Shown piece by piece: positions 1 to 64,000 of a stretch of 64,000 bases of DNA; within the stretch, counting starts at the first letter, position 1, and every line of letters begins with the position of its first letter. A program made the position numbers and the translations under genes. Under the pieces are notes generated by a model. That model was not told the DNA's origin. It did no database searches and saw nothing but the letters and a program-made list of their open reading frames with translations. Source of the stretch: Sminthopsis crassicaudata (taxonomy: Eukaryota). The stretch lies in NCBI RefSeq assembly GCF_048593235.1, contig NC_133620.1:348306454-348370453 (forward strand). The letters run 5' to 3'.

Positions 1-8
1 GGCAGTGG

Positions 9-180
9 NNNNNNNNNNNNNNNNNNNNNNNNNNNNNNNNNNNNNNNNNNNNNNNNNNNNNNNNNNNNNNNNNNNNNNNNNNNNNNNNNNNNNNNNNNNN
101 NNNNNNNNNNNNNNNNNNNNNNNNNNNNNNNNNNNNNNNNNNNNNNNNNNNNNNNNNNNNNNNNNNNNNNNNNNNNNNNN
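9..180. other. Assembly gap (N run)
   Basis: Run of n in the sequence. Confidence 1.
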
Positions 181-710
181 CCAACCCCCATCCCCTTCCT
201 GGGGAGTAGGGGCGGGAGGTGGCTGGGGAGTGGGGTGCTGTGAGGGGTGGCAGCCCCATCCCTTCATCACGGAAGCAAGTTTGTATGGAAGTGGGAAGCG
301 GCTACCTAGGGTGATGGCTCTGTCTCTACCCTGTTTGTCAGGCCCTCCCTTCCACAACCACATCTTTCCTCTGCCTAAAGGTGAGCTGTGATTAAGAGGA
401 AAATACGGCTTAGCTGGCTCCATCCCATTCCCCTTTGGCTGCTGGCCTGCCATGTGGCAGGGAGGACTCCAGCTGGTGCTGCTCTCACCCAAGCCTTCTC
501 TCCCCTCCCTGACCTATGTGCAGATGAGTGCCTGGGGACCTCCCAAGTGCCACTACGGAGCAGGAAAAATCCTTAACCCCTATTCCCAAAGAAGCAGAGA
601 GCTGCCTGGAGGGCTGGAGGAACATGGGTGAGCACAGCCCAAACTCCAGTACTACAGAAGCCAGTGTGTGAGAAAGCAAAGCAAGATGCAAAGCTTTTTT
701 TTTTTTTTTT

Positions 711-716
711 TTTATT
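711..716 (-). terminator. Candidate poly(A) signal of CDK5RAP3
   Basis: AATAAA on the minus strand, about 240 nt after the stop codon, running into a genomic A tract (T19 at 695-713 on +). Confidence 0.6.
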
Positions 717-955
717 AAGCCCCACAATTACTGGCTAATCAGACAACAAAGCCAATCACAGTAACTTCTCACAGAATAAAGTGCCAAGGAGCAAGTTCTC
801 TAAATCCTTCCTTCAGACCAACAGTTTAGTTTTTTGAGGTCTTCTTCCCTTTGTAGACTATTTCAATTAGACTGGCCTATGAATGTCCATCACATCTAAC
901 ATGCCTCCATCTCAAAGATGGAGCAAGGAAGAAGGCAGGAAGAAGGCAGGAGATC

Positions 956-3900
956 TCACAGGAAGGTCCCCATCAAGTTCACAGGACGGCCGTTGTACCT
1001 TTTGGAAATGTCTGCTTCGATCTGCAAGACAGTAACACTGAGTGAAGCTCCTGGGGTATCACAGGAGGAGAAAGAAAGCAGAACTGAGCACTCTCCAGGG
1101 CCAGGCTATGCCCTGGCCTGATCAGGCTCGCCTCAATTTCCATTTCTTACCAATTTCTGCAGCTCTTTTGTTTTCTCTATCAGCAGGTCCAGTTTGGGCT
1201 CCAGAGATGCCTGCTCCTCAAGAGCCTCCTGCCTCTTCTGGACCATCAGCTCTTTCTTTAGGGCCAACAATTCAGACTGCTTTAGTTTCTGCCGGAGGAG
1301 ATCGGTTACCCGATCCACATACCTGGAGAGGAAACCCAAGTCAAAGCATGAGGTCTAATTACCGATCATGGGGCTACAGCCTCACAATCTAACCATGCTT
1401 TCTGGGCAAAATCCAGCTATGATCAGTGTTCTGGCACCCAAGCTCAGACTCCAAAACCCTTCCTCTCCAAGAAGCAAGCCACCTCGCTCTGACCCTTGGG
1501 GAAACAATTCTACACATACAACTGGCAACTAGTAGGCCACCCCTGAGCCAACGGTGACCTTGAAAACACAAGGAGATAGTAAAGGAAATAAGAAAAAAGG
1601 AAGATGTATTAACAGGTCAAAAAAAGAACAGGAAGAACCACACTGGCTGCAGAGCTGCTGCTATGGATGTAGCATCCTCAGAGAAGCCTCATATATACAC
1701 ACTCTTACTCAAACCATCACATACTACAGGGGAAAGCCAGACCTTGGTGAGGCCAGGATCATAAACAGGTGTTGCATTCGAAGATTGGTGAGCTGGCCAA
1801 TCAGATCCTGCAAAACTGACACCATGACAACCACTTTTGCTTTGGTCTGACCCTGCAGGATAGGTGGAGCCAGTTGGAACTGGCTCACTGATAGGATGTC
1901 TGCCTCCTCACTCATCTCCAACGCTCTCTGGGACAAGAAGATTTCTAACTGAGAAAAGAGAACAAAAAGGATCTGAACAGCTGTTTACAAAGTTCCATTA
2001 AGTTTCTGGCAATTGGGTGACTCTTTAAACCACTGGTGACCCTTGAGCTGATTCAAAATCAAGACTGGGAATGCTCTTTATTAGGTGCTGGGGGCAGGGA
2101 AGGGACTGACTACCTGGTCTGTGTGACTGAAAACTTAACTAGACTGAAATGGACTCTGGCCTTTCTCCCCACAATCTGTCACTGAAGCCATGTGCCTCAC
2201 CCACTCCTAAATCTCCTCCCTTCCCTCCCTAGACTGTAAGAAAGGACAGGTCAAGTGAACAAAACTGAAATAACTCAAAGGGTTGAGCAAAAGAGCACCT
2301 GTGGGCAGATGATGCAAGGAGGCCATGTACCAAAAAACAAACCAACAAAAACCCTCTGACAATCCCTGACCTAAAAAAAGGAAGGAAACCTGAAGATCGT
2401 GGGCATCTGAATACTTTGCTTCACCACAATTAAAGACAAAGACTGGCAGAATATGGGACTGAGCTACCCCATCAACTTCTGGGCTAAGGAATGGGGTTCT
2501 ATAGAGTTCCAACTCCTTGACTGTTAATACTTTTCCCACTGATTATTAGGAGACAGACATAAAACTGTTTTATCTTTACCATCTCACTGACACAAGTGCC
2601 AGGTAAATCTCAGGAAGTAATTCAGACTTCCATTTTATAAAAAGTTAAGAGTAAGGCCACTTATTTTACAATTATACTCCTGCCCTAGGAGCCCTTCTGC
2701 TCCTCTCCCCTAATTCTCCGAATTCCCGATACCTCCATGAGTTCATCAACAAACTGATTCCGGGTTTCGGGGTATTCAAGAAGAGTCAGAGCATCAGGAC
2801 CCCTTGCAACACCTTCTGGAGCTGCCAGAAGAAAAATAAGACAATAAAGCAGAACATACAAGGAGATGTGATTGCCAGGGCAGGAAAGAAAGCCTTAGAT
2901 GCATGAAGCCCTGAGCACTCCCAGGACTGGTGAGGACACAGCCTTTCTCCACCAAAGCAACAACGCTCCCCCAACCCATCCCCTGAACCAAAGGAGAAGG
3001 CACAACCCCACTTGAGTGGTCTCAGTCCTTGTGGGTGTGAGACCAGAGACCACCTGGCCGAGCCATGGAAAGTTACAGAAGCATATCTGGATTGAATATA
3101 AATTTTGGACTTAGCAACAAAGGGTCCAAGCTCCTCAATAACACAGGTAAGAGGCCAGACCAAGTTTCATACCACAGTGCCCTCTAGTGGCAGACTCTCA
3201 TCACTACGCTGCCCTTCCAGGCCACATGATAGCCAGGGATTGACTTCACAGCCCCATGACTCCTGGAACAACTTGGCAAAGACCAGTTTTCAAGAGGACA
3301 GAGTTGGGTCCCAAAGGGGCCTTGGGAATGAGAAAGCCAAGTGGGCTTGGGCATAATTTCAAGCCCTTTTTCACAACCATCCCCTCTTTCCACATGAAGA
3401 ATGCAAGAACACGACCAAACGTGCAGAGTCTCAGCCCCTGCTGTATATTTCTTTGCAGACCTAGAATTTGATCCCACACAAGCTGAACAGCATGGAATGA
3501 AGACCATTTACCCTGGGTTCCTGCTTCTAGGACTGTTATTTGTAGGGGGCCAGCATCTCCATCTCCCCAATTTATTCCTTCGTTACCAGTTTCCTGCAAG
3601 TAGACCAAAAAATCCCAGTAAAATGCCGGTTCAGGAAAATTTCTGCCACAGAATAAAGAGTTTACATACCAGGAAAAAGAAGAAAGGAACTAAGATGTCC
3701 CAAATACCTGACTAATTATCTTTAAAAATTCAACCAACTTGGTAAAGTTGGTACTCGAAGCCACGGCTAAAATGCCTCTGGATTTCTCCAACCTCCCATC
3801 CCAATGTTTTCACAAGTTATCTACTATCCCCTCTCCTTCCCTTCAAATTATCCCTGATAAAGGAGGAGAGGAAATTGTCCTAATTGACCTTTGTGACTTA

Positions 3901-6900
3901 ACAACATTAGGAAGACTCTCTTCTCACTTGTTCACCCACGTTTCAGTATCCAACCCACAACTAGAACTACTTGCCCCTCCCAGGCCTGTATATTCAAACC
4001 TAATACAATATGTCCCGATTCCCAGACAACAGAAGAAAAGAATTAGAATTGATAGCATCATTTTTAAAGACTTGGCATGTTCTGGATTATATGATACCCT
4101 CAAGTATAAACATTTTTTAAAGTAGGGGTCTTATGATTTAAGTAAGGTATCACAGATATCGCCTCAAGCTCAGAAACCTAACCTTTGCATCAGACTCCAA
4201 TGAGATTCCCCAATCAATTTCGTCTGTCTCAGCAGAGATGCCATAGCTAATTCCTTCCGAAGTTGACTCTATCGCAAAGTTGCCCCAGTCAATCTGGAAA
4301 ATGGAGAGGAAATACAAAAGGAAGTGAGTGAGATGAGGCTTTTTTCCCATTGCTTTTTACTGGATTGCTGCTGAGAGACCTAAAACAGTTTAACTGTGTT
4401 GGTGTGACCTATGCTGTCAAACAGCATAGTATAAAGCTGGATAGCTGGGTCCAAAGCAGTCCTCCAGACTAGGTTCCTTATTAAGCTACTACCCCTCCAG
4501 TGTAGCTGCTCAATAGCCAGACCAGAAAACAGGGCTAATATAGCCTCTCTGATCTCTTCTCCCAAAACCCATCTCAAACTCCCCCACCACCACCCCCCGG
4601 TTCATTTGAGGAAACTAAAAATGGGCTGTATGGATTGAGCTACTGGTATAGGCAGGAGTAATGACTCGCTTTTGGGATGGGAGCCTTCATACCAAAGCCA
4701 AGCTTACCGCATCATCCGCCACCTGCTCAGGGGGCTCCTCCAGACATGGCCGCTCAATCACCGTGGGCTCTGTGCCCATCCTCCACTCGTACACGGTCGT
4801 GTTTCCCCGCTTCTGCACGTGTCTCAGCATTGGCACTACCTGCTCAGTGGGGCTTCAATGCACAAGTCATTACTTTCCCCCCCCTGCCCAGGTATGACCA
4901 TTATGGATTCCTGAACTATACTATCTCATGAACCATCTCTCTTTAGTGGAAAGGGCTATACAGCTAGCTGTTTTCTTTGCTAAATATGGGGGATAGAAAC
5001 AGAAAACCCAAGTGTTATGTGAAAAGAAGAGGTGACAACTAGGGAAAATGAATTCCTTCCTCCTGTTCCTCATACTATTTCCCTTTACAGGCTTTACTTT
5101 TCAGCCAAATCAGATTACTCAGTATATTCCGTACCTTTACTTGCACTTTTCCTTATTGCCTAGAATAATCTTCCTTCCTTCATTCCCTTCCCCTTGAAGA
5201 ATATGTATTCATCTTTCAAAATCCAGCTAAAATACTACCTATTCCAAAAAACCTTTCCTGATTTCCAAAGTTGGCAATATTTTCCCCCTCATTACCCCAA
5301 ATATGCACATACATTCCACATATTAATTTGTATCAGCTTTCTAATCTGACCACAGTGGCAAGTATGGCACATTCTATATACGTCATATTCCCCTACTAGC
5401 TCTTAGATCATGAAGGCCATCACTATATCTTATCTAATATACATATCTAAACCTTCTCTCTCTCAGAGATACACAGTACTTTGTAAACAGTAAGCACATA
5501 ATAAGCATTTGTTGAAATGTAAGAAAGGAAAAAAGGTCCTCTATTTACCTCTCACACACAAACCCCACACAGGCCTGGTAAAGCTCGATAGCTTCCCACA
5601 ATGACTCAACTCTGGCCCCAATCTCAGTCAACAAACTTGGCAAATCCTTCACCAATGCCAGCAACTCTCTTCGGACGCTGTCTCCCTGGAGATAAAGTAG
5701 GAGACATGAACTACTATGGGAATAGTGGAAAGTCTAAGCTTAATGGGAACCCAAGTCCAGCAAGATGGGTCAAAAACAGCATATAAAGTCGACTAGAGAG
5801 GAAATCTTTCTCAAATTGAGCCTGGGACTTGGAGAGTTGGAACAGTCTGTCATCCAGTATTCTTCACCAACTCTGGCTAAAGTGTGAGGTGGAAGGCCTC
5901 GGTGCCCACGGTCACTCACGGTGATGCCGTACTGTTTGCAAGAGTTGTAGAAACGCTCCTTCATCTCTGCAGCTCCCAGCTGGCACTCTTCCTCCTTGCG
6001 GCTGTACTCCTGCTGCAGTTGCTGGCACTTGGCTATCTGCTTCTTCAGGGAGGGTATCTCATAGCTGACATTTCGTACCAGGAGGCTGGAGATTTCCACT
6101 GGGGAGGGGCAAGGAGGCATGAAAACCAGGTCAGAGCTCAAACTAGGATTCCCCATGGAGTAAACAAGGCATCATTCTGGATGATGGAGAGAGGGAAAGG
6201 GCCCGCACTGCCCTCCACAGCTTAGCAGCTGGTGGGTGAAAGCATTCATACAATGTGCACACACATGCATGTGTGCCCAGAGAAGGGCTGTGGACAGAAG
6301 GGGCACTTCCTGAGCATAAGTTCAACCTCCTCCATGAATTCTGATTGTCCTTATAAATACAATCAGGTAATAAAGACAAAATTTCAATGCTGACAAGGAT
6401 CTCGGAGCCTAGCTGGCCTAATCTTTAACTCAATAAGAACTCTTCTAAAACACACTAAATGGACATCCAGCCTTCAAAGCGCCAGTCTCCATTTTTAAAT
6501 AGCTCTCCTTGTTAAAAATCTTTCTTTTTACATAAAGCCAAATTTGTCTCACTACAACTTCCTCCCAATGCTCACAATTCTATAGGCAGTCAGAACAAAA
6601 TTTTAACTCCTTTCTCCACAATAGCCCTCCAGATTCTGTCACACATCCCCTAAGCTTTTCTTCTCCAAGTTAAATATCCCAAATGCTTTCAACCACTCTT
6701 CATAAGAAATGATCTTAAGGCCCTTCACCAAAGCTCCTCTGGTCAAATGTCACACGTTTTTAATATCTTTCTTAAAAGATAGATCCCAGGCTTGAAAACA
6801 ATAATCTAATGAAGAAAACAACCCTTCTCAAGTCTTAAACACTCTGTCTCTCTTAACAAAGTCTAGGGCTAAATTAGCTTTAGGAGATCTCACACTGCTG

Positions 6901-9900
6901 ATTTTTGTTCAGTCCACTAACCACCCCAGAACTTTCTCATATGACCTGCCATCAAGCCATGTTTTGTTCTATTTTGGCATCTGGGAAGATGATTTTGGAA
7001 TTCAAGTAAAGACTTTATATTCATTCTTATTAAGGTTCATCTTATTAGATTCCATACAACATCCTAGATTAGCAAGAGTTTCTTAGACCCTTATGTGTTA
7101 GTTTCTGGTAGCTGTCTGTAAATCTGATATGTATCCCATCTGTCTTTATATTTTAAAATATTAAATAGGATAGGGCTAGGGCTAGATCATTAGAAATCTC
7201 TTTTCAGGTTGACAAAGAACAATTCTTTGAGTGTAGTCATTGCTCTTTGTAATTCTGCAAAATTCACTTATTTATTTATTATTATAGCTTTTTATTTACA
7301 AGAGCTATGCAAGGATAATTTTTCAGCATTGACTCTGGCAAAACCTTCTATTCCAACTTTTTCCCTCATTCCCCCCATCCCCTTCCCTAGACAGCAGGTA
7401 GACAAATACATGTTAAATATATTAAAGTATATGTTAAATACAATATATGTACACATATCCATACAGTTATTTGCAAAATTCACTTTTGATAATTTTGTGG
7501 TGGTTCTCATTTAAATCACTATAGTCATTATGCACTGTTTTCTTTTCATCATTCTTATAGCTCTGTTATGCTCCATTATATTGTTTATCTAAATCCACCT
7601 AATTGTACTATCTTGTCCAAAATTCTATCAAGTATTTCACTAAAATGCTATATCTATGGCATCTCCCTACCAAGACAGCAAGAACATTAAAAATTTTATA
7701 AGGTTTCTTCTGCCTCCAAATACCCACAGCTCAGGTTTCCAACTTAAGAATCCATGGAAGTTTTAGGGAACATTTGGGAGTCTACTTTCCTACAGGTAGC
7801 CTGGGTTGAGTCACCTTACCTAGGTAAGTGCTGTCCTTCTCATACAAAGACACAATTTCCTGCCAATCCTGAAATAAGAAGGGAAATGAAGAATGAGCTA
7901 GAACAATAAATGACAGTGTCACAAACTAGCCTCTGAGCCCCAGACGAGAATCGAGACCCCACATCAGACACTTAAATAATCTAACTTACTTCCATTGACT
8001 CAGAACAATGGCTGAATTGCCCAGTGTATTTTAAGAATATGATGTCAAGCAAGAAATCTCCAAAACAGAATAAGTCTAAAATATATGCAAAGTGAAAAGG
8101 AAGCCTCTAATGAAGAGAGGAGGTTCAGGAAATTTTTTTTTTAATTCATTTTTCCAAATTATCCCCTCCCTCCCTCCACTCCCTCACCCCGATGGCAGGT
8201 AATCCCATACATTTTACATGTGTTACAATATAACCTAGATACAATATATGTGTGTAAATACCATTTTCTTGTTGCACGTTAATTATTAGCTTTCAGGAAA
8301 TATTTCTATGTAAATCTTAAAAGAGAAGATGATGTTAGTCTTCAAAGAGTGGGCACTGACTAAACAAAATAAATGTAATGGGATATTACTGAGCTATGAG
8401 AAATGATACATGTGATGACTACAGAGAAGCATGGAAAAAAAAACGATATACATATTGGCTACAGTAATATAAATAGAAAGGACCACAAAACAATCAGAAG
8501 TGAATTTTGCAAAATTACAAACAAACATAACTCCAAAGAAGAAATATAAGAATACTACTCCAGTTCCACTTTTACCAAGAGCTAGACAGTCCAGGGTATG
8601 GCACATTGAATATATTTTCAGACATTTTAAAGGTACTGATCAATTTTAGTTTTTGTTTTTTTTTTCCCTTTAAAAATATTTGTCATATGGGATGGCTCTC
8701 TTGGAGGGAGAGAGGGGATAGAGAAATACTGGGGAAATTTTTGGTGTCATTTAAAAAAAGATATCAAGAAAAATATATCTTTAAAAAATCTTCAAAGAAT
8801 CATAAAATTTTAAAGCTAGAAGAGACCTTGGATATGATACGGTTTTCAGGCCCACAAATCACCTGAAGCACCTTAACAATAAATGGCATAAAGGCAACTG
8901 GTTGACACAGTGGACAGAATACTGGCCTTAAGTCAGGAGGACCTGAGTTCAAATCCAACCTCAGGTACTTAATGCTTATTAGCTGTATGACCTAAGCAAG
9001 TTACTTAATCCCAATTGCCTGGCAAAAACCAAACCAAACCATAATAAATGGCATAAGTGCAGAGCCCCATAAAGGAAGTATTATTGGCACTTGTATTTTA
9101 CAGATGAGGAAACTGTGGAACAGAAAGGGTCAGTGTCCTGCAAATGGTCACATGGTATAGGAGATGGGGTCAAACCTACCTCTTTCCTGACTCTAATTCT
9201 AGAACATATTTCACTAGATTTCACTAACTCATTTGTTGGGATGTTCCCACCCCCTGAGTCCACAATTACCTTCATTCTCTGTGAAGAATATCTGCCAAAA
9301 ATATTTTTTGTGGAGGCTTCAGTGCCTTTGAGGAGGTCCACAATTCTCAGACAATGGAAATAGTGAATATCTGAAAGTCATAAAAGAAAGAAAGCTGAGC
9401 AGTCTTTGTAAAGTCTACTCCCTACCTATTCCTGTGGATAAGGGTGATGAGTGAAAGGAATATGTTTCCATTTCCTTATCAGTCTGGGGAAACAAGAATC
9501 CCTTTTCCACTCCAAAAGAAGCTATTATGTGTTAAGGACCATACAAAGTGCAAAGCCTAGAAAGTGCTAAAGGGGACATTATCATTTAGGGGCAGGTCGG
9601 TTTGCAGAAAGCCCTCCCCAGGTGTGACCTTTACAGACACAGATGTTACTTGTGAATTGGGAATGAAATAAATCAGAGGGAAGAGGGAAGAGGAGAGAGG
9701 TCAGAAAATGCAACTGCCTCTCAGTCTCCTTGTATTGTTATCATCCCCTCACATGAAGGGATCTATTCTGCTGGCCAGAATTAAGATCCCCAGCAACCAC
9801 TGGCAGGTGGCTCCCATAACAATTATGGATTAGGCTGAATTGCTAAGGGCATAGAAAATAACTCAAGTGAAATGTGCCAAACTTACTCCCTTAATCTTAA

Positions 9901-12120
9901 AAAAAAAAAACCCAAAACAAAAACCTGACTCCAGAAACTCTAAACCTTAAAAATATACTGATAACCTCTAATAAAGTGAAAAATCCCATAGATAATCAAA
10001 ATATTTCTAGTAGCAACTTGTTAAAATCTGGTAATGAAGAACTAGACATAAAGTAGATCTTCATCAAATAGAGAATGGAAAACAAATCTTGGTATACAAA
10101 TGTAATGGCAGAATTAGAAAAACAATACATACAATGATTACAACAATGTAAACTAGAAAGAACAACCAAAAAAACCCCAACCCCAATACTTTCCACCCAA
10201 TGAAGAGATGGAAATGCATCTCTATCCCTTCTTTTTATACGTGGGTAATCTAGAGCAGTGGTCCTCAAACTTCTTAAATAGGGGCCCAGTTCACTGTCCC
10301 TCAGACACTCTGTCTCCGCCCCTCGGCCCACTTGCCATAACCCAGCGGCTGCATCTGGCCCGAGGGCCGTAGTACTTTATTGCTGTGATATGTTAGAATG
10401 AGGTGATTTTTCCCCCCCTTAATTAGGAACAGCTATCTAAGAATAAGGGAGAGATAGACATATCGGGAAATTAAGATGCTGTAAAAAAAAAAATAAATGA
10501 CAACAAAATCCTCCAAACAAAACTGCCTGATGGACTCACAGGATCCGGAGAGCAGCTGCGCAATCTCCTCACTTTCTGGCATGTCTTGGATGGCTGAGTT
10601 TATCTTTTCTCTGATGGTCAGCACAAGGCTCTGCCATTTCAGGTTGCAGTGTCTCCTGTCCACCAGCCAGTCTGCACCAGAAACACCCAGCTAACAGAGT
10701 GCACCCGAAGCTACCCACAACCACACTAAATAAGCAAAAATTCCCCCAAAGGGACAGGGAGTTGCTATTTATTTTGCAGTGAGCAATAACTAACAGAGGA
10801 AGAAGATGGGGGCAAAGAAGTTAACAAAGTGGTGCAATGGGCGCTGAGAGCTTGCCTTCCTCTTCACTATGATCCTTCTAAGAGAACAGAATTAATACAG
10901 AGGCAAAAAGAACTCAAGTTGGTAGCGACAAGGAAGTGCTGTCCAGCAGGACAAGGACTGGACTTGAAGACAGACAATCCCTAGCTTCTCTACTTCAAAG
11001 TCCACTCGTTGACTATCTGGCACGCACCTTCCTGGGGCCTGTTTCTTGAGGGGAGCAGATCTGTAATTTCCCATTATCTGTGCCCTGGGCTAATGGACAG
11101 GGAGCAGTCTCCAAGTCAGGAAAAACCTGCATTCAAGCTGAGTCTCAAAGACTGGCTGCAGAGCTGGGGTTTGCTTTGCTCTATTATTCTACTAGGCTCG
11201 CAGGGGACCAGCTCAAGCCCAGTGCAATTAACATCCCTGAGCAATCCATGGTAAAAGTTACACAGGAAGCAAAACTAGCAACTAAAGATTTAAAAGGCAA
11301 CCTAGTCTCGCTGTTGTTTTGCAGGTGGGGGAGTGAGACTCTAGAAGGTTAACAGTTTGCTTCCACTCAGGGGCAAGATTCAAAGTAAGGTTTTCTGAGT
11401 CCAGAGCCAGTGCAAGTCCAGAGAGCCTAAATTACAGAAATTAGCCTCTTCCCCCAAAGCGTCATGGTACAAGAAAGGAAGGCTTGTCTCGGGCCGGTTA
11501 ATTCTCCCCTTGTTGATTAAGTCTCTGCAAGGTGTGCTTTCTGTGTCACCAGGACCAGGAGCTAACTCGGGAGGTACCGGTGCATCTCAAACGGGCCTTG
11601 GCTTCTCCACGGGCACTTGGCCAGTTAGTGACCCCCGGCTCGGGGGTGGGGTGGGGGGGGGCTGTCACCAGAAAAGGCAGCATCATCAGGACGTGGGAGG
11701 GGATCTTAAAATCTATCCACCCCCAGTCCCAGCCCCGTACTGCGCGATTCCCCACCCCAACCCCAACTCGTACCAAGAAGTTTGCTGGTCTGGATGTCAA
11801 TGGGCACATGCTGGTGGTCCTGGCGGGAAACAAGGGAGAAAAAGCACGTGAGCGGAGGGGCGGGGCTCCCAAGGGACCCACTCACGCCCCGCCCCTTTCC
11901 TAGTGTCCCGCACCCATCACCCCGAGGATGGGGTGCTCGAAAGGCGGGGGGATGGACTAGCTCGAGGGGGCAGTCAAAGGCTAAGGCCACCTCAGTGCAA
12001 AGTTAGCAAGGTGGGGCAAGGGTAGAGCAAGGGTGGGGTATGCATGTGGAGCTAGTAAGTGAAGTGTTTTTCGTGGTTAGTCTCCCACCCTCTCGAGACC
12101 CTTTTCCCTCAGACCTGCAT
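956..12120 (-). CDS. CDK5RAP3: CDK5 regulatory subunit-associated protein 3 (C53/LZAP; UFM1/ER-phagy adaptor), 506 aa, 14 coding exons
   Basis: Exons on minus: 12115-12120, 11774-11819, 10540-10671, 9270-9370, 7820-7868, 5920-6098, 5549-5685, 4708-4852, 4183-4293, 3512-3593, 2733-2821, 1743-1948, 1151-1322, 956-1021. All introns are GT-AG, phases are consistent, total 1521 nt. Translation MQDHQHVPIDIQTSKLLDWLVDRRHCNLKWQ...IDWG...IEADISKRYNGRPVNLMGTFL* matches CDK5RAP3 as I recall it. Confidence 0.97.
5130..5520 (+). mobile_element. L2 LINE 3' fragment in a CDK5RAP3 intron
   Basis: Degenerate L2 3'-end pattern ending cacataataagcatttgttgaaatg; boundaries approximate. Confidence 0.45.
6470..7130. 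mobile_element. Old CR1/L3-like LINE fragment
   Basis: Contains cttttcttctccaagttaaatatccc, resembling L3/CR1 remnants; highly diverged, boundaries approximate. Confidence 0.35.
7268..7480 (-). mobile_element. Marsupial-type L1 3' end fragment
   Basis: T-rich start followed by the reverse complement of the marsupial L1 3'UTR (tttttcagcattgac...ccttccctagacagcaggta...). Confidence 0.6.
8130..8290 (-). mobile_element. L1 3' end fragment
   Basis: Poly-T then cccctccctccctccactccc...gatggcaggtaatcccatacatttt, the same motif family as 45970-46375. Confidence 0.55.
8893..9040 (+). mobile_element. WSINE1-like CORE-SINE (older copy)
   Basis: tRNA-derived head (gacacagtggacaga...gagttcaaatcc), CORE segment, A-rich (AAACC)n tail. 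Confidence 0.75.
10256..10373 (+). mobile_element. hAT/Charlie MITE, OposCharlie1 (OC1)-like, right end truncated
   Basis: Begins CAGTGGTCCTCAAACTTCTTAAATAGGGGCCCAGTTCACTGTCCCTCAGAC and ends TGGCCCGAGGGCCGTAGT; preceded by ATCTAGAG (10248-10255), the NTCTAGAN Charlie target consensus. Confidence 0.7.
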
Positions 12121-12870
12121 GTTTCTTCCCTTCCACTTCCGGTACTTCTAGGAAAGGCGGTCCTCCCTCCACCTCAGTGCATATACAGGGTTGGTTGTTT
12201 ACCTAGTGTCGCTAAGGCTCACGTGTCCTTCCCGAAAAGCCACGTCGTCTCCTCCCGGCGACCAATCAGGACGCCCGGGGCATATGTCCCTCCCCCTCGC
12301 TCGCATCCTAATGGTTTGAGACGGAGGGGGAGCGAGAGAAGAGGAGGGAGAGCCAATGGGAGTTCGCGAAGAGAGTTCGTCCGGCGGAGGGCGGGCCGAC
12401 CCGGTTAGGACGGAGGCTGCGGTTGGAGGGGTGCCCACCAGCAGGCCGCGTCCTAGAGCCTCGGGCTCGGGCACTTCCCCTCCCGGCTTCCCTACCGGCC
12501 TCGGCGGGAAGTGCTTAAATCCCGGTGACCTCGGATGTTCCGCCCTTCCGGGACCCGAGGCCTAAGGCCGGGAGCCAGAAGTCCCGCACTCTTATCTGCG
12601 GAATGGGCGGGCCGGCCACAGCCTCACAGCCTCTCCTGACTCCGTCGGAGGCCCGCCGAGCATAGAGCCCGGCGCTTGCGTGCTTCTCTCCCGAGAATGG
12701 CGGCTCCGTGCTCCTAGAGGCCCAGAGTGTCAGCGCTGGGAGGGGCCTTAATCACCGGGCCAGGCCCCGAGACACCGTCCGGGCCCTCCCCGAAACCTCC
12801 AAGTGCAGGGCTCACTCCCCCCGGGCAGCTGCCCTGATGTGCTGCGCGCGCCCCTTACTGGAAGGCTTTC
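11540..12870. promoter_or_regulatory. CpG island / promoter of CDK5RAP3
   Basis: GC- and CpG-rich stretch over exons 1-2; ETS-type CCGGAAG(T) just upstream of the ATG; CCAAT boxes near 12260 and 12355; GGCGGGAA near 12505. Confidence 0.85.
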
Positions 12871-12914
12871 TGAGCCCTCAGTGCTGACCGGTTTTTGAGA
12901 AATATATAGAGAAA

Positions 12915-25545: not shown

Positions 25546-26179
25546 TCACTCAATTCACACTGCTATTAGAAGTTTGGATCCCCAGAGGAGTAGTTGTTAT
25601 TTCTTCCAGCAGTATCTTCTTAAAAGTAGTTCACAATCCCCTACCTTAATCATATCTAATGATGTATCAGTTAATGTATAATAAAGGTATTTATTTAATT
25701 GGCAAAAAAAAAAAAGGGACATTCTGATGAGGATAATCTTGGATGTGGGTTACCACCAGTGAGTTAACAAATCAATCAAGAGGATGCCAATCACTGGCAA
25801 ACTCTTCTTCAACACTTTTTTTGGAATTAGAATATTTCCTGATTTATTCAAAGTTATGCAATAAGATGGGCATAGAGGGTCCTATCTATGACAACCAGGT
25901 TAATAAAGCCTTCTAAGTTCAGAAACTTTTATTAAGTCATTATTGGGAAAAGAGGGGAAAACATCCTCATTTAGTTTTAGAAGTGAAAGACAGAAATAAT
26001 TATGATGTAAACCAACTGTTAGAGGCAGAGCTCCCAACAATAAGGGATAAGTGCTAGGAAAATGGATTATTCTTCAGGATAAGAATCCAAAAAACTTCCT
26101 GGAGGTGCCAATTGTCTTTCTTTTTCATATCCACTCATGATTCTACTTGTGAGTAATAGATAATGATAAGTTTTGGAGG

Positions 26180-27060
26180 CGATGTGGGAAAACTGGAATA
26201 CTGGTGTATTCCTAATACATTCCTAATATATACAGACATTATTGGTGGAGTTATGAAATGATTCAACCATTCTGGAGAGCAATTTGGAATTGTGCTCAAG
26301 GGCTATAAAATTGTGCATCCTCTTTGATCAGCAGTCTCACTACCAGATCTGTGTCCCAGAATTAATACAAAAGGAAAAGGACCCATGTGTACAAAAATAT
26401 TTGTAGCAGCCCTTTTTTGTAGTGGCAAGGGACTGGAAATTGAGGAGATACTCATCAATTGGGGCATGGTTGAATAAGCTATGGTATATGAAGGTAATGG
26501 AATATTATTTTTTTATAAGAAATGATAAACAGGCTGATTTCAGAAAAACTTAGAAAGACCTACATGAACTGATGCTGAATGAGAGCAGAACCAATAGAAC
26601 ATTGTACAGTTAAAAGATTATATGGTGATCAATTATGATGGACTTGGCTCTTCTCAATAATGCAGTAAATTAAAGCAATTCTAGTAGACTTGGAATGAAA
26701 AATTCCATCTGCATCCAGAGAAAAAACTATTGAAAATAACTGTGGATCAAAGCATAGTATTATCACCTTTTTATTTGTTTGTTTTTTCTTATTTTTTTCC
26801 CCTTTTGGTCAGATTTTTCTTTCACAACATGATTATATGGAAATATAGAAGAATTGCATATATTTAACTTATATCAAAGTGCTTGCTATCTTGGCAAAAA
26901 GGAAAGTAAGAAGGAAGGGAGAAAAATTTTGAACACAAAGTCTTACAAAAATGAATGCTGAAAACTATTTTTACATGTATTTGAAAAAATACTAAGAAGT
27001 AAAACCTCATCCTTATACACATAATAAAAAGGAATCTAGACCTGCAAAGATAAAAATTAA
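26180..27060 (+). mobile_element. L1 ORF2 C-terminus plus 3'UTR fragment
   Basis: ttggtggagttatgaaatgattcaaccattctggagagcaatttggaatt...catcaattggggcatggttgaataagctatggtatatg... Confidence 0.85.
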
Positions 27061-27559
27061 AGAAAGCATTGAGGCAGGTCAAGTTTTATTGTCACCTTGG
27101 TACTGCCAACAACAACAAAAACAACAATAGCTAGCATTTATATAGTGCTTTAAGATTTTCACCACTTTTTACACATATCTCATTTTGCTCCTCACAGTAG
27201 GGAAGTAGATGCCATTAGCATCCCCATTTTACAGATGAAACACAAGGCAAAGACAGGTTAAGTGACTTGCCAATAATTCTGTAACAAAGGTCAGAGGGAG
27301 ATTTTGAACTCATTTATATCTCTTCGGTGAATAGGTACAGACCTGACTGACTGCTAGTTCCCAGATCTAAACCATCAGTCTAAAGCATCACCTTGCAAAT
27401 GAGCGTCTCAATTTTATCTTTCCAGATATCATCATCATCATACTGATCATCTTCCACCATCATCATAAAAGGTCAGCATGATATAATGGTTAGAGAAGTG
27501 GGCCCAGAAGATGAGTCACAGGTAAGATCTGTTTCTCTGTTAAGGAGATTATTGATAAA

Positions 27560-28300
27560 AAGAAAATTTTCATAGACATCAAAATGATTATAGCAAGACT
27601 TTATTTGATAGCACACTATTTAGAATCAATGTAGATACCTCTTGATGGAGGAATGGTTAAACAAATTGTGGTACATGAATGGTACATGAATGCAACATAT
27701 TCTCTGCTATAAGAAATGATTAATAGAGAGAAATATGGGTACATTTCCATGAATTGATGCAAGCAGAGTCAAGAAAAGAGTATACACAATGATCATAACA
27801 ATGAAAATAATAGGCAGAATGACCATCACCAAACAATTGAAAGTTAATGTCTCAAAATTAGAAAAAACAAGTGTGGCTCCCAAAAAAATGATATAAGAAG
27901 ACACTTGTCTTTCCTTGAAGAGGAGGGAGGCCTTATGGATATGTTGCATTTATATATATTTTCAAGGTGGCTTTTTTATGATGGATGTTTTTTTCTCTTC
28001 TTGTTTTCTTTAAATAATATTCTTTGAAATTACACATGTTTAACCTATATTGGATTACTTGCTATCTAGGAGGAAGGGTGGAAGAAGAGGGAGAGGTGAG
28101 GGAGGGACATATATTTGGAACATAAGATTATGCAAGGGTAAATATTGAAAACTATCTTTTCATGTATTTTGAAAATAAAAAAGCTTATAAAATATAAAAT
28201 AAATAATACACTTTGTTTTATGGGTTACTTCTATGGATGAGGGGAAGGAAAGAGAAATTTAGGCAGTGTAAAAACAAAATGCATTTTAAAAAAGAAGACC
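27560..28300 (+). mobile_element. Old L1 3' fragments (nested)
   Basis: ggaatggttaaacaaattgtggtacatgaat motif and a second L1 3' end at ~28030-28200. Confidence 0.6.
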
Positions 28301-30387
28301 TAGATTAAAATCCTGCCCCCAAAATGTATACTGGCTGTATGAGCCTGGATAAGTCATTTATGCTTCAAGAAACTCTTGAAGAGTATAAATTTCTGGGGCA
28401 TCGAGGTGTTATCTGGGGCATCGAGCATTGGCCCAGGAGTCAGGAATGGCCAGTTCAAATGTTAGACCTCAATATTGTTCACAATTTTACAAATTGCAAA
28501 TAAGAAAATTTTATGGTTCTAGGTCTCACATTGCATTTATAGAATTTTCCTTTTTCAAATGCTTTCAAAATACTTTCTAGCTGTGTGACCCTGGACAAGT
28601 TACTTAACTCCTGATTGCCTTGTTTAAAAAAAAAGGAAAGGAAAAAAGGACTATAAATTGTAATTGCTACTAATCTTCATTAGAAGTTCCTTATACTAAT
28701 GAAATAAAATATTACTATTACCCAGTAGTAATAATAACAAAGATTGCTGGATACGGAACCGAGAGGAATCAAATAAAAGAAATGGGCATTTTCTTTTTCT
28801 GTCTTAGGGCAAGTTAATCAGAGGCTGCATTATGGACAAGTGTAATTGGTTTCTCAAAGTCAGTTACCACCAAACCCAGCACTGATCTAGAGGACGTTCC
28901 CCCAGTCTGATGGGAATGCTACTTCATGATGATCTCATAAGGTCAACAAGCATTTGTTAAACACTTGCTGTGTGCCAGGGACGTGGGACACAAAAGAAAG
29001 GCAAAAACGATCCCAGTCCTCAGGAAGCTTACATTGAGACAGCAGCTGACAAGACCGTGTTGTTGCTATTTTTCAGCTGTGTCTGACTCTGTGACCTGTA
29101 GGGGATTTTCTTGGCAAAGATACCAGAGTGGTTTGCCATTTCCTTCTCTGATGAATTGGGCAAACAGGGCTTAAGCTACTTGCTGACATTGTCAGTGACA
29201 TTGAGACTGGATTTGTACAACAATGTACATATAAGATAATTATCGGGTCAGTTGGAGGTAATCTTAGAAGAAAGGCAATAGCAATAAGCAAGAATAAGCA
29301 AGGAAAGGCTTCTCGTAGAAGGTATGGTTGCAGCTGAGTCTTCATAAAAATCAGGGAAAGTAAGAGGTAGAGGGAGAGCATTGGGAGCTTTGGGAAGCAA
29401 TCAGTTCAAAGACACGTCAGGAGATGGAGGGTTAGATGCAAGAGAATGTCTTGGAAGCCTACATTGCATTGTAGACTATATGGAGAAAAAGAAAAACTAT
29501 AAGAAGACTGGAAAGGTAAGGAAGGGTCAGGCCATAAAAGGGAAGGTCTTATATTTGATGCATGAGATACTAGGGAGCTATTATGGTTTGTAGAGTAAAG
29601 AAATCACACAGTCAGACCACAGTCAGTTGGGAAAATCTCTTTGGTAGCAGAGAGAATAACAGACAACAGAGGAGAGATACTTGAGGGAGTGACTGGCACA
29701 TAGTAGGTGTCTAATAAATACTTGTTGATTGATGTGGCTAATTTGAGAAGCTTCCTGGGCTTGGGGAAGGCAGGGAACAAGCCAATGAGGGTTACTGCTG
29801 CTACTGAAACATTCCAAGGTTAGCAGGAAACTTAAACCAATGTCACCCAGCTATATAACACTTCATAGATTTTAAAATGCTTTCATAAAAGAATCTTTTG
29901 TTGGTGTTTTGATCTTTATAACAACCCTGCAAAGATGGGTTGGGTCCATTTTATTATCTCCTGGTTCAAATTCCAGCTCTGCTATTTGTTAACTTCAACA
30001 AGCTATGTTATCTCTAGGCCTTAGTCTATAAAATAAATGAATCCCTCCCTGTTTTGCCTGTCTCACAGAGGGTGTGTAACAGATTTATAAGTTGGTAAAG
30101 GAACATTGCCTTAGCGGAGGTTCTGTTGGTCCTGCCACACCAGGCTAAAAAAGCCTACTTCAAGACTTCCCCCCCCCCCCCTCCCATTCTGCTGTCCACA
30201 AGGAAGCTCTGATATGGATTTTGGAGTGTATAGGGTCAACAGCTACCTCTCTGGGATAAGCGTGATATAATTCCGCTTAACTGTCAGAGCTCAGCAGTAG
30301 AGTTCCATCATCTTGAGGTAGTAGCATGCAAGTAAAGTCCTCAATTTTATCTTACAAGAGATGTGAATCACCATTGTCATTACCACC

Positions 30388-30510
30388 CTCCTCCTCCTCC
30401 TCCTCCTCCTCCTCCTCCTCCTCCTCCTCCTCCTCTTCCTCCTCTTCACCATCATCACCATCATCATCAACAATAGCAGTAGTAGCAACAATCATCCACC
30501 ATCATCATTG
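30388..30510. repeat. Compound microsatellite (CTC)n then (CAT/CAC)n
   Basis: About 20 CTC units followed by imperfect CAT repeats. Confidence 0.95.
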
Positions 30511-31074
30511 AGGAGCTCAAAGCATGGTAGATAGAGATCTGGCTTTTGAGACAAGAACACCTGGGTCCAAGTCCTGCCACTAACATATATTGGCTGTGTG
30601 ATCCTGGGCAAATCACTTAACCTCTCAGAGCTACAATTCAGCAATCAATGTGCTTTGGTAGATGGAGATTCCTTACTGGGCTTTCCCTGTACTATTGAAA
30701 GCTATTCTGTTATCCCTGCCTGTTTAATAAGGTTAATTTAATAAGGTAGGTTTATTTTTAAGTTCAAGATTATATTTTATTGTTATCCCTCCCCCAAAAT
30801 GGGTTTATTTCTAATCTTAAATCCTTCTAAATCTTAATTTCCAGAGAATTCAAATTCTTCCTCTGAATTGATAGAGAGGACTTTTGCTCTCCCTTAAGAA
30901 AATAAAATCAGACAATTCAGTCTCAGACAGAATACTATCTGAATTTTCTGAGCTACTCTTTTCAGCTATTTTCTTAGGCCTATTTGAGATAGAGTCACTC
31001 TGGACTGAGCTCATTTGCTCACCTCACAATCTCAGGCACATTTAAGGCAGTCAGAAACTTTTAGTCTTACTGGA

Positions 31075-31655
31075 AATTGAATGGATGCCCATCAGTTGAG
31101 GAATGGTTGAATAAGTTATGGTATATGAAGGTAATAGAATATTATTGTTCTATAAGAAATGACAAGCAGGCTGATTTCAAAAAAGCCTGGAAAGATTTAC
31201 ATGAATTAATATTAAGTGAAGTAAGCAGAAACAAGAGAACATTGTACAAAGGAACAAGATTATATGATGATCAACTGTGATAATAAACTTGGCTCTTTTC
31301 AACAGTGAAATGATTGAAGGGAATTCCAATAGACTTATGATGGAAAATAGCATCTACATCCAAAGAGAGAACTATGGAGACTGAATGTAGATCAAAACTT
31401 ATTTTTGTTGTTTGCTTATTTTTTCCTTGTGTTTTTTCCTCTTTTGATATGATTTTTTTTTACACAATATAATGATTATGGAAATATGTTTATAAGAATT
31501 GTACATGTTTAACCTATATCAGATTGCTGCTATCTTGGGAAAGGAGTTAGGAAAAGGAAAGAGAGAAAAATTTGGAACACAAGGTTTTGCAAAGGTGAAT
31601 GTTGACAATGATTTTTGCATGCATTTGAAAAAGATACTATTAAAATAAAAGACAT
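31075..31655 (+). mobile_element. L1 ORF2 C-terminus plus 3'UTR
   Basis: Translates as GCPSVEEWLNKLWYMKVIEYYCSIRND...WKDLHELILSEVS, the L1 ORF2 C-terminal pattern. Confidence 0.85.
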
Positions 31656-31844
31656 TAAATCTATATTTCTTATTTAAAAACTTCGATCCCTCTTATCACT
31701 ATGATTAATTAAATATTCATCTCTCCTCCTTCTATCCAAATGAGAAGGAAATAAAAACAACCATCCTATGCAATTAAAGCCTTTCTCATTGCCTCAAAAA
31801 CAAAATAAAATGCTACCCTGAAAATTCCCAAAGACCTACCATTA

Positions 31845-32087
31845 GTGGCTTGTTGTTCAGTTGTCCAATTCTTGGTGAAACTATTTGATGTTTTCTCAGC
31901 AAAGATAACTGGAATAGTTTTCCATTTCCTTCTTCAGCTCATTGAACAGATGAGGAAACTGAGGCAAACAGGATTGAAGTGACTTGCCCATGTTCACATA
32001 GCTAGTAAGTGTCCAAAGCCAGACTTTAATTCAGGTATTTCTTACTCCAGGCCTGGCACTCTATCCATTGTGCCACATAGCTGCCCA
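31845..32087 (-). mobile_element. MAR1-like SINE
   Basis: gatgaggaaactgaggcaaac...ctccaggcctggcactctatccattgtgccacatagctgccc. Confidence 0.75.
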
Positions 32088-33110
32088 TCTATTCAGGATA
32101 CACTGGAAATAATACAAAGAGGAAAGGCATTTTAAGCGGATGGGGAAAGGCTTTTTGTAGAAGGGGGCATTTTAGCTGAGGCTTGAAGAAAACTACCGTA
32201 GGAGGAGGAAATGAGGGAAAGAATTCCAGGTATGGGAAATAGCAAGTGAAAATGTTGATGAATCAGAGCTGGAGATGAAGTGTTCAAGGAGAGTAAGAGC
32301 TAAGAGGTGGGCGTCTCTGAATCATAAATTAAGTCTTGTAGGCAAGGTTGTGTGTAAAGAGTCAGAAGACCAGGAAGATAGGAAGGGGACAGGTTTAAAC
32401 TTGGAGTCAGGAGGACCTGATTTCACATTCAGTTTCAGATATGTATTAAATGTGAGATCCTGAACAAGTCACTTAACCCTACTGATTCCGACAACATTAA
32501 GCAGAATTTTATATTTGATCTTGCAGGCAATAGGGAACCATTGGAATTGACTGAATTGGAAGGATCTGAGTCAGATCTGAGCTTTAGGAATATCAATTTG
32601 ATCTGCAGTCGTGAAAGACTTGTGGCAGGGCTATTGCAATAGTCTGGGAATGTGAGGGGGTGAGGGTCTGCACCAAGATGGTGACAATGTCAGAGGAAAA
32701 GGGGTTTTATAGTTGACAGACTGCCCCACGAAGGAAATATATTTGATTTGTCCAACAGGTGGCGTTACATATACAAGCCACTATTCAAATAGTTTCTTTT
32801 CTTTGTTTTCATTTAATCAGTTTCTTTAGATTCTGGGGCACATTTACTTCACACCATTAGTGTTAATTGGCTTGACACTGTTCACAACAAATTTCTGGTG
32901 GCCAGGTTCTGAATTTTAGCCTAAGGGTTCACATAAAATATTGTTCACAATTTAACAAATTGGAAATAAGGAAATGTTATAGTTATAGCTCTCACATTGC
33001 ATTTATAGAATTTTCCTTTTTCAATCCTCTACATAAGGAGGTCTTAACTTTTTTTCTCTTATAGACTCCTTTGGCAGTCTGGTGCAGGTATGGACCCCTT
33101 CTCAGAATCA

Positions 33111-33781
33111 TATATATTTTTTAAAATTTAAATATTTTTTTTAATTTTCAAAACATATGCATATAGTTTTCAACATTCACCCTTGCAAAATGTTCCAAAC
33201 TCTTTCCTCCCTTCCTTTCCCCCACCCCTTTCCCTACATGGCAAGTAATAAAATATATGTTAAGCATGTGCAGTTCTTCTATACAAGAAATAACAGATCA
33301 AAAAAGAAAAAAATGAGGAAAAAAAATACAAAAAGCAAGCAAACAAAAAAGTGAAAAAACTATGTTATGATCCACACTCAGTTCCCACAGTCTTCTCTCT
33401 GGGTATAGATGGCTCTCTCTATCACAACACCATCACCTCACTATTGGAAACAGTCATGTCCATCAGAATTGATCATCATATAATTTTGTTGTTGTGTACA
33501 ATGTTCTCTTGGTTCCACTCACTTCATTTAGCATCAGTTCCTGAAAATTTCTCCAGTTATTTTTATCTCCAGATTCCCCCCCTCCCCTGAGGCTGAGGTT
33601 ACGTGACTTGCCCAGGGTCACACAGCCAGGAAGTGTTAAGTGTCTGAGACCAGATTTGAACTCTGGTCCTCTTGAATTCAGGGCTAGTAACCTATCTACT
33701 TAGCCACCTAGCTGCCCCCTTCTCCAGATCTTTCTGAAATCATCCTGTTGATTGTTTCTTATAGAACAATATTTTATAACA
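33111..33781 (-). mobile_element. 5'-truncated L1
   Basis: Reverse complement of the marsupial L1 3' end and ORF2 tail; TSD cagaatca. Confidence 0.8.
33575..33720 (-). mobile_element. WSINE1-like SINE with G-rich tail
   Basis: Head ends ...ctagctgcccc on +; TSD tctccagat at 33566-33574 and 33721-33729. Confidence 0.85.
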
Positions 33782-34024
33782 CAGAATCACATTTTTAAAA
33801 GCATAAAGTAAAATGAATAGAATTATAAAGGAAACTAACGGTATTGAAATATAGTTATGAAAATGTTTTAAAAAAACTACCCTGAGTTCATGGACCTCAG
33901 GTTAAGAACTCTAGCTCCTTATTTATATCACACAGTCAATCAACTTTCTACAGCCATGTAGTTTATTTAACATAATGAAGATTCAAGAGGAAAATAAGTC
34001 TCAATGCTTAAATCAATAAGCATT

Positions 34025-34272
34025 ATTGTTGTTCAGTTGTTTTTAATCCCCATGCTTCTCTTTGTGACCCCATTTGGGGTTTTCTTGGCAAAAATACTAG
34101 AGCGGTTTGCCATTTCTTTCTGTAGCTCATTTTACAGATGAGGAAACTGAGGCAAACAAGATAAAATGACTTGTCCAGGTCACACAACTAGTAAGTATTG
34201 AAGCCCAGATTTTAATTCAGGAAGAGGAGTCCTCCTGCCTCTATCTTAGAGCACTCTATCTACCTAGATCCC
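34025..34272 (-). mobile_element. MAR1-like SINE
   Basis: gaccccatttggggttttcttggcaaaaatactagagcggtttgccatt...gaggaaactgaggcaaac. Confidence 0.75.
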
Positions 34273-35235
34273 CTAGGCATTTATTAAACATTTCCTATGC
34301 CTGGAACACACCCTGCTACATACTGGGTATAAAAAGAAAGACAAAAGACAATTCCTCTTCTCAAGGAATTCACACTTTAATGGAAGAGACTAGGTGCAAA
34401 GAGCTCTGTATAAACAAGATACACTGAAAAAGTCTCTGAGGAAAGGCTTTAAAGAGGAAAGGCTTCTAGGACTTTAACTGGGAATTGAAGGAAGTCAGGT
34501 AATAGAAATAAGGAGGGAAAGAATACCAAGCTTGGTGGACAGCAAAATGCCTGGAAGTGGGAGATGGAGTGCTTTGTGGTCAATGTCATTGGAGCACAGA
34601 GAAGCTGAGGAGCTTCGAAAGTCCAACAGAGGATAATGAAGATGAAAGAGAGCCACATAAGAGTTTACAGGTTAGTCAAGCAATCCCAGAACATTAGTCC
34701 AAAAGTGGAAGTTATAGAAAGAGAAGCAATGTTTTGGGTCCATCTCTGAGTCCCAGACTAATTAAAGTGGTAATACGGAAAAAAACCCAGGGAAGTCCTG
34801 GGAGGGACAGGGATCAATCTCCTGGTCTTATCAACTGAAGAGTTCGGGAAGCTGGTGCTCAATGGACTGCATTGCTCTCCTCAGAATCCTCATTCAGTTT
34901 TCCGTCCATTCATCCCAATGCAAGCAGCTGTAGTTACTGTCTTGCAACTCCCACTCCCCAAAAGTCTGTTTTAAAGGCAAAAAAACTTAAGATAAAAGGG
35001 GACCAAAGAAGGTCTGCACACACCCCAGGGCAGATAATTTGAGGAACACAGAATGAGACGCAGTTACAGATGTGAAGATTATTGTAGTGTCCTATGGGGT
35101 TTACAGGTTAGCTCAGGAACTGGGGAGGGAGGGATGAGAAAAAACGGGAGAAGAAATTCTGATGTTGGGAATTGGCAGCAGGTGCCAGAGACAGGGCAGA
35201 AAGGCTTGGTATTGATTTAGTCCATTCTGATCAAG

Positions 35236-35409
35236 NNNNNNNNNNNNNNNNNNNNNNNNNNNNNNNNNNNNNNNNNNNNNNNNNNNNNNNNNNNNNNNNN
35301 NNNNNNNNNNNNNNNNNNNNNNNNNNNNNNNNNNNNNNNNNNNNNNNNNNNNNNNNNNNNNNNNNNNNNNNNNNNNNNNNNNNNNNNNNNNNNNNNNNNN
35401 NNNNNNNNN
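35236..35409. other. Assembly gap (N run)
   Basis: Run of n. Confidence 1.
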
Positions 35410-38357
35410 TTGCAAATGGTAGTCTTCCTAGGGATAATTTTTTTATCTATGAGGTGGATTCCAGGGCCTCAGAGCAGGGGCCAAGTCTTTTACTTTGCTT
35501 TGCACATTTCAGGGAAGGCCTCTGAGTGTTGCATTATTATTTTTGTAATTAATATAATAAAATATTTTATAATATTTTATAATTTTAGACCTACAGACAG
35601 GGGTCATTTGGGTCCTAAGACTATGTTTACTTCAATCCTCTGTTGCATAAGTGTATTAGATGTGAGTATATATGAAGGGGTGGTCTATAGAACTATCAGA
35701 TTTTTGTAAACAGAATCTCAATCAAACTGCCCTTACATGGCTCACTGCAATGCTGTAAGGAAATATGCTTCTGTCACTGAGTGCTCCCTCCATGAAAAGC
35801 ACATGACAAATCCCCTCTGCTGTAGTAGACGATTTTCTGGTGATATTGTGGTCAAACAGTTGATCAACTTATCTGCAGATAAGCTTAGCTGGATCTAGTA
35901 TGGTGGTCAGAGTTTATGAACTCGCATAGCCTTCAGGAACTTGGGGTCACCTCCATGGCAGAATGAGGCATTGGAGGACATATGTGGAATCCCATCTAAC
36001 CCCACTAAAGTTTACGATTTAAAGGAATCTTCTGAATTGCTCTTGTCATACACAGGGTCACTTCCTAATTTTATGGATTTTGTAAATGTAGATTTTTTCC
36101 ATTCACTTCTATTGTGGTGCTCAGATGTGTCTCCCAAGACAGATGGAGCAGCACATCAGGGGGCATCTCCAGGAGGCACGATGAGTGATGCCATAAGACA
36201 GGGAGCATTTAAACTGAGTGCCTTGCTGATGAGCCCCAGGGAAGTATCTGGGATGATTGTTTCCCTTCTGTAGACTTCTATAAAGAGAATTCTTTTTCTT
36301 GTCAGGGATGGGAACTGCATAAGTATGAGCTATACACTGGTCACAAAGTACTGTTTTCATAATAGCAGGAAGATACTGCTCTCTCCTAAAGGAATGGATG
36401 TAGGGGTTATTTAATGGAAAAAGTCAATGCAGTTAGTCTGGGTTCTGTGACAATAAAGACTAGAATTTGATCCTGGTCCCACAATGGCTGGGGAAGAAAA
36501 GGTGTTCAGTGTATTGCCCATGGATCACAGTTGCTTTGTCCTTCCTGCCTTTCAGGTTCCTTCTAGGAGTTGTTCTGGAACACCTAGTCCTGTAGAAGGC
36601 TGTGCTATGCCCACATTTGGGGGCAATTTGCCAAAGTAAACCTTCTAGATTGTCCCCTTGGCTTACCCTCCGTCTTAGGTGGGCACTTATCCTTGAAAGC
36701 ATTAATCTAGCCACTCCCAAGGAAGATAGAGGCCCCCTTTATTTCTTTCCCTTTCCTCCCCTCCAAACTACTTGAGACCATCTCAAATTACCTCCTACTA
36801 TACAGGGTTGGCTATAGTTATACAGATGTAGAGGAAAAGACAGAATGGGGAATGGCCATCCTGCAAAAACAGGCAGAAGGGAAAGAGAGTGGGCATCATG
36901 GCTGGCTGGGGGCTTCAGTTCACATACAAAGGTCAGCTGATTCCCTAACCCACACTTGGGCCTCCTGGTCTTAAGGGGAGAAGAATGAGCTTTCTTCAAT
37001 CAGCTTTTCCCTGGTAGGGTTTTTTTTTTTTTTTTGGTTTTTTTTTAAAATCAGACTCCTAATTTCTCCCTTTGGATCTTTGAGCTTTATGCTGTGCAAT
37101 CTCTCTTTCATCTTTACCTATTCCTGCCTTGGCTGCTTCTCAATTTATTTCGTCTCCTTTTTCCCTTTCCCATCTCACTTTTCTCTGCCTCTCACTCCAG
37201 CCTTTCATCATCTTCTCTGTCCAGGATAACTTTATCCTAGCCAATCCTTCCTTAAAGATCCCAAATTTTCCAAACCTCTCCAAAGTCTTTTTGAAAAATC
37301 TATTAATTATCATTACCCATATTTATTTTTCATAGCACTTTCAGATATAACAAATTTTTAGGGCACTTTGGCTCAGAAAAATTAACACAAGGTCACATCA
37401 CTAGAACTCAAGTCTTTTCTGTCCATAAACCTAGCACTTTCTCTATTACATCACCTTGCCTTATGTAATATTCTCTTATGAAAAAGCCTTGATACTTAAA
37501 AAATATATATATTTGACTATATGTAAAAACCTTCCCCAACAGTTTATCTAATGCTTTATTAAAATTAAATGGAAAAAACCAGACTATGCTCTTCCCCTTC
37601 CCACCCCTCTCCCCAACAATTCTGTTCTTAATGCTGAACATTTCCATCAATAGGATTTGATTTTATTGTGTAGTCAATTCAAACCCTCAAATGACACTCC
37701 TTCATTCAGCCTTCAGTCTAACACCAACACTGCAGTTTTTTTAGGGGTTGGAGTCCTTATCTGACAGAGGAAGAAGCTGAGGCACTATGATGGGATATGC
37801 TTCACCCAAAGTCAGAGAGAATCAGTTGTAGAATGGGGCTAAAAGCAGGGCCACCTGACTCCTGGCTTAGGGCTCAGAAATCTTGGCTTTGGGAGTCATT
37901 ATTGGGACCAGATGCTGGCTCCCCTGCTGTGGGGGTCATTACTGAAAGGCCTAAAGCCTAAAGTAGAGAGAAGAGAAAGAAAAGACTGTAGTGGGCAGGG
38001 CATGGTTGAAGACCCCCACTAGTCCCACAGACTTGGGCAAAAAGCTTCTTGCCTCTATTGATCCTTGTGTCTTGCTTACATAGTAGCAGAAGAGCTGTGT
38101 CCCTCATACAGAAGTTAAGGGAAAATAAATTTATACAGAAAACAATCCATGATATAGGCTATAGCATTTGTCCACGTGGCACCAGATTCTCTGACCCCTG
38201 GTGGCACTGAGCCTGTGTACCCATCTCCAGCAGTTACTATATTAATGTGTTGGAAAGAACCCTGGAAAGGAGACTGACACTCTACACCCAACCCTGCCAT
38301 GGACAGCTTATTTCTCCAGCTCTCAGAGACAACTGAACTCCAATAGATTTTTATTTT

Positions 38358-38500
38358 TATGTTTGTTTGTTTGTTTGTTTTTGGCAATTGTAAGTGACTT
38401 GCCCAGGTTCACACAGCTAATGTGAAGTGTCTGAAGTAGGATTTGAACTCCTCCTGACTCCAGGGCTGATGCTCTATCCACTATGCCTTCTAGCTATCCT
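38358..38500 (-). mobile_element. WSINE1-like SINE with (AAAC)n tail
   Basis: (gttt)n then gtgacttgcccagg...ctctatccactatgccttctagctatcc. Confidence 0.75.
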
Positions 38501-39142
38501 TCTATCACATATTCTTAACCTGAGGATCATGAACTTGTTTTTAAGTATCTTAATAATATTACTGGTTTCCTTCATAATCCTTAGTATTTTGTGCATTTAA
38601 AAACATCTTGAGATGGCATCCACAAGCTTCACTAGACTATGTACAAAGAGTCTGTTTAAAAAAAAAAAAAAAAAGGGATGAGCCCTAAGACTAAATGCTT
38701 GTAATTTCCTTTCAAGCTATTTTATGAATTGTTTTTCTTTGTATTTCTTAGCTCCAGCTACCTTTTCTATCTGCTTCCCTTCTGTACCTTTTTGCTTGCT
38801 TGGGCCAGTTCTTTCATCTGGCCAACATGTCAGGTCCTCAAAACATTCTGCCCATTGAAATCACCATGGCAATATTGTGAGCCTGAAATACAGTAAAAGC
38901 ATGCTGGAAATTTCGTTTAGCATTATCAAACCCTTACTTCTCTGTATCCCAACTACTCAGGTTGGCACATTTGTTAGACCCATGCTAAAACAGACTGAGA
39001 TTCTGAGAATAGCTAGTGGGGCAAAGGGGAAGAGAGAGAAGACTTGGATTCTGCCACTCAATCTTGTATCTTGACTGATGACATATTTTTCCCTTATACT
39101 GGCTCCAGGAGGTGTCCTCTGAACATTCTGCTCCAAGGAATC

Positions 39143-39445
39143 ATGGCAGATGTTGGCTGGTGGAAGTTGACCTTTTTGCGCAAAAAAAAGTCAACTCCTA
39201 AGGTGTTGTATGAAAGTCCAGACACTTATGCCCATCTAGATGGAGCTACTGAGCCCACCCGGCCCGAGGGCGGGAGTGCCAACAGTGACTTTAATGCCCG
39301 TCTAGAGAAAATTGTGGACAAGAACACCAAGGGCAAACATGTCAAGGTCTCCAATTCTGGACGCTTTAAGGAGAAGAAAAAGGTCCGAGCCAGTCTGGCA
39401 GAAAATCCTAAACTCTTTGAGGATGGAGATGGAAAAGGACAGTGA
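39143..39445 (+). CDS. PRR15L: Proline-rich protein 15-like, 100 aa, single coding exon
   Basis: [24 protein letters not shown]...[40 protein letters not shown], the recognisable PRR15/PRR15L signature; splice acceptor at ~39108 upstream of the ATG; syntenic position and orientation. Confidence 0.95.
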
Positions 39446-40234
39446 AGGATGAGAAGGGGGATGCTAAGTACCTCCTCCTTTCCTACCATCGGGCTGAATT
39501 CTGAAAAGGAAAATAGACATTCCAGCCTCTGCCTACAGCCCAAACTTTGCAGAGCATCCTCTGTTGGCCTCCACACCTACGGGCAAGAAAACATCTCTTA
39601 CTTATAGATGTACGACTTTACTAGGGGAAGGCTGGCCCTGGAGGTTTGGGCTTGTTGCAACCCCCACATGTAGGGTCCTTCTCAGTTCAAGGATCATCTC
39701 TCAGGAAAGAGAAATCATGACCCTGGGAAGGTCCATGCTCATTTGCAGCTCTAAGCGGTGCCTGCTGAGAAGAAGGAATGGGTGAAAGTGGAGTGTCCCT
39801 TCTGTTCCCCAGGAACAAGAATCAGGATCAACTTTGAATTGCTGCTCTGTCCTCCACTTTCATCCACAGCTTTTTCCCGGTGGGAACCTTTTCTAGAAAT
39901 TAGATGGAGTCAGGGGAATAGGGAGACTTGAGACCTTACCTCACCTCTGTGTGCATTTCCTGGAACTTTGCTTAAAAGATATGGCTAGAAGAAGATCTCT
40001 CAAACTTCATGTAAGACTCCAAAGGGATAGATTAGTACAAATCAGTTCCTGCTAGGGACATTCCCTTGTAAGTGCGTCAAGGTAGACAGGGACAATGGGG
40101 GAGCTGCTTGGCTTCCTGCTCAGGGGAACCTATCTACTCTCCCTGCCAGGATATGTAGTTAAGACAAGAGCTCCTGGATGACACCCTGGGCTTTTAATTT
40201 TTTTCCTAAGTTTGGTCATAAGTTTCTTTTTGCT

Positions 40235-40240
40235 AATAAA
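40235..40240 (+). terminator. Candidate poly(A) signal of PRR15L
   Basis: AATAAA about 790 nt after the stop, followed by GT-rich sequence. Confidence 0.6.
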
Positions 40241-42336
40241 CGTGACTTGAAAGTGGAGGGTTCTCATGATGATGGTCACTGCTATCACTGGAGCCAGGAT
40301 GGAGGTTAGGCAGAGGTACAGTCTCTTCTAGATGCTTGGCCTAGATTTAGAATTAGGGGCACTATTTATCAACTTTGAATGAAAAGGAAGGTGAAAACTG
40401 GTTTGGAAGAGCTCAGAAAGCTCAATTTGTATCACATCTTACCATATGTGGTGCTCTGGCTGTGAGGCTGGCAGTGTCCCTACATGTGGGGGTTGCAATA
40501 AGCCCAAACCTCCAGTCCTAGTGTTCTGACCGGTGAAGAACACCTGCCAGTCCAGCACCTCTCACTTACCCATCACAGTTTATTATGGGCACTTCACTAA
40601 AGCATTTTTTTTTTTTTAAAGTCCCATGAACGTGGATCATGTGGGTGATTGAATGTGTACAGGATTTGGAGATTTTCTGCTTTGTAACATGTAGCTTTTC
40701 CCATATGTTCTAAAACTACCTCCTAATTAGCATCAGGCTGTGAGGGGCCTAATTCTAATGTCTCCCAATTTGGTGACCAGCTCCCCTTTCCCTTTATCCA
40801 CATCCTCTGGGGCACAGGAGATGGGCTCCCATAATGGAAGCTAAAGTGGCCAGTCATCCACGTCTACTGGTCACAACAAACCTGAGGGTGTAACTAGGTC
40901 TGGAAAAGGATAGCTAGATCTTGGGAGATAAGGTCCCTTCTATAATAAATCTCACTTCTCATTTCCAATACCACCAGTGGCTACTACTCATAACTTTTAA
41001 CAAAGATTCATATTCAAAGACCTTGCCCAGGGACGCGTTCCAATTTCTCCCACGAGGTATCAGCCCAGGTTTTGCCCAGCAGATGGAAAGGAGCCAGGAA
41101 TAAGAAAGCGTGAGCCATAAACCCTGGAGCCCCAAGAGGGAACAACAGAGAGGGTGACCACAAACAATGCTACTCTGCTGCTTCCACTCCAACCTCACTG
41201 TCTGCAGGGCTACCTCGCCCTAGGGAATAGCTGCTCAGCTGTTTCCCAGGGAATTTGTTATCAAAACAAACTGGGCCCTGTGGTACAAGGAGACCTTTGT
41301 CATGGTGCCTCACCCTGGCAGTGGGGAACTTGGAGGGTGATGGAGGTGGAAGGAGGGGTTAGACATCCCCATCCTTTGTACACCTTGGGGTTCTATAATA
41401 ACTGTCACTCATGAGGCTTTCTTCCAGGATTGCTAAACATTTCATATAAATTCACACCTGAAACCATCCTTCTCCCTTTATTCTTAAAAGGGAACCCCCC
41501 ATTTTTTCGGGGAGCAAATTTAATAGAGGAAGAAAAAAGCCATGCATTAGTCATTTAACTATAGAGGTCAGTGTTGCTGGCTTTTTTGGGGGAAGGGAGA
41601 GTGGACTTCTTGCAGGTGAGTCATCTCCTGACTGAATAGGAGCAGGTGACTGAAGCTTTGTTTTGTTTCCTCTGGGGGAAAAAAACAGGTTAGAAAGCAG
41701 AGGAGATGCCTTCAGAGAAGAGAAGCCAGATCTATCTTTTCCTGGCTCCCCAACCTGGAGTCCAGGTGCTGGGGGGACAGGAAAGTAAGGATCCTGGGAG
41801 TATCCCGGCTCCACCACTGACTCCCACTCCTGACACACGTTTTTGTATATCCTCTTTCCTGGAGAGTCATTGGGTCCAGGAAGGAAGGCATCATTTGTGG
41901 GGGGCGCTCATGGATCCTGTTACTTTTCAGCCATCCTGGCCTCTGCTGGATGCCACCTGCCAACCCCTGGGGACAGGGCCACGTCTGGAAGGCCAAATGC
42001 AAGGCACAATGTTGGGGAGAAAGAGACAAAGAAACGGGGAGGGAGGGCAGAAGGAGGGGCTGAGAGTACAAATATGTGCTGGAACTGGGAGAGGCCAGGG
42101 CTTATCTGGCCAGCAGTTTCGCTGGGACAGGACCCAAGCCCACAGGAGGGGGATCAGCCACAACTGGAATCTACCAGCTAGAGACCAATCCTGGGTAGCT
42201 GGCGCCCCCTGCTGGACAGGGGGAGGCACCTTTAGCCTGGACCCTCCTCAGCTCCAGCAGGAAGGACAAAGACTCACTGTATCCCCACCCACTACCAGCC
42301 AGAACAAGGTGAACACTGACCATCACAGCTGAAGAC

Positions 42337-42342
42337 TTTATT
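42337..42342 (-). terminator. Candidate distal poly(A) signal of PNPO (a proximal one lies at 43160-43165)
   Basis: AATAAA on minus followed by GU-rich sequence. Confidence 0.5.
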
Positions 42343-43469
42343 ACAGGAGCGGTGTGAGAGGTAACAGGATGAGCAGAGTACAGAGTGGTACGGGGGCCGG
42401 CCGGGGAGAAGGGATTACAAGTCCCTGACCATCAGACCGTCTCACACACCCAGACACCCCCACCCAGCTCCTCCGGCATCTCCCAGACACACGATGGGCA
42501 CATCCGCCACAACCCCAAACTCAGAGCTCCAACCTGCCCAGAACCCAGGGGCCTCTGAGCACGGTCCCTTCTGCAGAGGGACCAATCTGACTCCAAGACC
42601 CAGGAGTTAAGAATGGTGGTTTTTTTTTTTTTTTTTTTTAAACATGTTAAAAATACAGTAAGCCTTCAAACTATCCTTAGCTCCAGGGGATCTTCTTGAA
42701 ACAGGTTCCTGTGGATCTGGCTGAAGTTTGCTGACTCCAGCTCTAGAACTTATAATCAAGGTGGGGAGACAGACCAAGGCAGGCTGGGCTATCCAGGAAC
42801 CTATCCACATATTCACAAAACAGGGCCACAACAATAGTTCAAGCAGCAATCAACTTTCTCACACACAGCTGAGTCACAGTGAATGTTTAACCCCAAGCCA
42901 AATTCCTCCCCGCCCATTAGGCACACTCCCACCAGGATCTGGCTGGACTGAGCTCATCATTGTGCAATTCTATAATTACTACTGGTTTAAGTCAGTAGAA
43001 TGGGAAAAAAGTGGTCTCTGGAGCTCATCTAGTTTGACTTTATTCCACTTTGAATTTCAACTAGAAGATTCTTACAGAAGATCACTAACCATCCTATGAC
43101 TGTCATCGACTGATTCTATGTCTATCTTTTAGTGATACATTGAGTCAATGTAATATCTCTTTATTGTGAATGACAATCATTCAAATACTTGAAATTAGTT
43201 ATTGGGAAAGCAACTTTGTTGCCAAAAAAATAAGCATGTTATGTATCTCTTAGTTTTGAAAATACTTAAACCTAAATAGAACTTATTTTTGAGTTATCCA
43301 ATTTTGTATTTTGGGGTGCTCTTTTCATTACCCATTTACAAACCAGGGATAGATGTAGGGTTGAGTGGGCTAGGCTTAGAGTCTAATGGGAAGTCCCTCT
43401 TTTTTCTCACCACTCTGTGCCAGGTGCCATCATGAGCTGAGACGGTCCAATCACCAATCAGTCCCCCAG

Positions 43470-46400
43470 TCATGGTGAAAGTCTCTCATATAACCAGTCA
43501 TTCGCACCACGGTGGGTCATGGGCCCTGATGCAGGCTCTCCAGGTTGCAGCCTTCGGAAGACAATCCGATCGTGCAGTCGGTTGGTTTGACCCTGCCAGA
43601 ACTCTACTACTTCTGGATATAGGATATAGCCACCCCTAAAGGGAGAGGGAGAGGTTTCATAGTTGTGAAGCTTCCTTCTATAGACTTGGTTCAAAGCCAC
43701 TGAGAGAAGTGGTTGGGCTGAACTTCATCTCAGGCCCAAGATAATGTCTGCGGCTGGTCCCTGAGGGGCTGAGGCTCTGTCACCTTGCAGGTCAGAATCA
43801 AATGGGATAACTTCCCATTTTCAAAACAAAATGCTAGATTTGGTGTGGAAGGCCAGATTTAAATCTTATGCAACTTAACTGTGTGACTTCACTTGTCTGG
43901 GGTTAAATAAAATAAACTAGATGGTTTCTGAGGTTCTTTCCATCTATGATCCAACAGAAGCTGTGTCACTCACCAATATTTAGGCTTGGGTACATCCTGA
44001 TCCTGGTATATCCCCTTTAACTCTTCATTCTTCTTCCTTAGATACTGTTCAAGAGGAAGGGAAATATAATGGGTACCAGAATCCCTGGGGAAAATCCCAG
44101 TCCAGGGATCTGAAAATGATGGTTCCCTCTGCCTGATTAAGTATATATGAGAAACTCTGGAAGAATAAAGACCACAAAGAGAGTGGATAGGTGCTCCTTT
44201 CTCTCTGTGTCCTCTTTCCCCATGTCACTCACCTCCCGATCTGGGATAACAGAGCTCTGGTGACTGACGACTGCCCCGATTTGACTGCTTTTAGGGCGGG
44301 AATGGAAATATAGCTCAGCCTCCTCTTCCGGCAGCCTCTGTACCTGTCCTTCAACACGTACCTGCTCAGACAGCCACAGGTGAGGGGGTAGGGTGGAGAT
44401 GGAATTCTTCTAGTAGATGACCCAGTCACCTTTATTTTCCCCATCCACCTCAAAACACAATCTAGTCTGACCCAGGAGCCAGGTCCTCTGTTTTTCTATA
44501 TTGGAGGATGGATACTTAGGACAAAGAGAGATTTCCTGGGAAACCTCTCTCCAGTGTACCCAACATTTTTACCATCTTTGCTTACTTAGACCTTTCTGAC
44601 CCTATCCCAAACACGCTTACCTGTCTATTGAGAGGCGCCCAGTAGAAGACGAGGGAGGCAAAAGGGTTAGAATCCTGGAGAAAACAGAAAAAGGCATAAG
44701 GACAGGGTGAAAAATAAAAGCCTCCTCCCCATGAGGGGGAAATGTAACTTAGCTTTATAGAGCAAGAGTGGAGAAGAAAGATGAGAATGAGGCTTTCTGG
44801 GAAGAGCAGTTGTTGTACTTTCTCCCACACTTCTCATTTGCTGGCCACAAGGGCCCAAAAGAGTCGCTTCTTTCTACTCTGTCCTGGGAACCTAGCCTTC
44901 TATATCTGAAGAGTGGAGAAGCTAAGTGAGGAGAATGTAAGGGGGGAAAAGGGGAGGAAGAACGTACCAGAGTTTCAGATCCTCTTTCCTTATTTTTATG
45001 GAAGGACACAAGAAGGGAGATGTGAAATGCCTGTCATGTTGGCATGAATAGAGGGAGAGCTTTTGGTTTTTTCTTTACTAGAAACCCTCACCAGCTCTTT
45101 TCCTTTTCGGCTTTCAAAGTTAGTGAAGAAACGGAAACCATCCTGGTCAAAGCCCTTTAGCAGCAGCATTCGGGCAGAAGGCTTTCCATCCCTAAGACAC
45201 ATAGAAATAGAAAGAATGGTCAGTACCCCATCGTCATTCCCTCAATTCCCTCCTGTAAAGGAAATTAAAGAAAAGGGATTTGATTAACTTGAGGCAGCAT
45301 TGACTGTGCCTTAACTCCATATTATCTTGACCCTTAAAAATGTGGCTCATTTAAGGACAAAAACCAGGAATCAAAATCTATCAATTATTTATTGAGCACT
45401 CTACACATGGTGCTGTGAAAGAGGTGTATGTGCCCCCAAGTTTATTACTTAGGGAAAGATATAAAAATGTGGGAAATAAAGTGACCAATAAAAATAAGAG
45501 GTAATGATAAAATTAAATTAAAGTAACAAGATTACAAGAGGCAATTGTAACATTCTCCTCTAAAATGTAATGTTCTCTGGGAGCAGGTTTCTTGGGGGCT
45601 TTTGGAGGCAGCCTTCCTTTCAGTTCAGTAATCACCCCAAAGGCAGCCGGAGTTAAAGTCCAAATCCTTTATTATCTCCTTCACTTGGGGCTCAACTTTC
45701 TGGAGACCTTTCTCTCTCCTTGGTTCTGAGAGGCCTGCCTTCTCTGGCTTCTGAATCTCCAAGACTGAATCCTGGCTGAGGCTCCTAGTGGATCTTGAAG
45801 ACACCAATCCTTATATCAGTAGGAAACCATTAAATCAATGCTAAACTAGATTTAATCACTGTCTCCTCAATTCCACTCAATCCCTATCTCCTTGTAGGAT
45901 TAAATCAATCATACTGATCCAAGCTAAACTAGATAACTATAGTTTCTTATCAGTTCCACTGATTTAGCTCCTCATTTCTTTTTTTTTTTTTTTTGAATGT
46001 TGAAAACTAGCTTTATATGTAGTTGGAAAAATAAAATACTATTCAGAATTTTTTAAACATTAATTTTATAATTATAACATTTTTTTACAACATTATCCCT
46101 TGTACTCCTTCTGTTCCGAATTTTCCCCTCCTTCCCTCCACCCCCTCCCCTAGATGGTAGGCATTCCCATACATATTAAATATCTTATAGTATATCCTAT
46201 CCTAGGTACAATATGTACAGAACCGAAATTTGTTGTTGTTGTTGCAAAGGAAGAATTGTATTCGGAAGGTAAAAATAATCTGGGAAGAAAAAAACAAAAA
46301 AAAAATGCTAACAGTTTACACTCATTTCCCAGTGTTCCTTTTCTGGGTGTAGCTAATCCTGTCCATCATTGATCAAATGTAATTGAATTTAGCTCCTCCT

Positions 46401-47790
46401 TTCAAGTTCTGGCCCATACCAGGTAATAATAGCCATTAAAGTCTTAAGATTTACAAAATACTTCACATACATATTATCTCCTTTACTTCTCATAATACCC
46501 CAGTGAAGGGAGGGTTATTATCATCACATGAGGCTAAGAGACTTGCCCAGAGCCCCATAGTATCTGTTTGGGGCAAGATTTGAACTGAGGTCTTCCCTTC
46601 TCCAACTCCATGCTCTAACCACCACTATGCCAATTAAGACAAGAGGTACAGACTCAAGGCAGGTGGCCATAGTAGTTCGCCATCTATATAAATCTAATGT
46701 GACGATAAATTGTAACTTTCATTGTGGTGGCAAGAACTGGAAACGGGGGAGGATGTCTGTTAATTGGGGAAGGGCAGATTGTGATGGAATACTATTGTGC
46801 TATGGGAAATAGGGAGATCTGTGTGAAATGATGAAGAGTGAAATGAGCAAAGCCAACACTGCTTACAGTAAAACATTTTAAGAACTAAGTCATTTTCACT
46901 TAACACTTCCTAGCTGTGTGACCCTGGGCAAGTCACTTAACCCCAGCCTCAGGGGGAAAAAAAAAATCATTTTGACTATCATAAGTACCCAAATTAACTT
47001 CAAAGGACGTAAGGAGATGCCTTCTGCACCCAGAGAAAGAACTGACAGATGGATGTACAGAATAGTTTTACATATACAGTCAAATCTGGGGGGAGGGGAA
47101 AAAAGGGAAAGGGAAATTTACTCGGTAACATATCGATTGGGAAGGAACAGCCTTCCCAACGTAATAGATTTTCAGTTTCGCATTATCATCTTTTATACTA
47201 AAAACAACAACAAAAAGTGTGAGTGCGGAGGGGCAGTGCCAACCTGGTGCAGAGGCCAGGCCTGCTCCCCCCGGGAGAAGGAGCAAGGGTGGGGAAGGCG
47301 GCGGTGCTGGGACCAGACCTCGGGGTCCTCACTAGGAAGCAGGGGTGGGCAGTGCTGACCTGGTGCAGGTGGCCAGGCACATGGCATTGGCTTCAAACAC
47401 CTCCGGGCACCGGGCGGCTTCTTCGAACCAGCTAGAGAACTGCTGGATGGGGTCCAGCGAGACCAGATGCGCCTCCTCGAAGGCCTGGGCGAAGGTGAAG
47501 GGCAGAGCCGGGGCCTGTCCCTGAGCTCCCGGGCTCCCCCGGCCGCCCCCTCCCTCCTTCCCTCCGGCTCCCCCTCTGCCCCCGCGGGAGCTCCAGACAT
47601 CGCTTCCCCCCGACCCCTCGGAGGCGGCACCTCTTGGTCCTTGAGGTAGCTCTTCCTCATGTGTCCCAGATCCATGACAGCTCGAACCGCACACCCGGTC
47701 CGCAGGGAATCCGTCAGCACCGCCCGCTGCCAATTCCACCACGTCACGACGCCCAGCAGTACGCTACTCACCCCCCCGTCGGGTCGTCAT
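43470..47790 (-). CDS. PNPO: Pyridoxine/pyridoxamine 5'-phosphate oxidase, 7 coding exons
   Basis: Exons on minus: 47631-47790 (see frameshift finding; in-frame ATG at 47675), 47360-47484, 45092-45191, 44621-44674, 44233-44361, 43974-44044, 43470-43635. GT-AG introns with consistent phases. Motifs [66 protein letters not shown]. Confidence 0.95.
45970..46375 (-). mobile_element. L1 3' end fragment(s) in PNPO intron 2
   Basis: Poly-T followed by the reverse complement of an L1 3'UTR. Confidence 0.75.
46898..46966 (+). mobile_element. 5'-truncated WSINE1-like SINE
   Basis: cacttaacacttcctagctgtgtgaccctgggcaagtcacttaaccccagcctcagggggaaaa; flanking tcatttt repeat. Confidence 0.8.
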
Positions 47791-48900
47791 GGCGACCACA
47801 AAGCCTCGTGATTTGCCACTCTGCGGCCCGCCCCGCGTCCCCCTCTATTTACTCATTCTCTTTCCTTTTCTCCCCCTCCTTTTCTCACCCCAGTACCCGG
47901 TTCTGATTCAGCTTCCGACTCTTCGCTTCCTCCCAAGCCCGGAGGGCCCAGCCGCTCAGTCTAACCTCCCGCCGACTCCGCCCCTTCCATTCTAGAATCC
48001 AATGGGAGGCCAGGGTCGGGGAAGCGGGGGACAACACGGAAAGCTCATTGGCTGAGTCCTCCGGGAACGGGGCCAATCGGAACGTGAACAACAGAGCCTC
48101 CGCACCAATGGATAGCGCCGACGGGGGCGGGAACAAAGAGACCAGGAAATGTAGTCACTGCCGTCAATACGCACATGGAGGTGTTGTTAAAGGTACAGGA
48201 GCTGCCGGAATCGGAGCTGGGGAGGGGAGGGGGAGTGCACCTGAGACGTGGGGGGATAGGCCGTGGTGTGGTGGGGGGAGGCAATCTCAGGGCAGCTGGG
48301 ATGATTAGGCGTCGCATGGACGGGAAGGGGAAGAGGGAGCCTCAGGGGGCAGCTCGGGCTTTGGGAAGGGGAGAACTGGGACAGGGGCAGGGTAATGGGG
48401 TGAGCCGCGCTGGGGGAAGGGAGAGCCGGCGCCGGGAGGGCGTCTCGGGGAAGAAGTTAGTTGTAGGACGGAGGACTGAGGCTGGGTGCGGGCTGCGGGG
48501 AGGTCTCCATAAGGCAGGTAGGCACTCGGGCTCGCCCTCCCGGGTTCTGAGACGGCGCTCCGCGCCTCGGGCTCCGTGCGGGTGCCGCAGGCTTTCCTGC
48601 CTTGACCTCCCCTCGGGCTGAGTCTCCTCGCTTCTGTCTCCAGGTGCCCCGGGGGCCGGTCCCCCGCTCAGTGCCGGCAGATGGCTGAGGGGGCCGGGGA
48701 CAGGGTGGCTCTGCAAGGCCACCTCCAGGCTGCGGACCCCGGGCTCGGCGATGCAGAGCCAGCCGGTGCCCACCCCACCTTTGACCTGACTGAAAGCTCC
48801 CTGGGTGGGGGCCCTCTGTGTACTCCCAGTTTTCAGCAACAACAGCAACTGGAGTTACAAGAGCCGCCCAGGCAGGTGCCCCTGGAGTGCGCCAGGTAAG
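47200..48900. promoter_or_regulatory. CpG island and bidirectional promoter (PNPO / BEN-domain gene)
   Basis: High GC and CpG; CCAAT boxes at 47999, 48047 (reverse), 48073 and 48105; GC box near 47957; divergent genes on either side. Confidence 0.85.
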
Positions 48901-51900
48901 GGATCCCTTGCTGGTTCTTTGAGGCGGTGAATAGTCAAATCTCCAGCGTCCATCTTATGCAGATTGCTCCCAGCTTCATTATGTGCTCAAGGGTATGTAC
49001 ATTTTCAGAACCGAACAGTCTGCCAGATAAACCTCTGCCAACAACTGCTGCTTGTATGAGTATATTCTCCTCCTAGCCTCCGGGGTCCCTGAGCTGGGAG
49101 GGACTCAGAAACCACATAGTCTCATTTTGCAGATGGGGAAACTGAGGCCCGGGGTGTTGTCCAAGGTCACACAGGCAGTGTCAGCTCTGGGATGTAAACG
49201 AGGGTTCACCAACTTCGGTCACTGCTTATTCCATTGAAAAGATGGATTATGTGTTATTCGGGATTCTCCGGAAAACCCCTCCCTGCCATTGTAGTAAGGT
49301 GAGAGCTTACTGTACCACTTCCTCCTGTCTATTTCTCCACCTGTAAAATCCATGTTGTGGATTACAAGTAACATGTTGATGTCACCCTCAAGGTGACGCG
49401 CTTATGTTCTTGCGGCCACACTGGCCAGCCCTCCCTTGGCTGTAGCACATTCTGAGGGCAGCCAGGAAGAGGAGAGAAATGTCCCTCAGAGGCCTAGGGC
49501 CCAGGGGCAAGGTTAGTCAAGCTGAATTATAAGGATGGTGGTAAAATACAAATGTTACCAAGTGAATGATGGTGAAATACACAGAAGACAGTTACCAAGA
49601 GTGATGGAGAACCAGACTGCAGACCTGAGTATTGAGGAGGTGAAATTGAGACTGGTTACTTTCATACAGTGTGGGAGAGCACGGCCCCTGACTCAAAATG
49701 CCACTCAAAGTGAAGATTAGCAGCTTTATTAGGGTCTCACCTAGGAGAAGCGGGCAGTCCTCACTGAGCGCTCAGAGGAAGCCCATGGTTACAGTTAGAA
49801 GCGATTTAAATAGTCAAAAACCATAGGAACTCACGACTCCCTCCCCTCATTCGGTTAATTTCGCAGCTTGCTCACTGCTTGCTTAAGTGGAGGTGGTAAA
49901 TATGTTACAAAGGTTTGCTAAATTCTAGTCATCTGGATCCAGTTGACTTATTGCAGGTGTGCTTGCCTAAGTTTGCTATGGTTGGCGCTTCACAATGTTT
50001 GCGGATGCTCGCTTGAGCTGATAGGAGCATTCTACTGTAATGTGTGTACAAAGAGTTTCATTTCCCCAAACCCATCAGACTGTCCTAAACTAAAATTTAG
50101 ACTGCAGGCTCAGTCTACCTTAGTTAATGATTTTATGTGAAACCACACCAATCCCTCACAATTCCAAGGTCAGTGGGGTCAGGACAGTGGCAGAGCTGAC
50201 TGTTATTTGGGCTTTGGTGATGGGAGTTCAGAGCCTGAAGGTCCAGGAATATGACTCTAAGTCTTACAATGGGACCCAACAAAGGCTAACACTGAGCTGA
50301 GTATCCGGTCCTTGGCATTGGGATCTCTTATTCCCCCTCTGTCACTTTCCTCCCCTTCTACTCAGTGACTCTGTGCTTTTCCTTTGTAAGATTAAGAGGA
50401 CCCAGAAGGCCGGAACCACCCCTCCCTCTTTCTTCTGGTTCTTTGCAGTTTGTAATAGGCTTTGCCCACAAGGGTTATTAAAAAATTGACTTTGTTAAAA
50501 GCATTATCTGTATTTAGCAAACTCTTGTGCTGAGCTCTGGGGTGGGGGTGGGGGAATGAAATCCCAGCTCCTGGGCTTCTTGGCTTTCTTACTGGGGTCT
50601 GGTTTAGTTGTATGGAGAGAAATTTTTTTCTGGGGGCTTGAGTAAGAGATCCACACATTCTGCCTGTTTCCAGATACTTGGGTCCCTGAAATCCTGGGGG
50701 AATTGCTTCAGGAACTAAAACCCATACCTCTTTGGCACCTTATTTTAGCTTGGGTGAAATGAGGTGATGGGAATAGCCGATGAAGGTGTTCCCCTCCACA
50801 TCCCACTTCCTCCCAAGCGTCTCTCCATGGGCTGGGGCGTGGACACGGCTACCCGAGGCTCAGATTTGTGTTTTGCTTCTAGTGTGCAGGCCCGGGGGAT
50901 ACTGACTCTGGGGATGCCTGCCCCACCACTGCTGGCACCAGAAGAGGAAGCCAAGAACAGAAAGCGACCATGGCCCGCCAACGGGCCCAGCCTTGGCCCT
51001 CCCTTCCCACGGGGGCTAAGTGTCCCGGATCTGTCGGCTGCTCCTTTCTTCCCAAGTACTGGCTCCAACAGCCTGGACATTCGAGCTGGGGGCCTCCAGG
51101 ACGCTCCCCGCTTCCCAAGGACGCAGGAGCCCCTGCGGGCCGCCCGTCCCACCCCTGCCCAGCTGTGCCACCCCCCTGCCCAGCTTTGCCACCCCCCTGT
51201 CCTGAGCCGGTTGAGCACAGAGCCACTAGAGCCTCTGCCCACAGAAGGCGCCTGCCCTTGGGCGGCCAGAGGGGGCAAAGTCACGGGGCTGTATGCCGAA
51301 CTAGTAAAAGAGTTGGAGTTACAGATGGCAGAGCTTCGGAGGCTGCTGGTCTCCAGGGAAGAAGCAGTTCTGCAGCAAGAGAGGAGGATCCGTGAGCTGG
51401 AACTGGAGAATCAGCAGCTCAAGGGTCAACTGCGGAGCCTAGAGGAACAGAACGATCTGTTGTCCAGCACCCGAGGTGGCGAGGGGCTCAAAGAGCCCTT
51501 TCCCAACAGCAGCCTCAGCGCTGGGAGCCGCAGCCTGGGTAATGGGAGCTGGCCTCCCTGGGACCTGGACGGGGGGCCCTCAGGCTGGCCTGCAGAGATG
51601 ATTGTGGGCTCCAGCCAGCTTTGCCTACCATTTCCCTCTCTTTGAGCAGCCCACTTTTCTGGAGATTCGCCTTCTCCTACAAGCTCTGCCTTTTCCTCCA
51701 CTCCAGGGCTTTCTTTCCTTTTGCTCAGGCCCTTGTTCATGACACTACTTCCCAGATTCTGTCCTTCCTCCCCAAGAAGCCCTTCACCATGCCACCTTCT
51801 CCTGTGCTCAGTCACTCATGATCCCTTTGCCATCCTGGACTGACAGGTGGCTGCCATCCCTCCTCTTCCCTAGAACCCTCTGCTTGGTGCCTCTCAGCAG

Positions 51901-54255
51901 GGGCCTCCCAGAAGCAGGACCAATACTTCCATGCATCCTGGACCCATAACAAAAGGAACCTCAGAAAGAGGGGCTTGGAAAAGAGGTCCTCATGCTGGGG
52001 GGGGTTAAGGTTAGACTCCAGTAAGTCCTCCCGGCCCCATCCACAGCCATCCCCATAGGTGTGGCCTCTCTCTTCTCAGATGTCAACGAAGGGAACATCC
52101 AGTTCCTCAAAGGCCTGGTGGGGCTACTGGAGAGCAACATGGCATTACAGGTGGGTCCCTGATGAGCTAGTAGCTCCTGGGGCCCAAGGAAGAGGGACAG
52201 AGATCAGGCAGTGGGTGGGTGTCAGGACACACTTTTGAAAATCATCCAGATGCCCATGGTCCCCAAAGTCCACACCCAAACATATAAAACAATGGAGCTA
52301 AATGTAAATGTGCATCTCATTTTGTGTGCTGCTTCCTCTCCAGGAGCATATAGTTTACACCTTCCCCACAAACCCTAGCTGACTTCAGTTGCCCACAGGT
52401 GGAGGATGTGAAGGGGGCAAGGGCAGGGGGAAGAATCCAGCCCTTGGTTGTGGGGCTCAAAGGGGCCAGTTAGAAGCAGGAAAGCCAGGGGCATGTTCCC
52501 AGGAGGGTACCTGTAACAGGCAAGAAGGTGACCAGTGGCCTGGCACTGGTGAAAACATTGCCAGCATCTTTGGGAGAGGCTGCCAACCTTTCTTGTAAGG
52601 GATACCATAGGAAGCTGAAGAGCTGCGGCTTCTCTTTCTCAGAGTTGCTCTCTCTTCCTTCTCCAGGCGAATGGCCTTCCAGCCCCACTTCCCACATCAC
52701 CACCTATAGAACCCAAGGGATCTCCCGCTGAGGCCCCACGGTCCCCACCAGTCTGTAGGCTTCGAGCAGGACTCCCCAGTGGCTTCCCAGCATGGCTGAA
52801 CTCTGAGGATGGGGTGGGCAGCCCTGCTACGCTGAGTGAGGCCACCTGCCTGTGGGAGGAGAATATACAGGATACACTGCCGGATGGAACCCCTGTGTGG
52901 GCGTCACCTGTGGAGGTGGGTGGGTGCTGCGCATGACTCAGTTCCCCAGGGACTGAGAAATGAACCTCGAGCCCTTGAAGAAGTCAATCATTCAGTATCT
53001 AGATCCAGACACTTGGGGATGCTGGTCCTGAAGAGATGCCCATGAAAGCATCAAGCCAGAGGGATGGAGTGTTGACAGGCTAATAATGCCTTTTTGTCTT
53101 CTCTAGGAGAATGGGAGACCCAAACTGGAGCTGATCCCCAACTCAGGGGTCTACATCACTCACCACCAGCTAGATGACCTGTCTCAAGTATCAACAGACA
53201 AACCCAAGTTGATGACAAGGCGTATGTTGGATTATTTCTTCTCTCGGGAGACACTGGCTCGTTCCTCTGCCACTGGGCAACGAATTGCACATAACAACAC
53301 CACCATGGAGAAGCCCATCCGGCTGCCTGTTGCTGTAGTCAATGCCATCAAAGGTACCCAGAGGCAGATTCCCACCAAGGCAGTTGTTTTGTGAGGCTGG
53401 AGGAGGGAAGGAGCAGTCTGCACTGTTAGCTGGAATGGGCTATACAATAGTGGCCTGAAATCCCAGATTGCTTTAAGGAGTCCCAACATTTTATATATAT
53501 ATATATATATTTTTTTTTTTTTTCTGAAATGACTCAACGTCTCTCCTTTGGCAATAGATACAGTTCTGTTTTCCAAGTTGTGATTATTAAAACAATTAGA
53601 GAAAGCTGAGACACATTGTGGGTACAGGTCTAGTTCAGTCATGAGTTGTTAAAAGGGTGGTATTCAGTACACTGAGGGATGCATCTGCAGGAAGGATAGA
53701 GGGGAGATATGAGGAAAATCTGGAATGATAACAAAGATGTAAATCTTTTAAGAACAACCTGATAGTCTATACAGGGTTACGAAAAAGGGGATGAGACCTT
53801 GTAGGGTTGGAAGGTTAAAAAGCATTCCTAGGTCCAGTGTTCCTTTCTTGCCCCGCCCCCCAATTCTTTTCTCTATTTATGGGCCAGATCTTAGAGAGCA
53901 GGGAGGAGACAATTCTCCATTTCTATGTCAGCTCTCCCTGATTTGTGGCCTCCTATGGTTCCAGCTTTTGGCCTAGTCCAGGCATTTTGGTTTGATATGG
54001 GCAGTGAGAAGGATCTGGGAGGCTGAGTAACATCTTTCCCTTATAAACTCAGATCACAGTGGTATTACCTGGGAGTTCACTCTTGCCTGCCTCCCACTCC
54101 TGACCAGGAGCTAGATCTGAGCAGCCCCCTTTCTGTCTTCCCCAGAATATGTCACCAAGGTGTGTGGCCGTGGCTGTAACTTTAATGCCGTCATCAACAG
54201 CAAGTGTGGGACCTCAAGGAGGGCAGTCAAGAAGATGATTGTAAAGATGGAGTGA
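48681..54255 (+). CDS. Unnamed coiled-coil plus NACC-type BEN-domain protein, 515 aa, 6 coding exons
   Basis: Exons 48681-48895, 50883-51538, 52080-52150, 52667-52915, 53107-53353, 54146-54255. All five introns are GT-AG with pyrimidine tracts; phases 2,1,0,0,1 join into one 1548-nt open frame. C-terminus KLELIPNSGVYITHHQLDDL...LMTRRMLDYFFSRETLARSSATG...LPVAVVNAIKEYVTKVC...FNAVINSKCGTSRRAVKK aligns by eye to the NACC1/2 BEN domain. The exact N-terminal start is less certain. Confidence 0.85.
49670..50147 (-). mobile_element. Probable solo LTR, antisense in the first coding intron of the BEN gene
   Basis: TGTGG...CCACA ends; AATAAA on minus near 49726; CpGs present; no convincing TSD found. 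Confidence 0.5.
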
Positions 54256-54832
54256 GTGGGGTGAGGGGGGTGGGCCAGGTCCTACAATCTGCCAGCAGAT
54301 ACGTATTTTTTAAAAGCGCTCTCCAAGCAAGCACTGCACCATCAGGATCTGTCTTCAGGAGAGTCATGGGAATGGATAATCCTTCCCCTAAGCTTTGTAT
54401 TTTTTTCTGGGCATATTCCTGTTCTGAGGGCTATATAGGAATTGAATCCTAGTATCTAGGATCTCATGTGAGCTGTGAAAAGTCTGGTCAGCTGGGCAGA
54501 GAAGAGAAAAAAAAAGTGAGGGAATGATTGTTGTCCCATCTCCTTTGGCGCTGTTGGCTTTGGGAAGGGCAGCCAGAGCTGAGGACTAAGTGGCCAGAGA
54601 CTATACTATCTCCCCAACCCCGTGTTCTTATGTCCATGTACATTCTGGAAACAAGTGGTGTTGATTTGGGGTAGTGAAGAGGAGCCTCACTGAATGACCA
54701 GCTCCATGCAGGGGTTATGTTGGTCTCCCCTACCAAAGGAGAGGTCTGTCTGCAGAGCAGGCATCTTGAGAGATCAAAATTCATGACCAGAAGACTTCAC
54801 AGACTTTCTTGTACATAAGCCAGAACATTTCA

Positions 54833-54838
54833 AATAAA
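54833..54838 (+). terminator. Candidate poly(A) signal of the BEN gene
   Basis: AATAAA about 580 nt after the stop, with ATTAAA 12 nt further on. Confidence 0.6.
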
Positions 54839-56584
54839 GGTTGGATTAAACCAAGGTCACTGCTGCTGCTGATTTGCCACATCCTTCCATTCTTTCTAGA
54901 TCATGGGATTTTAGAGGTAGGAAAAACTACAGCATCTTAGTCGATTGGGAAAGTGCTTTGCTCAAGACCATCCACATGCTAAAGAAACAACAATTAAGAG
55001 GCAAACTAGTGTGACCTCTGCGTCCTGACGGTCTGTACTCTTCAGAACTCAGGTGGACTTGCAAGTTGCTAATCTTTTTCCTCTTGATTAGGGGAAGATG
55101 CTTGGTCAGTGTCCACATTTAGTTTTGAAACTTAGAAACAGTTGCCAGGAAAGGGAAAAACCCTTGCTACCTGGGGGAAAAACATGAGAATGGGGGCCTT
55201 CTGCTGAGGTAGAAAAGAGGCTAATTTATTATTTACTGCTAGAATTTGGAAGTGTTTAAAACAAAATATTGTTTGCCAATATGGGCTGGAGGAATGGTGT
55301 TCAGATCTATGATTTTCTCAGTGTAGAGTTCCCAGTGAGAAACTTTTTTTTTTTTTAAAAAACACAGATGGGCAACTGTTCTGTAAACTAATCTTTAATT
55401 GCCAGTGGAAAAATAAGGTAGACACAATTCATGATCCTGTCTGTCAATATCTGAGTCCTTAGTTTTCTTTGCCAAATAGAAATGGCCTTTTGTCCAAGTT
55501 TGGACAAGCTGCTGTTCTTAACACCTGAGTTCCAAGTGGCTGTAGTGTGCAATTAGTAAGGAAGCATTGAAAAATGAAACATGGAAACTGCTAGATCTCT
55601 CCTGCCACCCAATATGTTGTAGATATGGACACTAGCTCTAGCTCATTAGGACATGGTTTTAGAGGACAGATATTTAGAATACCAACTACAAATTCTCTGA
55701 GAGCATAATGACAATGCTAGCTTCATTTTACCATTAAGGAAACAGATTTAGAAAGTTAAATGACTTGTCTTGGCTAGTGAGTTGAGATTGGGATTCAAAT
55801 TTCAGTTTGCCAACTCTGTTTAGCAGCTATGTGCCATTCAGCTTCCATACTGTTAAGTAGAAAGTTGCCTAGCAAACACTGGTAACAAAGGGAAAATTCT
55901 AGAGCAAAAGTGGATGGCTCAGGATAACCTCTCCCCACTATAGCACATCTTTAGCAAATGTCCTTCCTCGAATAAATTATAATTCTCTATCAACAAGGAA
56001 ACCATTTTTTTATCTTGAACCTTAATCTAGCTTCTTAAGTAAATGACTATGTTCTGTCAGGAGCCTTTTCTGACCTCTGCCTGATGTCTCACCCTTTCTT
56101 CTTTGTACTTAGGTTAAGAAATGCAGAGGTGCTTGCTCCTTATTTTCATAACCCTCCTCACTACGACACAAGCACCTATTGAAATAAGCCACCCAAGTAA
56201 GACAGGCCATGAATGGAAGCACACTTCTGCAGCCTTGTGGTTAATGGGTGTGCCTCCACCATGGAGTCAGTTTCTCCTCTGGGAAAACTGGTTTATATAA
56301 GAAAAAAATGAGGACATCTACCCAAATAGGTTCCCTATGGGATTATGCCATTATTGGGCATGCATAAGTGGTAATACCTACCTTTGCAATTTCAGATGGG
56401 ATTCCCTGTTAAGGGCAAGAAGGGTAAGAGAAGCTAAGCTTTACTTTCTCCTTGGGCCCTTCTCCAAGCTCCTGAAGTTCTAGATTCCATCCCCACCTTA
56501 CTTTTTCCCCAGTGAAAATTCTCCAGGGTAAAAGACAAAGAGAGCCTCAAGGTCAAGCTGCTGACTTTGCCTCAGGCAACTAAA

Positions 56585-56590
56585 TTTATT
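56585..56590 (-). terminator. Candidate poly(A) signal of SP2
   Basis: AATAAA on minus about 1.2 kb after the SP2 stop. Confidence 0.6.
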
Positions 56591-56628
56591 AGCAAGAAAA
56601 AATTATTTGTCAGCTCTGTGCTGACCAA

Positions 56629-56768
56629 NNNNNNNNNNNNNNNNNNNNNNNNNNNNNNNNNNNNNNNNNNNNNNNNNNNNNNNNNNNNNNNNNNNNNNNN
56701 NNNNNNNNNNNNNNNNNNNNNNNNNNNNNNNNNNNNNNNNNNNNNNNNNNNNNNNNNNNNNNNNNNNN
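56629..56768. other. Assembly gap (N run) in the SP2 3'UTR
   Basis: Run of n. Confidence 1.
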
Positions 56769-57767
56769 TGTAGGAGACACAATATTGTCTATTATACAAT
56801 ATACACTATACACAAATGGGATCTGAGTAGGGATATGGGATGAGATAAAAAGAAGAAAGGGGAGAGGAACAATATGTTTTGTATGTGAATGTGAGGGTTC
56901 TTAAAAAAAAAAAATCAGATTCCGGATTCAAACTGAAATTTTACGTTATTTAGAAGTGAAAAGTCTATGGAGAAGGAAAAATTTTTTTCTGTTCATCATT
57001 GTCCAAAAAACAAAAACCCCAATCCCAAACTGAAAAAGGAATGGGGGAAGGAGAAAGATAAGGAAAGGAAGTAGGAAGCAATTAAATAAAATTATTTAAA
57101 AGCGCACACAATACACAGTGTTCATTATCTGGAGTATAAGGCAACGTTCTTCATAGAAAAACAGGGAAGATCAGAAGGAGTCTGTGGTTATATATACTTT
57201 TAAAATATAAAGTTGGAATGTGCTGGAAGAAAGTTTGTTTTTTGTTTTTTTTTTGGGGGGGGGGATGCAGGTGTCCTTCCCACTTTCTCTGTGGATAGCC
57301 CTTGGATGGGGCTCTGTTGCTGCCATGCTGCCCTCTGGTGGGAATAGGGTATGACAGACCCACAGAAGAGGGGATGGCACAGAGGGATGCATCTCCTTTC
57401 TGGCTCCCCTGCCCTGGGCCACATCAGTGCTATGAGATAGGGGAGGAGAAAGGAAGGGGACTCACTTGGCTCCTCGATGGAGTGAAATTCATGTTTTTCC
57501 TTTGGAAATAAAGGTTCCCACTCGTCCTGGTTTAGAACGTCTCATTGTACGTGGCCAATGTCCGGGATCTGGGCCAGGAGCTTATGGTGGAAAGAAAAGG
57601 GGCTGTTGTGGCAGCCAAATGGCTTAGGAAGGAGGAAACATGGTTATTGAAGCCCCTCTCTGCAGGACCACAGTCAGGGAATAAGGAGTCAGCAATGGTG
57701 CCTCTGACTCTGGAGGCCCCAGGCTGAATTGGAGTTGAATCTGCAGAGCCTTCAACCGCTGTTGGCT

Positions 57768-60700
57768 TTACAAATTCTTTGTGACCAGATGGGTCTTGTA
57801 ATGCTTGGTTAGGTGGTCGCTCCTCATGAAGCGCTTCTGACACTGGGCACACTCGAAACGCTTGTCACCTGGGGAGAGAAAAGGCCTGTCATTCCTGCCC
57901 CCTACTTTCCACATTCAGCATATCCTAGAGGTCCTGCTCCACAGAGCTCATCCCCCAAAGGCAGGAAATAAGAGAGTGCAAACACCCAAATGAAGATGTC
58001 CTTAATCAAGTCCCACCTCAGACCACATATAAACTGGTTTCAGACACCCTGTGGTTCCACTGAGCCACTTTACTTTCTTATTAGTCTCCAGCACAATTTT
58101 TTACACCTATTCCCTGATCCTCTGAATGTGATTTGTTCATTTCGATTCCATGCTTTTGGGTTATTCTCTACACTTGGAATGATGCCCCCCTAATTGTTTC
58201 CCACAAATCTATACCTGCCTTCCAAATAAAAGGACAATATTTCTAGTTTGAACCCAAGCCTTTCTAATCTCTTCAGCACTCAAGATATTCAGCTGGTACT
58301 TTTAAGTCTAGCCATGCAAGTGGCTCTATTAGTTGTTTCATGAATGTGCATTTTCTCTCTCCAACAAATGTTGCACTCCCTCCCTGATGGTCAGTATTCT
58401 ATTACCCCAAAAGATAACCGACTCCCAAGAGACTGGGCAGAAGAACCAAATTTTATTTTTTCTTTTTGGCGGTAATTAGCTCAGTTTTCTGTGTTATGGG
58501 GAGGAATTAAGAGTTTCTGCTGCAAATTCCAGCCCCACTCAGGAAGTGAATCACAATCATAAGAAAAGAGTTGGGAAGCCATAAAAAGTCATCAAGTCCA
58601 ACTCCATTTTAAGGATAAAGAAACAGGCCTGGGGAAGATAAGGACCTTGTCCCGGGTCACAAAGGCAAAGGTCAGAAGTCGAGCTACTCCCTGCCATCTA
58701 AGACTGGGGGGGGCACGGAGATGGGCTGACCTGTGTGGGTGCGGGCATGCCGCTGGAGCTCATCACTACGCGTAAACCTCTTGCCACAATAAACCCAGTT
58801 ACAGACGAAGGGCCGCTCTCCAGTGTGCAGGCGTACGTGGGCACGCAACAATGATGTCTTTCGGAAGGTCTTGCCACAGTCAGGGATGTGGCACACATGC
58901 TTCTTCTTCCCCTGCTCTCCAGACCTGGGGGGGATTTGGAGGGAAGCAAGAGTGAAGGCAAAGGGAGAGCACCCCAGGATGGGCCAGGAGAGGTACAGCA
59001 TGGGGGCAGGAGGAGTAAGGGGGAAGGACGGCACAATAGGAGGGTGAGAAGGGCCCACCTTCTTCTCTTAGAATTACCTTTTCTCCCCATCCTTGCAGTT
59101 GGGGCAAGTACAAGCCATACGACGCCTCTTCTCCCCTGGCTGGACCTCTCCTGCTAGGGCCTGCTCCATCTGCAGCTGAATCTGCGTGGGGCTCAGGCCA
59201 CTGATAGTCAGGTTGTTCCCAGAAACATTCTGTACAGTGAGCTGCTGCTGTCCTGAGGGAGGGGCAGGAAAAGGAGATGGAGGTGGGAACAAAGGCCTGG
59301 CTCAGACACTGGTCCCTCCCACAGGTGGAACCCCATCACTCTTCTGTCCCCCATTTGGATCTAGAAAGGCTCTTGCATCTCAAAGATGCTGTGTAGCAAC
59401 ATCCCACCCCCAACCCAGCTTCAGGGAAGTCCTCAGGGAGAGTCTATCCCTGCATGTAAGTAAGAAACAAGCTGCAATCAATCAGGGCACTTTGGAAAAA
59501 TTTCTAAGACAGAGAAGTCACAAACACAGCAGAACCAGACTAAAGTGTCAGTGGGAACTATTTAACAAAAATAAAAATACAATAAAATGTAGATACAACT
59601 TATTTTAAAACTAAATATGTCACTTACAGGGATCCTGATGTATATATTTGTGCTCTTACCCCCTCCCCCAATTCCTATTTCAGTTTAACACCTAAGATAG
59701 TAATGCATGAGCTGATCAACCTTGTGGAAACTATATTATCTTAGCCCTGAGGGTCAGCTGGTCAGGAACCAAAGGAAGAATAGCAATAGCCCCTTCTCTA
59801 CCTTTCCACTGACAGGTGAAAAGTCTAAAATGCATTAAGAATTAGGAAGATTGAAAAAGCTATCATTAGTCTGAAAATAGTCCTTTGCTTAGTTACAGTG
59901 CAGTGTTAGTGATCACCATGGGACAGTTATTTGCAAGGCTGATAACCTATTTGCATTGCTAGTACTAGACCTTGATCCTATCTGAGGAAGGTCTCCTTTC
60001 ACTCCCATCAGACTTAATACTCCTTTATCCCAATTCTCCCCAGCACTTCCATTCTCACTTTGGAGCACATTCCTTTGCTTTGGTCTGTGAAAGTGTTTCT
60101 AAAGATTTTCAAGTGTCCTATCTCCTCAATCCTGATAGTTTATCATGGTTCCTTAAGGGCCTTTTCCATTTGCTTGTTTACAGCAGAAACTGCCCATAAA
60201 ATTGTCTCTCCACTTAGAGAAGAGGGACTATCTTTTCCCTTTGTGTCCCCAGTGCTCAGCCCAGTGCTTAATGGCTTGCCATTCATTCATCCCTTCCTCC
60301 TTCCATCAGAGGAAGGACTCACGGTAGCATCAAGGATACGACTGCCCAGTCAGTGCTGTGGGCAGACAGACTCTTACCTCCAGTGTTGGTGATAGTGACA
60401 GGTACACCTTGGACCTGGACACCATTGATATTAATGGTCTGCATAGCTTGCGCAGCTGCTGCCAGCTGGGCCGCATTCAGGCTGATGATGCCTCCAGCAG
60501 GAGCAATCTTTGGCAGGGGCCGTTCCTTCCGAGAAGTGGCCGTTGAATGCTTTTTACTGGTGCTTCCCAAGTGGGGGCTCCGGGTTACAGGGCTACTACA
60601 GGAGGTGGTAGAGGCAGCAGGCACTGTCACCGAAGGGGGTTCTTGTAAGAGGACTGTCTGCAGCTCCCCCGAAGGCATTCTGATATAAATCTGGGTGGGA

Positions 60701-61644
60701 GCGAGAAAGAGGGTCAGCCACTGCAATGCTGAGAATCAGGGGCATGGACAGGGCTAAGTCTTAAGTCTCTTTCTTGAACTAACTCACAGATTGACATATA
60801 CCTTAAAAAGCTCTTCAGATGGGGTAATGGTGAATATTCAATGGAAATCAAAATTTCCCTTTTCAGTTATGATTAGTGCCTGCCTGGCACACTACTTTAC
60901 ATATGGTAGATGAACATCCTATTTGATGGTTTGAACAGTTTATGTTCTTTATGAATACCAAAAATTGTAAACAAAACTTCAAAGAATGATAGAAATTTTC
61001 CAGCTGGAAGAGATCTCATAGGTCCTTCAGTCCAACTTATTAATATTGGAGAAAATGAAGGCTAACAGGTTATCAGGTATATTCAAGACTATCACAAGTC
61101 AGTGACAATATGGTCTTCCTTACTCCAAAGCTGCTACCTGCTGAGCTCTCACACATGGTCAGGGAATAGGGTGTTTGGAGTAAATATTTTTTAGTTATGA
61201 TCACTAATCCTGATGCTTAAAAATTTAAAATAAAAACCCTCTTGATAAGATTTTTTTACAAAACAAAGTCTCAGCTGAAATTTGCAAGTACTTAAAATTT
61301 TGTCTTCCATTTTCAACTGATAAATAAAATTTTCAACTCTGAAAAGGGAAGGGGATATTTAAAATCTTTGTTTATGGAGGTACAGGCCTAATTTTATAAG
61401 AAAATATCACCATTCCCTGGGCTTTTAGGAATGAGATCTGCTTGCCATGTTGTCTTTTTAAAACCCCAGGTATAAATAAATGGAGTCAGTCAGTAGTTCC
61501 TCATGTTATAGGCCAAGATTTCCATAAGTGAAATGCCCTAGAATCAATGTAGACCCAATCTGAGTCATCAGGGACTCACTAATAGAAAGATCACTTATTG
61601 TATTGGTTGTTGGATTTAACATCCCAGAGTCTAAGGTTCATCCT

Positions 61645-61676
<32 letters not shown>

Positions 61677-63939
61677 CTGTTGTCAAGGAAAAACATAAGA
61701 TTAGAAAGCCCCTTTCCTGCAGTCAATAAGACCTGTTTGATTACTGTGTGTATGCGTGGTGCGCTTGTGTGTAAAGTGCCTTCTTGAATGAGCAGGACCT
61801 TATCCCTCTGTTGTTAATTTTACAGAATGAGAATTCTTACTAACTGTACTGGATGTTATTTCAACTGATAAAAGATAAATCTTTACAATTTCCCTGGCTT
61901 CCTTTATGATCCATCTCAAACTGTCCTTCTACATATTGAAGCCCTTTTCTTCTCAGACCTCTTTCTAGTTAAGTTACCCTGTATATGTATCTTATTTATG
62001 CATTGGCTCTCCCTTGTTAGAATGTAAGTTCCCTGAGGACTAGAATGGGTGTAGCCTTTGTTCTCTTAGTACATGTCTAGCACACAGAACATTGATTAAT
62101 AAATGCTTTCTATTTTTTTTAAATCATTATTTCTTGTCCCCATACCTTCGAACTTGACATGTGTAGTCAACTCTTAATGATCATCTTACAGACTTTTAGT
62201 CATCAGAATGTTTCAGAACTAATTTCCCCTTACCTCCCATCTATTCATTCATTCCTCTGACTGTCAATCATTGGAATAAAATTCCCCAAGAAAATGCACT
62301 TTAATGCTGGGTACCATTTTCGCTACAAAAAATATAACAATGTAGTTTAAGTTGTAATAAAAATGAACATTAGGATTTGATTCTTTGTATAACTCTTGTC
62401 CTCTCTTAAGAAAAACAAAGACAGCTGTGTTGCTTCCTGATAGAGGACAGACACAACTAAGATGCAGTAGCAACAGTTTTCCTTCCTTGTTTCAGTGCCT
62501 CACTCTTGATCTGTGTGGATTTGTAAACACCCTGAAGGCAAAAATTATGTATCCTTTTCCTTACCTTACCCTGCCAATACATACACACAAGTACCCAGGA
62601 ATGTTAAGACAATGTAATTAGTCAATATTTGTTGAACTGAACCCAATTTTAACTGCAAGTCCTCCCTAAGGTTACATCCCTTCTTCCTGCCTAATTCTCT
62701 TCAGTGACCAAGAATTGAGAAATTTCCTCTAAATTTTCCTGCCATTATAACAAACCTCCCCAACAGACTATTCCAAAATATATCCATCTGTTGCTGCATT
62801 TCCCAAATCAAGCTGATGCTCTGTGCTTATAAAAGCCCAACTGGAAGGGGAAGTGCCCCATATTTCTAATCCCCAACCACAGAGCAGCTTCCACATTCCC
62901 TAGAGAAAACAGGAAGGGGCAGAGAGAGGGCCTAATGTCAGCAAGGTACCTGAGTAGGTGTTGGCTCAGGCGTTTGGATCTGAAAGTCCTGGGAGGGCTT
63001 CTGGGGGACAGTGGGGAGGGTAGCAGAGGCCGCCTGCACTACTCGGAGGGCTTGCTGAGGGATCTGTACCACCTGCTGCTGTTCTGCCTTTGGAGGTACC
63101 ACTTGCACCTGCTGTACCATGGCAGGCTGGCCCCCTCCAGGACTCTGCACAATGAGGAGATTGTTTCCTGCCTGGATGATGTTGTCTGCTGTCGTCTCGA
63201 TCAGCACGGTCTCCACTTGTTCAGCCACTGCCACAGCAGGTTGAGAGGAGGCAGGGAGACCTTTTTTCCTCATCTTCTTGTTCGGCTTGATCAATGGAGC
63301 AGCGGGGCTCTCAGTGAGCAGCTGCGTCGGGGTGCCCGAGTCCGGGGTGCTCACGAGGTTGTTGACAGGCAGGGTAAGGGTCACATTGCCACCGCCACCC
63401 GTCAGCTTCACCACACCGCCTGGGCTCTGCAGCGGTGCTGCAGAACTGGCCTTCTGAATAGGGGCAGGCTTGATCGGAACAGGCTTGTGGCTGGAAGGGG
63501 AAGGAGTGATAATGGCTTGGTTGGTGCCAGGGATGATCTGGATCTGTGAGGTTCCAGTGAGGCTGGTGAGGTTAGGCTGGACTTGGATGGTCTGCCCACT
63601 GCCTGCTTGAATCTGAGGAACTGCTTGGTACTGAATGTTGGCACTGGACCGGGCCCCTTTGTTGATCATTGTAGGGTTCTGGATAGCAAACACCAGTTGA
63701 CCTCCCGGATAGGATGTGCCCAGTTGTGAACCTTGGACTTGGAGAATGTTTCCTTTGGAGGATAAGATCCCAAAATTGTTCTTTCCAGGGCTGAGGGGAA
63801 GTGGGGCGGGTTTGATGGGAACCAGTTTCCGCGGTGTGGGTTGAGGGGGAGCAGGAGGTGTTACAGCAGCTTCTACTGCAGGAGGACCAATTTTGCTACA
63901 TGTTGCAGCAAGAAGGGCTAAGGGTGATGGCTGGGAGTC
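57768..63939 (-). CDS. SP2: Transcription factor Sp2, partial (last five coding exons; 5' exons lie beyond the window)
   Basis: Exons on minus: 62950-63939, 60378-60690, 59078-59252, 58731-58924, 57768-57868; GT-AG and in phase. Sp box [18 protein letters not shown], Btd box [14 protein letters not shown], three C2H2 fingers, C-terminus [15 protein letters not shown]. Confidence 0.97.
61648..61676. repeat. (TA)n microsatellite
   Basis: tatatata run; similar runs near 23635-23665 and 53493-53510. Confidence 0.9.
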
Positions 63940-64000
63940 CTGCAAAGACCCAAGAGGAGAAAAGGAGTGAGAATAAAGTATTGCCCCCTTCTTCTCTCTA

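Follow-up and report, generated by a model that had tools for sequence, protein, structure and literature searches.

A BEN-domain gene flanked by PNPO and SP2 in Sminthopsis crassicaudata is ancient in jawed vertebrates, appears to have died in place in the eutherians examined and may persist in human as the non-coding RNA SP2-AS1

The DNA analyzed here, a window of 64,000 nucleotides from the dunnart Sminthopsis crassicaudata, carries an intact gene for a BEN-domain protein between PNPO and SP2. This BEN gene is an old jawed-vertebrate gene, and its position between PNPO and SP2 is ancestral. Sequence comparison supports the conclusion that it died in place in the eutherians examined (in-situ pseudogenisation) and that its promoter was retained. 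The human transcript SP2-AS1 may be the remainder of the dead gene. Taken jointly, an intact ancient gene, its death in eutherians, a regulatory function of its product and the origin of SP2-AS1 from it make up an account that we consider fairly probable.

Genes along the window follow the order CDK5RAP3 / PRR15L / PNPO / BEN / SP2. The BEN gene lies on the plus strand, head-to-head with PNPO in one CpG island (47400-48800, four CCAAT boxes, CpG o/e 0.86-0.98) and tail-to-tail with SP2. Both the PNPO start codon (47675) and the end of the BEN 5' exon (48192) fall within this island. The features of the locus are:

43473-43724, minus strand: PNPO C-terminal exon
47484..47675, minus strand: first two coding exons of PNPO, with the ATG at 47675 and an intron at 47630-47485; conserved with hyena and bat PNPO
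47999..48205: block of the presumed common promoter of PNPO and BEN, with four CCAAT/ATTGG boxes, one GC box and one ETS-like site
48108..48192, plus strand: 5' exon of the BEN gene, non-coding in the 515-amino acid model; donor GT at 48193-48194
48644..48895, plus strand: exon 1, the start-codon exon; ATG at 48681, acceptor AG at 48642-48643, donor GT at 48896-48897
49249..49296, plus strand: alternative first coding exon (isoform X2), matching residues 1-16 of Sminthopsis X2 at 100% identity
50883..51538, plus strand: exon 2, large, with the coiled coil and the basic NLS-like motif KNRKRPW
52080..52150, plus strand: exon 3, short, with the conserved helix NIQFLKGLVGLLES (residues 239-260 of the predicted model)
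52667..52915, plus strand: exon 4, a linker, skipped in isoform X4
53107..53353, plus strand: exon 5, N-terminal half of the BEN domain (Pfam BEN E=5.9e-8 for the exon alone)
54146..54255, plus strand: exon 6, encoding the C-terminal half of the BEN domain and ending in the TGA stop codon (54253-54255)
54252-54257, plus strand: alternative donor GTGAGT
54833..54838, plus strand: likely BEN-gene poly(A) signal, the first AATAAA past the stop codon
56585..56590, minus strand: SP2 poly(A) signal AATAAA, which terminates a 1.2 kb 3' UTR

The gene model derived from the window sequence contains a 515-amino acid open reading frame in which every junction is GT-AG, and the encoded protein has an NLS-like motif, a coiled coil and, at its C-terminus, a BEN domain. 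Isoforms X2 and X4 of Sminthopsis crassicaudata LOC141539057 are 100% identical to the model on their exons, exon 1 corresponding to residues 1-71 of X4, and annotated proteins of marsupials and turtles align colinearly with the model from end to end. Residues 1-28 of koala isoform X2 align with positions 48108-48191 of the 5' exon at 96% identity; position 48108 is the start of this alignment and no mapped exon start. At the 3' end, the C-terminal extension of the Monodelphis protein matches the window at ~54770-54830, so that BEN transcripts extend at least there. In a coarse word-sharing comparison, several small runs labelled 'RNA?' contain 0.5-0.6 of the BEN-gene words and nearly none of those of 54900-56500. 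For the dunnart, both the transcription start and the 3' end of the gene are assigned from orthologue annotation, motifs and this coarse comparison.

The last coding exon of SP2, on the minus strand, ends at 57771, and the region 56000-58000 contains a single minus-strand AATAAA, at 56590-56585. The surrounding poly(A) block exhibits 81-86% identity with five eutherians, in which it lies ~1.1 kb beyond the SP2 stop codon. Together with the BEN-gene AATAAA at 54833, this signal defines a tail-to-tail gap of 1.7 kb, in agreement with a preliminary description of the window according to which the gene runs opposite to PNPO and SP2 and ends at that distance from the SP2 poly(A) signal. Both limits of the span it gave, 47790-56590, are revised: transcription is not mapped to start at 47790, and the conserved block of promoter and 5' exon is located at 47999-48205, whereas 56590 belongs to the poly(A) signal of SP2 rather than to the end of the BEN gene.

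The query used for the Pfam and structure searches (P0030) matches the window exactly over exons 2-6. The Pfam BEN profile (PF10523) is matched with 44.5 bits (cut-off 23.2) over profile positions 2-76 of 76. In the AlphaFold model of P0030, the N-terminal 140 residues are predicted to be disordered, residues 149-214 form a predicted coiled-coil helix (pLDDT 90-98) that the orthologue alignment shows to be conserved from shark to marsupial, and the BEN region (pLDDT ~90) adopts an α-helical fold, as in the DNA-bound BEN structures. The best PDB matches of the model are the DNA-bound BEN domains of NACC1, Insv, Bsg25A, BANP and BEND6, with TM scores of 0.61-0.71 normalized by target. By sequence as well as by fold, the closest solved BEN domain is that of NACC1 (8yzs and 7bv9, E=4e-11), with 33% identity in the Foldseek alignment and TM scores of 0.64-0.69 by target. 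The product is predicted to be a nuclear protein with a NACC-type BEN domain, a DNA-binding fold.

Like the BEN-gene protein, NACC1 and NACC2 carry the BEN domain at the C-terminus. They combine it with a BTB domain, whereas in the BEN-gene protein a coiled coil takes the place of the oligomerisation module; Pfam identifies the BEN domain alone, and no BTB/POZ domain, in the 460- and 509-amino acid orthologues. Origin from a NACC paralogue by loss of the BTB domain was considered and rejected, because proteins of the invertebrates Lingula and Argopecten are closer to the BEN-gene protein than NACC2 is, which points to a separate, older lineage. The architecture, comprising a disordered N-terminus, a coiled coil and a single C-terminal BEN domain, is that of BEND5, BEND6 and Drosophila Insensitive, which are dimeric, sequence-specific repressors. 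The DNA-bound BEN domains of Insv and BEND6 are also matched by the model, although the BEND6 domain is farther from it than that of NACC1 (Foldseek E=0.3 versus 1e-4). These genes differ from the BEN gene in lying at another locus, and the BEN gene has no eutherian member. By analogy with these proteins, the coiled coil most likely dimerises the BEN-gene protein, which would recognise a specific DNA motif and regulate transcription, probably as a repressor on the pattern of BEND5/6 and Insensitive.

Orthologues, all annotated as "uncharacterized", occur in sharks, coelacanth, amphibians, squamates, turtles, crocodilians, birds and marsupials. Exon 5 is highly conserved, with 92-95% identity to the coelacanth, caecilian and turtle proteins; the dunnart exon shares 92% identity with that of coelacanth and 72% with that of shark. 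The ostrich locus (L001) has the order PNPO(-)/BEN(+)/SP2(-), as in the dunnart, so that the gene is ancestral at this location. None of the 99 orthologue matches (E<1e-10) is eutherian. The absence in eutherians is based on these 99 matches and not on a phmmer search of 50%-identity representatives, which is uninformative on this point because a eutherian copy would hide inside a cluster.

Eutherian SP2-PNPO intervals were compared for hyena, bat, pocket mouse, chinchilla and marmot, the rodents being represented by 10-kb SP2 flanks that stop before PNPO. The comparison of exon 1 is thus one of hyena and bat, since the rodent flanks stop short of PNPO. In hyena and bat, remnants of the BEN gene occupy the SP2-PNPO interval in exon order and in the expected orientation. 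Exon 1 is represented by a relic in hyena (L004 28864-28632, tblastn E=5e-18) and in bat (L005 41464-41296, E=7e-12), and in both species the matches fall in two reading frames. The two relics have in common the change of the start codon from ATG to ATA and 1-nt deletions at window positions 48680 and 48812, including a frameshift, and a 40-nt deletion also occurs in the hyena-bat exon 1. A 4-nt deletion in exon 6 is a further shared lesion. Exon 6 is reduced to short, decayed traces riddled with indels, all collinear, in hyena (L004 25379-25332, E=1.7e-4), bat (L005 37144-37077, E=8e-4) and chinchilla (L003 39238-39184, E=1.5e-6). Exons 2-5 were detected neither by per-exon HMMs in the five eutherian intervals, although the ostrich control yielded exons 2-6, nor by tblastn with 13 orthologues as queries in any eutherian examined. 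Disabled, collinear remnants in three eutherians and zero eutherian sequences among the 99 matches support the proposal that eutherians lost the coding capacity. No intact eutherian orthologue was found, and the gene is present in the outgroups while its exons are decayed in eutherians. For dating the loss, the informative eutherians are Laurasiatheria and one rodent.

The promoter was likewise retained, as had been proposed: the block and the exon-1 donor survive in hyena and bat. The promoter block corresponds to L004 29730-29531 in hyena and to L005 42428-42224 in bat, the mean column identity being 82%. Hyena-bat identity reaches 0.89 for the promoter block and 0.87-0.90 for the exon-1 relic, compared with 0.55-0.75 over most of the interval; the conservation of the block and of the exon-1 donor is comparable to that of the other conserved blocks of the interval. 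The GT donor of exon 1 is intact in both species despite the frameshifts and the lost start codon, and the donor of the 5' exon is retained in hyena and altered in bat. In this single hyena-bat comparison, the exon-1 relic looks constrained. The identity of exon 1 between dunnart and hyena, about 70%, was rejected as proof of constraint, since by a rough estimate a slow lineage could retain about as much after ~100 My of neutral decay. Conservation of the promoter block may be explained by its service to PNPO alone. A published study of head-to-head gene pairs has no entry for the PNPO/BEN pair.

In human, a 530-bp region at the PNPO promoter (hg19 chr17:46018654-46019184) is annotated 'PNPO/SP2-AS1' (PMC10403495), and SP2-AS1 is listed with CDK5RAP3, PRR15L and SP2 among the co-amplified neighbours of PNPO, a list that does not include the BEN gene (PMC8814662). 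Because broken traces of the gene and a conserved shared promoter occur at the same spot, SP2-AS1 may be the remainder of the BEN gene. The divergent transcript from the eutherian PNPO promoter, SP2-AS1 in human, would then be a non-coding remnant, that is, a lncRNA derived from a unitary pseudogene. The similarity to coding exons reaches eutherian genomic DNA in hyena, bat and chinchilla, and the SP2-AS1 label comes from the human literature. The earlier suggestion of a possible protein-coding ancestor for this lncRNA is supported with respect to the ancestral gene, its death in place and the retained promoter, and the step to SP2-AS1 itself is one that we infer. Read-through past the old poly(A) site, also part of that suggestion, may have produced the antisense overlap with SP2.

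Divergent transcription is common at CpG-island promoters and could occur here without inheritance from a dead gene. It is possible, if on balance unlikely, that the BEN gene is dead and that SP2-AS1 arose independently of it as a by-product of the bidirectional CpG-island promoter of PNPO, with new exons, splice sites and poly(A) site (for example, from repeats). The relics would then be passive debris, conserved solely where they overlap PNPO regulatory sequence. Block 47999-48205 is indeed a typical CCAAT/GC-box bidirectional promoter that PNPO needs anyway, and with exons 2-5 gone, most of any eutherian transcript is not inherited exon sequence; the 'new house from old stones' scenario is treated by Hezroni et al. 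2017 (PMC5577775). Nonetheless, the exon-1 relic lies ~0.7 kb past the promoter block and its hyena-bat identity is far above that of most of the interval, and its GT donor was kept through the frameshifts and the loss of the start codon, both of which speak against this reading.

Survival of a working eutherian orthologue, either unannotated at the locus or relocated, would mean that nothing was lost, and is very improbable. Absence from protein databases can stem from annotation gaps, and the rodent flanks fall short of the PNPO side of the interval. However, with hundreds of annotated eutherian genomes available, none of the 99 orthologue clusters is eutherian, no gene is called in the complete bat interval, and the hyena locus model is on the plus strand only, which is the wrong strand. 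Moreover, exon 1 of hyena and bat is disabled by start-codon loss, frameshifts and the 40-nt deletion, and even the ultra-conserved exon 5 is untraceable by HMM in the five eutherian intervals. A marsupial-specific gain, in favour of which nothing was found, can practically be dismissed given the same PNPO(-)/BEN(+)/SP2(-) order in ostrich, the orthologues from sharks to birds with BEN-exon identities of 72-95% and the relics in eutherians.

The preferred reading, loss of the BEN gene in place with SP2-AS1 as its possible remainder, places the locus near two known classes. The origin of Xist from Lnx3 is the classic case of a lncRNA arising from a lost coding gene. The locus resembles the lncRNA fossils of Hezroni et al. 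2017 (PMC5577775) in that the gene is coding in outgroups of opossum-to-coelacanth grade but not found in eutherians, the same anchor genes flank it in the same position and orientation, leftover similarity is limited to a few exons, and, by annotation in the human literature, a lncRNA lies there. The accessible part of the supplementary tables of that study contains no SP2, PNPO, SP2-AS1 or matching hg19 coordinates. The BEN locus differs from those fossils in that its promoter is shared with the living gene PNPO, which supplies a trivial reason for the survival of the promoter. The locus also resembles unitary pseudogenes in that the loss happened in situ, no functional paralogue accompanies it, and the lesions comprise start-codon loss, frameshifts and missing exons, but its promoter, first exons and splice donor look better conserved than the neutral surroundings. 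A stronger version of this reading, in which the gene died early in eutherian history, its promoter-proximal exons and donors were kept by selection, SP2-AS1 gained a cis function (such as adjusting PNPO or SP2 by way of the shared promoter or antisense effects) and the target network was rewired at the origin of eutherians, is doubtful at present.

The BEN gene encodes what is predicted to be among the most conserved unnamed DNA-binding proteins of vertebrates, yet it is absent from the placentals examined, and this absence is a clean natural knockout for asking what the factor does. If the proposed descent is true, the locus would be a documented addition to the short list of lncRNAs from dead coding genes, with datable shared lesions, and would provide an evolutionary origin for SP2-AS1, which now appears mainly in cancer-signature papers. 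Because the promoter is shared with the essential gene PNPO, the locus can help to separate an inherited lncRNA from a promoter by-product. Should the remnants also prove to have been kept by selection, placentals would have given up a DNA-binding factor that otherwise retains ~70-95% identity in its BEN domain between sharks and marsupials.

A BEN-domain gene with GT-AG introns was rebuilt from the sequence on the forward strand at 48.0-54.9 kb of the window, between PNPO and SP2.

Features of the window (neighbouring genes identified by Pfam; BEN gene exons modelled from sequence).
~5.8 kb, - strand, CDK5RAP3
39.0 kb, + strand, PRR15L
43.5-47.7 kb, - strand, PNPO, ATG at 47675
ends 48192, + strand, BEN gene 5' exon
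48644-48895, + strand, exon 1, with the ATG (48681)
50883-51538, + strand, exon 2
52080-52150, + strand, exon 3, 71 nt
52667-52915, + strand, exon 4
53107-53353, + strand, exon 5, the BEN exon
54146-54255, + strand, exon 6, the last, with TGA at 54253-54255
57771 upward, - strand, SP2

The coordinates of exon 5 are exactly those of the preliminary description. Annotated marsupial and turtle proteins align colinearly with the whole 515-aa product, and two isoforms of Sminthopsis crassicaudata LOC141539057, X2 and X4, are 100% identical to the model in each exon; they are explained by a different first exon, at 49249-49296, and by skipping of exon 4. The gene is already annotated in the fat-tailed dunnart as an "uncharacterized protein", unnamed and unstudied. 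Koala isoform X2 places the 5' exon at 48108-48191, where an upstream ATG (48108-48110) lies within a CCAAT box. The koala ORF that begins at this ATG is closed in the dunnart by a stop at 48787, so that, as read from the sequence, the koala X2 N-terminus probably represents no real protein. At the 3' end, a consensus donor GTGAGT (54252-54257) overlaps the stop codon, and C-terminal extensions occur in the proteins of Tasmanian devil and opossum, that of opossum corresponding to window ~54770-54830; an alternative last exon is probable. Intron 5 contains a (TA)n/poly-T tract (53488-53525), whose short blastn matches in the marmot locus were rejected as spurious because of low complexity.

A single CpG island (47400-48800) spans the head-to-head arrangement of PNPO and the BEN gene, and its positions 47999-48150 hold four CCAAT boxes, a GC box and an ETS-like site. 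The gene runs opposite to both PNPO and SP2, as had been described, and probably starts at the PNPO promoter. The first AATAAA past the BEN stop is at 54833, and SP2 has a sole AATAAA within 56000-58000, located at 56590-56585 inside a block that five eutherians share; together they confirm the tail-to-tail gap of 1.7 kb proposed earlier. In the interval 47790-56590 first assigned to the locus, the end coincides with the SP2 poly(A) signal, while the start is not a mapped transcription start site. A 140-N gap (56629-56768) interrupts the SP2 3' UTR, with a eutherian-conserved block on either side. Dunnart PNPO intron 1 (47485-47630) is ~145 nt long vs ~900 nt in hyena (L004 30023-30929) and bat (L005 42705-43623), and in the dunnart the PNPO ORF offers no earlier in-frame ATG than the one at 47675.

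The Pfam BEN domain is covered whole (44.5 bits vs a cut-off of 23.2), and the closest solved structures are those of the NACC1 BEN domain (8yzs and 7bv9, E=4e-11). An AlphaFold model based on 37 orthologues contains three confident elements in an otherwise disordered chain: a 66-residue coiled-coil helix (pLDDT 90-98), a short conserved helix encoded by the 71-nt exon, and the BEN fold. Every top PDB match of the model is a BEN domain in complex with DNA (NACC1, Insv, Bsg25A, BANP and BEND6). NACC proteins have a BTB domain, whereas none was found in the BEN protein, which is therefore no NACC protein and shares the architecture of BEND5/6 and Insensitive. Family knowledge suggests a regulator that would bind specific DNA sequences as a dimer.

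With the ostrich orthologue as query, 99 proteins matched at E<1e-10. Birds, turtles, crocodilians, tuatara, squamates, five marsupials, frogs, a caecilian, coelacanth and four sharks are represented, and no eutherian, monotreme or teleost protein is among the matches; an axolotl protein came from a separate representative search. All named matches are called "uncharacterized", "hypothetical", "unnamed" or just "BEN domain-containing". Over the BEN exon, the coelacanth, caecilian and turtle proteins are 92-95% identical and the shark protein 72%. Distant relatives in the brachiopod Lingula (P0110) and the scallop Argopecten (P0108) match this exon at 51-52% identity, better than mammalian NACC2 (P0119), so by sequence this BEN lineage seems to predate vertebrates. 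The ostrich order, PNPO(-)/BEN(+)/SP-type zinc finger(-), is the same as in the dunnart; the position is thus ancestral at least for amniotes, which refutes the marsupial-specific gain considered as an alternative.

Eutherian SP2 loci, each extended by 10 kb downstream, were taken from pocket mouse, chinchilla, spotted hyena (L004), leaf-nosed bat (L005) and marmot, and reached PNPO only in hyena and bat. The SP2-to-PNPO interval spans ~8.6 kb in bat, where it contains no gene call, and ~7.7 kb in hyena. A 299-aa + strand model in the hyena annotation (L004 24077-32237) starts in the interval and overruns the locus end; it could represent PNPO with additional exons upstream. Blastn from the window gave collinear blocks at the PNPO exons, the promoter block (47999-48205; 72-75% identity, with a mean column identity of 82% in a three-way alignment), exon 1, a piece of exon 6 and the SP2 3' UTR. 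Tblastn with 13 orthologues recovered exon 1, in two frames and on the strand opposite SP2 and PNPO, in hyena (28852-28641, E=5e-18) and bat (41464-41296, E=7e-12). Both species share the start codon change ATG->ATA and two 1-nt deletions, one just 5' of the start codon and one shifting the frame in the coding part; two more deletions, of 1 nt and 40 nt, are confined to bat. The exon 1 GT donor is intact in both, as is the 5' exon donor in hyena. The exon 6 piece (50-70 nt; hyena E=1.7e-4, bat 8e-4, chinchilla 1.5e-6) carries a 4-nt deletion common to hyena and bat; in chinchilla its acceptor is lost (AG->AA) and a TAA stands in frame. Per-exon HMMs, which recover exons 2-6 in the ostrich control, found none of exons 2-5 in any of the five eutherian intervals. 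Since exon 5 is the best conserved in coding lineages, its absence would suggest deletion over slow decay. The gene has died in place with its promoter kept in three eutherians.

In an alignment of the whole interval, hyena-bat identity is 0.89 in the promoter block, 0.87-0.90 in the exon 1 relic, 0.8-0.97 in the SP2 3' UTR and 0.55-0.75 in most remaining bins. This single pairwise comparison suggests that the exon 1 relic is more than debris. The ~70% dunnart-hyena identity was set aside as a sign of constraint, being by rough estimate compatible with neutral decay. Just downstream of the relic, in former intron 1, a ~300-nt block (L004 28283-28581) has hyena-bat identity of 0.81-0.83 and could be a eutherian-specific exon or regulatory element.

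Dunnart expression was gauged by a coarse proxy, the share of sampled words of a stretch held by sequencing runs, which is weak evidence. Runs labelled "RNA?" (such as X10, X11, X13 and X16) hold 0.47-0.60 of the words of 47700-54900 and 0-0.10 of those of the gap 54900-56500, which fits a transcript end near 54.9 kb. In a single study, P2, the runs (X5, X6, X9 and X15) hold ~0.7 of both stretches; their signal in the gap could be due to read-through, to a longer (SP2) UTR in some samples or to DNA.

The preliminary description had proposed that eutherians lost the coding capacity and kept the promoter, read-through past the old poly(A) site then yielding the antisense SP2-AS1. Loss and retention are borne out in three eutherians, and derivation of SP2-AS1 from the dead BEN gene is plausible. 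A 530-bp differentially methylated region (hg19 chr17:46018654-46019184) is annotated "PNPO/SP2-AS1" (PMC10403495), which fits an SP2-AS1 start at the PNPO promoter, and the co-altered neighbours of PNPO include SP2-AS1, CDK5RAP3, PRR15L and SP2, with no BEN gene in the list (PMC8814662). Loss of coding capacity with a kept promoter and a non-coding transcript left behind fits every test result here. The systematic lncRNA-fossil survey of Hezroni et al. 2017 (PMC5577775) has no entry for this locus in its available portion; if the link to SP2-AS1 is true, it would be another lncRNA fossil of a coding gene.

What the first reader, a model, noticed from the sequence alone, without database searches (positions are those of the whole stretch)
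48681..54255. Intact, apparently unnamed six-exon BEN-domain gene between PNPO and SP2
Seen: six plus-strand exons with canonical splice sites and matching phases join into a 515-aa ORF, flanked by a CpG-island promoter and a poly(A) signal. The ORF track shows only fragments of it. Knowledge: the last two exons match the BEN DNA-binding domain of NACC1/NACC2 (compare NACC1 KLELVTGTNVYITRAQL...[20 protein letters not shown]...VLHAVKYYC...MNAIAADMCTNARRVVRK). None of the human BEN genes I know (BANP, NACC1/2, BEND2-7) lies at this locus. Inference: this is a functional transcription-regulator gene with no named human counterpart. It may already exist as an uncharacterised LOC model in some genomes.
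Basis: partly seen in the sequence, partly recalled or inferred. Interest (0 to 1): 0.92.

Follow-up and report, generated by a model that had tools for sequence, protein, structure and literature searches.

The report
Unnamed conserved BEN-domain gene beside PNPO
This is a real, intact gene for a probable DNA-binding regulator, kept almost unchanged from sharks to marsupials and found in no placental mammal; databases already list it as an unnamed, unstudied "LOC" gene.

Summary
Six plus-strand exons (48681-54255), all with GT-AG borders, join into a 515-aa ORF. It is 100% identical over its full length to RefSeq XP_074117385.1, "uncharacterized protein LOC141539057 isoform X1" of Sminthopsis crassicaudata.

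The product has a disordered N-terminus with a basic KNRKRP motif. It also has a nine-heptad leucine-zipper-like coiled coil and one C-terminal BEN domain (Pfam PF10523, 44 bits; Foldseek top 17 hits are all BEN domains).

Orthologues, all "uncharacterized", exist in 11 marsupial species, turtles, crocodilians, tuatara, lizards, birds, all three amphibian orders, coelacanth and sharks. Exon sizes and the PNPO/BEN/SP2 gene order are conserved. No eutherian, monotreme or ray-finned-fish protein appeared in three database searches.

Marsupial dN/dS is 0.07-0.14 overall and about 0 in the BEN domain.

The closest named relative is NACC1/2, at about 36% identity in the BEN domain only. There is no BTB domain, and two of NACC1's four base-reading residues differ. 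Scallop and brachiopod proteins are closer.

Verdict: this is a genuine, selected, unnamed BEN-solo factor family, already annotated but never studied. RNA junction reads could not be obtained. Two other first-reader notes cover this same stretch.

The parts
48681..48895 (+). Coding exon 1 (ATG at 48681; aa 1-72, disordered N-terminus)
   Evidence: The 215-nt exon size is identical in opossum, possum, wombat and turtle.
50883..51538 (+). Coding exon 2: a proline-rich disordered region, the basic motif KNRKRP (aa 96-101, putative NLS), and the coiled coil (aa 203-268)
   Evidence: AF2 predicts a single helix at 203-268 with pLDDT above 90. One heptad register runs over nine heptads, with d = Y209, L216, L223, L244, L251, L258, L265 and a = N248, N262. 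There are weak Pfam coiled-coil hits. dN/dS is 0-0.04.
52080..52150 (+). Coding exon 3 (71 nt): conserved short helix NIQFLKGLVGLLESN (aa 294-315)
   Evidence: The size is 71 nt from shark to marsupial. Wombat and opossum X1 isoforms use a 104-nt variant.
52667..52915 (+). Coding exon 4: linker ending in the conserved LPDGTPVWASPVE lead-in to the BEN domain. It is skipped in RefSeq isoform X4.
   Evidence: P0083 lacks it.
53107..53353 (+). Coding exon 5: N-terminal two thirds of the BEN domain (beta strands, helices alpha1-alpha3 and the alpha3-alpha4 loop with R456)
   Evidence: Pfam BEN scores 32.9 bits on this exon alone. It aligns to NACC1. It is 247 nt in all seven species mapped. It is 93-98% identical to coelacanth, salamander, caecilian and turtle.
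54146..54255 (+). Coding exon 6: BEN helices alpha4-alpha5 (recognition helix VINSKCGTSRRAVKK) and the TGA stop
   Evidence: It is 110 nt in the six of seven species mapped with their standard last exon; the opossum X1 isoform ends on two alternative exons.
48107..48192 (+). Inferred upstream (5'UTR or alternative) exon. Its donor GT is at 48193. It is spliced to an acceptor whose AG lies at 48642-48643, so that exon 1 would begin at 48644.
   Evidence: Koala isoform X2 (P0001) starts here. Its aa 3-29 map to 48114-48194, and the splice motifs are visible. This is inferred by homology and was not shown for this species.
49249..49296 (+). Alternative first coding exon of RefSeq isoform X2 (P0066), inside intron 1
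47300..48700 (.). CpG-rich bidirectional promoter region shared with PNPO (minus strand)
   Evidence: for composition. One search shows the PNPO first-exon ORF at 47332-47742 on the minus strand.
54833..54838 (+). AATAAA poly(A) signal, 578 nt after the stop
   Evidence: Its use was not tested.

Best explanation
The locus is RefSeq LOC141539057 of the fat-tailed dunnart. It is a functional protein-coding gene and a member of an ancient, unnamed orthologous family of 'BEN-solo' nuclear factors. The family has sat head-to-head with PNPO since at least the jawed-vertebrate ancestor (and next to SP2 in every amniote locus examined) and has no annotated eutherian member.

Shown here:
- The gene model, the BEN domain and the BEN fold.
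- Purifying selection.
- Conserved exon structure and gene order.
- The taxonomic spread.

Inferred mechanism:
- The basic KNRKRP motif takes the protein into the nucleus.
- The nine-heptad leucine-zipper-like helix (aa 203-268), with conserved Asn at two 'a' positions, makes a parallel dimer.
- Each C-terminal BEN domain puts helix alpha5 into the major groove and Arg456 of the alpha3-alpha4 loop into the minor groove, as NACC1 does. The dimer would then read a paired or palindromic site and regulate, most likely repress, transcription, as other BEN-solo factors do.
- Two of NACC1's four base-reading residues are replaced (D462 to S498, T465 to G501), and these positions are invariant or nearly invariant within the family. 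The target motif is therefore probably not NACC's ACATGT, and it is probably the same from sharks to marsupials.
For: Gene model: 100% identity to P0171, with canonical splice sites.

Selection: NG86 dN/dS among four marsupials is 0.07-0.14 overall, 0-0.014 in the BEN domain (dS 0.12-0.33) and 0-0.04 in the coiled coil.

Conservation:
- The BEN region is 100% identical in possum and opossum, 96% in turtle, 92% in caecilians and axolotl, 89% in coelacanth and 69-74% in sharks. The N-terminus drops to 10-40%.
- Exon sizes and phases are conserved.
- The order PNPO(-)/BEN(+)/SP2(-) holds in opossum, possum, wombat, turtle and loon. PNPO is head-to-head in catshark.

Domain and fold: Pfam BEN scores 44.3 bits. 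In the AF2 model the BEN domain (about 385-515) is mostly above pLDDT 80 apart from the alpha3-alpha4 loop, and the 17 best Foldseek PDB hits are all BEN domains.

DNA-contact residues, mapped from the NACC1-DNA crystal structure (PMC11472053) through the alignment:
- R400/R401 correspond to R435/R436.
- R421 corresponds to R456.
- R468/R469 correspond to R504/R505.
- All five are kept. R456, R504 and R505 are invariant even in scallop and Lingula.

Transcripts: Logan contigs from a frog-like and a bird-like orthologue carry the uninterrupted ORF on contigs of 1730 and 984 nt. RefSeq lists four isoforms in this genome.
Against: - Most runs that hold the locus hold its introns equally, so expression and junction use in the dunnart were not shown here.
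- DNA binding, dimerisation, nuclear localisation and repression are all inferred.
- Some BEN domains (BEND3-BD1) do not bind DNA specifically (PMC8887127).
- R429 of NACC1 (a phosphate contact) is Glu here, and S423 is Ala.
- AF2 was run as a monomer, so the coiled coil is a prediction from heptads only.
- Loss in eutherians rests on the absence of annotated proteins, not on genome searches.
Confidence: 0.8

Rival explanations
1. It is a NACC-family gene (a third NACC paralogue, or a NACC copy that lost its BTB/POZ domain), and it binds the NACC motif ACATGT.
For: NACC1 is the best solved-structure match by sequence and by fold. NACC2 is the best named hit of the exhaustive search (P0025). 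Five Arg DNA contacts are shared.
Against: Pfam finds no BTB/POZ domain or any domain other than BEN. BEN identity to NACC2 is only 36%, against 47% to a scallop protein and 41% to a Lingula protein that share the family's VINSKC..RR helix. The base-reading residues D462 and T465 of NACC1 are Ser and Gly here. The locus next to PNPO is conserved to sharks.
Confidence: 0.08
2. The BEN domain here is a protein-interaction or chromatin-adaptor module rather than a sequence-specific DNA binder. The protein would then act as a coiled-coil scaffold.
For: BEND3-BD1 does not bind DNA specifically, and BEN is described as a scaffold used for both DNA and protein recognition (PMC8887127). A phosphate-contact Arg of NACC1 (R429) is Glu here.
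Against: The recognition helix and the minor-groove Arg are the most conserved parts of the protein. S498, K499, C500, R504, R505 and R456 are invariant from scallop to marsupial. The BEN domain has about zero non-synonymous change among marsupials. The closest structures are all DNA-bound BEN domains.
Confidence: 0.12
3. The model is an annotation artefact or a decaying gene. It would be transcribed only as a by-product of the PNPO bidirectional promoter, as the human lncRNA at this position is thought to be.
For: No junction reads were obtained here. Most runs that hold the locus hold its introns equally.
Against: dN/dS is 0.07-0.14 with dS up to 0.47. The ORFs are intact in 11 marsupial species and in more than 100 other vertebrate clusters. 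Splice sites and exon sizes are conserved over about 450 My. Spliced transcript contigs exist in other vertebrates.
Confidence: 0.02

Closest known systems
NACC1 / NACC2 (BEND8 / BEND9), the vertebrate BTB-BEN factors
   Same: They have the closest named BEN domain: phmmer E 2.7e-10 to PDB 8yzs, about 29-36% identity, and the same layout of two strands plus five helices. The Arg contacts R400/R401, R421 and R468/R469 are shared.
   Different: This protein has no BTB/POZ domain and has a coiled coil instead. The base-reading Asp462 and Thr465 are Ser and Gly. It sits at a different, anciently fixed locus. Invertebrate relatives are closer than NACC is.
BEN-solo factors: Drosophila Insensitive, Elba1/Bsg25A and Elba2; mammalian BEND5 and BEND6
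   Same: The architecture matches: one C-terminal BEN domain and no other known domain (concept from PMC8887127). The fold matches Insv 4ix7 (TM 0.74) and Bsg25A 4x0g (TM 0.75). That BEND5/6 and Insv also carry a coiled coil and act as repressors is from my own knowledge and was not tested here.
   Different: Sequence similarity is marginal (Insv phmmer E 0.26) or undetectable (BEND6 appears only by fold, at 14-17% identity). This is not the same orthologous group.
Uncharacterised lophotrochozoan BEN proteins (Argopecten XP_069137448.1, Lingula LOC106173933, Mya LOC128246383)
   Same: The BEN domain is 41-47% identical in the scallop and Lingula proteins (32% in the clam), and those two share the recognition-helix signature VINSKC(A/G)T(A/S)RR. 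The Lingula protein also has an N-terminal coiled-coil-like segment.
   Different: The proteins are much shorter, with no similarity outside the BEN domain. Orthology was not tested by a tree.

Membership tests
BEN domain superfamily (Pfam PF10523) | Significant match to the BEN profile above the curated cut-off | tested here: met
   44.3 bits, E 2.1e-11, against a cut-off of 23.2, covering profile positions 2-76 of 76 at aa 433-500. Exon 5 alone scores 32.9 bits.
BEN domain superfamily (Pfam PF10523) | BEN fold (N-terminal strands plus five helices, with a long C-terminal helix) | tested here: met
   The AF2 model has helices at 416-423, 430-441, 444-453, 472-486 and 492-514, preceded by short strands. 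Foldseek PDB ranks 1-17 are all BEN domains, with target TM 0.46-0.76.
BEN-solo factors (Insv, Elba, BEND5/6 type) | [quoted passage not shown] | tested here: met
   Pfam finds only BEN at E<=0.01. The rest is a predicted disordered region plus a coiled coil.
BEN-solo factors (Insv, Elba, BEND5/6 type) | Sequence-specific DNA binding and transcriptional repression | not testable with these tools
   Only indirect evidence: conserved Arg contacts and an invariant recognition helix.
NACC family (NACC1/NACC2) | N-terminal BTB/POZ domain | tested here: not met
   Pfam finds no BTB hit in P0171 or in the turtle or shark orthologues. The N-terminal 200 aa are predicted to be disordered.
NACC family (NACC1/NACC2) | NACC-type base-reading residues (D462, T465, R469 and R421 of NACC1) | tested here: not met
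   R469 corresponds to R505 and R421 to R456, both kept. D462 corresponds to S498 and T465 to G501, both changed.
BEND5/BEND6 orthology group | Detectable sequence homology beyond the generic BEN profile | tested here: not met
   The BEND6 BEN structures (7yun, 7yul) are not found by phmmer at E<=10. They appear only at Foldseek ranks 15-16, with 14-17% identity.
Vertebrate 'PNPO-neighbour' BEN family (unnamed LOC orthologues) | High identity, the same six-exon structure, and a position between PNPO and SP2 | tested here: met

The most novel reading that the evidence does not exclude
This gene is the protein-coding ancestor of the transcript that placental mammals still make from the PNPO bidirectional promoter, annotated in human as the lncRNA SP2-AS1. 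That would be a coding-to-noncoding transition at the base of Eutheria. It would have removed a transcription factor whose DNA-binding domain had been nearly frozen for more than 400 My. If so, a whole conserved regulon in non-placental vertebrates has no placental regulator, or has been taken over by another factor.
Probability: 0.3. Interest if true: 0.65.

Novelty: new member of a known kind. Interest (0 to 1): 0.5.

Why it matters
Reviews count nine human BEN-domain proteins (PMC11472053). This locus shows that jawed vertebrates ancestrally had at least one more BEN factor family. It has an exceptionally conserved DNA-reading helix and is missing from every placental proteome searched. That absence is probably why it has no name and no literature.

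The family offers a clean case of transcription-factor loss in the placental stem lineage. It also offers a candidate origin for a human lncRNA, and an untested DNA-binding specificity that could be measured quickly by SELEX. Loss of function could be studied in Xenopus, axolotl, opossum or dunnart.

It is not a new kind of system, and the gene model itself is already public.

Tried and rejected
- **Exon versus intron word shares in public runs.** Most runs hold introns 2-3 as fully as the whole gene stretch, so they give no evidence of splicing. Runs X15-X17 and X12 held 41-56% of the words in the 50883-54255 stretch, which is 39.5% exonic. They were not listed as holders of the intron-only stretch. 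This fits exon-only coverage but is too indirect to count.
- **The look-up of encoding contigs for isoforms X2 (P0063, P0062) and for coelacanth (P0008).** Nothing was on record. The look-ups succeeded with the longest isoforms of opossum, possum and wombat.
- **Literature searches.** Searches for the LOC identifiers and for PNPO, SP2 or SP2-AS1 in two papers on lncRNAs derived from lost genes, including the supplements of one, found nothing.
- **Rejected: a known named BEN gene.** There is no BTB domain and identity to NACC is low.
- **Rejected: a pseudogene.** The dN/dS values rule it out.
- **Rejected: a chance ORF.** The match to the RefSeq model is exact and the exons are conserved.
Full report
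**1. The observation**

I read 48000-55000 and fixed the exon borders by script. The exons are 48681-48895, 50883-51538, 52080-52150, 52667-52915, 53107-53353 and 54146-54255. All five introns are GT...AG with pyrimidine-rich acceptors. The phases are compatible and the joined CDS is 1548 nt (515 aa plus TGA). The mechanical ORF list shows only pieces of it.

- A CpG-rich stretch at about 47300-48700, and an AATAAA at 54833.
- Neighbours: a PRR15L-type ORF (Pfam ATAD4) on the plus strand at 39044-39445.
- PNPO exons on the minus strand from 43470 to about 47770.
- SP-type C2H2 fingers on the minus strand at 58684-59058.

So the gene lies head-to-head with PNPO and tail-to-tail with SP2.

**2. 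Identity**

Exon 5 alone passes the Pfam BEN threshold (32.9 bits) and aligns to the NACC1 BEN structures.

An exhaustive HMMER search with exon 5 found 31 proteins at E<=0.001. The first dozen are full-length or partial relatives, 73-100% identical in that exon. Looking up their clusters and comparing them with the spliced protein gave an exact match.

RefSeq also lists three other isoforms in this genome:
- X2 has an alternative first coding exon at 49249-49296.
- X3 starts at Met83.
- X4 skips exon 4.

A koala isoform (P0001) starts in an upstream exon that maps to 48114-48194. It implies a 5' exon whose donor is at 48193, joined to an acceptor just before 48644.

**3. Distribution**

Three word-indexed searches were run, with a turtle orthologue, with the BEN region of the dunnart protein, and with a 24-sequence profile. 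They returned the same set of about 105 clusters:
- 11 marsupial species.
- Turtles, alligator, tuatara, lizards and many birds.
- Caecilians, salamanders and frogs (including Xenopus laevis LOC495228 and XB5788060.S).
- Coelacanth and several sharks.

All but one are called "uncharacterized protein", "hypothetical protein" or "BEN domain-containing protein". The exception is a caecilian entry mislabelled "cyclin-dependent kinase 12-like".

No eutherian, monotreme, ray-finned fish or cyclostome protein appeared. The database includes NCBI nr and UniRef. This is strong but indirect evidence of loss, because no genome DNA of those groups could be searched here.

Outside vertebrates the nearest proteins are from a scallop (47% identity over the BEN domain), Lingula (41%) and a clam. 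NACC2 follows at 36%.

**4. Conservation of structure and place**

I mapped seven orthologous proteins onto their genomic loci. The coding exon sizes are:

| Species | Exon sizes (nt) |
|---|---|
| Dunnart | 215/656/71/249/247/110 |
| Possum | 215/638/71/249/247/110 |
| Turtle | 215/671/71/246/247/110 |
| Loon | 101/425/71/246/247/110 |
| Catshark | 239/662/71/237/247/110 |

The order PNPO(-), BEN gene(+), SP-type zinc-finger gene(-) is present in opossum, possum, wombat, hawksbill turtle and loon. In catshark, PNPO lies head-to-head about 9 kb upstream.

**5. Selection**

Pairwise Nei-Gojobori estimates on a codon alignment of dunnart, opossum, possum and wombat gave these values:

| Region | dN/dS |
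|---|---|
| Whole protein | 0.07-0.14 |
| Disordered N-terminus | 0.13-0.28 |
| Coiled coil | 0-0.04 |
| BEN exons | 0-0.014, at dS of 0.12-0.33 |

Against turtle, the BEN region has dN 0.028 with saturated dS.

Region-wise identity tells the same story. The BEN domain is 96% identical to turtle, 92% to caecilians and axolotl, 89% to coelacanth and 69-74% to sharks. The first 200 residues fall to 10-40%. This refutes the pseudogene and by-product-transcript readings.

**6. Anatomy and likely mechanism**

AlphaFold2 was run with the 24-sequence alignment. It predicts:
- Disorder for residues 1-200.
- A single long helix at 203-268 (pLDDT above 90).
- A short conserved helix at 294-315.
- A disordered linker.
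- A compact domain at 385-515, with short strands and five helices.

Foldseek against the PDB ranks BEN domains in places 1-17: NACC1, Insv, Bsg25A/Elba1, BANP, BEND6 and BEND3.

The long helix keeps one heptad register over nine heptads, with Leu at most 'd' positions (216, 223, 244, 251, 258, 265). Near-invariant Asn sits at 'a' positions 248 and 262. From general coiled-coil knowledge, that pattern suggests a parallel dimer.

A basic motif, KNRKRP (aa 96-101), is conserved in the family consensus. It is a plausible nuclear localisation signal.

The NACC1-DNA crystal structure paper (PMC11472053) names three groups of contacts:
- D462, T465 and R469 of helix alpha5 read bases.
- R421 of the alpha3-alpha4 loop reads bases from the minor groove.
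- R400, R401, N466, R468, R472, S423 and R429 contact phosphates.

Mapped through the alignment, these residues compare as follows:

| NACC1 residue | Residue here | Status |
|---|---|---|
| R400/R401 | R435/R436 | kept |
| R421 | R456 | kept |
| R468/R469 | R504/R505 | kept |
| R472 | K508 | conservative change |
| D462 | S498 | changed |
| T465 | G501 | changed |
| N466 | T502 | changed |
| S423 | A458 | changed |
| R429 | E465 | changed |

R456, S498, K499, C500, R504 and R505 are invariant in all 24 aligned sequences, including scallop and Lingula.

I therefore infer a dimeric, sequence-specific DNA binder that docks like NACC1 or Insv but reads a different, family-specific motif. Its regulatory sign is most likely repression, by analogy with the BEN-solo factors Insv and BEND6. 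None of these functional steps was tested.

**7. Expression evidence**

I could not inspect junction reads in this species.

Public runs that hold the locus mostly hold introns 2-3 as fully as exons, so they are uninformative. A few runs (X15-X17, X12) held about the exonic share of words and were not listed for the intron-only query. That is only suggestive.

In other vertebrates, two Logan contigs carry uninterrupted ORFs that span the exon junctions, so they derive from spliced transcripts:
- A 1730-nt contig from SRR5149490 carries a 491-aa frog-type orthologue.
- A 984-nt contig from SRR26222418 carries the last 288 aa of a bird-type orthologue.

**8. Comparison with known families, and novelty**

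By architecture it is a BEN-solo factor. By sequence its BEN domain is nearest to the NACC type, but it fails the NACC definition. It has no BTB/POZ domain and different base-reading residues, and it is closer to lophotrochozoan proteins than to NACC.

It is not BEND5/6. There is no detectable sequence match, and the fold match has only 14-17% identity.

No paper in the library mentions any of six orthologue LOC identifiers. Two papers on lncRNAs derived from lost coding genes do not list this locus.

Another first-reader note (s1-153266) suggests that human SP2-AS1 occupies this position. A paper lists SP2-AS1 among genes co-altered with PNPO and its chromosomal neighbours, which is consistent with its lying nearby. 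The descent of that lncRNA from this gene was not testable here.

**9. Verdict**

The gene is real, selected, ancient and unnamed, and it appears to be missing from placentals. It is, however, already annotated in RefSeq for this species and more than 100 others, and it belongs to a known kind of factor. I rate it as moderately interesting (0.5), not 0.92.

Noticed in passing
window 51150-51200 (exon 2): The dunnart protein carries a 6-aa in-frame tandem duplication (PAQLCHP repeated) that opossum, possum and wombat lack. This accounts for 515 aa against 509 aa (alignment).
   Followed up: partly
window 48107-48192 and 48644-48680: The upstream exon contains an ATG. In the koala isoform X2 model this ATG is used to read exon 1 in another frame and to skip exon 2, rejoining the main frame at exon 3. 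In the dunnart it could act as an upstream ORF.
   Followed up: partly
window 49110-49190 (intron 1): This stretch contains the motif ...cagatggggaaactgaggcccgg..., which from memory resembles the core of a MIR-type SINE.
   Followed up: no
window 39044-39445 (+), 43470-47770 (-), 58684-63945 (-): The neighbouring genes were recognised: a PRR15L-type ORF (Pfam ATAD4, 108 bits), PNPO exons, and an SP2-type gene with C2H2 fingers and a long Gln/Pro-rich exon.
   Followed up: yes
L008:352-603: This Logan genomic contig (SRR31508491, organism not given) holds an exon-5 homologue with intact AG/GT borders but only 85% aa identity. It has a change at Pro408, which is invariant elsewhere. It may come from a fast-evolving or decaying lineage.
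   Followed up: partly
codon alignment: The dunnart lineage shows about twice the non-synonymous divergence of the other marsupials in the N-terminal 205 residues (dN 0.077-0.091 against 0.016-0.042), while its BEN domain is unchanged.
   Followed up: no
P0002, P0006, P0010 (caecilian, axolotl, Xenopus): The amphibian models end with ...KKMSIRIDW(M/T)EGG... and a long tail instead of ...KKMIVKME-stop, which suggests a different 3' end or a read-through of the last exon border. Bird proteins are about 400 aa, with a much shortened N-terminus.
   Followed up: no
P0072: The Rhinatrema bivittatum orthologue is named 'cyclin-dependent kinase 12-like' in RefSeq. This is evidently a mislabel caused by low-complexity similarity.
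   Followed up: no
window 53490-53525 (intron 5): A (TA)n repeat followed by a T-run of about 17 bases.
   Followed up: no
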